Origin: a virus
Strand: one strand, 5' to 3'
IMG/VR virus record: IMGVR_UViG_3300033693_000005
Location: 2,055 to 66,054 of that record
Length of the DNA stretch: 64,000 nucleotides
In this document: positions 1-64,000 of the stretch, piece by piece
How the letters are laid out: each line of letters opens with the position of its first letter
How positions within the stretch are numbered: position 1 is the first letter of the stretch
Program-made: the position numbers and the translations under genes
Notes under the pieces: model-generated
Seen by the model: only the letters and a program-made list of their open reading frames with translations
Databases searched by the model: none
What the model was told of the DNA's origin: nothing

Positions 1-231
1 GGTTTAGATTATGGTGCTGTAGATGTTATTGTAAAAGGAGATAGTGTATTTGTGTTAGAGGTAAATACTGCTCCTAGACTAGAAGAATATGGTATTAGTC
101 GATATGCTGAATATTTTAAATGGTTGTTGCTTAATCCAGAGAGACAAGAGTTTATGACTAATCCCAGAAGGTATAGTTTTACACATGAGGATTTTGAAAG
201 AGATTATGAGAGATTTCAGAGAGGGGAATAA
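1..231 (+). CDS. ATP-grasp (RimK-like) ligase, C-terminal part (5' truncated by window)
   Basis: Frame 1 reads GLDYGAVDVIVKGDSVFVLEVNTAPRLEEY...RGE*; the GAVD...LEVNTAP motif is typical of ATP-grasp C-termini. Not in the ORF track. Confidence 0.75.
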   Translation, partial: GLDYGAVDVIVKGDSVFVLEVNTAPRLEEYGISRYAEYFKWLLLNPERQEFMTNPRRYSFTHEDFERDYERFQRGE

Positions 232-235
232 TTAA

Positions 236-1255
236 ATGATTAAACAAAATTTAGAGGTACCAACAGGCAATATTTGTACAATTGACGGAGAGAAAGGTAA
301 AGAATTAGAATTTTTATCTATAGGAGATTATGGAAAAAATCAGAATATAAAAGCTGATTTTCTGGGATTTACAGATGAAATAGAAGGAGTACCTAATGGG
401 GAAATAATGCCACTATCTAAGAAATGGGTCATTACTTTATCTACACAATATGGTTGTTCCATGGATTGTAAGTTCTGTGATGTACCAAAAGTAGGTAAGG
501 GTATTAATGCTACATACCATGATATGTTAAGTCAAATAAAAGAAGGTTTGAAGTTGCATCCCGAAGTAAAAGGATCAGAAAGGTTAAATATTCATTTTGC
601 TAGAATGGGAGAGCCTACCTTTAATGGTAATGTTCTAGATGTAGCAAGCTGTCTGAGAAGAAATATTTATGATTTCTGGGATAATACAGATAGAGTGCAT
701 CCAGTTGTTACTACTATGATGCCTAAGAATAATAAATATTTAAAGAAGTTTCTAAGTATATGGACACAGGATATAAAAAATAAATTGTATGAGGGACATG
801 CAGGGCTTCAAATTAGTATTAATTCTACTAATGAAAGACAGAGAGAAGATATGTTTAGTGGAAATGCTTTAACTTTAGAAGAAATTTCAAAGATTGCAAC
901 AAACTTACCAGAACCTAAAGGCAGGAGATACACACTTAATTTTGCTCTAGCTGATAATTATGAGGTTGATGCTGATAAGCTTGTTAAGCTATTTAATCCT
1001 GATAAGTTTATTGTTAAAATTACTCCTTTACATATTACTCATAGTAGTGAGGAGAATAATATTAAAACCACAGAGGGGTATGAATCTTATACACCTTATA
1101 AAAAAGTTGAAGAAAACCTAAAAGAGGTTGGATTTGATGTTATAGTTTTTGTGCCTAGTTATGATGAAGATCAGGGTAGAATAACTTGTGGAAATGCTAT
1201 TTTATCAGGAAGTAAGCCAGAATGTGATTATAAAGTTTTAGAAGGTGATGAATAA
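236..1255 (+). CDS. RlmN/Cfr-like radical SAM enzyme
   Basis: LSTQYGCSMDCKFC (CxxxCxxC), RMGEP, ISINS and a C-terminal TCGNA match RlmN/Cfr-family motifs. Confidence 0.75.
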   Translation: MIKQNLEVPTGNICTIDGEKGKELEFLSIGDYGKNQNIKADFLGFTDEIEGVPNGEIMPLSKKWVITLSTQYGCSMDCKFCDVPKVGKGINATYHDMLSQIKEGLKLHPEVKGSERLNIHFARMGEPTFNGNVLDVASCLRRNIYDFWDNTDRVHPVVTTMMPKNNKYLKKFLSIWTQDIKNKLYEGHAGLQISINSTNERQREDMFSGNALTLEEISKIATNLPEPKGRRYTLNFALADNYEVDADKLVKLFNPDKFIVKITPLHITHSSEENNIKTTEGYESYTPYKKVEENLKEVGFDVIVFVPSYDEDQGRITCGNAILSGSKPECDYKVLEGDE

Positions 1256-1456
1256 ATGGAAGTATTTGAAGGAATAGGTAATGCACTATGGATATTAGCT
1301 GGAATTATTATGACTTTGATTGCTATAGACTTCTTTTTTAATATTGGTGTTGTGATAATTAATAGTGATAAATGGTATGTGATTTACCTTATTAAAACTT
1401 ATTTTATTTTAGGTGCTGTTATAGTTGATTTAAGTATTTATAAAGAATTTTTCTAA
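1256..1456 (+). CDS. small membrane protein
   Basis: two hydrophobic segments, RBS upstream. Confidence 0.6.
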   Translation: MEVFEGIGNALWILAGIIMTLIAIDFFFNIGVVIINSDKWYVIYLIKTYFILGAVIVDLSIYKEFF

Positions 1457-1462
1457 AAACCC

Positions 1463-1491
1463 TTGAAATTTTATGATTTTATGTGTATAAT
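1463..1491 (+). promoter_or_regulatory. sigma-A-type promoter (class I motif)
   Basis: TTGAAA-17 nt-TATAAT with TGTG extended -10. Confidence 0.75.
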
Positions 1492-1606
1492 AAAGTGAGA
1501 GGAGGAAATAAGTGATGAATAAATTTAAAGAAATGAATTACTTAGTAGATAAATTACAAGATAAAAAACAGAAAGAGTTAAAAAGAATAACTAGTGAGGT
1601 GGTAAA

Positions 1607-1813
1607 ATGGAAATCTTAGACATAGAAAAAGTAATAGTTGTTAAGTATCGTTGTGATGTCTGTAATAGTGAGGATTTTGTAATTATGGATACCTTTGATT
1701 ATTATGCTGGGGACATACAACACCTTAAATGTGATATCTGCTTATCAGGATATAAATTAAAGGAAAAAGAGTTAAAGAAAGTTGCAGATAAGCTCGAGGA
1801 GATGATGGAATGA
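1607..1813 (+). CDS. small zinc-ribbon protein
   Basis: CDVC...CDIC. Confidence 0.6.
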   Translation: MEILDIEKVIVVKYRCDVCNSEDFVIMDTFDYYAGDIQHLKCDICLSGYKLKEKELKKVADKLEEMME

Positions 1814-2070
1814 GACATATACTTAAATTCTTAATAGGATTATTAGTGAGTGGTTTAATTGTGGGTATTTTAATTTCTCCAGTGTATCTATTAGATCAAA
1901 AAATAGGTCTTGTGGAAGAGGATATTCATATAACCTGGCAAATTGGTGCTTATATTGCTCTTACTATTGTATTTGTTATATTTTTATTTGCAGCTTTAAG
2001 TTTTATTTTCTATATATACATGTTTGGAGAAACAATTTATGAAGGTGTTAAGAAAGGAATGAGAAAATGA
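1810..2070 (+). CDS. membrane protein
   Basis: two TM segments; ATGA overlap with the upstream gene. Confidence 0.6.
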   Translation: MRHILKFLIGLLVSGLIVGILISPVYLLDQKIGLVEEDIHITWQIGAYIALTIVFVIFLFAALSFIFYIYMFGETIYEGVKKGMRK

Positions 2071-2243
2071 ATAAAAATCAAATAGCTTTTAGTGCTCTTA
2101 TACATGTAGTTATGTTAGCTTTATTTGCCTCAATTATAGGAGAACAAGGAGCAGGAGAAGTGTTTACATATTTTGATGTGATGAAAGCTTATGTTTTGGT
2201 TATGGTTTTTTACTGGTTTGGGTATGCTACAATTAAACTTTAA
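2067..2243 (+). CDS. small membrane protein (58 aa)
   Basis: read by hand: MNKNQIAFSALIHVVMLALF...TIKL*; ATGA coupling. Confidence 0.55.
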   Translation: MNKNQIAFSALIHVVMLALFASIIGEQGAGEVFTYFDVMKAYVLVMVFYWFGYATIKL

Positions 2244-2257
2244 GGAGGTGAATAATT

Positions 2258-2701
2258 TTGATTGATTTAAGTAAACTTAGAGTTGCTATAAATTCAGATA
2301 TAATTTTGAAAGTTAGAGATGATTTAGAAGTTGAAAAATATTATGGGGATGTTCAATTAGTAAAAGAAGATAAAGATTTAATAGGTAAAGAAGTTGTTTT
2401 TGAGAAAACTGATTTAGGCTATATTTTTATTAAGAATAGCTCACGAGTATTCTCACCTAAAATGTTTGAGTCTACAATTAAAATTAGAATAAACAATACA
2501 GAAATTAAATTAGATGTTGATAGAGATAAAAACTCCTTGAGAAAAGGAGACACCTTTATTGATAAATATGATAGAAATGAATGGAGAGTATTAATGGCAG
2601 GCAAAGATAAGTTACATAATCAAGTTGAGTATTACTGTGAAAGGGTTGAAGATGGGCTGACTGAATTATGGAATCCAGAAGAGATAGAAAAAATAATTTA
2701 A
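2258..2701 (+). CDS. hypothetical protein
   Basis: ORF with AGGAGGT RBS. Confidence 0.6.
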   Translation: MIDLSKLRVAINSDIILKVRDDLEVEKYYGDVQLVKEDKDLIGKEVVFEKTDLGYIFIKNSSRVFSPKMFESTIKIRINNTEIKLDVDRDKNSLRKGDTFIDKYDRNEWRVLMAGKDKLHNQVEYYCERVEDGLTELWNPEEIEKII

Positions 2702-2719
2702 ATAATTTTAAAAATAACC

Positions 2720-2748
2720 TTGAAAAATTGAGAGTTTTCGTGTATAAT
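2720..2748 (+). promoter_or_regulatory. sigma-A-type promoter (class I motif)
   Basis: TTGAAA-17 nt-TATAAT with TG extension; same context as 1463 and 59142. Confidence 0.75.
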
Positions 2749-2766
2749 ATAGTAGAGACACATAAA

Positions 2767-2800
2767 AATGAGCACTGTAAAAAGTGCTTATTTTATTTCT
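2767..2800 (+). terminator. terminator-like hairpin just downstream of the promoter
   Basis: AATGAGCACT/AGTGCTTATT 10-bp stem (one G-U) followed by a U-rich tract. Confidence 0.45.
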
Positions 2801-2975
2801 AAGGCTTGTGAAACTTCTCACAACTGCTTGTCAGAAGGCTGAGAATCAATTCTAAGGAGGGGATAGGAATAAAGGTATAAATACATAGCAAAGTTATTTA
2901 AGTCCACATATGGGTCGATTAGGCAGGTTAGAATGGAATCTAAGGGATATAAAACACTAATAGGAGGTAAACATT

Positions 2976-3872
2976 TTGAGTAATAGTCAATTTATGAATA
3001 ACGCATTTGTTTTAGGTGAAGTTAGGGATTTGGATCTTGGTGAATTAGGTGACAGAAAGAATGCTAAGTGCAGAGTTAATGTTTATGCAGGTGATATGGG
3101 GTTTGTTAATGTGCAATTAAATACTTCAAGAAATGCTGATGAAAATTGGGCTGCTAAGTTACATGACACACTTAATAAACAAGATATTGTACAAGTGTCT
3201 GGTAGTTTAGAAGAGTTCTTTTATAATGATACATATAGAAGAAATATTAGTCCATATGTCAGCAATAAAAATGGTTGGGGAAACAGTATTAAAGTCTTAG
3301 CTGATGATGATAAAGAGTTTAAAGCTAATTCTAGACTCGCTGGGGATGTTATTGAGAAAGAAGAATTTGTTGATGACGATGGTACTGAGGGTATTAAGTT
3401 TACTATTCTTCACTATAATCTCTATAATAGAGACACTGGTAATGAAGATTTGAGTAGAAAACAAGTTCTGATGGATGCTATTAATAACTTTGGTGATTAT
3501 GCTAAAGAAAATGGTAGGGATGTTGACTTTGCTAAGTTAAAGAACTTGAAAGAAGATTTAGATTTAGTTGAGGAAGAAGATATTCCAGGTATTGTGAATA
3601 TTTATAGAGAGTTTGTTGATGTTTTTAATCCTCTGTTGTTCTCTATTAATGAGTACCACGTAACTGCTTATGGTAAAGTTGCTGAAGAGATGAGAGAGGT
3701 TAATGTTAATGATAATATCTCAACTGGAGTTTATTTAATTAATAAAGTTAAGGTAGATGAGTTTGGATATAGCAATGGGTCGACTAATGAGTTGAAGGTC
3801 ATTGTATTCAAGGGGGTTAATGAATCGTTTGGAGAAGCTGCAACTGAAGTCGATACAGAAGTAGACTGGTAA
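2976..3872 (+). CDS. ssb: single-stranded DNA-binding protein (OB-fold)
   Basis: OB-like N-terminus, acidic tail ending EVDTEVDW, located at the start of the replication module. Confidence 0.6.
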   Translation: MSNSQFMNNAFVLGEVRDLDLGELGDRKNAKCRVNVYAGDMGFVNVQLNTSRNADENWAAKLHDTLNKQDIVQVSGSLEEFFYNDTYRRNISPYVSNKNGWGNSIKVLADDDKEFKANSRLAGDVIEKEEFVDDDGTEGIKFTILHYNLYNRDTGNEDLSRKQVLMDAINNFGDYAKENGRDVDFAKLKNLKEDLDLVEEEDIPGIVNIYREFVDVFNPLLFSINEYHVTAYGKVAEEMREVNVNDNISTGVYLINKVKVDEFGYSNGSTNELKVIVFKGVNESFGEAATEVDTEVDW

Positions 3873-3876
3873 GAAA

Positions 3877-3900
3877 AAGAGGAGATTTATTTCTCCTCTT
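3877..3900 (+). terminator. hairpin after ssb
   Basis: AAGAGGAGA-tttatt-TCTCCTCTT perfect 9-bp stem. Confidence 0.55.
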
Positions 3901-3914
3901 GAAAGGAGGTTAAT

Positions 3915-4529
3915 ATTTCTAAGAACTCGGAAAGAACAAGATTTGACCCGAATGAGATTATAAAATATGAAAATTATGCAGAAGTAGTTCTTTATAATGA
4001 GGATTGTGAAGAGGTAGCTAGAACTAAAATTGATTTAGAAGATATAGAAAAAATTAAAGAGTTTAAATGGTACAGAGATGATAAAGGTTACACTTACAAT
4101 GGCACTAAAAATAGGAAAATGCATAGATTAATCTTAGACTTAGTTAAATATAGAGACTCAAAAATAAAAGTAGACCATATAAATGAGGATCCTTTAGATA
4201 ATAGAAAAGAAAATTTAAGAAAATGTACGCACGCTGATAACCTAAAGAATAGAACTTTTGAAGAAGGATCAGAAAGATTTAATGGAATATCTTTAAATAA
4301 AAAATCAAAAACATGGGAAACTTATATAGGTGTTGATAATGAAAGAATAAGATTAGGTTATTATAAGGATAAAATTGAAGCAATGGCAGCAAGGTTAGAA
4401 GCAGAGATTAAATATTATGGTGAATATGCAGGAAATAATTATGCCTACGTAAGAAAATTATTAGAAGAGAATACTTATGATGATGAAATAGTTAAAAGAA
4501 TTGAAGATTGTTTAGAAGAATTAGATTAA
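3915..4529 (+). CDS. HNH homing endonuclease with AP2 domain
   Basis: VDHINEDPLDNRKENLR (HNH) plus an AP2-like WETYIGVD..RLGYY region. The frame is open upstream of the track start (IDLEDIEKIKEFKWY) to an ATT at 3915 behind an AGGAGG RBS. Confidence 0.8.
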   Translation: MSKNSERTRFDPNEIIKYENYAEVVLYNEDCEEVARTKIDLEDIEKIKEFKWYRDDKGYTYNGTKNRKMHRLILDLVKYRDSKIKVDHINEDPLDNRKENLRKCTHADNLKNRTFEEGSERFNGISLNKKSKTWETYIGVDNERIRLGYYKDKIEAMAARLEAEIKYYGEYAGNNYAYVRKLLEENTYDDEIVKRIEDCLEELD

Positions 4530-4547
4530 AATTGGAGGAGATAATTA

Positions 4548-5525
4548 GTGAGTTTATTACCAGAGAAAAAGACAATACCTAAGCAAAAGTTTAATGAGGT
4601 TTTTAAGCTATATTATGGAGCACCTAATTCAGGGAAGAGTTCTACAGCTGGACAGAACCCTAATGCTCTATTCGCTATGTTTGAAGATGGTTTAGCAGGG
4701 ATGTCAGCATATGGTGTAAATATTCCTCAGAAGGCTAGAAAGTTAGGTAAATCAGAGTGGCAAGTATTTCTTGATTTAGTTGAAGAATTTTTAAATGAAG
4801 AACATAATTTTAATGAGTTAGTAATTGATACAGCAGACAGGGGTATCGAAGCTTGTACTGACTACACTAAAGAGATGGAAGGTATCAGTGACCTATCAGA
4901 TCAAGAATGGGGTAAGGGTTGGAGGAACCTCTTCGATAATTTTAAAAAACCTATTGAAGACTTACAAATGAGTGAATTTGGCTGTACTGTCCTAAGTCAT
5001 TCGGAGATGAAAGATATTACTGATGCTAAGGGAAGAACAAGAACAAAAATTGTACCTTCATTGACAGGTAAATCAGGTTCATACTTAGTGGATCAAGCAG
5101 ATATTGTTGTGTTATTTGATAAAGATGAGGATAATAATAGACTATTAAGAGTAGAGTCTACTAAGAATTTTGATGCTAAACAGAGGATTCAATTCCCAGA
5201 TGGAAATATCCCAGCAGGGAACTCACCTGAAGAAGCTTATAAAAACTTAAGAAATGCTTTTAAAAAAGCAGTAAAAATTAATAATAAGAAGTTTGGTATC
5301 ACTAAGAAACAAATTGAAGAGTACTATGAAGAGAAAGAAAAAGAACGTAATCAGAAAACTTTCAAACAGTTAATAAACGACATAGCAGCTAAATGCCAAA
5401 AACTAGGACTATCAAAGAAAGATAACGCTAAAGAAATGAAAGAAAAGTATGGAACTCCATCACTTGGTAAACTTACATATGAACAAGCACAGGATAGAGT
5501 AGAAGAGTTAAAGGGTAGACTTTAA
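4548..5525 (+). CDS. Sak4-like AAA ATPase / ssDNA-annealing protein
   Basis: Walker A YGAPNSGKSS, Walker B LVIDT, next to SSB. Confidence 0.7.
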   Translation: MSLLPEKKTIPKQKFNEVFKLYYGAPNSGKSSTAGQNPNALFAMFEDGLAGMSAYGVNIPQKARKLGKSEWQVFLDLVEEFLNEEHNFNELVIDTADRGIEACTDYTKEMEGISDLSDQEWGKGWRNLFDNFKKPIEDLQMSEFGCTVLSHSEMKDITDAKGRTRTKIVPSLTGKSGSYLVDQADIVVLFDKDEDNNRLLRVESTKNFDAKQRIQFPDGNIPAGNSPEEAYKNLRNAFKKAVKINNKKFGITKKQIEEYYEEKEKERNQKTFKQLINDIAAKCQKLGLSKKDNAKEMKEKYGTPSLGKLTYEQAQDRVEELKGRL

Positions 5526-5537
5526 AGGGGTGATTAT

Positions 5538-6422
5538 TTGAAAATAGAGTTATCAGACTTAGCAAATGTAAAAGGTATAGGTAAGAAAACTATTGAAAGA
5601 ATTAAAAAACAAATAAATTATAAACAAGAATTAAAAGAAGAGAGAAATGTTGATTTGCAAGTAAATGAATTAGAAACTAATGTTATTCACAATATGGATA
5701 ATATAAAAGGTATGCGACAATTAATACCAGATAATAGTATAGATTTGACAGTTACCTCACCTCCTTATGATAATTTAAGAGATTATGAACAATATGATTT
5801 TAACTTTAAGGATTTAGCAAAGGAATTATATAGAGTTACAAAAGATGGAGGAATTGTAGTATGGGTTGTTAATGATGCTACCATTAATGGAAGTGAAACA
5901 GGAACAAGTTTTAAACAAGCATTGTACTTTAAAAAAATAGGTTTTAATATTCATGACACTATGCTCTATAGGAAGAACTCACCAGCATTTCCTGCTAAGA
6001 AAGAAGGTAATAGATATACACAAATATTTGAGTATATGTTTATTTTTTCTAAAGGAAAACCTAGAAAAGCTAATTTAATTCGTGATAAAAAGAATAAATG
6101 GGAGGGTCACAAGGATTTCTCAGGAAAATTAAAAAATCCAGTACCAAAATATTCACCTAGGAATAATATCTGGGAGTACGTGACTTCTTTTAATGATAGA
6201 ACTGAGCATCCTGCTCCTTTCCCAGAAAAATTAGCAGAAGACCACATTAAAAGCTGGTCTAACGAGGAAGATATTGTTTTAGACCCATTTATGGGGAGTG
6301 GAACAACTGCTAAAATGGCTAAAAAATTAAATAGAAAATATGTTGGATTTGAAATAAGTGAAAAATATTGTGAGATTATTAAAGAAAGACTAGTAAGTCT
6401 TGATAAAACACAGGAAGGATAA
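5538..6422 (+). CDS. beta-class amino-DNA methyltransferase (probably N4-C) with N-terminal HhH motif
   Basis: TSPPY catalytic motif, DPFMGSGTT SAM motif, N-terminal LANVKGIGKKTI. Confidence 0.85.
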   Translation: MKIELSDLANVKGIGKKTIERIKKQINYKQELKEERNVDLQVNELETNVIHNMDNIKGMRQLIPDNSIDLTVTSPPYDNLRDYEQYDFNFKDLAKELYRVTKDGGIVVWVVNDATINGSETGTSFKQALYFKKIGFNIHDTMLYRKNSPAFPAKKEGNRYTQIFEYMFIFSKGKPRKANLIRDKKNKWEGHKDFSGKLKNPVPKYSPRNNIWEYVTSFNDRTEHPAPFPEKLAEDHIKSWSNEEDIVLDPFMGSGTTAKMAKKLNRKYVGFEISEKYCEIIKERLVSLDKTQEG

Positions 6423-6442
6423 ACTAAAGGGAGGTACTGCTG

Positions 6443-6826
6443 ATGAGACATGAATATCCATACTTTGTAAAGAATATACCTGAATTATTACAGTGGTTTG
6501 ACAGAGAGTTAAAAGACAAAAAAGGAAAAAGAGTGCCTCCCAAGAAGTTTCCATATCTGGGGGGAAGAATTTCCAGGTTTATGAAAAAAGAAAACCTCAC
6601 AATAGATGAGTTTAAAACTATACTTTGGGGTGTTATGAATGAGCACCCTAAAGCTTATAGTCCAGTATATGCGACATACTTTGTAGAGAAGCTAAAAGAA
6701 TATCAGGAATTGAAAAAAGATATGGAAGAGAAGAGAGACAAGCCGACACAGAAAGTAGAATTTGACAAAGAATTTATAGAGGAAACTAAAGAAGAGGCAG
6801 GAGATGATTTTTTTGAGAGTTTCTAA
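6443..6826 (+). CDS. hypothetical protein
   Basis: ORF with strong RBS in the replication module. Confidence 0.6.
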   Translation: MRHEYPYFVKNIPELLQWFDRELKDKKGKRVPPKKFPYLGGRISRFMKKENLTIDEFKTILWGVMNEHPKAYSPVYATYFVEKLKEYQELKKDMEEKRDKPTQKVEFDKEFIEETKEEAGDDFFESF

Positions 6827-7361
6827 GTTACCATCAGACCATATAAGAGAGGAATATTCAGCTGAAGAAGAATTGTTTAATTTAGCTTTATTTAAAGACA
6901 TTACATATAAGATTGAGAAAGAATATCCATTAGATAAACATATGAATTTAAGTTATAAAGAGTTTGTAGACGAGGTATTATGTAATTATGATTTAATTGA
7001 TACTGTTTTAGGTGTATCAAAAGTGGTTTCTAATTTGATTAAAGCGTTGATTGCATTTAATTTCAGATACTTAAAGAGTAATTATTATTTTGACTTAGAG
7101 AATGCAGATATTTGGAGAAATTTATATTTAGTTTATAAAGATAAAAACAGTGATTATCTAGATAGTGCAGAAAAGCAGATGAAGATGAGAGGTATTGAGA
7201 GTTTCAGGACTCGATTAGAAGATAAGATTTCTAGGTTATACGCTTTCTCTGTACAGGATATGAGTGTTGATGAAAAACAAACAGATACTATAGAAGATTT
7301 AATAGGTTATTGTATGATATTTTTAATCTGGTATGAAAAAGATATGCCTAGATATGAATAG
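6804..7361 (+). CDS. DUF1599 / nucleotide-modification-associated domain protein
   Basis: KNSDY..S...RLEDKISRL...DTIEDLIGY pattern. Confidence 0.65.
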   Translation: MIFLRVSKLPSDHIREEYSAEEELFNLALFKDITYKIEKEYPLDKHMNLSYKEFVDEVLCNYDLIDTVLGVSKVVSNLIKALIAFNFRYLKSNYYFDLENADIWRNLYLVYKDKNSDYLDSAEKQMKMRGIESFRTRLEDKISRLYAFSVQDMSVDEKQTDTIEDLIGYCMIFLIWYEKDMPRYE

Positions 7362-7373
7362 GAGGAGATTAAT

Positions 7374-8219
7374 ATTAAGATAGAATTATCAGAACTAGCG
7401 AACGTTAAAGGTATAGGGAAAAAGACTATTAGTAGAGTTAGGGAGCATGTTTTAAAGGAAGACGGTTATGTTAGTGATTATGATTCAAGCTTACATCTTG
7501 ATATTAATTCAATTAATAAAGGTGATTGCCTAGAATTAATGAATGGCATTAAGGATAAGTCAGTTGATATGATATTAGCTGATTTGCCTTATGGCACAAC
7601 TGCTTGTAGTTGGGATAGTATTATAGATTTAGACAAGCTGTGGCTTCAATATGAGAGGATTATTAAAGATAAAGGGGCAATAGTGCTAACTGCGAGTCAA
7701 CCTTTTACAACTAAATTGATTAATAGCAATATATCGTTATTCAAATATTGTTGGTATTGGAATAAAAAAATTCCATCTGGGATGAACTATTGTAAAAGCC
7801 AACCAATGCGACAAATTGAAGAAGTTGTGGTTTTTGGTAAAAATAAAACTAAATATAATGCACAAATGATAAAAAGAGATAAACCTATAAAAGGTGGTGG
7901 AATGAGCAATAGTGGTTCTGCTGCAACAAAAGGCTATAAAGCATTAAAAAAGAATTATGATTATAAATATCCTATAAATTTAATTAAATACCAAAAAATA
8001 AGACAAAAAAGTAATCACCCAACAGAAAAACCAGTAAAACTATTTGAATATCTAATCAAAACTTACACTAATGAAGGTGATTTAATATTGGACAATGTAG
8101 CAGGTAGTGGTACAACTGGTGTTGCTGCTAAGAATACTAATAGAAACTTTATATTAATGGAACAAGAAGAAGAATACATAGAAATTATAAAAGAGAGATT
8201 AGCAAGTCTTGATGAATAG
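7374..8219 (+). CDS. beta-class DNA methyltransferase (N6A/N4C) with N-terminal HhH motif
   Basis: DLPY and DNVAGSGTT motifs. The frame extends 55 codons upstream of the track start to an ATT (IKIELSELANVKGIGKKTI), homologous to the start of 5538. Confidence 0.85.
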   Translation: MKIELSELANVKGIGKKTISRVREHVLKEDGYVSDYDSSLHLDINSINKGDCLELMNGIKDKSVDMILADLPYGTTACSWDSIIDLDKLWLQYERIIKDKGAIVLTASQPFTTKLINSNISLFKYCWYWNKKIPSGMNYCKSQPMRQIEEVVVFGKNKTKYNAQMIKRDKPIKGGGMSNSGSAATKGYKALKKNYDYKYPINLIKYQKIRQKSNHPTEKPVKLFEYLIKTYTNEGDLILDNVAGSGTTGVAAKNTNRNFILMEQEEEYIEIIKERLASLDE

Positions 8220-8231
8220 GATGGTGAAACT

Positions 8232-9638
8232 TTGGCTAAAATAGACAGTTTTTTAGTGGAACAAAATATACTTTCTATACTTTTTAAAAAACCAAGATTG
8301 ATTTACAATGTGACTTCTCAAATAAAACCAGAGTATTTTAGTGATAATCCTAATAGAAAACAGAATAAAGCAATATTTATGTGTATGGATTTCATTAGTA
8401 GAAAGAATGATGTTGAGGACTTACAGTTTGACAGTATGACTATCCTATCAGTTGTTAGTAAACATAAGAAATTAGCAGAGTCTCTTAAGAGGATATTCCC
8501 TAAGCAAGAGGATTTTATACACTACATAGAGAGTTTAAAGGATTCTCCAATAGATCCTTCTAACTTGAATATTCACTTAGAAGAGTTGAAAAAGATAAAT
8601 ATTGCTAATGATTTACAGAATGATGTCGGTAGATACTTAGATAACCTACCTGAGAATTATAAGAAAATGGATCAAGATGAAATTATAAGAGGTGTAGAGA
8701 CTGAAGTATTAGAGATTACTAATAAGTATAATGCTGATGAGCAACAAACATATATATCAGCCAATAAAGATAGACTAGAGAGGTATAAAAATTATAAACC
8801 AAATAATAATGATTATTCAGGGCTCCCTACACCTTTTGGTAAATTAAATAAGTTCACTGGTGGAGTGCTTAGAAAAGGCTCAGTTACAGTTGTTAACGCT
8901 AAATCAAATGTGGGTAAGTCTTTATTATTAAAGAATGTTGCAGTCTTCTTAGCTATTGAGCATAATATTCCAGTATATTTTGGAGCAAATGAAATGAGAG
9001 TAAGAGAAGTTGAACAGAGAGTGATAGCTGAGAGGGCTAATCTACCAATGATTATAATTGAAAATAATCTCTACAATTCAGATAGAGATACAATAGAAGT
9101 TAATGGGGAAACTTATGATACTAAAACATGCAAGAAAAAAGTCTTAGATGCTGTTAAGGAGTTAGATGATGCTCCACTTTATTTAGATCAAGTAAGAGGG
9201 TATGACGCAACAGTATTAGCACAGAGAGCTAGATATTTTAAAAGAAGACATAATATCTCAGTTTTTATATGGGATTATGTACGAGAGAGTAATAGTCCTG
9301 AAGCACAAAAGAAACCCTTACGTTTGTTCCTTGGTGGCATTATAGAGTCAATGAAAGAGGATATAGCAGATAGACTGGGTATAAGCGTCCTAACTGCCTC
9401 TCAGGCGAACCAACACAATGTCTTGGCTCCTAACGAGTCAGCAGACATATGGAGATTTTCTACAGCATTCTTAGTGTTAAGAAAATTAAAAGAAAAAGAC
9501 AAACAAGGGTTTGAAGGAGATTATGCTTTATCAGTAGTTAAGAATAGGTATGGTAAAGTTCACCCAGACCCTTTAAATAATTACTTTAGTCTGGATTTAA
9601 ATGTAGGAAGACTTAGATTTGAAGAAGTAGAATACTAA
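8232..9638 (+). CDS. dnaB: replicative DNA helicase (DnaB family)
   Basis: Walker A AKSNVGKS, FIWDY, TASQ, VVKNRYG. Confidence 0.85.
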   Translation: MAKIDSFLVEQNILSILFKKPRLIYNVTSQIKPEYFSDNPNRKQNKAIFMCMDFISRKNDVEDLQFDSMTILSVVSKHKKLAESLKRIFPKQEDFIHYIESLKDSPIDPSNLNIHLEELKKINIANDLQNDVGRYLDNLPENYKKMDQDEIIRGVETEVLEITNKYNADEQQTYISANKDRLERYKNYKPNNNDYSGLPTPFGKLNKFTGGVLRKGSVTVVNAKSNVGKSLLLKNVAVFLAIEHNIPVYFGANEMRVREVEQRVIAERANLPMIIIENNLYNSDRDTIEVNGETYDTKTCKKKVLDAVKELDDAPLYLDQVRGYDATVLAQRARYFKRRHNISVFIWDYVRESNSPEAQKKPLRLFLGGIIESMKEDIADRLGISVLTASQANQHNVLAPNESADIWRFSTAFLVLRKLKEKDKQGFEGDYALSVVKNRYGKVHPDPLNNYFSLDLNVGRLRFEEVEY

Positions 9639-9654
9639 AGCGGGGTGATTAATT

Positions 9655-9936
9655 ATACTAGCTAAAGAGTACTATCCTTATCACTTCCTAGACATGTCAC
9701 AGGGAGTAGATATAAAAGAAAGTAAAGTAAAAGATTGGATTACTTTTGTGGAGAAATCAAGTGCAGGAGTTACAGTTAGTTCAGGAAATACTATTGTGTT
9801 TAAGAACAACTTAGGTGATATTATCGTGGCAGATTCATATAAAGTATTACCTAAAGCTATACACGAGGACTTAGAAGAAGAAGGTAATCAGTTAGCAGCA
9901 GAAGTAGAGGAGTTTTTAAAATGCACAGACGAATAG
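9655..9936 (+). CDS. hypothetical protein
   Basis: track ORF 9694-9936; the RBS (GGGGTGA) fits an in-frame ATA/ATT at 9655/9652 better. Confidence 0.55.
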   Translation: MLAKEYYPYHFLDMSQGVDIKESKVKDWITFVEKSSAGVTVSSGNTIVFKNNLGDIIVADSYKVLPKAIHEDLEEEGNQLAAEVEEFLKCTDE

Positions 9937-10907
9937 ATATAGATAGTCTAAAGGAATCTATTAATATAGTCGATATTGTTTCTAAATACACAGACTTAAG
10001 AAAGACAGGACATAAAACTTATACTGGTCTTTGTCCTAACCCTGAACATAATGATTCTAATGATGGTAATTTCTATGTAAGAGAGGACAAACAGTTTTAC
10101 AAATGTTTCGTTTGTGGGGACTTTAAAGGGGATGTTATCTCTTTCATAGAAGAGATGGAAGGTATAGACTTCTTAAAGGCTGTAGAACTCTTAATAGATG
10201 CTGGTGGATTAGATTATGAAGATATTCAGACTACAACTACTTTCATTAAGGAAGATTTTGATATTACTAAATTAAGAAAGGCAATTGATCTTTATAATGA
10301 GGAAAATACTATTGATGAGGGTAAGTTAGATAAATATAGGATTAAACACCACTATTTATTAGACAGAGGTTTTAAAGAGAAAACCCTTAAATACTTTGAA
10401 ATAGGTTACTGTGGGGATGTTAACGATAGATATTACGATCGTGTATTAATTCCTTGGCGTGACACTAAAGGAAAGCTTATAGGAATTAATGGAAGAACTG
10501 TCAATGGACAAACCCCTAAGTATAAATACTCTAAAGGTAGAAAGAAGAAGGTATTATTCAATATACATAACATAGAACCTTCTAATGAACCTATAATACT
10601 TACAGAAGGTGAGCTGGACACTATCAGACTTCATGAGTTAGGTTACCCAAGAGCTGTAGCTTTAGGGGGTAGTGATTTAGGGGATAGAAAATGGCTGCTT
10701 AAAAAATACACTAACCATGTTATATTGGCTCTAGACCTTGATGAAGGGGGTTTAAGAGCGAGGAAAAACATTGTACAGCAATTATATCCCTTAATGAATG
10801 TGAGTGCTATAAAGCTACCTAAAGACAAGGACATAGCTGATATAAAGAATAAGAAGATTATGCAGAGATTGTTAGAGAATAAGAAAATGTTTGAAGGAGG
10901 TTACTAG
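9921..10907 (+). CDS. dnaG: DNA primase (CHC2 zinc finger + TOPRIM)
   Basis: CPNPEH...CFVC, TEGELD, LALDLD. Confidence 0.9.
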   Translation: MHRRIDIDSLKESINIVDIVSKYTDLRKTGHKTYTGLCPNPEHNDSNDGNFYVREDKQFYKCFVCGDFKGDVISFIEEMEGIDFLKAVELLIDAGGLDYEDIQTTTTFIKEDFDITKLRKAIDLYNEENTIDEGKLDKYRIKHHYLLDRGFKEKTLKYFEIGYCGDVNDRYYDRVLIPWRDTKGKLIGINGRTVNGQTPKYKYSKGRKKKVLFNIHNIEPSNEPIILTEGELDTIRLHELGYPRAVALGGSDLGDRKWLLKKYTNHVILALDLDEGGLRARKNIVQQLYPLMNVSAIKLPKDKDIADIKNKKIMQRLLENKKMFEGGY

Positions 10908-11394
10908 AATAGCTAATTTATTTCAAGATGATATTAAAAAGAGTGCAGAAGAGTTAGGTTGGTACCATAGAAGATATAGAGATGTTATAGGAAAGTTTGG
11001 TTCGGCTTCAGACTTTGATGAGCTAGTAATTTATGATGGTAAAAGTCTAGGTTTAGAATGTAAGATGTTAGGTACAGGTAAAGCTAATCCAAAATCTTTT
11101 AGTTTTAAAAAAGTTTCAGTAGATCAGATGGAAGGATTAGTTAAGTTTAGTAAACAGTTTGGAAGTAAAGGCTATATTTTAGTAAATTTCAGATACCTAA
11201 ATAATCATAAAGGAGAAGCTTATGCCTTAACTATACAAGAGTTTCTTTATCTTAGATGGGCTTTTCCAAACCATGAAGATTTTATTAAGGAATATCCTAG
11301 AAATGATAAGAGTATTCCATTAGAGTATTTTAGAGAGAATGTGTTACAACTAGAAAGGCTAGGTAAAGGCTGGGATTTAAGGAAATTAATCTAG
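10891..11394 (+). CDS. recU: Holliday junction resolvase, RecU-like
   Basis: SDFD...LECK PD-(D/E)xK pattern, RecU size. Confidence 0.65.
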   Translation: MKEVTRIANLFQDDIKKSAEELGWYHRRYRDVIGKFGSASDFDELVIYDGKSLGLECKMLGTGKANPKSFSFKKVSVDQMEGLVKFSKQFGSKGYILVNFRYLNNHKGEAYALTIQEFLYLRWAFPNHEDFIKEYPRNDKSIPLEYFRENVLQLERLGKGWDLRKLI

Positions 11395-11406
11395 GAGGTA
11401 TAAATT

Positions 11407-11556
11407 ATGAAAAGAGCAAAAAGAAGAAGAAAATTAAGAGAAGGGGCAAAGGAACTTTTATATGATAAGTATAATAAAGAAAATTATCCTGAACTATCTA
11501 GACAGGAAAGAAAGAAATTAGCTAGAGTTGAGGTAGAGGGGGAGTTGGATTTATAA
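11407..11556 (+). CDS. small basic hypothetical protein (49 aa)
   Basis: read by hand: MKRAKRRRKLREG...; GGAGGT RBS. Confidence 0.55.
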   Translation: MKRAKRRRKLREGAKELLYDKYNKENYPELSRQERKKLARVEVEGELDL

Positions 11557-11557
11557 T

Positions 11558-11815
11558 ATGAAAAAACAAAACTGGCTAAAGACAGTAAAGAGATTAAGAA
11601 ATGCCTATCAGCAAATAGATTATGAGTTAGACACAGATAAAGCAGATAATGTTTGGTGTGAGTTAGATTATATTTTAGATGTCTTACTAGATGAAGTACA
11701 TATTGAACCTACTGATTGGGCTTATGATAAAATGTTTGATTACATATTCTCTAGTACAGACATTACAGCTGAAGATCTCTATGAGATTTATGAAAGTAAA
11801 GAATATTGTGTATAA
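11558..11815 (+). CDS. hypothetical protein
   Basis: ORF in operon. Confidence 0.6.
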   Translation: MKKQNWLKTVKRLRNAYQQIDYELDTDKADNVWCELDYILDVLLDEVHIEPTDWAYDKMFDYIFSSTDITAEDLYEIYESKEYCV

Positions 11816-11819
11816 GCTA

Positions 11820-12101
11820 ATGGTTAAAGGTAATTGTGAATATGAGAATGAAGATAAAGAAAAAGTAGAAGAGTATTTAAAAGAACATTCTTATAAGACT
11901 AAAAGAGTTGTTATTGTCAATAGTAATGATTGTAGGGCACCTACAGAGGATGAAAAGAAAAATAGTAGGTTCTATTGGTGTCCGTTCTGTCATTCTTATA
12001 GGAAGTTTGGTAAGGATACTAAACTAAAAGTAAGAACTTGTGATTATTGTGGTATTAGTGAAAACTTTTATTGGTATAAAGTCTATAATAGAAAGTGGTG
12101 A
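11820..12101 (+). CDS. zinc-finger protein
   Basis: WCPFC...CDYCG; likely start is the ATG at 11820, in the frame of track ORF 11691. Confidence 0.6.
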   Translation: MVKGNCEYENEDKEKVEEYLKEHSYKTKRVVIVNSNDCRAPTEDEKKNSRFYWCPFCHSYRKFGKDTKLKVRTCDYCGISENFYWYKVYNRKW

Positions 12102-12336
12102 TATTATTAAACAACCTATTTTAGAAATGATAGATAGGCTGATAAAGGAAAGGGATAGCTTAGAAGAGGAGAATGAGTTATTAAGATATGCTTTATTTGA
12201 ATTGACTAGTTATCTCTATGAAGAGGAAGATAATAAATTAGCTGCTACTGTACAAGAGATAGTTGTTGAGTATAATAAAACTTTCTATGATATTGACGTT
12301 GGTAAAAAAGAAATTAATAAATTATTAGAGAGGTGA
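12040..12336 (+). CDS. hypothetical coiled-coil protein (start uncertain)
   Basis: ORF track. Confidence 0.5.
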   Translation: MIIVVLVKTFIGIKSIIESGDIIKQPILEMIDRLIKERDSLEEENELLRYALFELTSYLYEEEDNKLAATVQEIVVEYNKTFYDIDVGKKEINKLLER

Positions 12337-12339
12337 TGT

Positions 12340-12561
12340 ATGTTAAACTTTTATCTGTTAGGTGTTGCTTTATCTGGTTTGGTAGTTATAGTTGAGTTTT
12401 ACAGAAAAGATTTGTGGTTAGAAATGCAGTTAGATAATCCTACTGCCAATCACTTTGAAATAAGTATAGGAGTATTTATTGGAGTTGCTGTTCTTATGGC
12501 TTTAAGTTGGGTTTTAGTCATTATTAAAGGTCATCAATATTTAATGGAAATATTTGATTAG
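12340..12561 (+). CDS. membrane protein
   Basis: two TM segments. Confidence 0.6.
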   Translation: MLNFYLLGVALSGLVVIVEFYRKDLWLEMQLDNPTANHFEISIGVFIGVAVLMALSWVLVIIKGHQYLMEIFD

Positions 12562-12865
12562 GAGGTATAGAGTGAAAAAATATAAAGTAGTTACATATGA
12601 AGATACTGTTTATAAAGATGCAGATACTTTTAGTTTTGGAGAGATGTTTTTTCTAATAAAGGATAATGAGAAAGTTTTTGGATGCCCTATTAGTGAGTTA
12701 GATCACTTTGAAGTTGTTGATGAAGATCCTTCTGTGGAAGAAAAAGTTGAGGATACTGCTAAGGGTGAGTTTGTTATTAATACTCTTAAAAAATCAGAAG
12801 GAGAGAAAATAAGGGAAGTTATTGACCAGTATTTAGAGGAACAGGTAAGAATGGGTAATTTATAA
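12554..12865 (+). CDS. hypothetical protein
   Basis: ORF in operon. Confidence 0.55.
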   Translation: MIRRYRVKKYKVVTYEDTVYKDADTFSFGEMFFLIKDNEKVFGCPISELDHFEVVDEDPSVEEKVEDTAKGEFVINTLKKSEGEKIREVIDQYLEEQVRMGNL

Positions 12866-12879
12866 AGGAGAGTGGTTTT

Positions 12880-13095
12880 GTGATAAAAGTTATAGCCTCG
12901 ATAGGCTGTTCAAAATGTAGGCAAGCAAAGATTAAACTAGATAAAGCAGGGATTAAGTATAGTTACAGGCTTATAGATGAGTTAAATCCAGATACAGCAG
13001 AAAGATATAGAAATAAAGCTATTGATGCAGGACAGCAAAGTTTCCCTATTATACTTAAAGATGATGAGTTAGTTAAGCTAGAAGATATACTATAA
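12880..13095 (+). CDS. nrdH: glutaredoxin-like (NrdH-like) protein
   Basis: CSKC, SFPII, directly upstream of the RNR. Confidence 0.7.
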   Translation: MIKVIASIGCSKCRQAKIKLDKAGIKYSYRLIDELNPDTAERYRNKAIDAGQQSFPIILKDDELVKLEDIL

Positions 13096-13106
13096 GGAGT
13101 GGTAAT

Positions 13107-15200
13107 TTGGTAAAGAATGTAATTAAAAGAAGTGGTAAAACTGTTGAATTTAAGCCAGAAAAAATCAAAAATGCAATTAGTAATGTATTTGAGGAGACAG
13201 ATAATAAGATAACTGAAAGTCAATTAGACAGGGTAACTAGTTACGTAGTTGAAAAAATAGAAGAAGAGGATACAGTTGAGTCTATTCAGGATAAAGTGGA
13301 AACAACCTTATTAGATTGTGGGTATATTGAAGAAGCTAGGAAATATATTCATTATAGAGAGAAACATAATAGACAAAGAAAACAATGGGTAAATGAAGGG
13401 TTACCCCTCTCTATTTGGAAAAGAAAATATCAATTTAGAAATGAAACGTTCGAAGAATTTTTTGATAGAGTTTCTGGTGGTAATGAAAAGATAAGAAAAA
13501 TTATTAAAAATAAAGAGTTCCTACCTGCTGGTAGAATCTTAGCTAATAGAGGTCTGCAAGAACATGGGTTGAAGGTTACCTATTCTAACTGTTATGTTAC
13601 TTCACCTCCTGAAGATAATTTAGAAAGCATTGTACAAAAGGCAGGGGATTTAGCAAGAACCTACTCCTATGGTGGAGGCGCAGGGATAGATATAAGTAAA
13701 TTAAGACCCCAAGGATCAAAGGTACATAATGCTGCTAAGACTACAAGTGGTGCTCCATCATTTATGGGTTTATATGATGAAATAAGTAGTATCATTGGAA
13801 TGAGAGGAAGAAGAGCAGCCTTGATGATTAGTTTAGATGTTTCCCATCCTGATATTGAGCAATTTATTGAGAAGAAACTAGATTTAGACTCAATCACAAA
13901 AGCTAATATTTCTATAAAAGTTACTGATGATTTTATGGAAGCAGTTAAAAATAACGAGAAATATACTTTAAGTTTCCATGTAGAAGATACAGGTGAAGAT
14001 ATAGAAAAAGAAGTAGATGCTAGTAAAATATTTAATAAATTAGCATATGGTAACTGGTTCTCTTCTGAACCTGGAACCTTATTCTGGGACAAGATAAAAA
14101 ATTATTCAATCTTACAACATTACGATGATTTTGAATTTGCTGGAACGAATCCTTGCGGAGAGGAGCCTTTGCCCAGCGGTGGATCATGCTTATTAGGAGC
14201 AATTAACTTAGCTAAGTTTGTAAATGATGAGTTTGAGAACAATGTTAAATTTAATTATGACAAATTTAAAAAAGTAATCAAGGAAAGTGTAGTTGCTTTA
14301 AATGAGATTTTGGACGAAGGACTAGAGTTGCACCCTTTAAAAGAACAAAGAGATTCAGTTAGGAATTGGAGGCAAATAGGGTTAGGGATAATGGGTTTAT
14401 CAGATATGTTAATTAAATTAAAAATAAGATATGGAAGTGAGGAAGCTTTAAGATTATTAAATAAAATAGGAAGAGTGTTTGCAAATGAAGGATTAAAACA
14501 ATCAGCATTATTAGCTAAACAGCAAGGAACCTTTCCTAAATATGATAAAGAGTCTACATTAAAAAGTAGTTACTTAAAAGAGGTAGCAGATAAAGATACG
14601 TTAGATTTAATTGAAAAGCATGGTTTAAGAAACTCTCAACTATTTACAGTAGCACCTACAGGTAGTATTAGCAATTTGTGTGAGGTTAGTGGAGGAATTG
14701 AACCTATATTTAAAACTAGTTATATTAGAAAAACAGAAAGCTTACATAATGAAGAAAAAGAATATAAAGTCTTTACTCCTATTATTGAAAAAGTAATGGA
14801 GAATGAGAATATTGAAGATGAAAATAATCTTCCTAATTATGTAACTGACGCACATAAATTAAATTATATTGAAAGAATAAAAATGCAATCAATCTGGCAA
14901 AAATATACGGATGCTAGTATTAGTTCTACAGTTAATTTAGATAATGAGGCTACAGTTGAGGATATAAAAGATTTATACATGAAAGCTTGGGAGTATGGTT
15001 TAAAAGGGATAACTGTTTATAGAGATGGTTGTGCTAGAGGTGCAATCTTACGAGGTGAAGAAGAGACAGGGAGTAAGACTGAGATGACTGAGCAAGACTG
15101 GATTGATATGGGGATATGCCCTGATTGTAAGTCAGATTTATCACATGTTGCTGGTTGTGAGGAATGTACAAATTGCGGTTGGGGAAAATGTGCTATTTAA
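13107..15200 (+). CDS. nrdJ: class II (B12-dependent) ribonucleotide reductase with ATP cone and C-terminal Zn ribbon
   Basis: VIKRSG ATP cone, SNCYV, NPCGE, APTGSIS, C-terminal CPDC..CTNCG; no small subunit adjacent. Confidence 0.85.
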   Translation: MVKNVIKRSGKTVEFKPEKIKNAISNVFEETDNKITESQLDRVTSYVVEKIEEEDTVESIQDKVETTLLDCGYIEEARKYIHYREKHNRQRKQWVNEGLPLSIWKRKYQFRNETFEEFFDRVSGGNEKIRKIIKNKEFLPAGRILANRGLQEHGLKVTYSNCYVTSPPEDNLESIVQKAGDLARTYSYGGGAGIDISKLRPQGSKVHNAAKTTSGAPSFMGLYDEISSIIGMRGRRAALMISLDVSHPDIEQFIEKKLDLDSITKANISIKVTDDFMEAVKNNEKYTLSFHVEDTGEDIEKEVDASKIFNKLAYGNWFSSEPGTLFWDKIKNYSILQHYDDFEFAGTNPCGEEPLPSGGSCLLGAINLAKFVNDEFENNVKFNYDKFKKVIKESVVALNEILDEGLELHPLKEQRDSVRNWRQIGLGIMGLSDMLIKLKIRYGSEEALRLLNKIGRVFANEGLKQSALLAKQQGTFPKYDKESTLKSSYLKEVADKDTLDLIEKHGLRNSQLFTVAPTGSISNLCEVSGGIEPIFKTSYIRKTESLHNEEKEYKVFTPIIEKVMENENIEDENNLPNYVTDAHKLNYIERIKMQSIWQKYTDASISSTVNLDNEATVEDIKDLYMKAWEYGLKGITVYRDGCARGAILRGEEETGSKTEMTEQDWIDMGICPDCKSDLSHVAGCEECTNCGWGKCAI

Positions 15201-15247
15201 GTTAGAAAGTATAGAAACTCAGTAAATAAACTAAAGGAGAGTGTTAA

Positions 15248-15730
15248 ATGATAAAAGTAAACTTTGAACTATGTCATGAGGATGCAATTTGTCCCTATAG
15301 AGCACATAGTGGTGATATAGGATATGATGTATTTCCAGCATTTGATGAAGACTACATAGAAATTAAATCAGGGGAAACAAAACTAGTACCAACAGGAGTA
15401 AAGAGTAACTTCTCAGAAAAGTATGGTGTTATCTTCAAAGAAAGAAGTGGGTTAGGATCAAAAGGAATTAAAGTATCAGCAGGGCTTGTCGATTCATCCT
15501 ATTTAGGAGAATGGCATGTAGCAGTCTATAATACGAAAGATAAATCACTTATTATAGCCAAGTATCCAGAGGATTGGTCTGAAGAGGAAGCTTATATAAT
15601 AGACTATTCCAATGCAATTACTCAAGCTGTATTCGTAGATGCCTATCAGATAGAACCTAATATAGTAAATGATATTGAACAGTTCGAGACTATGAGAGGA
15701 ACCAAAGGATTTGGCTCTACAGACACATAA
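15248..15730 (+). CDS. dut: trimeric dUTPase
   Basis: GYDV, RSGLG, GLVDSSYLGE, RGTKGFGST. Confidence 0.92.
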   Translation: MIKVNFELCHEDAICPYRAHSGDIGYDVFPAFDEDYIEIKSGETKLVPTGVKSNFSEKYGVIFKERSGLGSKGIKVSAGLVDSSYLGEWHVAVYNTKDKSLIIAKYPEDWSEEEAYIIDYSNAITQAVFVDAYQIEPNIVNDIEQFETMRGTKGFGSTDT

Positions 15731-15806
15731 AGGTACCATATGAAGGAGTAGAGAGGTTTAAGGTATAAAACCCTTACCTTTCTTATACTCCTCTTAGAAT
15801 GTAAAT
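15722..15806. repeat. intergenic repeat element, copy B
   Basis: GACACATAAAGGT...AAGGTATAAAACCCTT...CTCTTAGAATG; parts are shared with 2839-2940, 16457-16528 and 59622-59672. Confidence 0.6.
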
Positions 15807-15969
15807 ATGAGCCTTTGAGAGGAGGTGATTATAAAACTTATACTCAGCTATAAGTATATAATATGATAAACTATAAGAAGCTAAATGAGATTAAAGAAGA
15901 CAATTGGATGAAGCTGGCAAAGTATGGATTTCACTTATAAGATTATAAAATAATAAGGAGTGATTGTTA

Positions 15970-16065
15970 ATGAAATGTAGAGATTGTGGACATGAGAATT
16001 GGTCAGGAACAGAGTTTTGTGTACATTGTAGTGCAGCATTATATGAGAAAAGAGAAATTAAATAA
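15970..16065 (+). CDS. 31-aa double zinc-ribbon peptide
   Basis: MKCRDCGHENWSGTEFCVHCSAALYEKREIK*, AAGGAG RBS. Confidence 0.65.
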   Translation: MKCRDCGHENWSGTEFCVHCSAALYEKREIK

Positions 16066-16456
16066 CTCTGATACAGGCTCATTATGGTATTGAGTTAAGC
16101 GAAGGAGTTATGTTACCACTAAAAGTGTGGGAGATTACTCGTAACCACTAAGCTGGTGGGAGAGATAATCATTATTCTTCTGTGAATGACGGAAGTAAAA
16201 CTATCAGCAGTAGAGGATGGAACAGGCAACCATCACTACCTTATCCTAAAGCTGACGAGCTATAAATGCTACGGACATCTCTTGCCTGTGTTTGACAGGC
16301 TAGGGAATAAGGTTCTGGAAAGAGATTCTGGGTACGCCGACCAGGCTACTGCAATCACAAATAAGGTAGTACATGAGTTACTACCAAGTAATAGAGGGGT
16401 GTTAATTCACCTCTCTATCTTATTACACGTAAGTACCTCTGAGAAGGCTGAGGATG
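16066..16456 (+). ncRNA. candidate large structured non-coding RNA (family unknown)
   Basis: GC-richer than its flanks, with many complementary stems (see findings) and no convincing CDS; strand assumed from flanking genes. Confidence 0.5.
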
Positions 16457-16528
16457 GACACATAAAGGTTTTATTCTCTTAAAGGTATCATAGGTATGCT
16501 AATCAAATAAGACTCTTAGAATGGAAAT
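16457..16528. repeat. intergenic repeat element, copy D
   Basis: GACACATAAAGGT (identical 13-mer to 15722) and CTCTTAGAATG (identical to 15791). Confidence 0.55.
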
Positions 16529-16551
16529 ACAGGACACTGAGGAGTGGTTAA

Positions 16552-17091
16552 ATGGAAGATAGAGCAGAAATATTATATAATGAAGCTACTAGAACAATAA
16601 GATATACGGGAACACTTAACGAGTTTGATGTTATGCAGCTAATAGACTTATTAGATGAGGTTATTACAGTAGAACCAAGAGATGCTGTTACACTGTACTT
16701 ATTCACTTATGGTGGCACATATGATGCTACAATAGCTTTATATGATTATATTAAATTTGAACAAACTCCAATACATACAGTAGTATCTGGTACAGCAATG
16801 AGTGGAGGAACATTAATTACAGCTTGTGGATCTGGTGAAAGAGTTGCTTTTCCTAATGCTAGATTTATGATACACGGATTGCAACATTCTATTGGTAGAG
16901 GATCACACGTAGACAATAGCATTGAATTAAAAGAAGATGAAAGATTAAATGAGAAGTTTGTTGAGCTGTTAGCTTTTGAAACTGATAATAGTATAGAGAA
17001 AGTTAGAGAAGATTTAAAAAGAGATAGATACTTATCTGCTGATGAGGCATTAGAATACGGTTTAATTGATAGAATAGTAGGGGAGGAATAA
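16552..17091 (+). CDS. clpP: ClpP-like serine protease
   Basis: TYGG, AMSGG (Ser), MIHG (His), RDRYLSADEALEYGLID (Asp). Confidence 0.85.
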   Translation: MEDRAEILYNEATRTIRYTGTLNEFDVMQLIDLLDEVITVEPRDAVTLYLFTYGGTYDATIALYDYIKFEQTPIHTVVSGTAMSGGTLITACGSGERVAFPNARFMIHGLQHSIGRGSHVDNSIELKEDERLNEKFVELLAFETDNSIEKVREDLKRDRYLSADEALEYGLIDRIVGEE

Positions 17092-17306
17092 TGCTATATT
17101 TAATAGGTTGGCTTATTTGTGGGCTAATAGCGGGGGTCTATTCATTAGTAAAGGAATTTAAAATATCTAAAAGAATTCTAGTTAGAGATTTAGGTTTTGC
17201 ATTTTCTGCTTTAGTTTTTGGTGTAATATCCTTAATACTAATGATTATGGACTTATTTGAAAAGTATGGAGATAAAGTAATATATAAAAAAGACCTCTCT
17301 AATTAA
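17091..17306 (+). CDS. membrane protein
   Basis: two TM segments. Confidence 0.6.
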   Translation: MLYLIGWLICGLIAGVYSLVKEFKISKRILVRDLGFAFSALVFGVISLILMIMDLFEKYGDKVIYKKDLSN

Positions 17307-17314
17307 AGAGAGGT
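17293..17314. terminator. bidirectional intrinsic terminator between convergent transcription units
   Basis: ACCTCTCT-aattaa-AGAGAGGT, A-run on the left and T-run on the right. Confidence 0.8.
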
Positions 17315-17325
17315 TTTTCTTTTAT

Positions 17326-17757
17326 TTATAAACCTATTTCAAACCCTAACATTATTAAGCTCTCTTCTGGATTAGCTAAATTTACTCCTACACCAGTATT
17401 AATTGAGATATCTTTTTTATTTAATAGACCGTCTATAATTTCACTTTGAGTTTCAAATAAATCTTGCCACCTATTATTAGATTCTAAAGCTCTCTCAGTC
17501 TGTAGTTTCTGATCTTCATATAATTCTTTATATTCTTCTAAGTTTTGTTGAGTCTCATTATATTTAGACTCTAACTTTTGAAAATTATTATTAGACTCTT
17601 CGTATAACTCTTTATATTTCTGTGCTATTTGAGCCATTTCTTTATATCTCTCTTCTAATACCTCTCTGTCATTTGGTATATCTAGTCCTTGAGCAGAGAC
17701 GATATAAGGAGTAAATATAAATATTAAGACTAGAACAAAAACTAATAATCTTTTCAT
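17326..17757 (-). CDS. exported coiled-coil protein, spanin-like candidate
   Basis: signal peptide (..VSA/QG), long heptad coil, hydrophobic beta-like C-terminus. Confidence 0.45.
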   Translation of the reverse strand: MKRLLVFVLVLIFIFTPYIVSAQGLDIPNDREVLEERYKEMAQIAQKYKELYEESNNNFQKLESKYNETQQNLEEYKELYEDQKLQTERALESNNRWQDLFETQSEIIDGLLNKKDISINTGVGVNLANPEESLIMLGFEIGL

Positions 17758-17758
17758 A

Positions 17759-17890
17759 CTATCCTCTCCTAGGAGTATTAATTATCTCTTGTTTCTCTTC
17801 TTCTGTAATATACCCTTTAGTAACCGCCTTACCCAGTCTAGCTTCATCTACTTTTTTTAGTATCCACATGTTCTTAAAAAAATTATACAT
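17759..17890 (-). CDS. XkdX-family small protein (43 aa)
   Basis: read by hand: MYNFFKNMW...AVTKGYITEEEKQEII; not in the track. Confidence 0.75.
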   Translation of the reverse strand: MYNFFKNMWILKKVDEARLGKAVTKGYITEEEKQEIINTPRRG

Positions 17891-17893
17891 ATA

Positions 17894-18211
17894 TTACACC
17901 CCCAGTAAGTTTAATATTGTATCTTCCAATTCTGATATTCTTTCATCTTGAGAAGGATTACTTGGTGTTTGTTCCTCTAGCTGCCCTTGTTCAAATAAAA
18001 GATAAAAGTTATTATTTATATAATCTTCAATATTAGCTCTATTCACTAGTTTAACTTTAACCTCATCATATTTGTATTGAGTTACTAGATCACCTTGTTC
18101 ATTTTCTACTTGTTCTTCTGTTATATTGTCTCTTAAAAAGTATTCTCTAACCTTGCCTTGCTCTTGTCTTAATTCTACTTTTTGTGGGTTCTTATGACTT
18201 GTTACTTGCAT
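17894..18211 (-). CDS. tail-fibre assembly-like protein preceding XkdX
   Basis: C-terminal ERISELEDTILNLL coil and position upstream of XkdX. Confidence 0.55.
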   Translation of the reverse strand: MQVTSHKNPQKVELRQEQGKVREYFLRDNITEEQVENEQGDLVTQYKYDEVKVKLVNRANIEDYINNNFYLLFEQGQLEEQTPSNPSQDERISELEDTILNLLGV

Positions 18212-18234
18212 ATACCTGCTCTCCTTTCATATTC

Positions 18235-18915
18235 CTATTGAATAAATTTCTTATAATAATTAAATAAATTGTTTGTATTGCAATTTTCTAGTACTTTATC
18301 TATACTGCATTTTTCTATATTAATTTGTTTTTTATTTTTACCATGACCTTTGTAATAAGTACCTAATTTATATATTCTAGGTATGTTTGTTTTTCTTGCT
18401 AAACCTTTTTTAGACATAGCATAATATTCTTTATCTTTAAACTTACAATATAAAGGGGTTAGGTTATCTTTCCATGAATTAAATCCATAAGGTACAAATT
18501 GAATATTTTCAACAATATACCCTTTATTAGTATCTATTCTGTCTACAGAAATAGCATATTTTAATTCTTTATTATGCCTTATATAGCTTTTCCATAATTT
18601 TAAAAGTAATTCAGTATTCTCATTACATAAATCAGCATACTCTAGAGCATTAAGGAAGGGCATTTTATAATAATGCCCATATCTCATTTTTATTGTACAT
18701 CTAGTTAGAATACCCGAATGTTTTTGCATTAAATTCTTTGCTAAATCTCTTGGTAAATTTAAATATTTATACATATTTTTTCGTGAAGGGAGTCCCCTGT
18801 CTCTAAATTCTGCCCTGAAAATATGGTAAGGAACATTTACTTTTTTAGCCATACCTTTTAGAGTTATCTCATTACGATAATATTTGTCAATAAGTTCTTC
18901 ATTTAAATAATCCAA
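18235..18915 (-). CDS. HNH-like homing endonuclease with N-terminal HTH
   Basis: SVDRIDTNKGYIVENIQFV...N motif. Confidence 0.7.
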   Translation of the reverse strand: MDYLNEELIDKYYRNEITLKGMAKKVNVPYHIFRAEFRDRGLPSRKNMYKYLNLPRDLAKNLMQKHSGILTRCTIKMRYGHYYKMPFLNALEYADLCNENTELLLKLWKSYIRHNKELKYAISVDRIDTNKGYIVENIQFVPYGFNSWKDNLTPLYCKFKDKEYYAMSKKGLARKTNIPRIYKLGTYYKGHGKNKKQINIEKCSIDKVLENCNTNNLFNYYKKFIQ

Positions 18916-20181
18916 TTATGACCTCCCCATTAAACGAGAACCAATACCACGAGCAGAAGCAGCAGCGGAATCATACAAAGCCCAAGCAGCCAACCCAGCC
19001 CGAGAAACATCAGTCCAATACCCGCCAACACGAGCAACCCTATCTCCAGTATTTTGATAATAGTAATCACAGTAGTAACTACTAGAAGAACCATTTAATC
19101 CTGTAGGAAGTGTAGATAAACCCATTTCATTATTTAAAATTTGACCACTACCATAACCATTACTAGAAGGAAGTGTTCTACCCAACGAACTATAAGGCTC
19201 ACTAAATAAATTAGACTGAAAATCATTATTACTAATATACGGTTTATTATCTCTAATATTAATCCCATCTACAAATTCCCATATATTCCCCCAATAATTT
19301 TCTATCCCTCTATAACTAAATGGATAAGTAGTAGAAGCTCCTGTAGCCCCATTTTCTGGTGTGATACTAACTTCACCACTCTCATTACCTAAACTAGTAG
19401 TGTGTCCTGTATTTTGACTGTGATTACCAGAACCAGAATCTAAGTTAGTTATTCCTGTACTTAAAACATTTTGAGAATTAAAATCAGCATATTCTATATA
19501 AAATAATAAATTGATAGCTTCTCTAGCAGTATAGTACTGTAAACTCCAACCAGAACCTCTATTTTCAGCTAACTGTCTAGCTTCTTCTATATCTAAATGA
19601 CTACTGTTTCCAGATATAGGTTGAAACCCAGCAACAGAAGCCATAATATCATTAGCATAATCGTAAGTTACTCCATCACCTGCATAACTTCCAGCACTAG
19701 CATCATATAATGTAGCTTCAAAAGCTCCAATATATAAGTTTTCGTATTCACCCTCATCACTTTTAAAAGCTGGGTATAATTCAAAACCATCTCGTTGTAT
19801 ATCAGATACTAGGTATATAATCTCAGTGTCAGACAGTCTATAAGCTTTCCAATAAAACTGTGGTATTTCTACCATTACCTGCCCATTACTACCATCATAA
19901 GCAAAAGTAGGATCACCATAGTAAGCGTTTACAGTTAAATCATCTGCTAAGTTACATCTTCTCATATCTTGCCAGGGACTAATAGTATCAAAATCAGACT
20001 GAATTACATCATCTCCAACTCTTTCTACAACAAAATCACTGCCTGTGTCTGTTACTTTAATTCCTACAACTCCTGCTGGGAATGTAGCTACACCTTCTAA
20101 TATAGTAAAGTTTTCTCTTATCTGGTCTAAATCAGCCCCAACTGGATTTGTATCTTTAGGTACATTTGGATCATAAACCAT
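18916..20181 (-). CDS. tail fibre / receptor-binding protein with C-type-lectin (Mtd/FGE-like) fold
   Basis: YIGAFEA, GIENYWGNIWEFVDG, C-terminal RVGGYW...AG....GIGSRL. Confidence 0.75.
   Translation of the reverse strand: MVYDPNVPKDTNPVGADLDQIRENFTILEGVATFPAGVVGIKVTDTGSDFVVERVGDDVIQSDFDTISPWQDMRRCNLADDLTVNAYYGDPTFAYDGSNGQVMVEIPQFYWKAYRLSDTEIIYLVSDIQRDGFELYPAFKSDEGEYENLYIGAFEATLYDASAGSYAGDGVTYDYANDIMASVAGFQPISGNSSHLDIEEARQLAENRGSGWSLQYYTAREAINLLFYIEYADFNSQNVLSTGITNLDSGSGNHSQNTGHTTSLGNESGEVSITPENGATGASTTYPFSYRGIENYWGNIWEFVDGINIRDNKPYISNNDFQSNLFSEPYSSLGRTLPSSNGYGSGQILNNEMGLSTLPTGLNGSSSSYYCDYYYQNTGDRVARVGGYWTDVSRAGLAAWALYDSAAASARGIGSRLMGRS
18934..19032 (-). other. DGR-like variable region (VR)
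   Basis: only 6 A in 99 nt of coding strand; codons at expected variable positions end in T (NNT). Confidence 0.65.
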
Positions 20182-20519
20182 TATTTATCCTCTCCTTTAA
20201 AATATTTATTAAATTCCTTATCCAATTCCTGTTTTTCTTTATTTAATTTATCTTGTTTATTAATAATATCTTCCACATCTTCTTTTACTTTTTCATTCTC
20301 TTTATTCAATTGCTCAGCTTTATCTTCGTTATCTTTAATTTCTTCTTTAATTTCCTCAGATATCTTTTCTTCTTTTTTTGCAGATTCTTTATTCTTTTTC
20401 TGTAAGATTTCATAACCACCTAATCCTACACCTAGAATAGAAGCTGCTTTCCACCCAAAGATAAATAAAGCAATTAAAACAGCAGCTAAGCCAATTAAAT
20501 ACCAATGCCATCTTTTCAC
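20181..20519 (-). CDS. N-anchored membrane coiled-coil protein (i-spanin-like)
   Basis: N-terminal TM followed by a long K/E coil, in the lysis cluster. Confidence 0.5.
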   Translation of the reverse strand: MKRWHWYLIGLAAVLIALFIFGWKAASILGVGLGGYEILQKKNKESAKKEEKISEEIKEEIKDNEDKAEQLNKENEKVKEDVEDIINKQDKLNKEKQELDKEFNKYFKGEDK

Positions 20520-20523
20520 AATA

Positions 20524-20685
20524 TCACTTCCTTACTTTTTTAAAGAAATCTAATATGTCTCTCTCTGTTGATAAGAATGTTGCGAGTGAAACATAAATGA
20601 GAGGATCAATAGTATTCTGAATAAACCCTACTATACCAATACCTAAACAAACAAAAGCAATTAGATAGGTCATAATAAATTCCAT
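20524..20685 (-). CDS. holin-like protein
   Basis: two TM segments and a basic C-tail; likely start is MEFIMTY at 20685, directly after the amidase. Confidence 0.55.
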   Translation of the reverse strand: MEFIMTYLIAFVCLGIGIVGFIQNTIDPLIYVSLATFLSTERDILDFFKKVRK

Positions 20686-20698
20686 ATCTTTTTCCTTC

Positions 20699-21265
20699 TT
20701 ATCTAGATTTTTCATACTCATCAACACCTTCCTCAATAGCTTTTATTAACTGTTCTTGATACTTAGGATTATGTAATTTAGCTTCCTCTTGAGGATTAGT
20801 GATAAACCCTAACTCAATCAGTATAGCAGGGGCTAAGACGCTTTTTAAAACGTACAAGTCACCTCTAGGCTTTATACCTCTATCGCTTGCTTTACTCCTG
20901 TGTATGAGTCTATTCTGTACCTTAGAAGCTAACCTGATGCCTTCATCACTCTCTGGGAAGTGTAGTGTTTCTATTCCGTTAGCTTTGCTATTAGCAGAAG
21001 CGTTAGCATGTAAAGAGATTACTATATCAGCTCCATATCTATCTGCTAAATCACACCTATCAGACAAAGTTACATACTCATCATTAGGTCTAATTAATAA
21101 TACCTCATGTTTTTTCATAAGTTTAGCAGTTAACTTTAATCCAAACTCTCTAACTAATACACTCTCTAGAGTATAAAATTTATCTTCATAAATATCATCA
21201 TCGCCTTTTTTATCAACAGCCCCCTCTTTATTTTTACCATGTCCATTTAGAATTGCTATCTTCAT
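20699..21265 (-). CDS. endolysin, N-acetylmuramoyl-L-alanine amidase (Amidase_3), catalytic domain only
   Basis: NGHG, TLES, SLHANA, ILIELGFITN. Confidence 0.9.
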   Translation of the reverse strand: MKIAILNGHGKNKEGAVDKKGDDDIYEDKFYTLESVLVREFGLKLTAKLMKKHEVLLIRPNDEYVTLSDRCDLADRYGADIVISLHANASANSKANGIETLHFPESDEGIRLASKVQNRLIHRSKASDRGIKPRGDLYVLKSVLAPAILIELGFITNPQEEAKLHNPKYQEQLIKAIEEGVDEYEKSR

Positions 21266-21276
21266 TTTATCACTCC

Positions 21277-21603
21277 TTAAATTATACCTATATAACTAGC
21301 AGCTGTGACTAATCCTAACAGAAAATTACCCCCTAGAATTAAGGTTGCTAATACTATCTTCCAAGTCTTTATTTTACCCTCTGAATAAGAATCATCTACC
21401 TCAACTTTCTTCTCTACCTTACCTATCTTAGCTGCTAACTCTTTAATAGTTTCTGTGTTCTCATAAGTAGCTGATACTATACCATTATTTAAAACTTCTT
21501 TCATAAGCTGTACCTCGTCTTTTACATCTGATATTTGGCAACCTAACTTGTCTATCTGTTCTCCTAAAATCTCAACATATTTATCTGTGTCCACATAAAT
21601 CAC
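21277..21603 (-). CDS. holin-like / XhlA-like membrane protein
   Basis: coil plus C-terminal TM, upstream of the endolysin. Confidence 0.5.
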   Translation of the reverse strand: MIYVDTDKYVEILGEQIDKLGCQISDVKDEVQLMKEVLNNGIVSATYENTETIKELAAKIGKVEKKVEVDDSYSEGKIKTWKIVLATLILGGNFLLGLVTAASYIGII

Positions 21604-21743
21604 CCTTGTTCTATTATTTGCCTCTGTCTGTCTATAATGTCTTCCTCTTTTGCCAAGTGTATAAGCATTCTGCGTTCACCTTCAAGTCTTGCTGTTTCTT
21701 TTTCAATTCTGTTTAAATGTTTTTGCAATCTTTCTTTGTTCAA
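21600..21743 (-). CDS. small coiled-coil protein (47 aa)
   Basis: read by hand: TTG start, MNKERLQKHLNRIEKETARLEGE...; RBS present. Confidence 0.5.
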   Translation of the reverse strand: MNKERLQKHLNRIEKETARLEGERRMLIHLAKEEDIIDRQRQIIEQG

Positions 21744-21771
21744 AGTTATCACCTTCCCCAAAATATATTAT

Positions 21772-22194
21772 TTATTTTTTTATTATTTCTAAAATTATAT
21801 TGTTATCACCGCCGTACAGCTTAACTTTGAAACTATCCCATTCAGTTATTATTTCCATTTGCCCAAAAGCGACAGCACGGCCATATAAATTAAAATTATG
21901 TTTGTGTCTATCGTTGTACCAAACAATACAATCTTTAATAGGCTTCCCATATATCTTTTTTAGTTTTTTAACAATTTCCCTTTGGTCTATAACACTTTGA
22001 AAAGATTGGCTATGAACTATTTCAATTTGATTATAGTTATAATTCTTTGCAGATACCCACCCTTGTTCTGTCTTATTAAAATAATCTGGTATTTGGTTGG
22101 TAAAAGATAAAACTGTTGCCGAAAATGATAAAATTATAAATAAAACCAATACAATTGTGATAATATTTTTCATTCCACCCACCCTTTTAAACAA
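21772..22194 (-). CDS. exported protein downstream of the tail-tip genes
   Basis: N-terminal signal/TM (MKNIITIVLVLFIILSFSA). Confidence 0.55.
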   Translation of the reverse strand: MFKRVGGMKNIITIVLVLFIILSFSATVLSFTNQIPDYFNKTEQGWVSAKNYNYNQIEIVHSQSFQSVIDQREIVKKLKKIYGKPIKDCIVWYNDRHKHNFNLYGRAVAFGQMEIITEWDSFKVKLYGGDNNIILEIIKK

Positions 22195-22558
22195 ACACTA
22201 TATAATTTATAGTCCACGGAAGGTTAACCCCCCCATTAAATGTTCCGTTGAGTACATCAACTGTATCAGCTGAAATTACAAATGAAATATATTCACCGCT
22301 ATCGTTTTTGGATATATCCCCAACCGTTGGCTTGATTAAATATGTTTTATTGATATCTGGGTTACCCAAAAATGCTACAAGACTTATTTCGCTAATCCAT
22401 ATTTTGGGAATTTTTGTAGTGGGTTGAATACTTATGGTTTTTGGCCCTTCCCCCTGCTCTAAAGTTACTTGACCATAATCTAATATTTGCAATGTATCTA
22501 CTTCGGAGCTAAAAGCAATGTTGCCTTGAGAATTATAAACTTCTAATCCATAACTCAA
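22187..22558 (-). CDS. small tail-tip accessory protein (YGL paralog 3)
   Basis: MSYGLEVYNSQG N-terminus. Confidence 0.6.
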   Translation of the reverse strand: MSYGLEVYNSQGNIAFSSEVDTLQILDYGQVTLEQGEGPKTISIQPTTKIPKIWISEISLVAFLGNPDINKTYLIKPTVGDISKNDSGEYISFVISADTVDVLNGTFNGGVNLPWTINYIVFV

Positions 22559-22570
22559 TTTTAATCCTCC

Positions 22571-22855
22571 TTATAAAACATAAATATCAAATCTGCACGT
22601 ATTACCTGTTTTTCCAACACCGTAACTAAAACTATAGTACTGGTTGCTGTCATTTTTAAATACATTTAAAATTTGAACTCTGCCGTTTTCTGTATAAGCT
22701 GTAATAAATGGTGTTTTATTTGTTGGAGTAAAATCAATAGTAAATGCTCCTGTGGAAGAAATATCAACAGTTTTAATTTCATGAAAAAATGGGTGTTTAT
22801 TTTCCCCGTCAATTATTACATCATTATTTAAATTTCTTACTTCAAACCCAAACAT
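22571..22855 (-). CDS. small tail-tip accessory protein (YGL paralog 2)
   Basis: MFGFEVRNLNNDVIID N-terminus. Confidence 0.6.
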   Translation of the reverse strand: MFGFEVRNLNNDVIIDGENKHPFFHEIKTVDISSTGAFTIDFTPTNKTPFITAYTENGRVQILNVFKNDSNQYYSFSYGVGKTGNTCRFDIYVL

Positions 22856-22874
22856 TTTGCCCCTCCCTTTTTAA

Positions 22875-23171
22875 CTATTTTATTTTAAAAACGCTTATTA
22901 TTGTATCAGATACATTTTCCCCATTTGCAATTGTCGAAAATCCAACATATTGATTGCTTGAGTTTTTTATGTGATTAACAGAATAGCCATAATTGAAATC
23001 GCCAGAATTGATAGGAAGTTGCATTATTGGAGGTTTATAATTAATTGGTTCTGGATAATAATAATTGTCTTCTGAATTCGCAATAATTTGATAATATACC
23101 CTATTCATCAACTTTTCATTATCAACTATTAATTCTCCGTTTTCATTATAAATCTCTAATCCATAACTCAT
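22875..23171 (-). CDS. small tail-tip accessory protein (YGL paralog 1)
   Basis: MSYGLEIYNENGELIVD N-terminus. Confidence 0.6.
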   Translation of the reverse strand: MSYGLEIYNENGELIVDNEKLMNRVYYQIIANSEDNYYYPEPINYKPPIMQLPINSGDFNYGYSVNHIKNSSNQYVGFSTIANGENVSDTIISVFKIK

Positions 23172-26100
23172 GCTAAATCACCTATTTTTACTCTGGTTGT
23201 TCCATTTTCATCCTTTACTGTAATAGTATTTCCATCAAATGTGGTATTTCCATCAGAACTTTGAACCGTAACATTAGCTGTATTTAGTGTGCCTGTTTCA
23301 ATGTTATTTGCGTTAAGATTAATTACGCTTATTATGTTCGCGTCTAATGTTCCGGTGGATATATTACTAGCGTTTAAATTAATTACATCAACAACATCAG
23401 CATTAAGTGTTCCTGTGTCTATTCTGTCAGCATTAATTAATATAGTTTGTAAATATCCGCCTTCAACAATTGTTTTCCCTTGTCTAGCATATTCTTCTAT
23501 ACCCAACTTTTCTAAAGGAACTTTTGATAAATCATTTTCTAACCCTTGCATATAATCTATTAAATTTTCAGCTGCTGAGTAGTAGTTATCATAATCTGAT
23601 TGAATAGTTGTTTTATTAGCTAATTTAGTCTGGAGATTACTATATTCACTATCATATTTCTCCCATAAATCTTGTAATTTTAATTGATTCCATGCTAGGG
23701 TGGTATCTATTTGGCTATTCCAAGAAGAATTTAAGTCAAAAAACCCACTCCAAGTATAGGAAGGTTCAGCTAAATAATCACTACTTAATAACTTTTGATA
23801 CCTCTTATAAAGCTGGTTATATTGACTCTGGAAATCATCATTTAATACTCCAGAAAGATTAGTATTTGTACCTCCAACAGTTACTTTATCTGCCTCAAGA
23901 TCAATTATAGAAGCACTATCAATAACTGCATTTGCTATATTAGCTGTATCAGTAATTATTTCATTAGTCCCTACCTGTTCAGCTGTTATAGAGTTTGCAG
24001 CTAACTCATCAGTACTAATAGCTCCTGCTTGAATTGTACCTGCTAATACTCTAGGGAAAATAGCCATACCTTCTTCAAACTCTGGACTACTTAAACTAGA
24101 CCAAGTACCTAACTCATTCTTATAGAGTTCAACAGTGTCAACATTCCCATCAATATCTTTAGTTATCTTAGTTACATAAGTACCTTCTGGATAATCATTG
24201 TTAGGCAATGTAGGTAGACTACTTACAATCACGGCAGGTCTCATAGCACTTGCATACTGTGTAACGCTGTCTATATCCTTTGTAGAGGCGTTATAAGAGA
24301 TAGACCAACTACCTGAACCTATTACATCATAACTTCTTGCTCGTACTGTATATGAGCTTCTCACACTTGCTGAGTAGGTTAATCTTTCACCAATAGCTAT
24401 ATCAAATACTTCTGGACTTCCACCCTCTTCAGTTACTTCTATTTCAAACCCTTCAATATCTGAATCACTAGGAGGATTAACTTCTACCCATAGACTCTCA
24501 AAAAACTCTGTTATATCTAAAGTAGGAGGGTTAGGAGCTGAATTACTAACCGTTACTTCTTCTGGATTAGTAGAGTAAATACCACTTCTATTATAAGCTT
24601 TAATATAGAAAGTATAACTTCTAACCTCTCCTGCATATCCATCTAAAGGAAAATCAGTTAACTCTAATCTATTAGACTTGCCTTTATAGATTAAATTATT
24701 ATCATCAAAACCAAAATTAGCATCAGTTCTAACTTCATACCCTTCTAAGTCAATATCTATTACATTACTCCACTCTAATATTATACTCCTATTAAATTGT
24801 GACTTTTTAATATTTACATCAGAAGGGGGCGCTGTTTTACCTTCAATAGTTATTTGTTTAGTAGGAGCTGACTCAAAATCTTGACTCTCCCCGTATCTAT
24901 CCTCTGCTACAAATTTAAACTCATAATCACCCTCTGGAAGAACCTCAGTTTCTATATAATTTTCAGTTGTTCTTTGAGATAACCTAAAATCATACCCAGA
25001 ATAATAACCCCATTTTTTATTTAAATCTATTTGAGTCCAAGGTTGATTTAGATTAAAAATATCACCCCATTTACTATTAGGAATTAATCTTCTTATATAA
25101 ACACTTGTGTATCCATAGTTATTAGTACTTGGAAAACTCCATTCAGCTAAAACATAACTAATTGCAGAACCATCTTTATGTAAACTCTTAATTTCTGTTA
25201 ATTGAATAGAGTTACTATCAATAGGTTCTGTACCTGCATATGAAAATTCATACTCACTGGCAGTACTAAACTCTTCTTTAATACCATCATAACTCTCTGC
25301 CTGAACCTTAATTGTATAAGTACCTGATTTAATAGGTCTCTGTAGATTAAAACTCTCTTCAGAAACTCTAGCAACCTCATTAAAAGCTTCATTACCTCTT
25401 TTTAGATATATTGTATAAATTCTAGAGAATCTGTTACCATTAAAAGAAACATTGAGAGAAGGAAAGGATCTATCTTCATTCTCAAAAGTACCTACAGTCA
25501 CATTAAGATTAGTTACGCTAGGAGGTCTTCCTTGAGGAGCATTAGTATCTATTGGAACTCTCTCTACTATATTAGCTCCACCATCATCAGTGTATTGCCA
25601 CTGAGAGGTTCTAGCTTGTCTAAGAGTCAGTGTTTGATTCCATTCTCCATCTTCTGTAAAACTGTCAGATACCTCGTTAATTAAAAAATCATTATCTATA
25701 TCTGCTTCATCTCTATTTACATGAATCTTATCTAATAATTCATAGTGTGGTCTACCTTTAATTGGAACAGAAATTACACTCTTAGGAGTTGAATAATAAT
25801 CTACTAAAAAGTCAGCCGTTCTCTGTGCTCTAGAACCATCATAAATTAAATCATTATTAATAGATAATTCATTACTGTTTAGTGTGAATGACCTAGCAGC
25901 ATCATCATTATCTTGTACCTTTTCTATAGGGCTGTTCTGTTTAAAAGGTATGCCTGTAAGATATATATTATCTATTTCTTTACCCTCATATTCAGAGTAC
26001 ATTATTACTTCATCTTCACCATAGTTTCTGAATATAAGTTTAGTCCTATTCTCATTCATATAGTCTGGGTCTATTTCAACTCTACCAACTGTACCTTGTT

Positions 26101-27784
26101 CTTGCTCTACAGTTACTGTACCAATATTAACTCCTACATCTTTTATCTGAATACCAGAAGATTTATTACAATCCCTATTAAGAGTTAATTTTAATTGTAT
26201 CTCATCTCCACCTGTTATACCTGCGGCTATCTTTTTAGAGTCAAAAGTAGACCAACCAAACTTGGTAGTTTGATAAATTTGACTGTGAAGAGAACCATTT
26301 ACATATAGTTCTACTTTAGAATTAGGGTTAGCTCTTTTTCCTCCATAGCAGCCTATAAAACAGAACCTATGATCATAAGCACTATGGTCGAATTTACCTG
26401 CTATTCTCACATTTATAGCATTAGGATCAAGAGTTATCTTATTACTCCACTTAACTACATCTCCACTTCCACCACCATCATCATACTCTAAATTATTAAA
26501 ATGCTCTTTATAAGAGCCTGGAGTGTATTCTTTACTACCTGTTACAGGCTCAAATTTCACATAATCATTTGGATCACTAATATCTAGTGAAGGAAACTCA
26601 TGTTTAGCGATAATTTCTTTTTCATATGGTTCTCCATTCTGTGCAGGAGCTAGAGTTAATAAATAATAAGTATAGTTCACTCTAACTTGCTGACTATTAT
26701 CAGGTAATGGGTACTCAGTTGAGTTAGTAAAGGTAATAGCTCCTGTAAGATAATCTATTGAACTTATGCCACTACCTAGAGTATAAACAGTATTACCAAA
26801 CTCTACAGCTACACTTCCTTCTGCTATAGGAACATTATTAGTATTTTTTGTTTGCCCTTCCTCAGTACTATAAGTTAATTGTAATATATTAGTATTAATA
26901 TCACTACCTTTATAAGTCTCTGATACCTCAGATTCCTTCTCTGCTCCTGTCCATATCATATCTCTTTCTGCTCTTTTATAAGGATTAGAAGTTACAGTAG
27001 CCTTATTATATAAATCTTCAGCCCCATAAGTTTCACTGTATCCATCTTGTAGAAAGTCTTCATCTTCAAGAGTGTCTATTAAAGTTAGATTAGGCTCATC
27101 TAAGTTTTGTATATCGATGAAGTGTAATTCTCCATCTGTTACAAAAAACCTAGCCCATGACATCTCTGCTATTAATCTCAATGACTCAAATATGGTATTA
27201 TCTACAAAGTTATAATTAATAATGTAATCAATATCATCAACTAAATTAGTATTAAAATCTATAGCAGAGTCCTTTAATAGAGTCTCAATTACCTGCTTAA
27301 CTGACTTCTCCAAGAAGAATTGATCTCTTGCAGGTTCATTTTGTAATATCATCATTTCATCTTCAATATCGATAGATACTCTACTATTATCATAGTTAGA
27401 TTCAATATTAGAAATTATTCCATAATAATAAGGATAATAATCAGACCCATTAATTGATAATTCAACCACAACTGTTCTATTAGGTATAATATTAAACTCA
27501 TATGTTTGATTACCTAAATCTATATTAAATCTACTAGCAATACTCTTGGGGGAGTAATCATCATTAGAATTATCTAATACTAATGTACCTTTATCCATTA
27601 TAGAAGTTCCTATGTCTCCTTCAAGGGTTCTATCTAAATCTAATTTTATAAATTCATCACTAGCAGACTCTATTGTCTCTAAAGTACCATCATCAAACCA
27701 ATCAATTGATACTCTTACATCTACTTTTCTATTTGTTTCTTTACTAGCATCTATAAATTCTGGACTGTCTAAAAACCTTGCCAA
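23168..27784 (-). CDS. baseplate hub / central tail fibre (Tal-like N-terminus, FN3-like repeats, beta-helix-like C-terminal repeats)
   Basis: follows Dit; FN3-like segments (APPSDV...LEWSNV..DLEGYEVR); C-terminal NAxxIxTGTLxA repeats. Confidence 0.75.
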   Translation of the reverse strand: MARFLDSPEFIDASKETNRKVDVRVSIDWFDDGTLETIESASDEFIKLDLDRTLEGDIGTSIMDKGTLVLDNSNDDYSPKSIASRFNIDLGNQTYEFNIIPNRTVVVELSINGSDYYPYYYGIISNIESNYDNSRVSIDIEDEMMILQNEPARDQFFLEKSVKQVIETLLKDSAIDFNTNLVDDIDYIINYNFVDNTIFESLRLIAEMSWARFFVTDGELHFIDIQNLDEPNLTLIDTLEDEDFLQDGYSETYGAEDLYNKATVTSNPYKRAERDMIWTGAEKESEVSETYKGSDINTNILQLTYSTEEGQTKNTNNVPIAEGSVAVEFGNTVYTLGSGISSIDYLTGAITFTNSTEYPLPDNSQQVRVNYTYYLLTLAPAQNGEPYEKEIIAKHEFPSLDISDPNDYVKFEPVTGSKEYTPGSYKEHFNNLEYDDGGGSGDVVKWSNKITLDPNAINVRIAGKFDHSAYDHRFCFIGCYGGKRANPNSKVELYVNGSLHSQIYQTTKFGWSTFDSKKIAAGITGGDEIQLKLTLNRDCNKSSGIQIKDVGVNIGTVTVEQEQGTVGRVEIDPDYMNENRTKLIFRNYGEDEVIMYSEYEGKEIDNIYLTGIPFKQNSPIEKVQDNDDAARSFTLNSNELSINNDLIYDGSRAQRTADFLVDYYSTPKSVISVPIKGRPHYELLDKIHVNRDEADIDNDFLINEVSDSFTEDGEWNQTLTLRQARTSQWQYTDDGGANIVERVPIDTNAPQGRPPSVTNLNVTVGTFENEDRSFPSLNVSFNGNRFSRIYTIYLKRGNEAFNEVARVSEESFNLQRPIKSGTYTIKVQAESYDGIKEEFSTASEYEFSYAGTEPIDSNSIQLTEIKSLHKDGSAISYVLAEWSFPSTNNYGYTSVYIRRLIPNSKWGDIFNLNQPWTQIDLNKKWGYYSGYDFRLSQRTTENYIETEVLPEGDYEFKFVAEDRYGESQDFESAPTKQITIEGKTAPPSDVNIKKSQFNRSIILEWSNVIDIDLEGYEVRTDANFGFDDNNLIYKGKSNRLELTDFPLDGYAGEVRSYTFYIKAYNRSGIYSTNPEEVTVSNSAPNPPTLDITEFFESLWVEVNPPSDSDIEGFEIEVTEEGGSPEVFDIAIGERLTYSASVRSSYTVRARSYDVIGSGSWSISYNASTKDIDSVTQYASAMRPAVIVSSLPTLPNNDYPEGTYVTKITKDIDGNVDTVELYKNELGTWSSLSSPEFEEGMAIFPRVLAGTIQAGAISTDELAANSITAEQVGTNEIITDTANIANAVIDSASIIDLEADKVTVGGTNTNLSGVLNDDFQSQYNQLYKRYQKLLSSDYLAEPSYTWSGFFDLNSSWNSQIDTTLAWNQLKLQDLWEKYDSEYSNLQTKLANKTTIQSDYDNYYSAAENLIDYMQGLENDLSKVPLEKLGIEEYARQGKTIVEGGYLQTILINADRIDTGTLNADVVDVINLNASNISTGTLDANIISVINLNANNIETGTLNTANVTVQSSDGNTTFDGNTITVKDENGTTRVKIGDLA

Positions 27785-28138
27785 TTAAATCACCTCTTCC
27801 AAAGTTAATTCCCATCTCCATAAATCCTCTTCTGTATCTTTAGGCAAATAATTATAACCACTTATTGGGATAGTTACTGTATATGTATTTCCAAAAACAT
27901 CAGTGAAGGATAAATCCTGCCCTCCACCTGTTTCTGGAAAAACTAAAGAGGTGATATATAAGAGATTATAATGTTCTTTCTCTGTTAAATTATCTATTGT
28001 GATACTAAATGTTTTATAAGCATCACTAGAATAGTCTGTAAATATCTTACCTTTTCTGCTTCTTTGAGTAATACCCACCCTATTTTCACTTATATTATAG
28101 TCTGACTCCTCAAAGAAATACTTATGTAATTTAATCAT
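27785..28138 (-). CDS. distal tail (Dit-like) protein
   Basis: small beta-rich protein between TMP and hub, ending WELTLEEV. Confidence 0.55.
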   Translation of the reverse strand: MIKLHKYFFEESDYNISENRVGITQRSRKGKIFTDYSSDAYKTFSITIDNLTEKEHYNLLYITSLVFPETGGGQDLSFTDVFGNTYTVTIPISGYNYLPKDTEEDLWRWELTLEEVI

Positions 28139-28152
28139 TTATATCACCTCTC

Positions 28153-31100
28153 TTATGCTTTAGATTCAATAAATTCTCTAATATATGGTGCTAATTTCTT
28201 AGCTGCCTCTCTAGCAGAAGCTTTATCACCTAAGAATATTTGACTTTGAACACTAAATGTATTATTATAGGTAATATTAGATGTTGATCCAGCTCTAAAA
28301 CTTCTATCCATTGTTACATCTGGTTCAACTCCACCTATTTCTACACCAAAGTCTTCACCTAATATCTGTTGGTAGATACCATAGTATTGTTCTAATTCTT
28401 GTCCTACTATATCTACTTCTTCTCTAAATCGTGCTAACATTTCTTGGTTTATAGTCATGTCATCATTAACTACACCTTCAAGTAATCCACCAAGTCTTTT
28501 CATTTGTTGCTCAATAACCTGTGTTTCCCATAACTTGTTAAGGATTGAATCTTGAATAGCCTGTCCTACTGTATCATCAAACTGGCTTCTGAAGTCTCTA
28601 TAAGATAAATTTTCAGAGAAAAGATTCATAATCCCACTAGAAAGTTGACTAGCTGATTCTTTAACTCTTCCTAGTATCTCTTCCATATCTTCTAAATCCA
28701 TCTTAGCAGCATTCAGTCCAGATACATCCCAATCTTCTCCCCCAAATAATCCTTGGAAGAATCCTGCTTCATCTGTATATTGTGCTAATTCAGCGTCATA
28801 GAAAATACCAAAGTCTCTTAAAGAATCCTGTACATTTTTAATTTGGTCATTAATTTCTTGTGCCTCATTTTTTGCTTCCACACCTTCTTTTCCCCCAAAA
28901 ATCATCTGACCTATAGAACCAATTGCTTGACCTATCTGGGGGCTTCCTGATATTACAGTACCAATTCCAGTAGCAATAGATCGTCCAACACTACCCCCTT
29001 GTCCAAATACTTTACCTACCTGTGTAGCAAACTCTCCAAAGGCATCTCCAAAACCATCACCTAAATTAAGGAAATCTCCAATACTTGAGCCTATGTCAGA
29101 TAGCTTTGATTGGATCTCTTCCTCGGGTAAGTTATCAAAAGCAGCAGAGAATCCTTCTCTGAGTAGAATACCAAACTTATCCCCTACACTCATATCACTT
29201 GTAAATTGTTCTACAGCACTAGATATAGCGTCAGACATTGATTGGTACCAAGCATTCTCAAGACTATCAATTTTATTTCTTATTTCTTCAAATACCTCAT
29301 CTATTGTTTCTTGGTCAAGACCGAGCATACTAAGTGTTTTTTCTAAGTTACCTTCTGATACACCCAGCTCTTGAAGAGTATCTTTAAAATCAGATAGACC
29401 ATTCTTTAGCCTATCTATTTCTTTTTCAGCTTGCTCCATGTTAGTTATTTCACTTATATCAAACTCATTTAAATCTGATATTATACTTGTATCTTCAATT
29501 TGAGTTATTGCTTCTAAAGCTTCCTTCTCTTTTTCAATTTCTTTTCTAACTGCAACAATTCTATCTTTTAAATCTAAATCATGAGTCTTTTCTTCCCACT
29601 CATCTAACTGTTTTAATTGGGTTGTTACATCCTTAAGAGCCTGCTCTTGCTCACTTAAATAATCAGACTCCATAGAAGGTAGACCTTCCTTTATTTCTTC
29701 GGATAGGGCTAACTCATTCAATACTACACTTTGTTCAATTAATTCATCCCATTTTTGTGCTAATCTATCACTTTCTTCTCTGATTTTCTGTACTTCTTCA
29801 GCAGCAGCACCTATCTTTAAGAATTGACTTAACTGGTCTGTATCAAATATTTTTAAGAGTTGATTATCTTTACCTCTTAATTCTTCATAAATACTTACTA
29901 TATTATTAATTTCTTCTTCTGGTAATTCAACAATATTACTTAAATCCAACTTACCAAACCTAGTAAATAATTCTTCTGTATTTATAACTTCAGAGAACTT
30001 CTCACCTAAGTTTTTAGTGTCAATTTTAGTCTCTAAAACATTGTTGAAATCACCTATTAATTTTTCTGCTGCATCTAGTATTTTTGTTTGTAGTTTCTCA
30101 AATTCACCAGAGTCCCAAGCATCATATATTCCAGAAATATCAATATCTTGTTCAGCTAACTGCTCTTCTGTTAGATTAAACTGCTCTTCTAAGAATGTAC
30201 TGAGTTCCTGTCTAGTTTCTAAGTTAGCTGGATCTAAAGTAAATACTTCTTGAGCTATATCTTCAAGATTCCCTAAATAATCTTCGTACACCTTAATTTC
30301 ATTTTCTAATCTCTCTAAACCAGTATCTCCTTTTATATCTGATAACCAGCTTTGAAAATCTAATTCTTCCTCTAGACTTCTTCTCATTCCATCGACTTCC
30401 AATTTAGCTTCTCTTAATTCTTGTGTAAACTCATTAAGAATATCAATAGCTCCTACTAGATTAGTTAATATCTCTTCTTCTGTTAACCCTGCAAAACCTT
30501 CTTGAAGAAGTTTTATTTCAGTTCTAAACTTGGTTATTAGCCTTTGAGCAGTCTCTATACTCTCGTTAATATTAGAATATCTAGTCTGAGCAGCAGTTAG
30601 TTTTTGAGTTATTTCTTGAATATCTGCAATATGTTCAGAATTATTAGGGTTTAACTGTGATAGTTTTTCTCTATACTTTTCTATGTCATTTGTTACATCA
30701 CTTTGGGCTGTCCTTAATCCAGTCATTGACATTTCTAAAGTGTTAATATTATTTTCCATCTCAGAAATAACTTCTGTTACTTTACTTCCACCATCACCAA
30801 ACTTGTCTAATTGCTTACCAACTATTTGACTTAAGGTATTACCAAAGTTTTTAGAAGCATCTCCTAATTCATACCATTGCTCTGTTAAGTCTTGTTTTAA
30901 TTCGAATAACTCTGCATCTTGTTCAGCAGTTCTATCTCTTATACTGCTTAGCTCCTGATATCTATCCTGCTGTTCTTGGAGCATTTTTAATTCTCTCTGT
31001 CCTTGTTTTACGTTAGAGAGCATTGAGTTAGTATTCTTATCAATAAATGCTATACTATTATCAAGGGCTTCATTATACTTAACCAATTCACTAGCTATTG

Positions 31101-33165
31101 TATCGAGAAACTGAGTGTATTCATTATTATTTATCTGATCTTCGAACTGTTTAGCTATATCAGGGAATGCTTTTTCCAGTTTAGTAATTTGTACAAGCAT
31201 TTCTTCAGACATCTTTCTAGTCTCATCTGTTGCACCTTCGAATCCTGGAGTAATATCAGCTAAAATATTCCCAATAGTACCAAAGAAACTAGCTTCTCCT
31301 GCCTCAGAGAATGCTTCTGATCTAGCCTGCTGTAAATCAGTAAAGGAACCTATCATTTCTCTATACTGAGTAATTAATTCCCTAGAATTACTTAATTCAG
31401 TTTTAGAAAGCTCATTTGTTCTCTCAGTTACATCATTAAATGTTGATTTTGCTTTAGTTCCTTCTTCAATTGCTTGTATTAATTTACCTTGCCTAGTTAT
31501 ATACTGACTAATCCCTATCACTAAAGTACCTATAGCTGGAATTAGAGGATTTATTGCTGTAAGAACTCCCCCAAATGATAAAGCTAATGTACCTACAGTT
31601 GTTGATAAACCTGTAAGTGTAGTGGTTGTTAAAAGACTAACTGTTTTTATAGACATTAATGCGGGTACTAATAGGCTAGCGACATTTCTTATAGCCTGCA
31701 TCTCTTCTTCTAAGGCTCTAAAACCATTTAAGAAATCATCTACAGAAGACAATACTTCTCGAATAGCTCCTGCTAGATTAATGGATAGTTCTTCTCCACC
31801 TAAATCTTGAATAGTATTGATTATCTGATTAAATTCTGCCCTAACTTGAGTCCAATTAGCTTCCATACCTTGCATATATGTTTCATTCTCTTCAATAGCA
31901 GAGTTTAGAGAATTCATAGAAGATGTTGTTGCATCTAATGCCATATCCCAGTTCTCGATTAAAGCTATCACATCAGAGTATCTTCTTCTACCACCAATAG
32001 CTCTAGCGATATTAGCCTGCATTACCTCATCTAAGTCACCCCAGCGAACAGCTAAATCAGTAAGTACATCAGATAGGTCTCTATAAGTAGATTCATCTTC
32101 TCTTAAAGCAACACCAACACTGTTTAAAGCTACTTCAACTTTACCTAGAGATTCTGCTGTACCCCCCATATCTCCCATTATTCTTGAGAATATTGTACGT
32201 AAAGAACGCCCTATACGGCTACCAGACTTGGCTGTAGCAGCACTTAAAGAAGTTACCATACCTATAAGACTATCCATTGATACCCCCGCTGATTGAGCCG
32301 CTGAGCCTGCTTCTCGGAGGGCTATACCAATATCAGTTGCATTTACAGCAAAGTTATTCGCAACTTCATTCCACCTATCTATAATTTCTGTAGCTTCACT
32401 AGCATCCATATTAAATTGTAATAATGAGGCTGTGAGTAAGTCTACACTTTCTTTTGCTTCCATTTCTGCAACATTAGTAGCAAGTAAAGCAGCTTCAGTT
32501 AATTCTATAACCTCTATCTGATTTCTACCTTGTCTTCCCCATTCAACCATTGAGGATATTACATCTTGAATATTAGCAGCAAATTCTACTCCTAAATTTC
32601 CAGCAGTATCTCTTAAACTTTCAAAATCAGTAGTTGCACCACTCATTACACGTCTTAAAGCAATCATTTCACTATTAACTTCCATCATAGTCTGATGTGC
32701 TTCTCTTAATGCTCTCTGAGAACCATATATAGCTGTTGTAGCTAAGCCCCAGACTACTGTTGATCTAAGTGCAATACCAATACTTCTTGTGCGTGAGGAG
32801 AGCCAATTCTCAGTAGCAGTATTATTACCTTTTATAGCTTTTGTATGATTCTGTGTAGTCTTATCTAAATCATTTAAAGCTTTATTCTCTTTCTTAGTTG
32901 TTTGCTCCATTTTCTGTGATTTAGAAGCAACACTTTCTTTACCTGTAGATACTTTCTGCATCTTATTATTAAGCTGGTCAAACTTATTCATCTCTTGGTC
33001 TATAGTAGATAAACTACCTTTCATTGAAGCATTCATAGATTGAGAAGAAGCTTGAACAGACTTAGAAAACTTTTGAAATCTTTGCTCTATCGCATTAAGT
33101 GTAGAATTTACTCCAACTGATCCTACACTAACATTTATTCCTAAATTATAAGTACTACCTGCCAA
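28153..33165 (-). CDS. tail tape measure protein
   Basis: 1670 aa, helical, TP901-like TMP core, Gly/Ala-rich TM-like segments. Confidence 0.9.
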   Translation of the reverse strand: MAGSTYNLGINVSVGSVGVNSTLNAIEQRFQKFSKSVQASSQSMNASMKGSLSTIDQEMNKFDQLNNKMQKVSTGKESVASKSQKMEQTTKKENKALNDLDKTTQNHTKAIKGNNTATENWLSSRTRSIGIALRSTVVWGLATTAIYGSQRALREAHQTMMEVNSEMIALRRVMSGATTDFESLRDTAGNLGVEFAANIQDVISSMVEWGRQGRNQIEVIELTEAALLATNVAEMEAKESVDLLTASLLQFNMDASEATEIIDRWNEVANNFAVNATDIGIALREAGSAAQSAGVSMDSLIGMVTSLSAATAKSGSRIGRSLRTIFSRIMGDMGGTAESLGKVEVALNSVGVALREDESTYRDLSDVLTDLAVRWGDLDEVMQANIARAIGGRRRYSDVIALIENWDMALDATTSSMNSLNSAIEENETYMQGMEANWTQVRAEFNQIINTIQDLGGEELSINLAGAIREVLSSVDDFLNGFRALEEEMQAIRNVASLLVPALMSIKTVSLLTTTTLTGLSTTVGTLALSFGGVLTAINPLIPAIGTLVIGISQYITRQGKLIQAIEEGTKAKSTFNDVTERTNELSKTELSNSRELITQYREMIGSFTDLQQARSEAFSEAGEASFFGTIGNILADITPGFEGATDETRKMSEEMLVQITKLEKAFPDIAKQFEDQINNNEYTQFLDTIASELVKYNEALDNSIAFIDKNTNSMLSNVKQGQRELKMLQEQQDRYQELSSIRDRTAEQDAELFELKQDLTEQWYELGDASKNFGNTLSQIVGKQLDKFGDGGSKVTEVISEMENNINTLEMSMTGLRTAQSDVTNDIEKYREKLSQLNPNNSEHIADIQEITQKLTAAQTRYSNINESIETAQRLITKFRTEIKLLQEGFAGLTEEEILTNLVGAIDILNEFTQELREAKLEVDGMRRSLEEELDFQSWLSDIKGDTGLERLENEIKVYEDYLGNLEDIAQEVFTLDPANLETRQELSTFLEEQFNLTEEQLAEQDIDISGIYDAWDSGEFEKLQTKILDAAEKLIGDFNNVLETKIDTKNLGEKFSEVINTEELFTRFGKLDLSNIVELPEEEINNIVSIYEELRGKDNQLLKIFDTDQLSQFLKIGAAAEEVQKIREESDRLAQKWDELIEQSVVLNELALSEEIKEGLPSMESDYLSEQEQALKDVTTQLKQLDEWEEKTHDLDLKDRIVAVRKEIEKEKEALEAITQIEDTSIISDLNEFDISEITNMEQAEKEIDRLKNGLSDFKDTLQELGVSEGNLEKTLSMLGLDQETIDEVFEEIRNKIDSLENAWYQSMSDAISSAVEQFTSDMSVGDKFGILLREGFSAAFDNLPEEEIQSKLSDIGSSIGDFLNLGDGFGDAFGEFATQVGKVFGQGGSVGRSIATGIGTVISGSPQIGQAIGSIGQMIFGGKEGVEAKNEAQEINDQIKNVQDSLRDFGIFYDAELAQYTDEAGFFQGLFGGEDWDVSGLNAAKMDLEDMEEILGRVKESASQLSSGIMNLFSENLSYRDFRSQFDDTVGQAIQDSILNKLWETQVIEQQMKRLGGLLEGVVNDDMTINQEMLARFREEVDIVGQELEQYYGIYQQILGEDFGVEIGGVEPDVTMDRSFRAGSTSNITYNNTFSVQSQIFLGDKASAREAAKKLAPYIREFIESKA

Positions 33166-33170
33166 TTAGC

Positions 33171-33674
33171 TCACCTCACTTTCTTATATATTTCTGCATA
33201 TAAATCTAATCTACATGAATACATCCCGTCACTGTCTCTATTTAATATTCCATTAGGTAAACTCAGACTTACTCTTCTAAAGTGAGGAATATTCATGTAG
33301 TAGTTATCAAATTTATACTTTAATTCGCTTGCTAGCTCATTTAATAAAATCTTTCTTTTAGTACCTTCTTGTACTTTATCTGTTACTACAATATATAAGG
33401 CTAAATTAATATTTATTTTCTGTACTGTATCTCCTTGACTATCCCTTGTTTTATTAGTTACAGGACTATCTAATTCCATTACCTGTACAATAGGTCTAAC
33501 GTTGTCAGGATTTTGATTCATCCACTCTACTGTATTCTGAACATCATCAAAATCTATTGCATACCAAGAGTCAGGGAAATCATCATTTTCACCTTGTTTA
33601 GTCATAATAAAAGTTTGCAATTCCTCGTGCATATTATTTATAAAATTCTTTGCTTGTGTAATCAATTTTTCCAC
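33171..33674 (-). CDS. putative tail terminator
   Basis: size, position and beta-alpha pattern. Confidence 0.4.
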   Translation of the reverse strand: MEKLITQAKNFINNMHEELQTFIMTKQGENDDFPDSWYAIDFDDVQNTVEWMNQNPDNVRPIVQVMELDSPVTNKTRDSQGDTVQKININLALYIVVTDKVQEGTKRKILLNELASELKYKFDNYYMNIPHFRRVSLSLPNGILNRDSDGMYSCRLDLYAEIYKKVR

Positions 33675-34222
33675 ATCCCTAATAAAGGCATCAGTATTGT
33701 TTTAGGGTTCTTTCTTCCTTGCATAATCTGTAACTTTAATTCTTCATATGTTTTCTGCATATACTTACTACCTTTTCTTAATACATCTACTCCTTGGGCA
33801 TTCTCATATACGAAGTCATTCTCTACTCTTAAAGAGTAAGGAGTTTCGTTCATATTAGTTGCTGTACCAGTTTCTAAAGTTCCAGGAGACTCCTGCCCAG
33901 CTAAATAATTATCATCTATGTACAAATGTAAGTTATTTCCTTTAACTTCTGCCCTTACTGCATCTAATAAGGCACCTGTTCTTTGATAATGAGTAGGCTC
34001 AGTATTAACCTTATAATTATTACCTGCTATCATTTCTACAGGAGAGTTATAAACCATATCATAAATATTAGCTTGAAGAGTTGCCGATACACTTACATCC
34101 CCATCGCCCATTAAAAGGTCTAAATATTGCTTTAACCCATCTTCATCTAGTTGTTCTCTTAATAGCTGTAGTCTAATCATTAGTTCATCTAAGTCTGGTA
34201 TATCTATATCTATTTTTATCAT
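33662..34222 (-). CDS. putative neck/tail-completion protein (HK97 gp10-like)
   Basis: YQRTGALLDAV motif, position. Confidence 0.45.
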   Translation of the reverse strand: MIKIDIDIPDLDELMIRLQLLREQLDEDGLKQYLDLLMGDGDVSVSATLQANIYDMVYNSPVEMIAGNNYKVNTEPTHYQRTGALLDAVRAEVKGNNLHLYIDDNYLAGQESPGTLETGTATNMNETPYSLRVENDFVYENAQGVDVLRKGSKYMQKTYEELKLQIMQGRKNPKTILMPLLGMWKN

Positions 34223-34617
34223 AATATCTTGCCTACCATATAATAGTGAGTGATAGTACCATCTAGTAATTGCTCTGCTTGTATCATCTCAGCAGTAAAA
34301 GTTCTACCTTGATGTTTAAATTCATATTTGATAGCATCAGTAGGGAGAGAAGTATCATAAGGGAGTAAAAGAATTAAGTCACCTTCTGTTAAGTCACCAT
34401 AATCATACCTTTTAGAAGAGAACTCATCAATCTCTTGAATTACGGAAGGATATTCTGAAAAGTTAGACCAAGTAGGATCCGTTGTTCCACCCATACCTGG
34501 AGTAAATGTTCCTTCCGAATAATACCTAATAGAAAGAGAGTTCTGGGATGTTAGTTGTTTAGCATCCCTTAAAACTCCTTTCTTCTCAAGAGGGGATAAT
34601 TGAAAATCATTAATCAT
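34219..34617 (-). CDS. putative head-closure (stopper) protein
   Basis: beta-rich, GDLILL...F.HQG..F pattern. Confidence 0.45.
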   Translation of the reverse strand: MINDFQLSPLEKKGVLRDAKQLTSQNSLSIRYYSEGTFTPGMGGTTDPTWSNFSEYPSVIQEIDEFSSKRYDYGDLTEGDLILLLPYDTSLPTDAIKYEFKHQGRTFTAEMIQAEQLLDGTITHYYMVGKIL

Positions 34618-34639
34618 AATAACCCTCCTTTAGTTTCCT

Positions 34640-34966
34640 TTAAAGCTTAATAACTGCAATCTCTGTGTCTGTTGCTGTTGAATCAACTTGTACTGTACCA
34701 TCAACTGTATTAAAATATTTCTTTGACAGACCTGTAACCATATATTCATCACCTAATGCTAAGCTGACTGCCTTGTCTTCAATACTTAACCCATCAACTG
34801 TACCATCTGTAATAAATGTTATATCAGCAGCAGTTGGGGCTTTTATAATAACTAACTCTGTTCCTGTATTAGCAAATTCAACACCATCTACTCCAATAGT
34901 AGTGTATGTAGGATTAGTTACTCCACTAGAGCCAACTCTCTGTACATCTACCATAGCTCTTGCCAT
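34640..34966 (-). CDS. small beta-rich virion protein
   Basis: Thr/Val/Gly-rich, in the structural operon. Confidence 0.5.
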   Translation of the reverse strand: MARAMVDVQRVGSSGVTNPTYTTIGVDGVEFANTGTELVIIKAPTAADITFITDGTVDGLSIEDKAVSLALGDEYMVTGLSKKYFNTVDGTVQVDSTATDTEIAVIKL

Positions 34967-35005
34967 TTTTATTTTCCTCCTTATAGTAAGAAAGGAATAG
35001 AAGTA

Positions 35006-35212
35006 TTATCTCCTATTCCTCTTTTTGTTCTTCTCTGCTTCCTTTTTTGACTGTTCTTTGATATATTCCTCATGCTCTAAATCTAAGTTTCTCTTCTGTA
35101 TTAATTCCATTTGAGTATCCTTATCTATTCTATCCCACTGGTTAGGGGTATACCCAAATTTCTCCCATGTATCTAAGACAACATATCTAAAAGATATACC
35201 ATCTTTCAACAT
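35006..35212 (-). CDS. tail assembly chaperone, frameshift extension (gpT-like)
   Basis: lies in the -1 frame of 35233-35724 and is open back to the slippery site. Confidence 0.65.
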   Translation of the reverse strand: MLKDGISFRYVVLDTWEKFGYTPNQWDRIDKDTQMELIQKRNLDLEHEEYIKEQSKKEAEKNKKRNRR

Positions 35213-35232
35213 GCCTGACTTATTGTCAGGAC

Positions 35233-35724
35233 TTAGGAGTTTTTTTCCGCTTTATCTAACCTTTCAGAGATACCGTTAAGCTCAAAACCTTTTTCAGTAA
35301 TAGCTAATCTATCCATTTCTCTAAGCTCTTCTAAGAGAAATTCTACACCCTCTTCTACAGTTTCGCCTGGTTTAAAGTCATCAGCAATAAACTCATAAGC
35401 AATTCTAGCTTTTCTTTCTCTCTCTACAGGAGCAGCTTTTTCTTGCCACTCTTTAGCTTTTGGATGATCATTAAAACTTTCAAACTTTTCTTGAGCATTA
35501 GGGACTCTAATAGAATGTCTCTTATTACCAATATCAATATTAATAACTGGTTTCTCTGGAAGCTTGTCATCATATTGTCTATTAATTTCTTGAATTTCAT
35601 CATAATCTACAAATTTAACTGGGAAAGTTACTTCAACCTCACCCATTTTAATTGTCAAGTCTTCAGTAAGTGTTTCCTTTACACCTTTTAAATCTTCCCA
35701 AACGTTCTTTCCTTTTTTAGCCAT
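35233..35724 (-). CDS. tail assembly chaperone (gpG-like)
   Basis: ends GCG GAA AAA AAC TCC TAA. Confidence 0.65.
   Translation of the reverse strand: MAKKGKNVWEDLKGVKETLTEDLTIKMGEVEVTFPVKFVDYDEIQEINRQYDDKLPEKPVINIDIGNKRHSIRVPNAQEKFESFNDHPKAKEWQEKAAPVERERKARIAYEFIADDFKPGETVEEGVEFLLEELREMDRLAITEKGFELNGISERLDKAEKNS
35239..35245 (-). other. -1 programmed ribosomal frameshift site A AAA AAC
   Basis: X XXY YYZ heptamer; the -1 frame reads GGA AAA AAA CTC CTA AGT CCT GAC AAT AAG TCA GGC ATG into the next ORF. Confidence 0.7.
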
Positions 35725-35739
35725 TAATAACCTCTCCTT

Positions 35740-36480
35740 TTATAATAAATTATTTCCTTCGCCTACAAGAGATTCAAATATTATCCCTGTAGAATCTCTA
35801 TAATACCTTTCATAAGTATTAAATTTAATGCCTGTTAAATGTTTCTCATAAGACTTATCTCCATTAGTGTGGTCTTCCCTATAAGTAATCCTAATAGGAG
35901 TATCATTTTCTATAGCATCAAATAACTGCCAATCATAAGCCATGTTACTAAAGCTCACATTAAAATTCTCACTCTCTAAAATAAGTTGTTTAATATTATT
36001 CTTTTTAAACTTTCTATCAGATAAAAAACCCCTATCTACTGAGATTCTAAAATCTTGAACATACTGATTAGTCATAATGTTATTATATTCTTTATAAGTT
36101 ACATCTACTGTAATGGTATTTGTAAAAGTAATATTAATATCTGTAATAGAATCTTCTAATAGCTTAGGTCTATCTGAGCTTACAAAAGTTAAATCTTCAA
36201 TAATATCTGTACCATTAAGAACATATTCTTGCTCATTAAAGTCTAGTATTAAAGTGTCCCCAGTAGAAATAACTTTACTAAATTGTACTATATTCCCACC
36301 AATTTCAATTGCAGTTATGTTAGAACTATCAGAAGTTATTTCTAATCTAGGATACTGCATATTAGTAGCTTGATTGTCAATACTAATAGAGCCAGAAGAA
36401 ATAGTGTATGAATTAGTAACTTCTTCTAGAATAGCTGTATCTATACTTGTCTCATATGCAGCAAATACTGTAGCTTCCAT
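35740..36480 (-). CDS. tail structural protein
   Basis: beta-rich, between the tube and chaperone genes. Confidence 0.45.
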   Translation of the reverse strand: MEATVFAAYETSIDTAILEEVTNSYTISSGSISIDNQATNMQYPRLEITSDSSNITAIEIGGNIVQFSKVISTGDTLILDFNEQEYVLNGTDIIEDLTFVSSDRPKLLEDSITDINITFTNTITVDVTYKEYNNIMTNQYVQDFRISVDRGFLSDRKFKKNNIKQLILESENFNVSFSNMAYDWQLFDAIENDTPIRITYREDHTNGDKSYEKHLTGIKFNTYERYYRDSTGIIFESLVGEGNNLL

Positions 36481-36482
36481 TA

Positions 36483-36659
36483 TTAATCACCTATTTCTTC
36501 TAGCTCTTTTTCATCATCTTCTTCTAACATACTTTTTAAAAGACCATATTGACCTTCTAATCTAAGTTTATTCTCTTTTAATTGAGTAATTTGATCATCA
36601 AGTTTCTTATAAGCTTGTTCAACCTCGTTAACTTTTTCTTTAATTTCTTCCTTATTCAC
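36483..36659 (-). CDS. small coiled-coil protein (58 aa)
   Basis: read by hand: GTG start, MNKEEIKEKVNEVEQAY...; GGAGG RBS. Confidence 0.55.
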   Translation of the reverse strand: MNKEEIKEKVNEVEQAYKKLDDQITQLKENKLRLEGQYGLLKSMLEEDDEKELEEIGD

Positions 36660-36680
36660 CTTATTCCCTCCTTATTTAAA

Positions 36681-36698
36681 GAGGGAAATTAATCCCTC
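36681..36698 (-). terminator. hairpin after the putative major tail gene
   Basis: GAGGGA-6 nt-TCCCTC. Confidence 0.5.
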
Positions 36699-36711
36699 TA
36701 TGTACTAATTA

Positions 36712-37200
36712 TTATACTCCAGTAGGATACTCTGTAATCCATGTCTCACTACCTGTGGGTTCGCTGAAGACTTTCTCATCCCATCTACCAGACAAGTTAA
36801 TATTAAACTCTCCAGTATTAGGAATATCATCAAGTTGGAAATTAGAGGTATTTAAGTTAGTTAAGAACATTGTAGAATCTACTCCAGCTGGAATAGTTCC
36901 TCCGTCTGGAATAATTTCTAACTTAACTACTAAACCATCTAAATTTTCATACTTAGCAAGACCTACACCAAAACCTCTAAATCTTTGTGAGAAGTCTACT
37001 GTCTTTTCTACCTGGATTCTCTTGTCACCTTTATAGGTTAATCCATCATATACACCTTCTGTATTATCAGGCTCATCTGGACTAAACCCTTCTCTGTACT
37101 CAATAGCTTCATACACCCAAGCAGCACCATCATAATGCCCAATACTGACTTCAATCTCATTACCATACCAAATATCAGTTAGGTTGGAATCAAATGCCAT
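36712..37200 (-). CDS. putative major tail (tube) protein
   Basis: 162 aa, acidic and beta-rich, followed by a terminator, upstream of the TAC genes. Confidence 0.5.
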   Translation of the reverse strand: MAFDSNLTDIWYGNEIEVSIGHYDGAAWVYEAIEYREGFSPDEPDNTEGVYDGLTYKGDKRIQVEKTVDFSQRFRGFGVGLAKYENLDGLVVKLEIIPDGGTIPAGVDSTMFLTNLNTSNFQLDDIPNTGEFNINLSGRWDEKVFSEPTGSETWITEYPTGV

Positions 37201-37206
37201 TTAATC

Positions 37207-37464
37207 TCACTCCTTCAATTTTTGTATTAACCCCTCTAGGAAACCTAGTGTCTCTCTAGGAAGCTCATTGTAATTATCTAAAATACTTTTTCTTAATAAT
37301 TCTTTACTATGTTCGTCACCTTCAACTACTTTATCGAGTAAATTTAAATCACCAACCATATCATTTCTAATACCCTTAATTTCTTGGTAATAATTTACAA
37401 TTAATAAAGCAAGCTGCTTATCATCTAAATCCAAAAATTCCTCTAAAACTTTATTTTCTACCAT
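37207..37464 (-). CDS. hypothetical protein
   Basis: ORF in the structural operon. Confidence 0.5.
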   Translation of the reverse strand: MVENKVLEEFLDLDDKQLALLIVNYYQEIKGIRNDMVGDLNLLDKVVEGDEHSKELLRKSILDNYNELPRETLGFLEGLIQKLKE

Positions 37465-37476
37465 TCCCTTTTCCTC

Positions 37477-37917
37477 CTAATAAGTGATATATTTTAGCCA
37501 ATCTTCTAACCTGTTAAAGTATGTATCATGTTCTGTAGTACTTCTTCCAATACTGTCTGCCATTTTCTTTTTAGCTATTGCTCTATCTAACTTATTTTCT
37601 AAAGACTCTTTACTGTCCAAGCTAGCATTTCTTCTAACTGATAGTCCTCCAACACTAAAGTTTACATTAGATCTTCTATTCAACATCTCTATTTGAGCAT
37701 TAATGATAAATAAGAATTGATCTACAACATTAACTTCAGGCTCAATTTGTAAAGTATCTCTATCTACTACATAGTCATGAGAATAGTTTATCTGAATACT
37801 CTCTAATGAGTCTGCAATATACTCAGCTAGAATAGTGTCTGCATAAGAATAAGGTGTTTCATTGTCTCCAATAGCTCGTCTAAATTTAGGTACAATCTCA
37901 TCCATTATGGAGGTCAT
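37477..37917 (-). CDS. putative head-tail adaptor
   Basis: helical, FRRAIGD N-terminus and FSVGGLSV hairpin typical of connectors. Confidence 0.5.
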   Translation of the reverse strand: MTSIMDEIVPKFRRAIGDNETPYSYADTILAEYIADSLESIQINYSHDYVVDRDTLQIEPEVNVVDQFLFIINAQIEMLNRRSNVNFSVGGLSVRRNASLDSKESLENKLDRAIAKKKMADSIGRSTTEHDTYFNRLEDWLKYITY

Positions 37918-37929
37918 TTAAACACCCCC

Positions 37930-38301
37930 TTAATCTAATTTACTTTTATGAATGCCACAATATTGTGGCTCTTCTTCAGGGTACTTTGCCTCATTTTGAC
38001 ACTGAGTACCACTTGAAGTAATAGCTTGACATTGTGTAATTTCTTCTTCAGTTTCTTCTTCCTCTTCGACAACTTCAATTTTAGCAGTCTCTATTACTTT
38101 TTCTTCTTTGTTAAAGTACTCTTCAGCTGGAATGTCTTTACCATCTTTGTTGATTATGAACTTGTATCCTCTTTTAACAAGGTTTTCTAACTTATCTTCA
38201 TCTCTAACCAAGCTATAAGACTTTTTACCAACAATAGTTGTGCCAACCAAAGGCAAGGCACCTCCACCTTTATATTTAACTCTTAGCATTATTAAAACCA
38301 C
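37930..38301 (-). CDS. hypothetical protein with C-terminal CCCH zinc motif
   Basis: CQAITSSGTQC...YCGIH. Confidence 0.55.
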   Translation of the reverse strand: MVLIMLRVKYKGGGALPLVGTTIVGKKSYSLVRDEDKLENLVKRGYKFIINKDGKDIPAEEYFNKEEKVIETAKIEVVEEEEETEEEITQCQAITSSGTQCQNEAKYPEEEPQYCGIHKSKLD

Positions 38302-38305
38302 TCCT

Positions 38306-39631
38306 TTATTCCATATTCATAATTTCTTTTTTTGTTAAGTCTCTAGTACTAGGATGTTTGTGATTCGTGACATCTTGAAAAACTCTATAATGTATTCCAA
38401 ATCTTTTAGCTACCTTTTTCTTAGTGAAGTCATTATTTTCATAAACTTTATAAGCTTTTATGCACAAGTCTTTAGGATATTCTCCTACCTGCTTTATACC
38501 CTCTCTAACTTTTTCTTTAAAACGACATATTTCTGGCATATTTTTTGTACTCCAGTGTTTATGCTTAGCTATTTTACTCATGGTACTTCTCCCAAAAGGA
38601 AAGTCTTTACTAGCCTCAATAAAAGTTATATCATTTTGATAATAATAGATGTATGCTTCTAAACATTTCTTTCTATCTGTTTTATCACCTCTTGAAGCAC
38701 TTCTATCCTTATTTTTAAAACCCTTTACTCGTTCATCTAGAGGCATATTTTCAGTACTCCAATGATTGTAATGTATTATTTTACTCACTGTATTTTTCTT
38801 CACACCTGTTCTCTTAGAAACTTCTATTTGACTAAGTCTTGAATTAGCATATAAGTAATAAACTTCTAAACATTTCTTTTTAGAGTATTTACCTACATTG
38901 TTCTTTAATTCATTAGGTATATCATCTTCTCTACAAAAAGCAGGCATATTCTTTGTAGACCAATGAGTATGGTTTAATATCTCCAGCACTGTCGCATAAT
39001 TCATAGGAAAGTGTTTTGCTACTTCTGACTTCGGACATTTATTATCTTTCCAGTACTTATAAACTTCTAAACACTCATGTTTAGTATATAAACATCCGCC
39101 CGAGTTGAAGCCACCTTTATTCTTACCTTTTTTCAACCTACAGAACTTGGGCATATTCCTAGTTGACCAATGCTCGTGATTAACTATTTTTCTAACTAAT
39201 GCTCTTCCAACATTATACTCATCAGCCAAACTCCTTTGATAAATATCAGAAGTATGGTAAGTATAGTATATATTCATACAATCATTTTTGGTTAAGGTTA
39301 CTGTATTATTATTTTCACCCCTTTTATAGAGAAAGCTTAAATCTCCTTTAGTTTGGTTGTAACCTTCATAATAACTATTAAATAAATCCATTATGTAGTA
39401 TTGTTCGACTCTAGACAAGTCTTCAACAGGGATATCCTTATCTACAACAACCATGTCAAAAACTTCTTCCCCATACTTATTAAATGATCCTTGTAAGTGG
39501 GAGTTCCTGTGCTTATCCTGCCTTAGTTTACTAAAATGATTAATTATCCTTCTTTTAAAATCAATAGTTTGTCCTATATAAACTTTACCATTAACTCTAT
39601 TTACTATTTTATAAATTACTCCTGTTTCCAT
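38306..39631 (-). CDS. GIY-YIG homing endonuclease with five tandem HTH-like repeats
   Basis: VIYKIVN...VYIGQT..RR...H; repeats ending HWSTxNMP. Confidence 0.8.
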   Translation of the reverse strand: METGVIYKIVNRVNGKVYIGQTIDFKRRIINHFSKLRQDKHRNSHLQGSFNKYGEEVFDMVVVDKDIPVEDLSRVEQYYIMDLFNSYYEGYNQTKGDLSFLYKRGENNNTVTLTKNDCMNIYYTYHTSDIYQRSLADEYNVGRALVRKIVNHEHWSTRNMPKFCRLKKGKNKGGFNSGGCLYTKHECLEVYKYWKDNKCPKSEVAKHFPMNYATVLEILNHTHWSTKNMPAFCREDDIPNELKNNVGKYSKKKCLEVYYLYANSRLSQIEVSKRTGVKKNTVSKIIHYNHWSTENMPLDERVKGFKNKDRSASRGDKTDRKKCLEAYIYYYQNDITFIEASKDFPFGRSTMSKIAKHKHWSTKNMPEICRFKEKVREGIKQVGEYPKDLCIKAYKVYENNDFTKKKVAKRFGIHYRVFQDVTNHKHPSTRDLTKKEIMNME

Positions 39632-39655
39632 TCCCTCATCTCCTTATTATTTAAA

Positions 39656-39676
39656 GGGGGACTTTTCCTATCCCCC
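39656..39676 (-). terminator. intrinsic terminator after the major capsid gene
   Basis: GGGGGA-9 nt-TCCCCC, followed by TTT on the minus strand. Confidence 0.6.
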
Positions 39677-39691
39677 TATATACTCTGCTAA

Positions 39692-40777
39692 CTAACCTGT
39701 ATACTCATCAAACACAATTCTTGCAAAGTTCTTTTTCTGATATCCAGGCTGGAATTGAACAATTCCACGAGTCATTGTGTAATAAATTCTAGACGCATCC
39801 TCATCACGATATACATCATCTAACTCAGATACGGTTCTAAATTCACCAGCAGGTTCATTGGTACTTACCCACATTTCAATTTCCCCATTTTCATTACCTT
39901 CTGTACCATCAAGTGTATGAACAGGTACGAGATTTACAGGGTAGCCAAATAGGTTACTTAGCATACCGTTTCTTGCGATCTCTTCATACATACTCTCAGG
40001 TAATGTAGATTGGCTGCTAGCAGAAGTGGTTATCCAATCGTAGATGTCCTTTATCCTGTTCGCCGGAACATAAATCGCCCCGATTCTGAGGTTCAGTCTA
40101 TTGAAGTGGTCTGCTAAAGTTTTAAAGATATCTAATGTCAATCCTCCTTCAGCAGAAGCATCAATATTATTTGTCTCTGGGAAGTTTTTATAGTCTTCAT
40201 CTAAGAAAATTTGCATATCTTCTTCAAGAGTACTAGTAGCATTATCTACTAAACCATCTCTAAGTAGAGACCACATATCTTTATTAATTCTTTTTGTCAT
40301 TCCTCTTGTGAGCTTATCTCTCATTTTTTGCTCATTAGAAATATCCCCCTGCTTTAAAGACAACTTATTCATATGTACCTCGGGTGTTTGAATGAAGTAA
40401 GGATGCAATCTCACTAAACCTCCATCTGAAATGTATGTCTTAGAAGGAGTACCACCGTGTTGAGACATGAAGGATACCTCAGCTTTTGGCTTAGAATCGA
40501 ACTCTAATTCATACCACATTGGGTCTCCAAGCCCTACACTGCCTACATTGAAAAAGTCTGAAACAAAAGACTCAGCATATACATTCAAGTCTACTTTGGG
40601 AATTAACTCCTCAGCATACTCTTTCTGAAGCCCTTCATCACTTGCCATTCTTTTCAAAAACTCTTGTTTCTTCTCTTTTGGTACCTTCTTGCTTTCTTCT
40701 TGTTTAGCTTTAGCTTTCTCAAAAATATCTCTATTAGAAGGTTGACCAAACTTTAATTTTGTATCTAATTTACTCAT
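39692..40777 (-). CDS. major capsid protein
   Basis: 361 aa after the scaffold and decoration genes, followed by a terminator; optimised codon use. Confidence 0.75.
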   Translation of the reverse strand: MSKLDTKLKFGQPSNRDIFEKAKAKQEESKKVPKEKKQEFLKRMASDEGLQKEYAEELIPKVDLNVYAESFVSDFFNVGSVGLGDPMWYELEFDSKPKAEVSFMSQHGGTPSKTYISDGGLVRLHPYFIQTPEVHMNKLSLKQGDISNEQKMRDKLTRGMTKRINKDMWSLLRDGLVDNATSTLEEDMQIFLDEDYKNFPETNNIDASAEGGLTLDIFKTLADHFNRLNLRIGAIYVPANRIKDIYDWITTSASSQSTLPESMYEEIARNGMLSNLFGYPVNLVPVHTLDGTEGNENGEIEMWVSTNEPAGEFRTVSELDDVYRDEDASRIYYTMTRGIVQFQPGYQKKNFARIVFDEYTG

Positions 40778-40798
40778 TTATTTTCACTCCTTAATTAT

Positions 40799-41290
40799 TT
40801 ATTTTAAAAGTACTTTTACAAATTCAGCACCATCAGATTCAACAGCTGTACCAACTACAACTCCACTACCTGCTGTTGGGTCTGTAGCAGAAAGAACCCC
40901 ACTAGCTACATATAAGTCATCGCCAGCAGTAATAGTAGAAGCATTATCTACTAAATTAGTCTCAATAATACCATAAGGTTTAGCTAATACAATAGTGAAG
41001 GGATCACCAGGTTTAACTTCATCTCTCATAATATCTGATACTAACCATTCCATATCAGTAAGTTCTTCACTAATTCTAGAATATAGATAAGCATCAGGCT
41101 TTACCCCATCACCTGCAACAGCAACAGTATTCATGTCACCATTAAATACTACAGGAGTACCATCCATTGTCTCTACATTAATACCAGTAGCAGTTAAAAG
41201 ATCTTCTCCTACATCAGTTGTTCTCTTCCCTTTGAAACTAAAACCAGCTACAAAGTGAGTATTTCTCACAAAATTATTTGTTAAGCTCAT
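40799..41290 (-). CDS. head decoration / cement protein
   Basis: small, beta-rich, immediately upstream of MCP. Confidence 0.55.
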   Translation of the reverse strand: MSLTNNFVRNTHFVAGFSFKGKRTTDVGEDLLTATGINVETMDGTPVVFNGDMNTVAVAGDGVKPDAYLYSRISEELTDMEWLVSDIMRDEVKPGDPFTIVLAKPYGIIETNLVDNASTITAGDDLYVASGVLSATDPTAGSGVVVGTAVESDGAEFVKVLLK

Positions 41291-41305
41291 TATTTATCCT
41301 CCTTA

Positions 41306-42424
41306 TTAAAGTAAGTCAATTAAGTCTTTATCGCTAAAATCTTCTTTATCCAAGTCAATATCAGTTGGATCAAAGCCCTCTTCTTTTTCAGAAGCTTCTT
41401 CTTTCTCAGTCTCTTCCTTTTCTTTCTTTTCAGCAGCTTGAGCAAAACCTTTTAGCATAAGTTCAAAAGATTTATCTGTCATTTCAAGAATATCCTCTTC
41501 ACTAGCTTCAAGACTTTCTAAATTAATATCTTTTTCAGCTAAAGCAGACTTTCTTTCATTTAACTTTTTCTCTCTAGCCACCTCTTGCTTATACTCAGCA
41601 TATTCTTTCTGAACCTCTTTATACTTTTCAACTACATCTTCAACCTTTTCAACATCTTCATCTTCCAGATTAGCAATAACTTTCTCTACATAATCTGCTT
41701 CAAATTCTTTTTTCTGAGCTTCTAAAAACTCATTAAACTCTTCTTCTGTTTCAAATTCTTTATACATAGTATTATTTTCCTCCTCATTTTCCTCAATAAT
41801 TTCTACATTTTCATCTTTTTCAAATTTACTTGCTATAACCTTCTCAATGTCAAGAGTTTTATCAGCAGCATTTTCAGTAAGTGCAGCACCTGAATACTCA
41901 GAAGGGATAATCACCCTTGCTACTTTCTTACCATCAACAATACTACCTCTTCTATCCACATACTCCTCAGCTTCTGGCTTGTCTATTCTCTCATCACCAT
42001 GTAATATATAGTAATCATTGAAATAGACTTCCATACTAATCTGATAGTCACCGTTCTTAATAGCATCTACAGAAATATCAAACTCATCAAGAACAGATTT
42101 CCAAAGAACAGCTTCACACTTAATTCTTCCAATATTCCCTTCCTCAAATTCAGAAGAAGTAATAGCCCCAACATTAATCCAACCTCTATGCTCTAAATTA
42201 ATATAACCAAAGTTTACTGTATCAAACTTCTCTTTAGTAGCATCATAATCATATGTATCTCCGTTGGCATTAATTGTAGGTGCAGTCCTTAAGAGTGGGA
42301 ACTCTATCCGAACTTTATTGGAATGAGAATCTATAGCAGCTTCAGATTTTTCTATAAAACTAGGTTTAATCTGAATCTTTACTTTATCCATCATTCTCAC
42401 CCCCTTCTTCTGGGATTTCTTCAT
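41306..42424 (-). CDS. prohead protease / scaffold
   Basis: INLEH, ISME and AALT-like motifs with an acidic coiled C-terminus. Confidence 0.6.
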   Translation of the reverse strand: MKKSQKKGVRMMDKVKIQIKPSFIEKSEAAIDSHSNKVRIEFPLLRTAPTINANGDTYDYDATKEKFDTVNFGYINLEHRGWINVGAITSSEFEEGNIGRIKCEAVLWKSVLDEFDISVDAIKNGDYQISMEVYFNDYYILHGDERIDKPEAEEYVDRRGSIVDGKKVARVIIPSEYSGAALTENAADKTLDIEKVIASKFEKDENVEIIEENEEENNTMYKEFETEEEFNEFLEAQKKEFEADYVEKVIANLEDEDVEKVEDVVEKYKEVQKEYAEYKQEVAREKKLNERKSALAEKDINLESLEASEEDILEMTDKSFELMLKGFAQAAEKKEKEETEKEEASEKEEGFDPTDIDLDKEDFSDKDLIDLL

Positions 42425-43871
42425 CTATTTCCTCAGTATCCTCTGTTTGTTGATCCTCTTCCATTTCCATTTCTTTTCTCAAGAAAGATTTCATGTTTAC
42501 ATCCTGTGAGGGTTCAAATGGAACTGTCACATACTCTAAGTATTTTTCTTTCTTACCTTCCTCAGACTTAATATTAACCTCTTCATCAAAATCAAAGTCA
42601 TATGTATCTAATGCAGTCTCAGGAGATAATAAACCATGCTTATAGAGGAATGTAATAGTTTCTAGTGTATCAGCATTACTCATTAAGTTAAGGTTAGAGA
42701 ATTTAACTTTAGGCAATTTTAAGTTGTCACCATAAGTTTTAATACCTTTCTTTTCTGCAATCTTTTTATAAATTTTATGAATAGAATCTCTAATTTCTTG
42801 TCTAGCTTTCTTAATATCTTCATAAAGCATATTAGATTTAATTTCAGCACTTCCTTGATTATTGTCTTCACCAAGAAAAGCATCTAAACCAGACCAAGCA
42901 ATAATTCTATCAATCACAGGTTTATACTTTTCAGGAGAATAAACATCCCCGTCTGGTATAATCCACTTAGCATCCATAAACCACTGAGTAAATATTTCAG
43001 CTGACTCTGAAGGATTTTGGAATAACTTCTCAGCTTGTTCTAGAATATCATCATCTACAGGTTCACCTTCAAATAAATCCTTATCTCCAACTTTAACTTG
43101 TAAAATAGCTTTTTTTATCTTATAAGCTACGCTATAATCACTTTCTTTATACATAGATAGTAAAGCTAAATCATCAAATACAGGTTCAATAGGTGTTCTA
43201 GCATAATTCTCATGATAAGCTTTTTGATTAGTACATCTAAAAATCTCATCTTCATCAAATAATACTTCTTTACCTTTTGACCATTTCTGATAATACTTAG
43301 TTGGAATAACTTCCCTAACTCTTTTTCTAACTTCCTCGTCTGGGTCATTAATTAAATTCACTATTTCAGGATTAGGCTTTAAGTAGATTAAATCCTTACC
43401 AAAAACACTTTTAACTTTTACCTCAGTTGGATTCAGAATAGTTAATTTTGCTAACTCATCTCCCCTCCAACTTAAGTAAGGATACCATTCACCTACAACC
43501 TCGTGCTCAAAAGCAGCATTCTCTGCATACTGTTTAATGTCAAGTCTTTCATTAATTTCCTTGTACTGTTTTTCTATGTCAGGATCCTCATGATAAACTC
43601 TCAAACCATCTACTATATAAGCTACTTTAAGCATTATAATTCTATATAAAAGCCCCACACCCCAGACAAAGTCTCTAGATAACTTTATCTTTTGCTCTCT
43701 ACTTAATCTACTCTTAAAGAGGTTTCTAAGTGAGGCTTTATTACCTGAAACAAACTGATTATATAAATCATCTGATGTATAATTAAAATATCGACTAAGA
43801 GTTCTCGAAGCTTTACCTAGTTCAAATTTCTCTTCTTCTTGTTTTACATCTTCTTCAGCAATAATTTCCAC
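42384..43871 (-). CDS. portal protein
   Basis: 495 aa directly after TerL, acidic tail. Confidence 0.7.
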   Translation of the reverse strand: MEIIAEEDVKQEEEKFELGKASRTLSRYFNYTSDDLYNQFVSGNKASLRNLFKSRLSREQKIKLSRDFVWGVGLLYRIIMLKVAYIVDGLRVYHEDPDIEKQYKEINERLDIKQYAENAAFEHEVVGEWYPYLSWRGDELAKLTILNPTEVKVKSVFGKDLIYLKPNPEIVNLINDPDEEVRKRVREVIPTKYYQKWSKGKEVLFDEDEIFRCTNQKAYHENYARTPIEPVFDDLALLSMYKESDYSVAYKIKKAILQVKVGDKDLFEGEPVDDDILEQAEKLFQNPSESAEIFTQWFMDAKWIIPDGDVYSPEKYKPVIDRIIAWSGLDAFLGEDNNQGSAEIKSNMLYEDIKKARQEIRDSIHKIYKKIAEKKGIKTYGDNLKLPKVKFSNLNLMSNADTLETITFLYKHGLLSPETALDTYDFDFDEEVNIKSEEGKKEKYLEYVTVPFEPSQDVNMKSFLRKEMEMEEDQQTEDTEEIDEEIPEEGGENDG

Positions 43872-43876
43872 CTCCC

Positions 43877-45541
43877 CTAATTAGACCATTTTCCAAGAGT
43901 AAATCCGTCTGAAGGAGTTCTCTTATAAGTGTCTTTAATCATTTCATCTGCCATATAGCAACCTAATTCACAAACTGTCCATCTATCTTTAGTCTGTCTA
44001 GAATCTTCAGGAACATACTTTACAACATTGTTATAAGCTTTTATTTTAATAGCAGTAATCTCATAAATAGTATTCTTAATTTCTTGATAAGCTTTTTCTT
44101 CCTTCTTAGATTTATATCCTGTTACTGGGTCAGCAGGAATTTTAAACCTACCTTTCTCAATCTCAGATAAGAAGTGTCTAGCCCTTTCCTCGTTAGTGCT
44201 GTTTGTAAAGTTGTGAATTTGTAAGAGCTTTCTTATTTGATGTTCATCACCATATTTCTTTTGAACATACTTCAGCTGCTCTTTATCATCTTTATCAATA
44301 ATAATGTCTCCTACATAACCATCATCATACTCATAAGGTTCTGCTAAACCATCTTTAATATTTTTGTTTCTTTGGTCAGCAACTATAAGAACTATATTAA
44401 ACTTTCTCATAATATCTCTTACAACTTTAATCTTCTCTTTTATAAAAGCTTGATTCATTGTAACCATTCTTACAAGCCTTTTCTTATTTCCATCTAACTT
44501 GATTACAGCAGCAGCAAAATTATCCTGTCCTTGATCTGCATCATCAAAAGCTAATATGTATTTATGATTAGGAATACCATCTTCATCATATTCCTGTTCG
44601 AATTCTATCTGAGTCTTAGGAACTGAATACTTACCTTTCTCCTCATCAATTAATTTAGGATGGTCTATCGCTCTTTCATCTAATAGTTTATAAGAGATAA
44701 AACCACCTGTATCATCTGGAAAGATATTTAGGTACTCCATTTTTCTTGTAATAGGATCTGCATTATAGTATTCTTCTAATACCATGTCATTCTCAAATTT
44801 TCCACCCTTGAGTCCATCTATAAAATCATAAGTGATAATATCATAATCTTCATTACCTTCAGCAATTTTATCCTGATACATTTGATATTGCTTATAATAA
44901 TCATTCCAAGTAAATGAAGCGGTTGAAGCAATTATAAGCTGGTTACCAATATCAGTTTCATCTTCCTCTACACCATCTCTCTTAGTAAAAAGCATAGGCT
45001 TAAGAATTTGGTCAACCATTTCATTCATGCTCCCATTATGAGGGAATCCGTACTCATCGACCATAACTATGTTATATCCTTTAGAACGAATATTAGGGTT
45101 TAAAGGTAATGCCTCTATCTTAGAACCATTTTTTAAGTTAATTAACCAACTTGTACTTCCATGTTTAGGTCTATCAATTACCTCTGCCATAAATAATGGA
45201 CTTTTCTTATAAATCTTTTCAACCTCATTGAATACTGTCTGTGCCTGTCTAAACACAGGGGCAGTAATTCCAATTTTAATATCTTCGTATAAGAGAGCTT
45301 TTAAAGCAAAATAAACAGCAGAAGTAAATGTTTTACCAGTACGTCTACTACACAGCAACATTGGTCTCTTATTACGCCACAGTCGCTCTAATATGTCTTT
45401 CTGGTAGAAGGTAAGGTCTATACCTAATAGCATCTCTGCCCCTAATACAGGGTATCTCTTAGCTGTATAATAAAGCATTGACAGGTTCTTAAGAGTTTCT
45501 TTTCTTTTATTCTCCATCATCATCACCCATAACTTCTTCAA
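43877..45541 (-). CDS. terL: terminase large subunit
   Basis: CSRRTGKT Walker A, MVDE Walker B, AFDDA and KDRW nuclease motifs. Confidence 0.85.
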   Translation of the reverse strand: MKKLWVMMMENKRKETLKNLSMLYYTAKRYPVLGAEMLLGIDLTFYQKDILERLWRNKRPMLLCSRRTGKTFTSAVYFALKALLYEDIKIGITAPVFRQAQTVFNEVEKIYKKSPLFMAEVIDRPKHGSTSWLINLKNGSKIEALPLNPNIRSKGYNIVMVDEYGFPHNGSMNEMVDQILKPMLFTKRDGVEEDETDIGNQLIIASTASFTWNDYYKQYQMYQDKIAEGNEDYDIITYDFIDGLKGGKFENDMVLEEYYNADPITRKMEYLNIFPDDTGGFISYKLLDERAIDHPKLIDEEKGKYSVPKTQIEFEQEYDEDGIPNHKYILAFDDADQGQDNFAAAVIKLDGNKKRLVRMVTMNQAFIKEKIKVVRDIMRKFNIVLIVADQRNKNIKDGLAEPYEYDDGYVGDIIIDKDDKEQLKYVQKKYGDEHQIRKLLQIHNFTNSTNEERARHFLSEIEKGRFKIPADPVTGYKSKKEEKAYQEIKNTIYEITAIKIKAYNNVVKYVPEDSRQTKDRWTVCELGCYMADEMIKDTYKRTPSDGFTLGKWSN

Positions 45542-46358
45542 TCTCTTTTTCTATATCTAAGTCACCAGATTTAAGTTTCTTTCTTCTCTCCTCTGACTCT
45601 TCAATAGCTTCTCTTTCTTTAGCACGAGATTGCTCAATATCTTCTATCATGTCTTTAATTGATTTCTTATCAAAATCTTCATTAACCTTACTGTAAACAG
45701 ATAACTCTTTCTCATCTGTTCTCTGTCTCTCAATAATCTCTTCAAGATCATCTTTTAAGTCACCATAAACTGATAACTCACTTTTCTTTATGCTTGTAAA
45801 ATCTTTATCTAATGCTCTAGACTTGCTCACAGCCTCTTTTCTATATAAGTCTTTTATCTTTAATTCCTGCAAGACTAAGAAGTGTACAATAGCCATATCT
45901 TTTTCTGTAAAATGAACATCATCTGTATTTAAAATCTCATCTAATCTCTTCTCTAGATACTTCTGTTCTTGATCACTATACTCACCAGTATCAAATGCCA
46001 TTAAGTCTATAGGGAGTTTATTAGTATCCTTCTCTGATATATCCTCAGCATTCTTCTCTTTAGCTATCCTCAACCCAAATCTCTGTTTAATAGTTGATGT
46101 AAGCTTCTGGGGTAAACCAACAGCCTTATAGGGAATATCAATATCTTCTCCCCAACCACAATCATTGCAGATAACCTGGTTCCAGCTGTATCTGATATTT
46201 CTACCTTTACAGACTGGACAAACTTTCCTCTCATGGTTCTCTGCCATATAGTCAGACATTTTCTCTTTTACATCAGAGATAGCATCAAGAGATTCTTCAA
46301 CTAGTTCGTCATCAAATAAATGTTCATATTGTTTATATTTAAAATAACTTAATGCCAT
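45507..46358 (-). CDS. putative terminase small subunit with zinc ribbon
   Basis: CPVC..CNDCG; overlaps the TerL start. Confidence 0.4.
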   Translation of the reverse strand: MALSYFKYKQYEHLFDDELVEESLDAISDVKEKMSDYMAENHERKVCPVCKGRNIRYSWNQVICNDCGWGEDIDIPYKAVGLPQKLTSTIKQRFGLRIAKEKNAEDISEKDTNKLPIDLMAFDTGEYSDQEQKYLEKRLDEILNTDDVHFTEKDMAIVHFLVLQELKIKDLYRKEAVSKSRALDKDFTSIKKSELSVYGDLKDDLEEIIERQRTDEKELSVYSKVNEDFDKKSIKDMIEDIEQSRAKEREAIEESEERRKKLKSGDLDIEKEIEEVMGDDDGE

Positions 46359-46372
46359 TTCCTACACCTTCT

Positions 46373-47149
46373 TTAATTACCTAGTGTTATTTTATCTATC
46401 TTAACTTTCTGGTTACTCCTATCGCCTGTTAACTTAGCAATTGGAAAACCTAATAATACAGGAGGGTAACCTTTCATTTCTGAGTAGTTATCATCCCAAC
46501 CGAGTGCACTACCAGTATTTATAAAGTAATATCTTTTAGTACTAACCTTCATATTTCTAGCATCTGGAAATCTTTTAACTGAGTCATCACTAGATATTAA
46601 TCTATGTGTATGTCCCATACAATAAATATCAGCTTCAACTGTTTTATTCATCTTTTTCATTTTATTTAAAATACCACCATCTGTCCTAGCTCCAGTGGCT
46701 CCATGATGTATGTAATTATTTAAACAGCCTTTATTAAAAGACCACTTAATTAATACCGAATATCTAAAAAACTTTTCAGGTATACCTAACATTTTAAAAA
46801 TGAGTCTACTAGGGTTCATACCTACTTCTCTTACAGCTCTCTCATTATGATTACTCCCTACTCCAGCAACAATAATTTCTTTGTAAGGTTCTAATTTTTC
46901 AACCCAATAATCCATTTGCTGTTCTGGTGTTAAAACCTGCTCATAAGTGTTTCCAACACTGCTTGTAAGAGCCATTTCTGTAAGATCCCCCATAATAACT
47001 ATTCTTCCATTAGGTCTACTTGAAATCTCTTCTAAAGCATTATCCACAACATCTTCCCTGTAATTAGGATGACCTGTATGAGTATCTCCTAAGTATAAAA
47101 CATTAACCTCTTCAATACCTCTTCCAAACCTTTCCTGAATATAATCCAT
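46373..47149 (-). CDS. calcineurin-like metallophosphoesterase
   Basis: GDTH, MGD, SNH, GHTH. Confidence 0.8.
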   Translation of the reverse strand: MDYIQERFGRGIEEVNVLYLGDTHTGHPNYREDVVDNALEEISSRPNGRIVIMGDLTEMALTSSVGNTYEQVLTPEQQMDYWVEKLEPYKEIIVAGVGSNHNERAVREVGMNPSRLIFKMLGIPEKFFRYSVLIKWSFNKGCLNNYIHHGATGARTDGGILNKMKKMNKTVEADIYCMGHTHRLISSDDSVKRFPDARNMKVSTKRYYFINTGSALGWDDNYSEMKGYPPVLLGFPIAKLTGDRSNQKVKIDKITLGN

Positions 47150-47171
47150 TCCTTAATTCCTCCCTTGTATT

Positions 47172-47330
47172 TTAATCGTGCTTTGTATAAATATAATTTA
47201 CATGCCCACATTCAGGACATTCTATTAGAATCTCTCTTTTACCATCTTCCTTGTCCTTGACTTCCAATAAACCCATTTGTGCTTCTTCACCACTAATAGG
47301 GTATTGGCAACTGCCACAGAATAATTCCAT
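47172..47330 (-). CDS. 52-aa zinc-finger protein
   Basis: read by hand: MELFCGSC...ECPECGHVNY. Confidence 0.6.
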   Translation of the reverse strand: MELFCGSCQYPISGEEAQMGLLEVKDKEDGKREILIECPECGHVNYIYTKHD

Positions 47331-47580
47331 ATTCACCCTCTCCTTTTTAGTTTCCTATTCCATAAATTAAATTCGGTTGACGCTGATTTTCAAATGAGAA
47401 AACCAGGTCTCTAATTTCTGAACAAAATCGCAAATATAGTTCTTTATATTATTACTTATATAATACTTATATAATACTATTATTAATATATATATATAAT
47501 ATTTATTAACCTCTCTATTAATTACAACGATAAAAAATGGACTTTATGCAAAATATTTACAAAAAAAAATAAAAAAAAAA

Positions 47581-47605
47581 GAGAAAGGGTTAAAAACCCT
47601 CTCTC
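47581..47605 (-). terminator. intrinsic terminator after the sigma-like gene
   Basis: 11-bp stem (one G-U) on the minus strand followed by a long T run. Confidence 0.7.
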
Positions 47606-48243
47606 ATCTCCTTTAAAATATTCTTTTCCTTTAACTGTTTTAAATGGTATGCAACTACCTGTCTAGATACATCTAATTTATCAGCTATATCCAGTTGGTA
47701 TAAGTTACCATTATGTTTTATAATAACCTTCACAATTTCTTTTTGTATATCAGTTAAATCTTCACAGGTTTCTATGTAATCTACTAGCTCTACAGTATTT
47801 AAATTCTTCTGTCTAGCTTCATTCACAAACTTCATATGTGTACTAGAACTATACCCTTTTTCTTCTAAGTCATCTAGACTCAAGCTGTCAGAATTAAGAA
47901 CCCTCTTATCTGTTTTATCAGCCTTAATTTTATCCAATAACTTATTCTTAAGTATAGTTCCTGACATAGTTGTGTAAGTATCCTGCCTTTCATCAAGCTC
48001 ATACCCTCTCAGAGCTTCATAAATGCTGTCTAAGACAGCTCCTACAAGAAAGGAGTGTGTTAGGTTATGGAAGCTAGATATTATTTCATAATAGTAGTTT
48101 TTGTGGGTTTTAAGAATAAGTTCAATTGCTCTACTTTTATCCTTGTTAAATAACTCTTTTATTGCTATATTGTCATCTACATCTATTTCTTCAGTATTAG
48201 GTTCAATATCCTTTATAAGATTGTCTAACTTCTTATTTATCAT
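47590..48243 (-). CDS. sigma70-family (SigH-like) factor, probably late
   Basis: region 2-like (EALRGYE...TY....KNKLLD), SLDDL, region 4 HTH (DIADKLDVSRQVV). Confidence 0.65.
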   Translation of the reverse strand: MINKKLDNLIKDIEPNTEEIDVDDNIAIKELFNKDKSRAIELILKTHKNYYYEIISSFHNLTHSFLVGAVLDSIYEALRGYELDERQDTYTTMSGTILKNKLLDKIKADKTDKRVLNSDSLSLDDLEEKGYSSSTHMKFVNEARQKNLNTVELVDYIETCEDLTDIQKEIVKVIIKHNGNLYQLDIADKLDVSRQVVAYHLKQLKEKNILKEMREGF

Positions 48244-48493
48244 CCTTGTCCCCCAGCTTATCTAATTTATCTTTCAATCTCTGTATTCGATCAAGACCTT
48301 CAGAGATGCTATTTAACCTCTGCTCCTGTTCATATTCTTTATTATACTTACCGTAGTTCTGGAATCCAATAATCACAGATAAATACAAGAATACAAACTC
48401 CCACTGAGCGTTAAATACTGAGTATAATAACCCTGTTAATAAGGCAGCTGTAAATCCTACAATAAAGACTTTCTTTGAAATAAATTTAATCAT
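48233..48493 (-). CDS. membrane protein
   Basis: two TM segments plus a coil. Confidence 0.55.
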   Translation of the reverse strand: MIKFISKKVFIVGFTAALLTGLLYSVFNAQWEFVFLYLSVIIGFQNYGKYNKEYEQEQRLNSISEGLDRIQRLKDKLDKLGDKDDK

Positions 48494-48503
48494 CTAATTC
48501 CTC

Positions 48504-49655
48504 CTAAAGTTTTTTTCTTAATAATTCTCCAAGCATTGCCACTTCACTTCTCTCATTCTGTTTCAGTTCTACACAACCAAAATTATGTTGTCCTTTAAGA
48601 TTGTTACATGTAAAGGTTAGTCCATTATAAAACTTATGTAAGTTAGGATTATCTATTTGTCTAGGATCTCCTAATAAAACCATCTTACTACCTTCACCCA
48701 ATCTTTCTATTATCTGAGGCATTCTTTCTGGAGAAATGTCAGCTGCTTCGTCTATGATAAATAAAGTATTCTTTATATCTCTCCCTTTGATTGTTGATAA
48801 AGGCTGTACTTCAAGCATCTTAAACTGTGATCTCGAAGCATTATCCTCAAAAGGTTTTAGGTAAGGACTATACTTCTCATCAACTTCACCAGGTAATGTT
48901 CCTAGATGCTCCTCTTTATACCCAATCTCTACTTTAGGTCTTGTTATAAGAATCTTCTCATACATATCCTTATTAAACATCTTAAGAGCTGTTCTAACTG
49001 TCAAGGATGTCTTACCTGTCCCAAATTTGCCCCATATAGCGACTAAAGGAACTGTGGTATCCATTAGTAGTTCGTGAGCCATAAGCTGCTCTCTGTTCAA
49101 TCTGAAGTCTTTTGAGATATAGCAGTGACCCTCTTCCCAGTCAACTTTAAATAGTTTATCACCTCTTTTTCTTAAAAGAACTTTATCACAATCTAAGAAT
49201 TGGTTCTCTAATAAGTCTATATCAACATCTTCTTCACTTATATAACCTTCATCATAAGCTTTAGATATTAACTTATCACTTAAATCATAATACTCAATAC
49301 CAGAATATATGTCAGTTACAGGTTCATAGTACTCAACGCTCTCTAAGACGTTTAATGCCCTCAAATAGAGGAGTACATCTTGAGTGAATAGTTTATACCC
49401 TCTTCTCAAACAAACCTCTAAGAGAGCATCGTCAGTAGCCTCAATACCTAATTTAGTATCATCTACAATGTCAATCGTGTCTATCCTACTCATAATGTTT
49501 CTAACAGCTTTTCTTGCTTTAAAATTAAGTCTCTTTTTCCTCTTTAAATGTTCTAACTCATCTAAGATACTATAAGTGAGTACTACATCATCTTCTAACA
49601 TAACTTCTGGATAATCTATAATTATGTTTGTGTCATAGATTTTCTTCATAAACAC
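48504..49655 (-). CDS. phoH: PIN-PhoH protein
   Basis: N-terminal PIN (YDTN...ATDD), GKFGTGKT, IKGRD, IIDEA, GDPRQID. Confidence 0.88.
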   Translation of the reverse strand: MFMKKIYDTNIIIDYPEVMLEDDVVLTYSILDELEHLKRKKRLNFKARKAVRNIMSRIDTIDIVDDTKLGIEATDDALLEVCLRRGYKLFTQDVLLYLRALNVLESVEYYEPVTDIYSGIEYYDLSDKLISKAYDEGYISEEDVDIDLLENQFLDCDKVLLRKRGDKLFKVDWEEGHCYISKDFRLNREQLMAHELLMDTTVPLVAIWGKFGTGKTSLTVRTALKMFNKDMYEKILITRPKVEIGYKEEHLGTLPGEVDEKYSPYLKPFEDNASRSQFKMLEVQPLSTIKGRDIKNTLFIIDEAADISPERMPQIIERLGEGSKMVLLGDPRQIDNPNLHKFYNGLTFTCNNLKGQHNFGCVELKQNERSEVAMLGELLRKKL

Positions 49656-49664
49656 ACTCCTAAT

Positions 49665-49817
49665 TTATTTGGCTTCTTTATAGTTTTTTCCTCTGTTCCA
49701 GTCAACTTCCATTTTAAGATTTAAAGGAATCTTTCCATCAAAAGGATCCTCCATTAATTCTTTAATTATAGGAACTGCCTTATCAACATTGTCTTTTGGT
49801 ACCTGGAAAACTACTTC
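49665..49817 (-). CDS. polA: DNA polymerase A, exon 2
   Basis: EVVFQVPKDNVDKAV...GKNYKEAK*; completes motif C (VHD|EVVF) after splicing; not in the track. Confidence 0.9.
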   Translation of the reverse strand, partial: EVVFQVPKDNVDKAVPIIKELMEDPFDGKIPLNLKMEVDWNRGKNYKEAK

Positions 49818-50012
49818 CAATTTTACTATATTCTCATATAGGTTCGGACTATATCTTCAATGCCTCACGTTTCCACAATTAAGTGTACTCTACTAGGTTC
49901 TACCTGTTGGTAGCTTTTCGATAGTCTCTGAGGGGTCATTTAAGACTTCCCTGCTGATTGCCTCTGCTAGGTTTCCAGCATATAGTGAGGTTTATACACA
50001 ACAAAGTAGTTT
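49818..50012 (-). ncRNA. group I intron (195 nt, no ORF)
   Basis: P1 CACGAU/GUUGUG with U-G at the 5' splice site, P10, P4 UGCUG/CAGCA, P7 GACUAU/AUAGUC, P9 GAGA tetraloop, terminal G. Confidence 0.92.
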
Positions 50013-52868
50013 ATCGTGTACTTGGAGTAACTGTTCAACTCCAAGATTCTTTAATTCAGTGCTATTTTCTAATCTTACCTGAGATGCCATAATTATATCT
50101 GATGCTGACCCTTGAATTATTGAATTAGAAGCTAATCTTTCCCCATAACTTCTATATTTTCGACTACTAGAGTTAATTTCAGGTATCCAAATTTTTCTAC
50201 CAGCCAAGGTTACAGCATATTCTTTTTCTCTTACTTTTCTTCTTTGGTTTTCCATAAACTTCTCTACACCTGTGTAAGAATCAAAGTAAGAATCGTATAG
50301 CTTATTAGCAAGATCCTGTCCTGAATAAACTCCATACTGTTTTTGCAATTCTTTATCCTCAAGATTAACCCCGAAGTCCATTAATGTATAATACAGTGTA
50401 TGTTTCGACATACCATATAATAACGAAAAGTTGAGGATTTTGCCCATATTCCTCTCAACAGGATATTTCTTTTTAGCCTCATTAGGGTGACAGTCTAAAT
50501 CTAATATCTTAACTGCTGTTGCCCCATGTGAATCTAAGCCTTGTTCAAATACCTCTAATAAGTGTTCATCTTCACTGAAATGTGCCAAAATTCTAACCTC
50601 AAGATTGGCGTAGTCAAATGCAAGCATCTCTTTTCCTTCATCTGCTGTAAACAGCTTTCTTATCTTATATTTATCATCCTCGTCTTGCGACGGGAGTTGT
50701 TGGGAATTCCCAGAAACTACAGGATCCCCATTTCTTCTCACAACTATAGCACCTGACGGAACAGTTACACAATAAACCCTACCATCATACTGTTCTGAAG
50801 TTATTTCTGTTCTAGAGAACCATCTATGGGGTAATGGATTTATATTTACAGCTCTATAATCTTTTTGCTTTATGTACCATGAAGTACTTTTATTAGTTAG
50901 CAAAGCCATAATTTGTACCTGCTCTACAGTCTCTGTATTTCTCTTATGCTGATTATAAATATTCTCTCTAGTAAAATCTCCATCCCATCTGTGGATAGCT
51001 TTTAAAAAGAACTCTCTTGATTCATAATCTAATTCTAATAATTTATCTAACTTAAAACTCTTATTCTTACAATCCTCACCTACTTTTAACCATTCAAAAG
51101 CAGGATGATTTAGGTGCATACTAACTCCTTGCCTACCATTTGGTTCTTTATTTATCTTATTTTTAAATATCTTTCTTAACTGCTCTTGTTTTCTTTTAGA
51201 GGCTATTCTTATCCTGCAAGAATTCTTTTTTCTTTGTACATATCCCTCTGCTTGAATAATAATTGCTATTTCTAGGTTTCTTTTTTCTTTCTCAGAAAGC
51301 TTCTTACTACCTCTTAAATTTCCACCTCTGATATTCTTTCTCCCAAAAACTCTACCTTCTGGGTTTTTCATTTCTGATATTTTTTCAACTTTTAAGTTAC
51401 CTGCTCTAGTCAAAGAATACATTCTATGATTAGGTGTTACTAGTAACTCGACTTTACTTGATTTAAACCTCTTCATTTCACCTTTGTATTTTTCATTAGT
51501 ATAGGCAATAGGTTTTACAAAATCAATACTCCCATCTTCATGCCACTGAGCTGCCTTTTCAGATTTATTTAAATCCTTAAAGTATTTCCAACCTTCATCA
51601 GTAAGTATCTCTGTCTTTTCATCATAGCAATTAGGGTTACTACTTGTAGCCCTTCCACTCTTAGCAGCTAACACATTAAAAGTAGGGTGAACTCTTCCAT
51701 CATCATAAACCTCTTCTCTCAAACCAGTCACAAAGGATGATTTAAGCTTAGAAATCTTCTTATAATGTAGTAGCAAGTCAATAAACTCTAAACCTGTTTC
51801 CTGCCATTCATTCTTAGGTTCATAATGTATGAACCTCTTCAATGAACTCTTACCTGAACTGGGTTGCCCACTATCAGTTCTCTCAGGCACAGGAAACTCA
51901 AAGCTATTCTCTCTCAACTCAATATTAGGGTTTTTATGACCATACTTCTTCCATATGTGAAACTCTTCACAATCTTCTTTAAAACAATCCTCCTCCTTAC
52001 ATATTTCACAGGGGGAGTCAGATGTATAGTCATTATATAATAATTCTGATATTTGTTTTGGAGAGTCAGGATTAATCTCAAACCCAATTAGATTAGTCAT
52101 AGCCTTAATTGTCTCATTTACATCTTCAGTAATCTCTTCTTCTATCTGATCCAATTCCTCAAAATCAATATTTACACCCTTCTTTTCCATGTTAAAAAAC
52201 ACGTTAGTAAATGCTGGAACAATCAAATCAGTGTAAATATCATATAGTTCATCTTTCTTTAATTGCTTTATCAGAAATTTCTTTAAGTCTATTAAATTCT
52301 CAGTATCTTCAATACCATAAACAGCAGCTTTATGAATCTCAACTAAATCAAATGTAGCTTTATTATTCGATTTAAGTCCAGCTCTTAACTTTATCTCTTT
52401 AGGTACTGTAGCTACTACATCATCATACTTATGTAATCCTTGAACATCTAAATACTTCTCTAATATATGCTCTAAACCATTCTTATACTCTCTATTAATC
52501 ATTCTAGCAGCGATAAGAGTATCAAAATAATTCTCTCTTTGAGGAGTAATACCAATCCTCTCAAGCACATGAAAGTCAAAGTTTATATTATGTGCTATTA
52601 GCTGAATACTTTTATCAGTAAATATATCTCCAAAGAGTTTCCTAACTCTCTTCTCTCTGAAGTTTTTGCTATAAAATGTATGATTAATAGGGATATAGTA
52701 AGAATTATCAACAGTTGAAATAATAATACTAACTACTTTAAAATCTTTATTCCGCCCTCTAGCCCTCAATCCATTAGTCTCAGTATCGAAGGCTATTACC
52801 TTATGTTCCTTGATTTCTTCTATAATATCCTTTATTCCTTTTGTATCTGATAGGATATACTTGATTAT
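50013..52868 (-). CDS. polA: DNA polymerase A, exon 1 (3'-5' exonuclease + polymerase, intein-containing)
   Basis: The frame extends 33 codons above the track start to an ATA behind AGGAGG and so includes the ExoI motif AFDTET. Also contains DYANLE, KILNFSLLYG and QVHD. Confidence 0.9.
50706..51629 (-). mobile_element. intein with LAGLIDADG homing endonuclease (308 aa)
   Basis: NPN|CYDEKT ... VYCVTV...VVSGN|S; degenerate blocks IIIQAEG and AIHRWDG. Confidence 0.9.
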
Positions 52869-53234
52869 CTATCCCTCCTTTGGTGCCATATATTCTAATT
52901 CTTGTATTAAATCTTTTGTCCACCTCCTTGGGAATCTTTTTGCTTTAGGACTTAAAAATACATAATGTGGTATAGGACTTAAAACCACCTCCTTATATGG
53001 AATCTGATACTGTTCTAAATATTCTTCTACAGCTTTTCTTCCTCTAGGTTCTTGACATCTGGAAGAGTATACAACTATGTTATAAGCCTTACTTAGCCTA
53101 TCAAGACTCTCTTTAGCATCTTCTAAAGGCAGTCCCTTTATTTTATCAATACCATTCCAACCATGCTGATCATAATCATAAATTATTCCATCAAAATCCA
53201 CAACCATTGTAGGTTTCCTTCTGTTAGTTGCCAA
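52869..53234 (-). CDS. HAD-superfamily phosphatase
   Basis: VVDFDG motif I, YSSR. Confidence 0.65.
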   Translation of the reverse strand: MATNRRKPTMVVDFDGIIYDYDQHGWNGIDKIKGLPLEDAKESLDRLSKAYNIVVYSSRCQEPRGRKAVEEYLEQYQIPYKEVVLSPIPHYVFLSPKAKRFPRRWTKDLIQELEYMAPKEG

Positions 53235-53238
53235 TTTA

Positions 53239-53556
53239 TCACTCCGTTTCTATAATTCTTATTTTCTTATTAGCTAATTTAGCATACTCTAATTCCTGTT
53301 TCTGTCCACTAGATAATTCACCATACTTATAAAACCAGACCTCATCAGAAAAAGAAATCATATCAAAACAGAATAATAATATTTCCTGTCTATAAATACC
53401 ATCTTCTTCCATAAAACTCCACAAGTGAAGAGGGGATATAGGTAAAATATCCTTGTTTTTACGCATAATAGATTTACAAATATTATTAACTTTTCTGATA
53501 TTTTCTTTTTCATCTCCACTGAATGGATGCGAAATAAACACCCTAATAATTTCCAT
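53239..53556 (-). CDS. nucleoside 2-deoxyribosyltransferase-like (DUF4406-like) protein
   Basis: VFISHPF...SP...SDEVW...S.G...E pattern. Confidence 0.55.
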   Translation of the reverse strand: MEIIRVFISHPFSGDEKENIRKVNNICKSIMRKNKDILPISPLHLWSFMEEDGIYRQEILLFCFDMISFSDEVWFYKYGELSSGQKQELEYAKLANKKIRIIETE

Positions 53557-53559
53557 AAA

Positions 53560-54093
53560 TTACTCCTTCCAATGTATAATGTGTACTTCCTGCCTACCAA
53601 ATTCCATAGCTTTCTTATAACTATCCATTAGAATATCAACCTGTTTTGGGTTTTTTCTCATTGCACTTCCTGTATCTCCTGCTATCCCTCTTATAACTGT
53701 ATTGCCATCTAAAATTAAAATTTGACTACCATAAGGTATCATCTTAGGATTAACCGCTATAATTCCAACCTCAGCCTTTCTACCAGTAGATGTTACTTCA
53801 GGATTACTATCAGCATTTATACCACCACTTGGGGGATGGTAAGCAGTGGCAATGCCGTAGAAATAATTCACAGTTTTATTTTGTCTTAGTTCAGTTAATT
53901 GGCTAGTTGCTAACAAATGTTCATAACTATCAACTTCATTCTCTAAACTTGTAATTCTCTTACTCATTTCTTTGCCCTTCACTTTATTATACACGAGTTG
54001 TTCTTTAATTTCAAGGTTTGTTAAGTATAATCCTATAATAATAAAGAACAATAAAATATAAATTGTCACTTTTCTCTTCTCTGAATTTGTCAT
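53560..54093 (-). CDS. membrane-anchored 3D-domain (cell-wall hydrolase-like) protein
   Basis: ATAY, IAVNP..IPYGS, DTG, VDI. Confidence 0.75.
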   Translation of the reverse strand: MTNSEKRKVTIYILLFFIIIGLYLTNLEIKEQLVYNKVKGKEMSKRITSLENEVDSYEHLLATSQLTELRQNKTVNYFYGIATAYHPPSGGINADSNPEVTSTGRKAEVGIIAVNPKMIPYGSQILILDGNTVIRGIAGDTGSAMRKNPKQVDILMDSYKKAMEFGRQEVHIIHWKE

Positions 54094-54608
54094 CCTATGT
54101 ACCTCTCTAACTGTTGCAATGCAACATTAAAATTATCATTCTCAATTACAATATCTGCTTTATACTTATTAGACCAAACACCTTTATACATATCCCTGAT
54201 AACTCTCTTAGCAGCAGAAATAAATCCTCTATCCTTATACATTCTCTTAAAACATTGCCAAGGGCTAGAGTCAATATAGAACAGTATTACTGCTTGATCT
54301 TTATAGAGTTCTTTTAACTGCTTATACCCTTCAATATCAACAATTACAGTAACCTCTCTATTATTTTTTAATTTATCATGTACTTCTTTATGTGAGAGTC
54401 CATATCTTCTACCTGCAAATGTAACTTTTTCAATAAAATTTAACTTTTTAAATTCTTTCTCTGATACAAAGTAGTAATCTTCTCCCTCGACCTCATTTTC
54501 TCTCTTTTCTCTAGTTGTATGAGATATTAAAACAGGTGTTATTAACTGCTCTAATAGAGAGCTTTTCCCACTTCCACTTGCACCGACAATACAATTTATG
54601 TATTTCAA
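54090..54608 (-). CDS. gmk: guanylate kinase
   Basis: GASGSGKS, SHTTR.KR..EVEGEDYYFVS. Confidence 0.85.
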   Translation of the reverse strand: MKYINCIVGASGSGKSSLLEQLITPVLISHTTREKRENEVEGEDYYFVSEKEFKKLNFIEKVTFAGRRYGLSHKEVHDKLKNNREVTVIVDIEGYKQLKELYKDQAVILFYIDSSPWQCFKRMYKDRGFISAAKRVIRDMYKGVWSNKYKADIVIENDNFNVALQQLERYIG

Positions 54609-54619
54609 CTTATCACCCC

Positions 54620-55075
54620 TTATAATTTATATACAACAATTTCTTTTTTAGGAAATGCTAGGTTAAAAATTTCTTTTATTTTATTCCAATTTCCTTTTGC
54701 CAGCCCACAACCAATCTTATAAGGAATAGCAATTGATTTATTTGGATAAGTATCTTTTATAACTTTTAAACCTTTTGCAAAAGCCTTATAATCAGTCTGT
54801 CTGCCATATTTTCTATAAAAAGATCCATACCTACCATAGTTATACTGACCAAATAGATTAGCAATTATAAAATCATCTGTTTTAGTAAATAAACAATCTC
54901 CAATTAAATCTTTTTTATTATTAATATTACAGTACCTTACATACTCTTTTTTTGCTTTAGGATATTTATTAGCAATTTGTTTTGCTAATCCAGCCCCATA
55001 AGTCCCCTGACAATTAACCTGATGAATAATTATATCCTCTTTAGCTTTCAATAAATCTCCTCTTACTATTTTCAA
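54620..55075 (-). CDS. macrodomain (ADP-ribose hydrolase-like) protein
   Basis: GDLL...IIHQVNC.G..GAGLA, KIGCGLAKG; likely TTG start at 55075. Confidence 0.8.
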   Translation of the reverse strand: MKIVRGDLLKAKEDIIIHQVNCQGTYGAGLAKQIANKYPKAKKEYVRYCNINNKKDLIGDCLFTKTDDFIIANLFGQYNYGRYGSFYRKYGRQTDYKAFAKGLKVIKDTYPNKSIAIPYKIGCGLAKGNWNKIKEIFNLAFPKKEIVVYKL

Positions 55076-55085
55076 CTTACCACCT

Positions 55086-55277
55086 CTATCCTTTATTCTT
55101 TTCTCCATAGCTTGTTGAACTATAAAAACCAAGACCATTATAATGCACATTAGCTGTAGTAAATATTTTCTTTATTTCTTCACTACCACATTTAGGACAC
55201 TCTTCATAAGTTTCATCCATCTTCATTAAATCTTCAAACACACCACAGTTTGGACATTTAAATTTATAAAATGGCAC
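55086..55277 (-). CDS. FmdB-like zinc-ribbon protein
   Basis: MPFYKFKCPNCG...CPKCGS...GFY. Confidence 0.7.
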   Translation of the reverse strand: MPFYKFKCPNCGVFEDLMKMDETYEECPKCGSEEIKKIFTTANVHYNGLGFYSSTSYGEKNKG

Positions 55278-55459
55278 TATTCCACCTCACTAAAACTTTT
55301 CTTTAATTCAAAAACTTCTTGCACAGTCATTATAAAAGTTCTACTCTTATCCAATCTATAAGCATCCGAGAACTTATTAAAGGCTTGTTTTTTATCATTA
55401 GCCCAGACACAATCTTTAAATCCTGGTTTATTATGTAATCTCACATTATACTTAGGCAT
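55277..55459 (-). CDS. hypothetical protein
   Basis: ORF in operon. Confidence 0.5.
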   Translation of the reverse strand: MPKYNVRLHNKPGFKDCVWANDKKQAFNKFSDAYRLDKSRTFIMTVQEVFELKKSFSEVE

Positions 55460-55931
55460 TTTTATTCCTCTCCCTCAAATAATAGTAAAATAAATTATAC
55501 ATCCACTTTCCCATCTCTTTTCTCTCAACCATATGTATATGAATATTATATCTATGTAAAAATGTCATAAGAGAAGCTACATAAGCTTTAATATTCATAT
55601 TTGACCTATACTGACCTTTAAATAACTTTTCCCAGGAACCATCTTCAATAACTAAATGAATTTCAATATTATGACTTATTTCATTTACAAACTGCTTCCT
55701 TCTTTTAGTTAGGTTAGTAGCTAATTCATCTAGTCCAGTGTCCCCACTACCTTTTCTCTCGACAACTATTTGATCCTCAAAGGAAACTTTCTTACCCTCT
55801 TCTATAATTCCTATACTATAGTCTCCAACATCTAATTTCTTATTAGCATATTTAATATCATTTTCCTTAAAATAATCTATTATATGATTATTCTTTTTCT
55901 CTCTTGTATCACATAAGAAAGTAAAGTCCAT
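55452..55931 (-). CDS. ERCC4-type nuclease
   Basis: DTREK, GDY, VERK, LVIED. Confidence 0.8.
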   Translation of the reverse strand: MDFTFLCDTREKKNNHIIDYFKENDIKYANKKLDVGDYSIGIIEEGKKVSFEDQIVVERKGSGDTGLDELATNLTKRRKQFVNEISHNIEIHLVIEDGSWEKLFKGQYRSNMNIKAYVASLMTFLHRYNIHIHMVERKEMGKWMYNLFYYYLRERNKNA

Positions 55932-55935
55932 TCAC

Positions 55936-56079
55936 CTACTCCTCTACAATAGTAATATCTACATCTCTACTAGCAGCCTACTCTTTAGCTTTTTCTAAAC
56001 CTTCTTCATATGAATCTGCTTTAACTGTCATCTTATCTATCTCGTTTTTATACATAAATTTAAAATAATATTTTTCCAA
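55936..56079 (-). pseudogene. small ORF with internal TAG
   Basis: MEKYYF...EKAKE*AASRDVDITIVEE*. Confidence 0.35.
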
Positions 56080-56081
56080 AC

Positions 56082-56246
56082 TTAGTCCTCCTTTGGAACA
56101 AATTGATCATCTACAAACTCGCCTAATAATCTCATATTCTTAAACTCAGTTTTACAACTAGGACAACCTAAAAAGTAAATATCATCTTTCTCCATACCTA
56201 TAGGTAATCCTGAGTACCCACATTCATTACATAGATAAACTTTCAC
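56082..56246 (-). CDS. 54-aa zinc-ribbon protein
   Basis: read by hand: LCNECG...GCPSC. Confidence 0.55.
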   Translation of the reverse strand: MKVYLCNECGYSGLPIGMEKDDIYFLGCPSCKTEFKNMRLLGEFVDDQFVPKED

Positions 56247-56728
56247 TCTATCCTCTCCTTAATTTCCTGCAAACTAATAGGCTTATAATTAGTCCTCTCA
56301 ACACCAACATTAATATACTGTTTACTTTCTCTAGTATTACTATGTAAATGCCCATGTATATTTATATAGGGCATATGTTCATTAAGATACATTGGTCTAT
56401 GAGTCAACAAGAAAAATTCCTCTAAAATCATGCCTCCATCAATCACATCATCAAAACCAGCATCATTATACCATTTATTAGACTTCTTATCATGGTTTCC
56501 TTTTATCAAGGTAATATAACCATTTAATTGCTGTACTATCTCACTCACAGTTTCTTTATTACCCCAACTGAAATCACCTAAATGATATACTTTATCTACT
56601 TTTGATATTGTGTTATTCCAATTCTTAATTAGAGTTTGGTTCATTTCTCCTACATTGTCAAATGGTCTATCCTCATAATCAATAATATTCTTATGCCAGA
56701 AATGAGTGTCACTAATTAAATAAATCAT
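56243..56728 (-). CDS. calcineurin-like phosphoesterase
   Basis: SDTH, LGD, GNHD, THRP, HGH. Confidence 0.85.
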   Translation of the reverse strand: MIYLISDTHFWHKNIIDYEDRPFDNVGEMNQTLIKNWNNTISKVDKVYHLGDFSWGNKETVSEIVQQLNGYITLIKGNHDKKSNKWYNDAGFDDVIDGGMILEEFFLLTHRPMYLNEHMPYINIHGHLHSNTRESKQYINVGVERTNYKPISLQEIKERIE

Positions 56729-56952
56729 TTTTTCAGCTCAATCAAGATTTCTCTTAAATATTCAGCTTTAGCTAATTCAATATTGTTATTATAAACTTCT
56801 TGAAACTTAGTTTCTTTTGCAATCTCTAAATATTCATCACCAGCTAATTCTATTTCCTCTACTGGAGTCTCTAGATAAAATTCTTCAACCGCTGCTAAAC
56901 CTCCACCAACAATAGTAACTGTAATTAATAAACCTACTACAAAATTCTTCAT
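56725..56952 (-). CDS. membrane-anchored protein
   Basis: N-terminal TM. Confidence 0.55.
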   Translation of the reverse strand: MKNFVVGLLITVTIVGGGLAAVEEFYLETPVEEIELAGDEYLEIAKETKFQEVYNNNIELAKAEYLREILIELKK

Positions 56953-56955
56953 CTT

Positions 56956-57456
56956 CTAACCTCCTTTGTGTGTAGCAATATAAGAATTATAATACTCAGG
57001 ATTACAAGTAACTTCTTTAACCTTTCTTGTCTTAGATAAATCTTCCAATATTTCTTTATCAAATTCCATATACTCCCAACCATTATCAAACTCAACTTCA
57101 ACCATAATAAAACCGTTAAAGAAATCAATGTCAGCTACAAGATCACCATAAATACCATATTTCATTCTCTCTTTACCTACATATCCAATAGCTTTCTCTC
57201 TTTGATACTCATACATAGCTTTACTGATGTTAAACTGTACCTCTTGTCTAATAGACCCCTTACCTTCTTTAATTGTCATAAGGTACTGTATATCATCTTT
57301 ATGAGTTTCTTTTCTAACCCTCATTTCTTTATTATCCTCTATTAGAATGTAATATTGGTCTATCTTAATAGTATCAATATAGTTAAACCAGTCTAATAAT
57401 TTTTTAGAGGGTTCTTTTATTAAGAATTTCCTTTCCATCTCTTGCAATTTAACCAT
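56956..57456 (-). CDS. CYTH-domain protein
   Basis: EMERKF, RVR, TIKEG..RQEV, VEVEF. Confidence 0.8.
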   Translation of the reverse strand: MVKLQEMERKFLIKEPSKKLLDWFNYIDTIKIDQYYILIEDNKEMRVRKETHKDDIQYLMTIKEGKGSIRQEVQFNISKAMYEYQREKAIGYVGKERMKYGIYGDLVADIDFFNGFIMVEVEFDNGWEYMEFDKEILEDLSKTRKVKEVTCNPEYYNSYIATHKGG

Positions 57457-57655
57457 CTCCTAAGTTATTAAAGAAGTCTACATCTTTTACTGTATGATAC
57501 ATATCCCATTCAGGAAAATATAAACAGAAGAACTTTTTCCAATGTTTTGTCCTCACAGTAATATTTCTGATAACTGCTTTCTGTTCCAGGTATGTAACTT
57601 CATCACCTATGTTATAACCTTCATTCTGCTCTCTATAAGCTTCAGCTAATTCCAT
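57449..57655 (-). CDS. hypothetical protein
   Basis: ORF in operon. Confidence 0.5.
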   Translation of the reverse strand: MELAEAYREQNEGYNIGDEVTYLEQKAVIRNITVRTKHWKKFFCLYFPEWDMYHTVKDVDFFNNLGDG

Positions 57656-57834
57656 AAAACCACCGTTCCTATGATTTTATTATCTGAATAAATATGTATG
57701 AATTTATGACAGTCAAAGTAAATATCTTCTGTCTCTAACCAGCCATTCTGATAACCTCCTAAATGATTTGGACAGTTATTCTCTAAATATTTATACACAC
57801 AGTCTTTATCTTTAGGCATTATCAACATCAACAC
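57646..57834 (-). CDS. hypothetical protein
   Basis: ORF in operon. Confidence 0.45.
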   Translation of the reverse strand: MLMLIMPKDKDCVYKYLENNCPNHLGGYQNGWLETEDIYFDCHKFIHIYSDNKIIGTVVLWN

Positions 57835-58438
57835 CTGCTGCTGTTAAAATTAAGTCAGAATGTGGTAATTCTTCTATCCATCTAGCGAATTGATGCCATT
57901 CTCTTAATCTATGAGGATGCACTTTTCTCTGGAAATACATGTTAGCTAACTGCTCATAAGATACATCTATAAATCTTTTATACTTAAAACTTGTGCCTAT
58001 AATATCATTTAATTCTTCCCAATAAGCATATTCTTTATTTTTAGGAGCATTCCAATACTTTTCTAAAACTTCATTAGCATTATCCATCATTTTTAATCTG
58101 GCTTCTGTCTCTCTTCCCCAGCAGAAATCCTCAGGTGTTAATTTTCTATCTGTTAGTGTGTGCATCATAGATGAACTATTCTCTGTAGTAGAAATTTTGT
58201 ACGTTGAGTATTCTTTCCAGTGCTTAAGAGGTGCCTCTACTAAGGCTGTTACATGAATCTGTCTCATAAACTTTCTATGACTACTTCCTGCCCTACATAA
58301 TTTTAATGCTAGCTGCTTATCCTTATCTCCTAATTGATTTCTTGTACTATCTGATTTATCTAAACTATCGTGAGACAGCCTAGCATAATAGACAGGTCTT
58401 ATAATGTCTGATACTTCCCAATCTGAAACTTTTAGCAT
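57812..58438 (-). CDS. ThyX-like (flavin-dependent thymidylate synthase fold) protein, divergent
   Basis: ARLSH, HRKFMR, APL..WKE..TYK, S.MH, YFQRK.H.L.EW pattern; canonical RHRx7S not clear. Confidence 0.55.
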   Translation of the reverse strand: MLKVSDWEVSDIIRPVYYARLSHDSLDKSDSTRNQLGDKDKQLALKLCRAGSSHRKFMRQIHVTALVEAPLKHWKEYSTYKISTTENSSSMMHTLTDRKLTPEDFCWGRETEARLKMMDNANEVLEKYWNAPKNKEYAYWEELNDIIGTSFKYKRFIDVSYEQLANMYFQRKVHPHRLREWHQFARWIEELPHSDLILTAAGVDVDNA

Positions 58439-58448
58439 TTCATTCCTC

Positions 58449-58796
58449 CTATTTATAAATAACTTTTTCTACCATTTTAACTTCTTTTTCAACTTCTCCA
58501 CATGCCATATCTGTTGGTTGACCTTCTTGCATTTCTGAAGCAGGTTGATTCCACCAAAAAGAGATATAACTATCCCCAACTTTCCAAACTGACTGCATTT
58601 CATAACTCCATCTTCTTCTTTCACCTGTTTCTTTATTTAATACTTCTCTTATTTCTAGTGATTTTCTTTTTTCAGAATCATATCCTAATTCACTAAGAGC
58701 TTCATATAAGACATCATCTGGAAAGCTAGTGTATTCTCCAATCAAGTCATTACACTTTTCTACTAAGTTATCCATATTCATTTTCATTCCTCCCAA
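58449..58796 (-). CDS. hypothetical protein
   Basis: ORF track. Confidence 0.55.
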   Translation of the reverse strand: MGGMKMNMDNLVEKCNDLIGEYTSFPDDVLYEALSELGYDSEKRKSLEIREVLNKETGERRRWSYEMQSVWKVGDSYISFWWNQPASEMQEGQPTDMACGEVEKEVKMVEKVIYK

Positions 58797-58919
58797 TTAT
58801 AATAATTTAATTCTTCTTGCAATCTTTCATAATCATTCTTTAACTCAATAATTCTATCAACATATTCTTTATCAACATCATCTCTTTTTACCATATCCAT
58901 ATTTAAGTCTATTAATTCT

Positions 58920-59150
58920 TTAGCTATTTTCTGTAGATTTTCCATTATTCATCTTTTTCCTCCTAACTTTCTCTAATGTGTTTTCTTTCTCTTTTAACTT
59001 ATATTCTAACATAATATTCCTGTATCTTAATTCTGAATTATCTTGTATTCTATCAACTAAGATAACTAATAAGCCAAATGTTATTAAAAATAGTATATTT
59101 TCCATTATTTGTCTCCTTTCACTTAAATACCCTTCTACTATATTATACAC
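58920..59150 (-). CDS. membrane-anchored hypothetical protein
   Basis: TM plus coil; true start probably MENILF. Confidence 0.45.
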   Translation of the reverse strand: MYNIVEGYLSERRQIMENILFLITFGLLVILVDRIQDNSELRYRNIMLEYKLKEKENTLEKVRRKKMNNGKSTENS

Positions 59151-59170
59151 GAAAAGTAGTGAAATTTCAA
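59142..59170 (-). promoter_or_regulatory. sigma-A-type promoter (class I motif)
   Basis: minus strand CCTTGAAA-17 nt (..TTTTCGTG)-TATAAT. Confidence 0.75.
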
Positions 59171-59184
59171 GGGTTTTATGTAAA

Positions 59185-59391
59185 TTAATTTAAAATAATT
59201 GTTCCTAACCAGTTTGCTAAGTAAACAAGTCCTATAAGAAACATTAACCACTGTGTAATTGTTATAAAATCATATACTGCTGACTGTTTCTCAAAAGGTA
59301 AACTCCAGTAAAGAGCATGAAAGAAATAAAATACAAACAATGATGCTATAAGTAATACAAATAAAACTGTTAATCCAGTTAAAAATTCCAT
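59185..59391 (-). CDS. membrane protein
   Basis: two TM segments. Confidence 0.6.
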   Translation of the reverse strand: MEFLTGLTVLFVLLIASLFVFYFFHALYWSLPFEKQSAVYDFITITQWLMFLIGLVYLANWLGTIILN

Positions 59392-59528
59392 TACTCTACC
59401 TCCTTTTTATAAAGTTCTTTTTCTAATAAGTTAGCAATTAATTCATCTCTACTAATATCTTCTTGATCTATATGATTCTCTAGTCTTTCAACTAAATCAT
59501 TTGGTAAAGAAACACTTAAATCAAGCAT
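59391..59528 (-). CDS. ribbon-helix-helix (CopG-like) regulator (45 aa)
   Basis: read by hand: MLDLSVSLPNDLVERLE...ISRDELIANLL; GGAGGTG RBS. Confidence 0.65.
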   Translation of the reverse strand: MLDLSVSLPNDLVERLENHIDQEDISRDELIANLLEKELYKKEVE

Positions 59529-59621
59529 TATCTCACCTCCTACACCTAAAACTATGTAATTAACCTACCAGATTCCCCACAGACGGGCAAAACAGTACCT
59601 TCTGTGGCTTTAAATTCTTTC

Positions 59622-59672
59622 AAGGTATAAAACCCTTCATAAAATAATACTACTCTTAAAATCCATTCTCAG
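59622..59672. repeat. intergenic repeat element, copy A
   Basis: AAGGTATAAAACCCTT identical to 15760-15775; CTCTTAAAATCCATTCTCAG resembles the reverse complement of 2839-2856. Confidence 0.55.
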
Positions 59673-59673
59673 G

Positions 59674-59928
59674 CTATCTCAAGCGTCTTATCTTTTTTGG
59701 TGATTTCTTTTTTACTAAGTTATATGTAGCTCCAAACTGATTTCTATTAACTTCCTCTATTTTAAACTGTCTATTTTTATCTAAGTAAATTGGTGCTTCA
59801 AAAGGGCTGATACACCTAATACCCTTTCTATCAATTCCTACAACTAAAAACAATGATTTACCCTGATGATACCAAAGAGTATCATCATTATCAAGTATAA
59901 GTCCTATTGCATACTCTAGTTTATTCAA
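59674..59928 (-). CDS. early hypothetical protein ending PKKIRRLR
   Basis: ORF track. Confidence 0.6.
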   Translation of the reverse strand: MNKLEYAIGLILDNDDTLWYHQGKSLFLVVGIDRKGIRCISPFEAPIYLDKNRQFKIEEVNRNQFGATYNLVKKKSPKKIRRLR

Positions 59929-60238
59929 TTCGCCTCACCTTCTTCTTCCCTCTAATACCATATTGAAAAATTAATTTATCTAATCCATAACTTTCGTGTG
60001 AAAAATTCATACCTTCATATAAACCTTCAAGGGGTGTGAAAATTATCTCCCAGACGTTTATTAATCCACCCACATTCCAATCTATAGTTAAATCTGCTAT
60101 TTTTATTTTAATAGGTTTAGGAAACTGTGCCAATATAGTAGCACAATAAATATCATTTTGGTATTTCACATCTTCTTTTATATGTGCTATTCTTGGTTTT
60201 TTTATATTTCTTATAAATCTATCATATTCTTTTTTCAT
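59921..60238 (-). CDS. early hypothetical protein ending KKKVRRIE
   Basis: ORF track. Confidence 0.6.
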   Translation of the reverse strand: MKKEYDRFIRNIKKPRIAHIKEDVKYQNDIYCATILAQFPKPIKIKIADLTIDWNVGGLINVWEIIFTPLEGLYEGMNFSHESYGLDKLIFQYGIRGKKKVRRIE

Positions 60239-60468
60239 GATAACCTCCTTACTTTCCTCATACTATTTTCTCTTTTCTCAATTATACTATTTAATCTAAC
60301 TGATAATCCAAGTATCTCTATAGTACCACTAATACCAGTCTGTCTACCTACTATCTTACTCCTCCCTCTCAAGTAAATCATCATATATTTTAGCTGCGAT
60401 AAGCTATATTTGGACATATTATAAGTATACAAGTCATCTATAAATTTTCTTTTATCCATATTTTTCAT
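60235..60468 (-). CDS. early hypothetical protein ending RKVRRLS
   Basis: ORF track. Confidence 0.6.
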   Translation of the reverse strand: MKNMDKRKFIDDLYTYNMSKYSLSQLKYMMIYLRGRSKIVGRQTGISGTIEILGLSVRLNSIIEKRENSMRKVRRLS

Positions 60469-60727
60469 ACTTACTCCTTTCTAAGTAAAACTCATACATT
60501 CTTTGCTGTTTTATCTCTTCAGCTTCTCTCTCTTTATAAACATCTACAGAACTACATTTAGGGCATTTTAAAGTTTCTCCTCTACCGTTCACATCTTTTC
60601 TCCAAAAAGAACTTTTTGTTTGCTTATAGCCACAATCAATACACTCATATGCCTTGAAATAATTTACGAAAAATATAATAAAAATAAGAAAGGCTGTTAA
60701 GAAGCAGCCAAAAATAAAATATTGCAT
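60452..60727 (-). CDS. membrane-anchored zinc-ribbon protein
   Basis: TM plus CIDC...CPKC. Confidence 0.6.
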   Translation of the reverse strand: MQYFIFGCFLTAFLIFIIFFVNYFKAYECIDCGYKQTKSSFWRKDVNGRGETLKCPKCSSVDVYKEREAEEIKQQRMYEFYLERSKYEKYG

Positions 60728-60878
60728 ATCTTCCTCCTTTAGTGATATTTTCTATAAAACTCTGGATCTATATGTCTTGAGCTAGCTGAAGTGTGTGGTT
60801 TCTTTATAAAAATACACATGATATAATAAATAATTATCATAAATAAGATTCCCATAAGCTCATCTCCCTTCTAAATAC

Positions 60879-60907
60879 ATCTTATCAGATAAAATATGTA
60901 ATGTCAA
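60879..60907 (-). promoter_or_regulatory. sigma-A-type promoter (class II motif)
   Basis: TTGACA-17 nt-TAAGAT with TG extension (TATCTGATAAGAT). Confidence 0.7.
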
Positions 60908-60913
60908 GAGTTT

Positions 60914-61030
60914 TTATAAATCTTTTTCTCCTTCAGCTACCTCATCCACATGTAAAAAGCACATTTCGTGCATACCATCTATTACAACATCTTCCTCCTC
61001 AATCTCTTGTTTACAGTATCTACACTTCAT
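60914..61030 (-). CDS. 38-aa zinc-binding peptide
   Basis: MKCRYC...MHEMC; ATGA-coupled to the upstream gene. Confidence 0.5.
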   Translation of the reverse strand: MKCRYCKQEIEEEDVVIDGMHEMCFLHVDEVAEGEKDL

Positions 61031-61290
61031 TTTAGACGTCTCACTTTCTTTGGTTGCTTATACTGTTTGATGAGTTTATCTACTTTTCTCTTAATTCTAC
61101 GATACTCTTCTTCAGACTGTGTGTAATGGTAAGTTAAAAACTTGTCTCCTATCTTCCAAACAGTCTCTCCATAATGATAGTCATAAGAATAATGACCTTC
61201 AGGACATTTATTATTTTCTTCTGCCAATGTTCCTTGTATAAAATCAACTGCATAAGTCTTCATTCTTTTTCCACAAATTGGACATTCCAT
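61027..61290 (-). CDS. early zinc-binding protein ending PKKVRRLK
   Basis: CPIC...CPEGH. Confidence 0.6.
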   Translation of the reverse strand: MECPICGKRMKTYAVDFIQGTLAEENNKCPEGHYSYDYHYGETVWKIGDKFLTYHYTQSEEEYRRIKRKVDKLIKQYKQPKKVRRLK

Positions 61291-61291
61291 A

Positions 61292-61669
61292 TTAATCCTC
61301 CTCTCCTAAAATTCCTAACAATTCTATATTGCTAATAGAATTATCACTCAATTTTATATCACTAAAATAACCATTATTTGTTACAAAAATACTAAAACAT
61401 AAATTTTCTTCATCCCAGTAAATATAGCCTTTAAGTTCAAATTTATCCCCAAACATATACTTATAATCAAACTTTATAATATCTTTTTCAAAAAATCCAT
61501 CTTTTACATGCTGGCAGATAGAATCTTCATAAATCTGCTCAGTAAATAGGAACCCTATATCATCCTCATACTGTATAAACCACTGACCATGCCTAAATAG
61601 AAGATTCCCTTGCACCCAAGTATCCTCACCTACTATTTTACCTCTGTATAAGTATCTGTTATTTTCCAT
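61292..61669 (-). CDS. YopX-family protein
   Basis: YRGK...WVQG...ICQ....FEKDII...IELLG. Confidence 0.7.
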   Translation of the reverse strand: MENNRYLYRGKIVGEDTWVQGNLLFRHGQWFIQYEDDIGFLFTEQIYEDSICQHVKDGFFEKDIIKFDYKYMFGDKFELKGYIYWDEENLCFSIFVTNNGYFSDIKLSDNSISNIELLGILGEED

Positions 61670-61738
61670 ATTAATCTTCCTCCTAAGTTATTAACCATTC
61701 AGTTAATCTATCATTTGTTTTTTGTTCTAGTTTATACC

Positions 61739-61948
61739 TCATATTATCTCTCTTTCCTTAATTTTTTTTATAAACTTATCATACCTATCTCTATCTGTTA
61801 CTACTATTGTAGAATAAACAACTCTTTCTTCAAACTCTTCTTCTGTCATCTTTCTGGTGTATAAATCTAGGTCTGTTCTATTAAATCCATCAGGATCTAA
61901 TATTTCTATTCCTTTTTGTACAGCCCATTGTTCTAATGTTTTCTTCAT
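61739..61948 (-). CDS. hypothetical protein
   Basis: ILDPDGF motif, ORF in operon. Confidence 0.55.
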   Translation of the reverse strand: MKKTLEQWAVQKGIEILDPDGFNRTDLDLYTRKMTEEEFEERVVYSTIVVTDRDRYDKFIKKIKEREII

Positions 61949-61949
61949 A

Positions 61950-62132
61950 TTATCTCTCCTTCATATTAAGATATTCTAATATGTACTGTTCCATGTCTTT
62001 TTCATCATAAGCTTCAACACTGTCATCTAGGACAACTTCTTCAACAAATAGCTGCATAGCAAAGTGTAATTTATCAGTGTTAGTTCCTACACATCTATTA
62101 GCTAGTATCTTGGCAATTTCTTTATTAGTCAT
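61950..62132 (-). CDS. hypothetical protein
   Basis: ORF in operon. Confidence 0.5.
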   Translation of the reverse strand: MTNKEIAKILANRCVGTNTDKLHFAMQLFVEEVVLDDSVEAYDEKDMEQYILEYLNMKER

Positions 62133-62301
62133 TCTTTAATTCCTCCTCAATTTCCCTCTCTAATAGACCTTCTTCACTACTCCAGGTACAGTAATATTTT
62201 ATTTCTCTATCTGATCCATTACAATTTCTAGCATCACCTGTCTTATAGTCTGGGCAATGTGGACATTTTATTTTTCTGTGTAGATTATAGTAGTTTTTCA
62301 T
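62125..62301 (-). CDS. small Cys-rich protein (58 aa)
   Basis: read by hand: KCPHC...NC...YC. Confidence 0.5.
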   Translation of the reverse strand: MKNYYNLHRKIKCPHCPDYKTGDARNCNGSDREIKYYCTWSSEEGLLEREIEEELKND

Positions 62302-62311
62302 AAACTACCCC

Positions 62312-63505
62312 CTAGTTATCCTTATAATTATAAATAGGTTTAATATGTTTTCTAATTTCTACAGTCTCTTGGATATTATCTATTATTTCTTGGTAACTCT
62401 TATAAGCAAAGGCACTCTCATCTACTGTACTTTCCTTTACAGAACTAGAAAAGATACCCTTCATACTATTTTTGTAATCTTCAAAATTAACCTCTTCTTT
62501 AGCCTGACTCCTGGACATTATTCTCCCTGCACCATGTGGTGCTGAATAGTTCCATTTAGGATTTCCTTTACCAATACATATTAAAGACCCATCTCTCATA
62601 TTAAGAGGTATAAGAAGCTTCTCACCCTCATAAGCTGATACCGCTCCCTTACGAATAATATTATCATCTCCAATATAATTATGAACAGTTTCCCACTTAT
62701 TAATATCCCCTAAAAGACCTAAATGATGTAAGATTCTATTACCTATAATTCTTCTATTTCTACTAGCATATTCTTGAGCAACTTTCATATCCTTTAGATA
62801 GTTATCTTTAAGCTCATCAGTTAGGTGCATTAAGGATTTCTTTATTTTAGGAAAAGTTCTTTTTATTTTCTGAATTTCACCTTCAATTCTTTGTTCTTCT
62901 CCCATGGATTTTAATTCTTTTATTTTATTATCTATTTTATTTCTCAACTTATCCTGGTATTGATCTTCTGCTGCATCTTGATAATGTCTTGCAATTTTGT
63001 ATCCAAAGTTTCTACTACCCGAGTGTATTACTAAATACTTATTACCTTCTTCATCTACGTCAATCTCAATGAAGTGATTTCCTCCTCCAAGAGTTCCTAA
63101 CTTAGATTTATGGTTTAGTTCATTTAATCCTAAGTCATTAATTACTCTCTTCTCTTCAGCTGTTAAGCCAACTTTAGGACTATCATAATAATTAAATCCA
63201 CTAGGTATATTCTCATTAATGAATTTATCTAGCTTTTCTAGGTTAATATCTATCTGACCAAGCTCAACTACATGCATTCCACAATTTATGTCCACCCCTA
63301 TGACATTAGGAATTACCTTATCTGTAAGTTCTGCTGTAAAACCTATGCAGATACCAGCTCCTTTATGTACATCTGGCATAATAGCTATATTTGAGTCTTT
63401 AAAGGCAATATTATTACAAACTTCGTATACTTGTGATAAGGCTCCTTCTTCAATATTATTAGTAAATATCTTGGCTTTTGTGTGTTTTCCCTGTATTTCA
63501 AACAT
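62312..63505 (-). CDS. rtcB: RtcB RNA 3'-phosphate/cyclic-phosphate ligase
   Basis: MPDVH.G, DINCGM, GTLGGGNHFIE, HSGSR, HN, RKGA, PHGAGR. Confidence 0.93.
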   Translation of the reverse strand: MFEIQGKHTKAKIFTNNIEEGALSQVYEVCNNIAFKDSNIAIMPDVHKGAGICIGFTAELTDKVIPNVIGVDINCGMHVVELGQIDINLEKLDKFINENIPSGFNYYDSPKVGLTAEEKRVINDLGLNELNHKSKLGTLGGGNHFIEIDVDEEGNKYLVIHSGSRNFGYKIARHYQDAAEDQYQDKLRNKIDNKIKELKSMGEEQRIEGEIQKIKRTFPKIKKSLMHLTDELKDNYLKDMKVAQEYASRNRRIIGNRILHHLGLLGDINKWETVHNYIGDDNIIRKGAVSAYEGEKLLIPLNMRDGSLICIGKGNPKWNYSAPHGAGRIMSRSQAKEEVNFEDYKNSMKGIFSSSVKESTVDESAFAYKSYQEIIDNIQETVEIRKHIKPIYNYKDN

Positions 63506-63759
63506 TATTTATCGTCTCCTTCACTTTTAATTTCTTCATAACTCTTTGTAAATTGATAATAAGGTTTCTTTCCTTTATCAATATCTAACATTATATTTTG
63601 TACACTTTTTAATTTCTCTTCTAATTCCTTTTCATATATGTATCTAAAATCATCTAAGACTTCCGACTTGGTTAAGTTCTTATTAAATATGCTTTCTGAA
63701 ATAGTGTCATAAATGCAATACTTTCCATTAGGCTGCTTAATAATTTGTTTACTCATCAT
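63505..63759 (-). CDS. hypothetical protein
   Basis: IIKQPNGKYC motif; first gene after the promoter. Confidence 0.6.
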   Translation of the reverse strand: MMSKQIIKQPNGKYCIYDTISESIFNKNLTKSEVLDDFRYIYEKELEEKLKSVQNIMLDIDKGKKPYYQFTKSYEEIKSEGDDK

Positions 63760-63779
63760 TTATCATCTCCTTATTTAAA

Positions 63780-63808
63780 ATCATATCAGATAGAGCTGTT
63801 CTTGTCAA
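63780..63808 (-). promoter_or_regulatory. sigma-A-type promoter (class II motif)
   Basis: TTGACA-17 nt-TATGAT with TG extension (TATCTGATATGAT). Confidence 0.75.
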
Positions 63809-64000
63809 GTATAAATTTCCAATAAAGAAAGAAAACTTTTCTCACACTCTTTTAAAAGAAAGAAAGTATATATTATAATATTATTATTAATAAGTATTAA
63901 CTAGTGTAATTTATTTACTCACTACGTTCATAAATAAATTACTAATAAGACCTTAATTACTGTAGTTATTAATATAGTTATTATTATTAATATACTCATT

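Follow-up and report, generated by a model that had tools for sequence, protein, structure and literature searches.

In the prototype diversity-generating retroelement (DGR), that of phage BPP-1 (mtd-avd-TR-brt), the variable region (VR) lies at the C-terminal, C-type-lectin-fold tip of the phage receptor-binding protein, the differences between template repeat (TR) and VR are confined to adenines and involve Asn (AAT) codons, and the 3′ end of the VR differs from the TR at fixed positions (IMH versus IMH*). A 3′ IMH and a hairpin downstream of it are reportedly required in cis in the BPP-1 model, a requirement said to go back to Doulatov 2004 and Guo 2008/2011. Avd is common in DGRs and not universal. 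The Thermus aquaticus protein TaqVP (PDB 5vf4) is a cellular protein, no phage fibre, and still has its DGR. In epsilon crAss-like phages, whose DGRs have a TaqVP-like receptor-binding target, the intactness of the reverse transcriptase (RT) varies among close relatives, the RT being 'fragmented or absent in many' of them (PMC11054128); an endonuclease gene in place of the RT goes unmentioned in that paper, and HNH occurs 0 times in its text. Remote DGR targets of Legionella and Treponema have a VR without TR or RT nearby, the matching TR and RT being located elsewhere in those genomes (PMC5758913). Since DGR surveys begin with the RT, fibre genes that have lost their DGR go uncounted; RT-less targets are uncatalogued in such surveys (PMC8144416), and the routes by which a DGR is switched off are little described. 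Free-standing phage homing endonuclease genes (I-HmuI/NUMOD-type and HNH-type, with intronless homing) show presence/absence polymorphism at one intergenic slot and occur as identical alleles in divergent flanks, a short flank travelling with them. A literature search for endonuclease genes replacing DGR cores found no paper.

We analysed a stretch of 64,000 nucleotides (the window) from an IMG/VR contig of 66,187 nt, which is rated 53% complete and carries genes for terminase, portal, tape measure, helicase, polymerase and RNR. Its tail-fibre gene resembles the BPP-1 target in the position of the VR within the fold, in the adenine-only differences from a template, in the TR and RT found directly downstream in intact relatives, and in the fixed differences between VR and TR at the 3′ end. 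In contrast to BPP-1, the window has neither TR nor RT and carries an HNH-like gene (HNH-1) there instead, Avd was not found even in the record of the intact relative L001, and the fold is nearer to TaqVP than to Mtd. Unlike the Legionella and Treponema targets, this VR has no matching TR and RT in the 66-kb record and is truncated at its 3′ end, and it differs from the epsilon crAss-like cases in phage group and habitat. HNH-1 shares with free-standing homing endonuclease genes the polymorphic slot, the identical alleles in divergent flanks and the short flank moving along with the gene; it differs from them in replacing a functional cassette rather than standing between two genes, and in having no clear catalytic motif. 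We consider it likely that the VR is an orphan, a recent fossil left after a DGR cassette was replaced by this HNH-like gene. The orphaned-DGR state at the fibre belongs to a known kind of system and is, as a state, new to the literature that we could reach.

The adenine-poor fibre end and its template

The fibre gene belongs to a family of more than 1,228 homologs, none of which bears a Pfam name, and searches of Pfam and NCBIfam with the fibre protein gave no match. The initial annotation had pointed to an adenine-poor end of this gene, and recounting the 99 nt at 18934-19032, which encode the peptide RVGGYW...GIGSR, returned the same six adenines (A=6, C=19, G=35, T=39 on the coding strand). 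The binomial probability of six or fewer adenines in 99 nt is 1.5e-10, the rest of the fibre gene being 32.7% A, and across the 66,187 nt of the record no other 99-nt stretch has a plus-strand T count (equivalent to coding-strand A) of 12 or below. None of its 33 codons ends in A, compared with 119 of 382 elsewhere in the gene, 24 of the 33 end in T, which is the commonest base, and Arg is encoded by CGT or CGG within the stretch and by AGA in the remainder of the gene. GC content is locally 53% against ~31% for the genome; the depletion is specific to adenine and no GC effect. The 33 codons are A-poor as had been claimed but are not the final ones of the gene, since the five codons LMGRS are still to come.

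The C-terminal 250 residues were modelled with a pLDDT of 94.7 (AlphaFold2, 94-sequence alignment), and Foldseek on this domain found TaqVP (5vf4) as the best structural match (E 4.7e-9, probability 1.0, 18% sequence identity), followed by Mtd (1yu0, probability 0.96); FGE was also matched. The C-type-lectin fold proposed at first is thus reproduced by the model, in which the VR sits at the C-terminus in a ligand-binding fold typical of DGR targets. The N-terminal part of the fibre is modular: the protein has 526 aa in L001 (9686-11266), 627 aa in L119 (98-1981) and 421 aa in the window (18916-20181), and homology of the window fibre to those of L001 and L119 begins only near window residue 38, which suggests that different anchor domains are joined to one C-terminal lectin domain.

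Relatives of the window carry two types of template, A and B. Type A (TR_A) fits the VRs of L001, L094, L002 and L121; as a template for the window, the TR of L001 was rejected for its poor fit, with 24 non-A mismatches. Type B (TR_B) is present as an 83-nt stub in L112 (L112:321-403) and in its full 109 nt in the intact type-B DGR of L119 (L119:2059-2167), where a spacer of the L001 type and then the start of the RT follow. Compared with the L112 stub, the window VR differs at 24 of 29 adenine sites and at none of 54 non-A sites (Fisher p 2.6e-16). Compared with TR_B of L119 over positions 1-101 (19035..18935 in the window), 28 of 34 adenine sites differ, and the sole non-A difference is a variant present in the L112 stub; window core positions 102-109 diverge from TR_B, 4 of the 8 differing at non-A sites. 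All ten AAT positions of the recovered template read TAT, ACT, GAT, GCT or GGT in the window, as expected from the initial description of NNT codons. The VRs of the window, L001 and L002 vary at codon positions 1-2 of NNT codons, and across the window, L001, L002, L093, L094, L100, L112, L117, L119, L120 and L121 the template-adenine codons differ and the flanking codons are conserved. The A-poor fibre end is a true variable region of a DGR, which adenine-specific mutagenic retrohoming wrote from a type-B template, so that what was first read from base composition now rests on adenine-only mismatches to a relative's template together with the TaqVP/Mtd-like fold. Because the differences from TR_B over positions 1-101 are confined to adenines, save the variant of the L112 stub, the window VR has not drifted since it was written. 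A TR fitting it was absent from all 80 RT-linked IMG/VR loci, and exact-pattern scans of IMG/VR and GTDB genomes for the TR_B core gave 0 matches.

Several template adenines that lie in scaffold codons are G in every VR examined, with both template types (L112:321-403, L119:2059-2167 and the L001 TR were compared), the changes being ACT to GCT, AGC AGG to GGC GGG, AGG to GGG, and TTA to TTG. A to G makes up 16 of 24 changes in the window, and this excess reflects either strong selection after mutagenesis or a misincorporation bias of the RT.

The slot downstream of the fibre gene

The earlier finding that TR, avd and RT are missing holds when extended to the 66,187-nt record. A sliding comparison that tolerated changes at adenines, run along the two strands of the record, returned only the VR itself and a repeat finder returned nothing, and the copy differing only at A positions that was to be sought in this genome was found in relatives instead. 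A search of the record with PF00078 (RVT_1) gave 0 matches at E<=10, and tblastn with the L001 RT matched only a common 3′ tail. One candidate, an RT remnant in the C-terminus of HNH-1 (tblastn E 0.004 against the RT C-terminus), was rejected, the match being due to bases common to the right boundary and the DNA alignment giving it no support. PF05635 (Avd) had no match in the window record nor in that of L001, and the DGR family here may have no need of Avd, or may use an accessory protein that escaped recognition.

The intact arrangement is seen in L001, an IMG/VR contig whose fibre gene is 81% identical to that of the window. The fibre gene is followed there by a 60-nt spacer, TR_A, ~190 nt, a 332-aa RT (RVT_1 E 3.8e-17; motifs IGNYISQ and YMDD) and a 105-aa gene overlapping the RT end; all 25 mismatches between TR_A and its own VR fall at adenines, and 0 of 74 non-A sites differ. 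L094 and L119 have the same layout, and every DGR-bearing relative has its DGR at this site, with the fibre gene on one side and the 105-aa gene on the other. Since an RT stands directly downstream of the fibre gene in 13 of the more distant loci (fibre 26-49% identical), and TR stubs are present in L112, L100, L117 and L120, a DGR at the fibre slot is the ancestral state. The lineage's DGR is a compact, apparently Avd-less cassette (spacer, TR, ~190 nt, 332-aa RT) between the fibre gene and the 105-aa gene. A distant member of the fibre family in L007 and L008 (L007:5692-7092; the L008 record has 56,720 nt and is rated 81% complete) has a VR-like C-terminus followed directly by unrelated genes, and the whole record has no RVT_1 match, so that this fibre is another candidate for an orphan target.

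In the window the slot is filled by HNH-1 (Table 1). Aligned by blastn with L001, the window matches at 20064-18956 (85%) and again at 18236-16553 (94.6%), and between these flanks lie 719 nt in the window, with HNH-1, against 1,361 nt in L001. All blastn alignments to gene ends of the DGR type stop at 18935. Fibre proteins end in CFA(K/R)(S/N) where an intact or stub TR lies downstream, and in LMGRS in all HNH-1 loci. The left joint removes the last 8 nt of the core common to VR and TR (positions 102-109), which are part of the only GC-rich segment of that core; within this segment A in the TR corresponds to G in the VR at all loci, a fixed difference that would be the analogue of IMH versus IMH*. 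L119, L112 and L001 have a hairpin 3′ of the VR; the window lacks it, the stop codon of the fibre gene being followed immediately by the HNH-1 ORF. On the right side, a six-locus alignment shows identity resuming at one and the same place in RT, HNH-1, HNH-2 and HEG-3 loci. The 105-aa gene that follows has no Pfam or NCBIfam match, and its homolog also stands behind the endonuclease genes of L002, L093, L100, L112 and L117. The replacing role of the neighbouring HNH-like gene had gone unnoticed in the initial annotation, of whose alternatives the fossil is the better supported.

Table 1. Features of the fibre locus in the window, and content of the slot behind the fibre gene in the window and its relatives.
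Feature	Locus	Position	Strand	Remark
Tail-fibre / receptor-binding gene, DGR target	window	18916..20181	(-)	ORF, 421 aa; phrog_5302 'tail protein', E 2e-79
C-type-lectin-fold domain (predicted), C-terminal, bearing the VR	window	18919..19668	(-)	residues 172-421; AlphaFold2 + Foldseek
Variable region	window	18935..19035	(-)	101 nt kept of the 109-nt core common to VR and TR; by comparison with TR_B (L119:2059-2167)
Replaced 3′ gene end	window	18916..18934	(-)	codons LMGRS + stop; moves with HNH-1; left joint 18934/18935
HNH-1, 226-aa HNH-like (homing-endonuclease-like) gene	window	18235..18915	(-)	in the spacer+TR+RT slot; replaces L001:11227-12587
Right boundary common to all slot contents	window	18212..18236	(-)	upstream of 105-aa gene; last bases of relatives' RT ORF
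Conserved 105-aa gene, right-flank anchor of slot	window	17894..18211	(-)	homolog directly after RT in L001 (12613..12930) and L094
Slot content: TR_A + RT	L001, L094			
Slot content: TR_B + RT	L119			
Slot content: HNH-1	window, L093, L116, L002/L095, L121			
Slot content: 83-nt TR_B stub + HNH-2	L112	L112:444-1115		HNH-2, 223-aa gene with Pfam HNH domain PF01844
Slot content: TR stub of ~26-28 nt + HEG-3	L100, L117			HEG-3, 240-266-aa NUMOD1 / I-HmuI-like gene; PF22083/PF07453
Slot content: none	L120			TR_B cut after second Trp codon, joined to 105-aa gene via GGAAT microhomology

DGR loss in this clade is recurrent, since relatives fill the slot differently, with HNH-2, with a NUMOD-type gene or, after a clean deletion, with nothing; the HNH-2 state and the deletion state are each based on one short metagenomic contig. 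The stub in front of HEG-3 (L100:566-1366 in L100) is of type A in L100 and of type B in L117, and both stubs are cut at the identical template position. Three of the loci, L093, L094 and L112, come from one metagenome (Ga0209300), so that DGR-bearing and endonuclease-bearing alleles coexist. The samples of the clade are from subsurface, shale and groundwater, and the nearest named relatives are Halanaerobiales MAGs. The 5′ end of the ENA contig L117 (L117:1-80) was left out of the analysis: its first 78 nt duplicate a segment from within the contig's HEG-3 gene, joined to the VR, and this end is probably an assembly chimera via a 9-nt common word.

Putative nuclease character and mobility of HNH-1

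HNH-1 matches two PHROG profiles over residues 103-169, phrog_3322 endonuclease (E 8.7e-8) and phrog_3118 HNH endonuclease (E 3.2e-5), and shares a 22-residue match with HEG-3 (E 8e-4). It has no Pfam or NCBIfam match, a sequence search of the PDB returned only chance matches to HisF, and tblastn against GenBank phages gave no match. Its motif reads VDRID...N, in which VDRID stands where the first histidine of an HNH motif is expected, so that HNH-1 is a putative nuclease.

The slot is polymorphic among close relatives, holding the RT, HNH-1, HNH-2, HEG-3 or nothing, and HNH-1 is found with both VR types, as HEG-3 is with both stub types. For example, HNH-1 and the 105-aa gene of the window and L093 are 100% identical over 800 nt, beside fibre genes that are ~85% identical, and L002 and L121 likewise carry identical HNH-1 alleles beside diverged fibre genes (fibres of such HNH-1 pairs are ~80-90% identical). 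These identical alleles in divergent flanks fit homing with a short co-converted flank and ordinary exchange of fibre modules equally. The single right boundary of the three endonuclease genes also leaves the two on a par, as cassette exchange through flanking homology accounts for it as well as independent homing does.

In more distant phages, homologs of HNH-1 (41-44% identical) occupy the same position behind fibre ends that are still A-poor, a pattern that calls for recent invasions on several occasions or for rewriting in trans that still goes on. In the short contigs L122 (2090-4672) and L125 (1-2166), the order is a fibre gene (44-51% identical), the HNH-1 homolog (41-44%) and a ~110-aa gene; the fibre ends are VR-like, their final 150 nt containing 17 and 27 A, and no RT was seen in these contigs.

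The window genome carries other endonuclease-type genes as well, since a 441-aa ORF on the minus strand (38306-39631) matches GIY-YIG/HNH homing-endonuclease PHROGs (E 1.7e-25). This ORF holds 3-4 diverged copies of a 50-57-nt unit (repeats at 38523-39206).

Fossil, fibre exchange or rewriting in trans

In the history that we favour, the DGR cassette (spacer, TR and RT) of the window's lineage has been exchanged for the 226-aa HNH-like gene, with one crossover on the left, within the VR at its 3′ end, and one on the right, at the region upstream of the 105-aa gene. The VR would no longer be rewritten in cis, because the template, the RT and the full 3′ end of the VR (presumably the IMH) are gone, and the receptor-binding specificity at the fibre tip would recently have become frozen. 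Truncation of the VR end would abolish retrohoming, if the IMH and hairpin play the part here that they have in BPP-1. Endonuclease homing, and not general recombination, would have been the driving force of the exchange.

The same end state could have been reached by ordinary homologous recombination, in which a DGR-written fibre segment was imported into a backbone already bearing HNH-1 and no homing took place; HNH-1 may then be no selfish element and instead a DNA-binding gene resident in that backbone. We regard this as the less probable course, yet one with several observations on its side. Fibre genes are mosaic over their whole length, the homologs of HNH-1 in more distant phages are in the same position, all slot contents share one right boundary, the nuclease motifs of HNH-1 are weak, and the 18 nt to its left encode an ...RL... 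end like the wider family consensus, as if derived from a donor fibre gene. What weighs against an exchange of fibre segments alone is the company that HNH-1 keeps: HNH-2 (PF01844) and HEG-3 (PF22083/PF07453), both clearly of endonuclease type, occupy the same slot behind truncated TRs, which points to mobile endonuclease genes as a class, and the type-A and type-B stubs in front of HEG-3 end at the same template position.

Continuing diversification of the VR in trans is considerably less probable; its source would be a DGR in an unsequenced stretch of the genome, in a co-infecting type-B relative (L119-like) or in the host. In the window the final 8 nt of the VR/TR core have been replaced, as has the whole sequence 3′ of them, hairpin included, and these 3′ elements are reportedly needed in cis in the BPP-1 model. 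The zero non-A drift of the window VR and the A-poor fibre ends kept by distant loci of the HNH-1 family would agree with ongoing rewriting, and a source could be sought in the part missing from a record that is only 53% complete, in the intact type-B DGR phage (L119) from related samples, or in the DGR-plus alleles that share metagenome Ga0209300 with HNH-plus ones (L093, L094, L112); the BPP-1 DGR is able to act in trans from a plasmid (PMC5758913). Such a source has to be set against 66 kb without TR or RT, against the empty exact-pattern scans of IMG/VR and GTDB genomes for the TR_B core, and against the location of the DGR at this very site in each relative that has one. The initial annotation had left the choice between rewriting in trans and a fossil open; the TR and RT at the same site in relatives, the HNH-like gene in the slot and the removed 3′ end of the VR favour the fossil.

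The remaining explanation, which attributes the low A content to chance or to acquisition from a GC-richer genome instead of to a DGR, has next to nothing left in its favour beyond the raised local GC, and is refuted by the adenine-only mismatches to the relatives' template, in line with the A-specific depletion, the prevalence of T and T-ending codons and the hypervariability at NNT codons among relatives.

With the orphan VR read as a recent fossil, the locus becomes part of a natural series within one phage clade, comprising two intact template types, three endonuclease-type replacements and one clean deletion. Hypermutation of the receptor-binding tip has been lost repeatedly in this series, often to mobile endonuclease genes; the frozen tip remains recognisable, and the lost template can be recovered from relatives. 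When TaqVP-like fibres are annotated, a C-terminus that is poor in A and rich in NNT codons is a reliable sign of past DGR activity, even without an RT. Two questions are made testable, namely whether endonuclease genes target DGR cassettes and whether an orphan VR can be rewritten in trans.

We put forward, as a speculation more doubtful than not, that homing-endonuclease-type genes specifically parasitise DGR cassettes, cutting the TR-RT module or the homing signal and replacing it through repair from an endonuclease-bearing genome. The recurrence of three endonuclease genes and a deletion in one clade fits a conflict of a general nature, in which elements of two kinds, selfish or domesticated, are opposed to each other. 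If true, phage populations would contain 'mutator' (DGR+) as well as 'frozen' (endonuclease+) fibre alleles as a standing polymorphism, and in a stronger version co-infecting relatives that are DGR+ may still rewrite, in trans, those frozen alleles whose VR end is intact (L112 or L100 type).

The comparison with public sequencing runs over this stretch used Logan contigs only. A contig of run X4 breaks at 18944, coinciding with the first difference between the window and L093 (18945), and a strain mixture suffices to explain it. In X7 HNH-1 is uncovered and X5 holds a contig with a diverged VR; with the X4 break these fit co-occurring alleles, and none of the three is used as evidence here.

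Elsewhere in the window, a ~60-nt element containing CCTTGAAA ... GTGTATAATA is present in three copies, two direct and one inverted (1438-1496, 2697-2756 and 59134-59195), and looks like a promoter common to both divergent transcription arms.

Follow-up and report, generated by a model that had tools for sequence, protein, structure and literature searches.

A frame-locked gene junction as the probable source of a C-terminal peptide common to unrelated small early proteins of a phage

The early regions of phage genomes contain many small orphan genes with fast turnover, and little is understood of the ways in which such genes are taken up, expressed and brought into coordination. A common address is carried by the internal proteins of the T4 virion, in which an N-terminal capsid-targeting sequence is cleaved by the prohead protease. 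In the T4-type phages, the repeats termed PeSLs are intergenic hairpins combining a promoter and a terminator; they lie between small, non-essential early ORFs of fast turnover, and close relatives differ by indels and replacements at these repeats (PMC2839356; PMC4122927). Short C-terminal peptides also function in recognition by ClpX. The RRKKAI degron at the C-terminus of MuA is cited in PMC5143411, ClpX degrons are species-specific (PMC5143411), and the C-terminal ClpX-binding region of SspB and RssB docks on ClpX's zinc-binding domain (PMC7226468).

We analysed a stretch of 64,000 nucleotides of the genome of an uncultured phage (IMG/VR record IMGVR_UViG_3300033693_000005, positions 2,055 to 66,054), hereafter the window, in which a preliminary description had noticed four dissimilar early proteins with the same C-terminal tag. 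All of these ORFs and their C-termini were found as described. The four minus-strand ORFs end in PKKIRRLR (59674-59928), KKKVRRIE (59921-60238), MRKVRRLS (60235-60468) and PKKVRRLK (61027-61290), each directly before the stop codon, and follow the common pattern [KR]K[VI]RR[LI]x-stop, the end of the motif being fixed one residue ahead of the stop. BLASTP among the four proteins without their last nine residues detected no mutual similarity. The motif was absent from every other ORF of the window (349 ORFs of at least 30 aa scanned), and a relaxed motif gave no further C-terminal match in the six frames of the window and the 2.4 kb of the record beyond it. From the amino-acid composition of the window, 5e-5 such C-termini would be expected by chance per 110 genes. 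The elements of the array are as follows, the encoding protein families being numbered F1 to F7.

61027 to 61290, minus strand: F1, 87-aa zinc-ribbon protein with the tail PKKVRRLK (tail codons 61030-61053)
60914 to 61030, minus strand: 38-aa Cys-rich ORF without the tail, its ATG within the ATGA shared with the F1 stop; kept in the related contigs L002, L008, L010 and L013
60879 to 60907, minus strand: putative sigma-70-like promoter, TTGACA-17-TAAGAT with TG, from a consensus scan only
60452 to 60727, minus strand: 91-aa membrane/zinc-ribbon ORF without the tail, overlapping the F2 start by 17 nt
60235 to 60468, minus strand: F2, 77 aa, with the tail MRKVRRLS (tail codons 60238-60258)
59921 to 60238, minus strand: F4, 105 aa, with the tail KKKVRRIE (tail codons 59924-59947)
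59674 to 59928, minus strand: F7, 84 aa, with the tail PKKIRRLR (tail codons 59677-59700); final gene of the array, with no Shine-Dalgarno (SD) sequence in the tail and no downstream gene
59529 to 59673, no strand assigned: 145-nt intergenic region closing the array, kept in relatives and containing one copy of a dispersed element

The candidate promoter at 60879-60907 probably heads an operon consisting of the 38-aa ORF, the 91-aa ORF, F2, F4 and F7. The 91-aa ORF is missing from some relatives, with a sequence joint from 60460 to 60743. No Rfam match was obtained in 58500-62500. Two further elements were considered and rejected: a mini-ORF of nine codons behind the F7 stop, the ATG of which reads ATC in the contigs L003 and L004, and a programmed -1 frameshift at the A AAA AAG of the F7 tail, for which neither a stimulatory element nor conservation of the shifted product was found.

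The stop codon of a tailed gene and the start codon of the next gene overlap as ATGA at 60235-60238 and 61027-61030, and as TTGAATAA at 59921-59928. The tail DNA of F1, AAGAAAGTGAG, is the leader of the 38-aa ORF with an anti-SD pairing of -9.8 kcal/mol. AAGGAGG within the F2 tail is the SD of F4 (-14.5 kcal/mol), the ATG of which lies inside the ATGA overlap, and GAAGGTGAGG in the F4 tail is the SD of F7 (-14.2 kcal/mol), the TTG start of which (59926-59928) is located inside the Ile-Glu codons. Three of the four tails accordingly overlap the next ribosome-binding site, and not two as first counted, as F1 adjoins the 38-aa ORF via ATGA. Each SD of a next gene sits inside the upstream coding sequence, and every tail but that of the last gene is an SD leader. 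The anti-SD energies of all tail leaders preceding a gene ranged from -9.8 to -15.5 kcal/mol (median of the window genes, -10.9; random 21-mers, -3.6), and the arrangement suggests translational coupling at these junctions. The F7 tail has no such complementarity (-2.7 kcal/mol), and no gene begins within the 145 nt behind it, in agreement with the preliminary description. Folding revealed no common RNA structure across the junctions (z-scores of -0.2 to -2.0, with structures differing by junction), and neither a promoter-like site nor a shared hairpin was detected at the junctions by consensus scan and folding.

The position of the motif is fixed relative to the stop codon and not to the next start, as the distance between the SD and that start is variable, from 5 to 9 nt and beyond. 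This, together with the location of all tails except one at stop/start overlaps, would agree with an effect on the nascent chain, in which the basic-basic-aliphatic-x end tunes termination and re-initiation at the overlap and improves coupling. We regard this explanation as very unlikely, as F7 keeps its tail with no downstream gene and the other coupled junctions do without one: 62 of the 65 close junctions in the window encode other tails. At two junctions of structural genes (33171-33674; 20524-20736), KKVR-stop and KKVRK-stop arise from the same type of SD in the same frame.

The codon usage of the tails bears on their origin. CGN codons account for 6.3% of the Arg codons of the window, yet the second Arg of the tail is encoded by CGN in three of the four tails. 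This points to a shared derived DNA character and argues that the tail DNA has a common origin, not that the peptide was reached by independent convergence.

The array was compared among 13 related metagenomic contigs, all of which are close to one another. The lineage occurs in metagenomes from the subsurface, shale and oil fields, and no RNA run was listed among those containing it. In IMG/VR, close relatives were found neither by protein searches with F7, an F4 alignment and RtcB nor by matching the F7 tail exactly at the DNA level, and in GenBank phages the RtcB gene alone matched (65-67% identity). In the 13 contigs, the tail occurs on at least seven unrelated families, namely F1 (87 and 85 aa), F2 (77 aa), F3 (79 aa), F4 (105 aa), F5 (90 aa), F6 (66 and 67 aa) and F7 (84 aa), some of which are accessory cassettes, present or absent depending on the genome. 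The last four or five tail codons followed the downstream gene and not the tail-bearing protein. F7 was preceded by ...GTGAGRCGAATTGAATAA with either F4 or F6 upstream, F6 by ...AGAAGGCTTGCTTAA with either F4 or F5 upstream, and F4 by ...GTAAGGAGGTTATCATGA with either F2 or F3 upstream. Likewise, the tail of F4 itself ended in RRIE, RRLA, RRLK or KRIK depending on the following gene. As the last codons travel with the downstream gene, the sharing of the tail is primarily a property of the reused junction.

The edges of the cassettes were examined in the same contigs. The mosaic breakpoints coincide with the 5' edge of the tail: contigs from independent runs agree with the window over F7 and on across the tail, and then part exactly at 59944-59947, beyond which they enter F6 or another distinct ORF (...WKDYFKIVDN). 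Direct repeats inside the tails flank accessory cassettes, with lengths of 15 nt for F3, 11-12 nt for F6 and 8-9 nt for F5, compared with a median of 6 and a maximum of 9 nt for control repeats at adjacent non-tail gene ends. F1b, the 85-aa member of F1, and F6 beside F5 are also flanked by tails, and their longest repeats of only 6-7 nt are within the control range. In L004, a 1-nt deletion truncates F2 (ending EKIV-stop), yet the tail DNA is retained ahead of F4, where it forms an untranslated leader.

A junction module is indicated as the main cause of the common tail by three observations: the last codons change together with the downstream gene, breakpoints are located at the edge of the tail, and a rare CGN codon is shared. 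We thus consider it probable that the tail arises where a single homologous junction module, linking coupled small-gene cassettes, is read in frame, and that the encoded peptide is also not neutral. The module would consist of a purine-rich SD (AAR-AAR-GTR-AGR), a short spacer, the next start codon and the overlapping upstream stop (ATGA or TTGnnTAA), within an array that appears to be an early operon of translationally coupled small-gene cassettes. Because the frame of the module relative to the upstream ORF would be constant, the upstream ORF would always end in K-K-V-R-R-[L/I]-x. The module would go with the downstream cassette, so that any ORF placed upstream of it would be fused in frame and gain the same peptide. 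Cassettes may be gained, lost and swapped by recombination between direct repeats of 9-15 nt such as AAGAAGGTGAG, located in the 5' portion of the tail; recombination as the shuffling mechanism is what the repeats and breakpoints suggest.

We also considered whether the tailed proteins are diverged copies of a single ancestor, with the tail as the sole recognisable remnant. Phage early genes diverge fast, and F1 and F1b are indeed true paralogues, with E=3e-10 once the tail is removed, but no similarity was detected in any other pair and the proteins vary in size between 66 and 105 aa. The F1 family comprises widespread small Zn-ribbon proteins (145 representatives), and among 131 short representatives the tail was present in two, both from this phage group, and absent from the other 129. 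These proportions suggest that a widespread Zn-ribbon family acquired the tail specifically in this lineage. The AF2 models also disagreed with a common ancestry, as F1 is predicted to have five strands ahead of a C-terminal helix, together with a Zn ribbon, and F7 to begin with an N-terminal helix that leads into six strands. Taken together, hidden paralogy is hardly credible. In these models, residues 79-87 of F1 (pLDDT of the model, 94.5) and 74-84 of F7 are coil with a pLDDT of about 64 and about 58, respectively, and the tail is thus predicted to be a flexible, exposed extension outside the well-predicted fold in F1 and F7, often after Pro or Gly. Neither the F1 nor the F7 model had a Foldseek match in the PDB at E <= 0.001, and none of the tailed proteins was assigned to an informative family by Pfam or PHROGs.

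The junction module would account for the DNA of the tail, and a separate question is whether the peptide itself is selected, as the preliminary description had proposed. Among substitutions between orthologs in the six core tail codons, 11 were synonymous, 7 conservative and none radical, whereas the gene bodies had 126 synonymous, 31 conservative and 100 radical substitutions (39% radical; 0/18 vs 100/257, Fisher p=2e-4), a comparison in which the SD constraint is a partial confounder and which rests on few independent events, the relatives all being close. The coincidence of K-K-V-R with the SD is one reason why purine-preserving changes there look conservative. In the spacer part, formed by the second Arg and the L/I position, none of 10 events was radical (P=0.007): the second Arg was encoded by CGT, CGA, CGC, AGA or AGG with the residue unchanged, and the L/I position by CTA, TTA, TTG, CTG, ATA, ATT or CTT. 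The Ser of F2 was preserved across a switch between TCA and AGT. The codons cited earlier for the F7 and F1 tails proved correct on checking; these tails differ at 7 of 18 bases and encode the same class of peptide (P about 4e-4 to 1.5e-3). The F7 tail, which has no SD, was retained in nine homologues with identities down to 52%. As the relatives are close, a tail under no selection would have had little time in which to decay.

A ribosome-binding site does not by itself impose this peptide, as most close junctions lack it. Given these junctions, the codon drift, the SD-less F7 tail and the Ser switch, the junction model is complete only with selection on the peptide as well, and the balance of these observations leans towards purifying selection on the peptide. 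The proposal of protein-level selection was supported with regard to an apparent amino-acid constraint, seen in the substitutions and the F7 tail; the rare CGN codons, in contrast, speak for shared descent of the DNA.

A stronger reading places the peptide first, K-K-[VI]-R-R-[LI] being a short linear motif selected for one reader and the overlap with the ribosome-binding site a secondary economy, so that the junction gives captured ORFs both a start signal and a tag. The reader might be an unfoldase (ClpX or ClpC), another hub of the host or phage, or nucleic acid. The absence of radical changes in the tail core, the residues held constant over varied codons, the peptide of F7 and the 62 junctions lacking it would all fit such a motif, as would its lineage-specific presence in the Zn-ribbon family and its predicted disorder and solvent exposure, often behind Pro or Gly, which are usual for docking motifs. 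On the other hand, the final codons change along with the gene downstream, the conservative appearance of changes in K-K-V-R has the SD as a further reason, and the statistics stem from few events among close relatives. Several cassettes of the array lack the tail (a 51-aa ORF in L003, the 38-aa ORF and the 91-aa ORF), and so does F2 in one relative. We therefore judge this peptide-first reading to be doubtful. That the peptide is a specific address tag is rather unlikely.

With regard to proteolysis, the preliminary description had correctly noted a phage-encoded ClpP (a ClpP-family protein at 16552-17091; Pfam CLP_protease, E=3e-33) and had suggested timed degradation as one possible use of the tag, beside docking to a hub and packaging or ejection. 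Degradation found no support: no evidence connects the tail with ClpX, ClpC or ClpP, it matches neither RRKKAI of MuA nor ssrA, and its last residue varies among K, S, E, A and R, a Glu being even allowed. A tentative extension of the junction model is plug-and-play tagging, in which the junction gives the next ORF a ribosome-binding site and start and the preceding ORF a common, flexible and basic C-terminal K-K-V-R-R-L address for one reader, which could be the N-domain of a host unfoldase, another hub protein or nucleic acid. If this rather improbable scheme were true, one and the same machinery would receive, or clear, a changing set of unrelated proteins for host takeover or anti-defence.

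The junction model provides a concrete mechanism for early regions, in which one frame-locked module would at once provide the ribosome-binding site and the stop/start overlap, serve as a linker for recombination and encode a common C-terminal peptide. It also calls for caution in annotation, as a peptide common to unrelated proteins may stem from the junction and not from the proteins. If the tag is functional, a sequence of eight residues could pull down a common partner of many early proteins and thereby make their function testable, and it could serve as a portable tag for low-GC Gram-positive hosts.

Compared with known systems, the tail resembles the T4 capsid-targeting sequence as a short terminal peptide common to unrelated proteins of one phage, and differs in being C-terminal and in its location on small early ORFs. 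The C-termini of T4 e.3 and e.4 are near ...FVIDCRKIK and ...FVKESRCKSQS; in comparison with the KKVRRL tail, this is a different peptide with a looser motif located further from the stop, and the host phylum and phage family also differ. The ClpX recognition peptides are, like the tail, short, flexible and basic-plus-aliphatic extreme C-termini, in one case on a phage protein. The composition of the tail is similar to that of RRKKAI, but the order is different; there is no sequence match to the recognition peptides, and the final residue of the tail is variable and can be acidic. The PeSLs share with this locus a short expression signal repeated between early ORFs, differences and breakpoints of relatives at the repeats, and presumed shuffling of modules, whereas the repeat here is an SD/start module within coding sequence, locked in frame, with no promoter or shared hairpin. 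Ordinary coupled junctions of the ATGA type, finally, have the same overlap and the SD inside the upstream ORF. Unlike those, the present junctions appear to be one homologous junction reused at least eight times in a fixed frame, which would be why unrelated proteins obtain the same peptide of 6-7 residues; 62 further close junctions in this genome do not follow the pattern, and on the last gene of the operon the peptide persists without an SD.

The four ORFs bearing the C-terminal tail [KR]K[VI]RR[LI]x were all confirmed in the window, with the C-termini that the preliminary description had stated.

59674-59928, minus strand, 84-aa ORF ending in ...SPKKIRRLR
59921-60238, minus strand, 105-aa ORF ending in ...GKKKVRRIE
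60235-60468, minus strand, 77-aa ORF ending in ...SMRKVRRLS
61027-61290, minus strand, 87-aa ORF ending in ...QPKKVRRLK

The motif [KR]K[VI]RR[LI] always ended one residue before the stop and was found in no other window ORF of at least 30 aa, and loosening the motif uncovered no additional C-terminal occurrence in any window frame or in the remainder of the record. The window amino-acid composition predicted 5e-5 such C-termini by chance among 110 genes. The proteins were indeed dissimilar otherwise, showing no mutual similarity once the tail was removed, no significant Pfam match and no informative PHROG match.

The virus record (66 kb, approximately 53% complete, 32% G+C) is nearly all covered by the window, which encodes a family-A DNA polymerase, DnaB-type helicase, primase, ribonucleotide reductase, dUTPase, two DNA methylases, RtcB, a large terminase and, as had been claimed, a ClpP-family protein. 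Sequence searches found no close relative of the phage in IMG/VR or among GenBank phages, and the relatives compared here were 13 metagenomic contigs (L002-L014) obtained by protein searches and contig look-ups. Sequence related to positions 59400-61400 was present in public runs labelled as subsurface, freshwater, shale-gas and oil-field metagenomes. These sample types, the 32% G+C and the strong use of Shine-Dalgarno (SD) sequences suggest a low-GC, anaerobic Firmicute-like host. Two relatives carried HNH or GIY-YIG homing-endonuclease genes at differing sites in the same early region (L002:6325-7536; L003:8273-9089); the window had none at these places.

Each of the four proteins also bore the tail in its orthologues across L002-L014, the exception being the 77-aa protein of L004, where a 1-nt deletion (L004:1813-2041) caused an early stop at EKIV and the former tail DNA was retained as an untranslated leader of the next gene. 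This variant could be a natural tail-less form or could reflect misassembly at an A-run. The tail was also detected on genes missing from the window, encoding an 85-aa paralogue of the 87-aa protein and 79-aa, 90-aa and 66/67-aa proteins, with up to seven tailed genes on one contig, and at a loose contig end from a further run an eighth upstream ORF (...WKDYFKIVDN) was joined in frame to KKVRRIE. Except for the 87/85-aa pair, similar without the tail, the tailed protein bodies were unrelated. Some cassettes of the array carried no tail.

Two of the tails had been described as overlapping a ribosome-binding site, but the number was three of the four. The 87-aa ORF is followed by a conserved Cys-rich ORF of 38 aa (60914-61030), whose ATG shares bases with the 87-aa stop codon (ATGA). 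The tail DNA of the 87-aa ORF, AAGAAAGTGAG, forms a duplex of -9.8 kcal/mol with the 3' end of the 16S rRNA. The corresponding energies were -14.5 and -14.2 kcal/mol for the leaders within the 77-aa and 105-aa ORFs, respectively, and the medians were -10.9 for window genes and -3.6 for random 21-mers. Only the 84-aa ORF lacked an SD (-2.7 kcal/mol), and, as stated previously, no gene lies directly downstream, none being found for 145 nt. At two junctions between structural genes, the same SD type in the same reading frame also gave the endings KKVR and KKVRK. The array junctions showed neither a common RNA structure nor promoters or terminators, and no Rfam family was found at the locus; consensus promoters at 60907-60879 and 59170-59142 flank the operon on both sides.

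Several features of the neighbouring sequence were also observed. The ATG of the 38-aa ORF was replaced by ATA in two relatives with the ORF intact (L004:1255-1370; L012 after 1327), which fits the suspected use of ATA/ATT starts in this genome. A 91-aa membrane and zinc-ribbon ORF (60452-60727) was cleanly missing from several relatives (L002, L006, L008), the joint being 60460->60743 with 13 replacement letters. The 145-nt spacer after the last tailed gene (59529-59673), kept in all relatives, contains a CCACAGA...TCTGTGG hairpin on the coding (minus) strand and a copy of a dispersed element, AAGGTATAAAACCCTT, also present at 15760 on the plus strand. With TAAAAT approximately 20 nt later, the element resembles a plus-strand promoter, from which transcription would enter the array in antisense orientation.

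The comparison of the relatives revealed that the last four to five tail codons co-varied with the downstream gene and not with the tail-bearing protein.

Junction sequences in the array
...AAGGTGAGRCGAATTGAATAA: downstream 84-aa gene (TTG start inside ATT GAA); upstream 105-aa or 67-aa gene
...GTGAGAAGGCTTGCTTAA: downstream 67-aa gene; upstream 105-aa or 90-aa gene
...GTAAGGAGGTTATCATGA: downstream 105-aa gene; upstream 77-aa or 79-aa gene
...AGGCGATTRAAATAA: downstream ATA-start variant of the 38-aa ORF; upstream 87-aa or 85-aa gene

As the end of the tail varies with the downstream gene, the 105-aa protein ends in RRIE, RRLA, RRLK or KRIK depending on the genome. Direct repeats of 8-15 nt within the tails flanked the accessory cassettes for the 79-aa, 66/67-aa and 90-aa proteins, whereas adjacent non-tail gene ends had a median of 6 nt and never exceeded 9 nt; the shared repeat was just 6-7 nt for the 85-aa gene, and for the 66/67-aa gene when located after the 90-aa gene. 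Contigs from independent runs matched the window across both the 84-aa gene and the tail, and diverged exactly at 59944-59947, the 5' edge of the tail. The repeats, this divergence and the L004 leader all fit the reading of the tail as a property of the downstream gene. At the level of comparative anatomy, these comparisons showed that unrelated proteins share the tail because a single homologous junction module, locked in frame, links the cassettes, and the reuse of this module is the main cause of the shared tail. The module comprises the SD, spacer and overlapping stop and start, and moves together with the downstream cassette, ORFs presumably being exchanged by recombination within it and translation probably being coupled at the junctions. 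The rare CGN codons, previously taken as a sign of protein-level selection, are real: three of the four tails use CGN for the second Arg, and CGN makes up 6.3% of Arg codons in the window. They are, however, most readily explained by shared ancestry of the tail DNA.

Several results say, however, that the junction module by itself is insufficient to explain the peptide. RR[LI]x was encoded at only 3 of the 65 close junctions in the window, all three in the array, and the other 62 encode KEVE, KEG, GEED, KER, KGG and so on, so that overlap with a ribosome-binding site does not force a KKVRRL-type peptide. Nor was the motif confined to such overlaps, as the SD-less 84-aa gene keeps K-K-I-R-R-L even though 7 of its 18 core bases differ from those of the 87-aa gene; the chance of keeping the peptide class after seven random substitutions is 4e-4 to 1.5e-3. 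The six core tail codons of orthologues, all from relatives close to one another, showed 11 synonymous, 7 conservative (K/R, I/L/V) and 0 radical events versus 126, 31 and 100 in the gene bodies (Fisher p=2e-4). The K-K-V-R part of the tail coincides with the SD, so that purine transitions in it look conservative for two reasons. The spacer part, under little SD constraint, had five codons at the second Arg and seven at L/I, of which the embedded TTG start fixes two (ATT, CTT), with 0 radical changes in 10 events (P=0.007). The final Ser of the 77-aa protein was retained across a TCA/AGT switch. Real peptide-level selection on the tail, as proposed previously, is thus moderately likely, tempered by the tail-less cassettes and the L004 variant, although the sharing itself came chiefly from the reused module; that the tail is a specific address tag seems unlikely.

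Zinc-ribbon proteins of approximately 85 aa (CPxC...CPxGH; 145 representatives at 50% identity, P0019-P0163) form a widespread family with no Pfam match, to which the 87-aa protein belongs. The tail was present in only 2 of the 131 short representatives of this family, both from this phage group. The fold of the 87-aa protein was predicted confidently (pLDDT 94.5) as five strands and one helix, without a PDB match, and residues 79-87 were modelled as low-confidence coil past the last helix. The tail of the 84-aa model was likewise low-confidence coil, and the predicted topologies of the two proteins differ. Hidden paralogy, which would also give unrelated-looking proteins a common end, was contradicted by the dissimilarity without the tail, the rarity of the tail in the 87-aa family and the differing predicted folds. 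The middle of the 84-aa gene (59715-59868) was swapped or diverged in relatives while both termini were conserved (L005 protein 52% identical overall; contig joints 59714->59869), a pattern suggestive of a hypervariable core with recombination-prone ends on either side. Its tail also contains an in-frame A AAA AAG, a dnaX-type -1 slippery heptamer (59692-59700), the shifted product of which would end in DKTLEIA; neither a stimulatory element nor a conservation signal was found there.

Basic C-terminal ClpX signals are known, as RRKKAI of MuA (PMC5143411), and SspB and RssB possess a C-terminal ClpX-binding region (PMC7226468). The phage tail shows no sequence match to these signals and has a variable last residue, Glu being possible. 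ClpX degrons are species-specific (PMC5143411), and Clp-mediated proteolysis of the tailed proteins is therefore a lead only. The junction anatomy of the array is that of ordinary translational coupling, from which it differs in the reuse of one junction as a cassette linker. In T4, e.3, e.4 and e.5, the three proteins checked, loosely share F-[VI]-x-[ED]-(C)-R close to the C-terminus. The array, in a low-GC lineage from subsurface-type samples, would thus add an independent case to what may be a general pattern. At the nucleotide level, the nearest analogue on record is the PeSL mobile regulatory cassette of T4-type phages, through which small early ORFs are shuffled as modules (PMC2839356; PMC4122927). 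PeSLs combine a promoter and a terminator and lie between genes, whereas the array module lies inside the coding sequence and is frame-locked, and is therefore not a member of the PeSL family.
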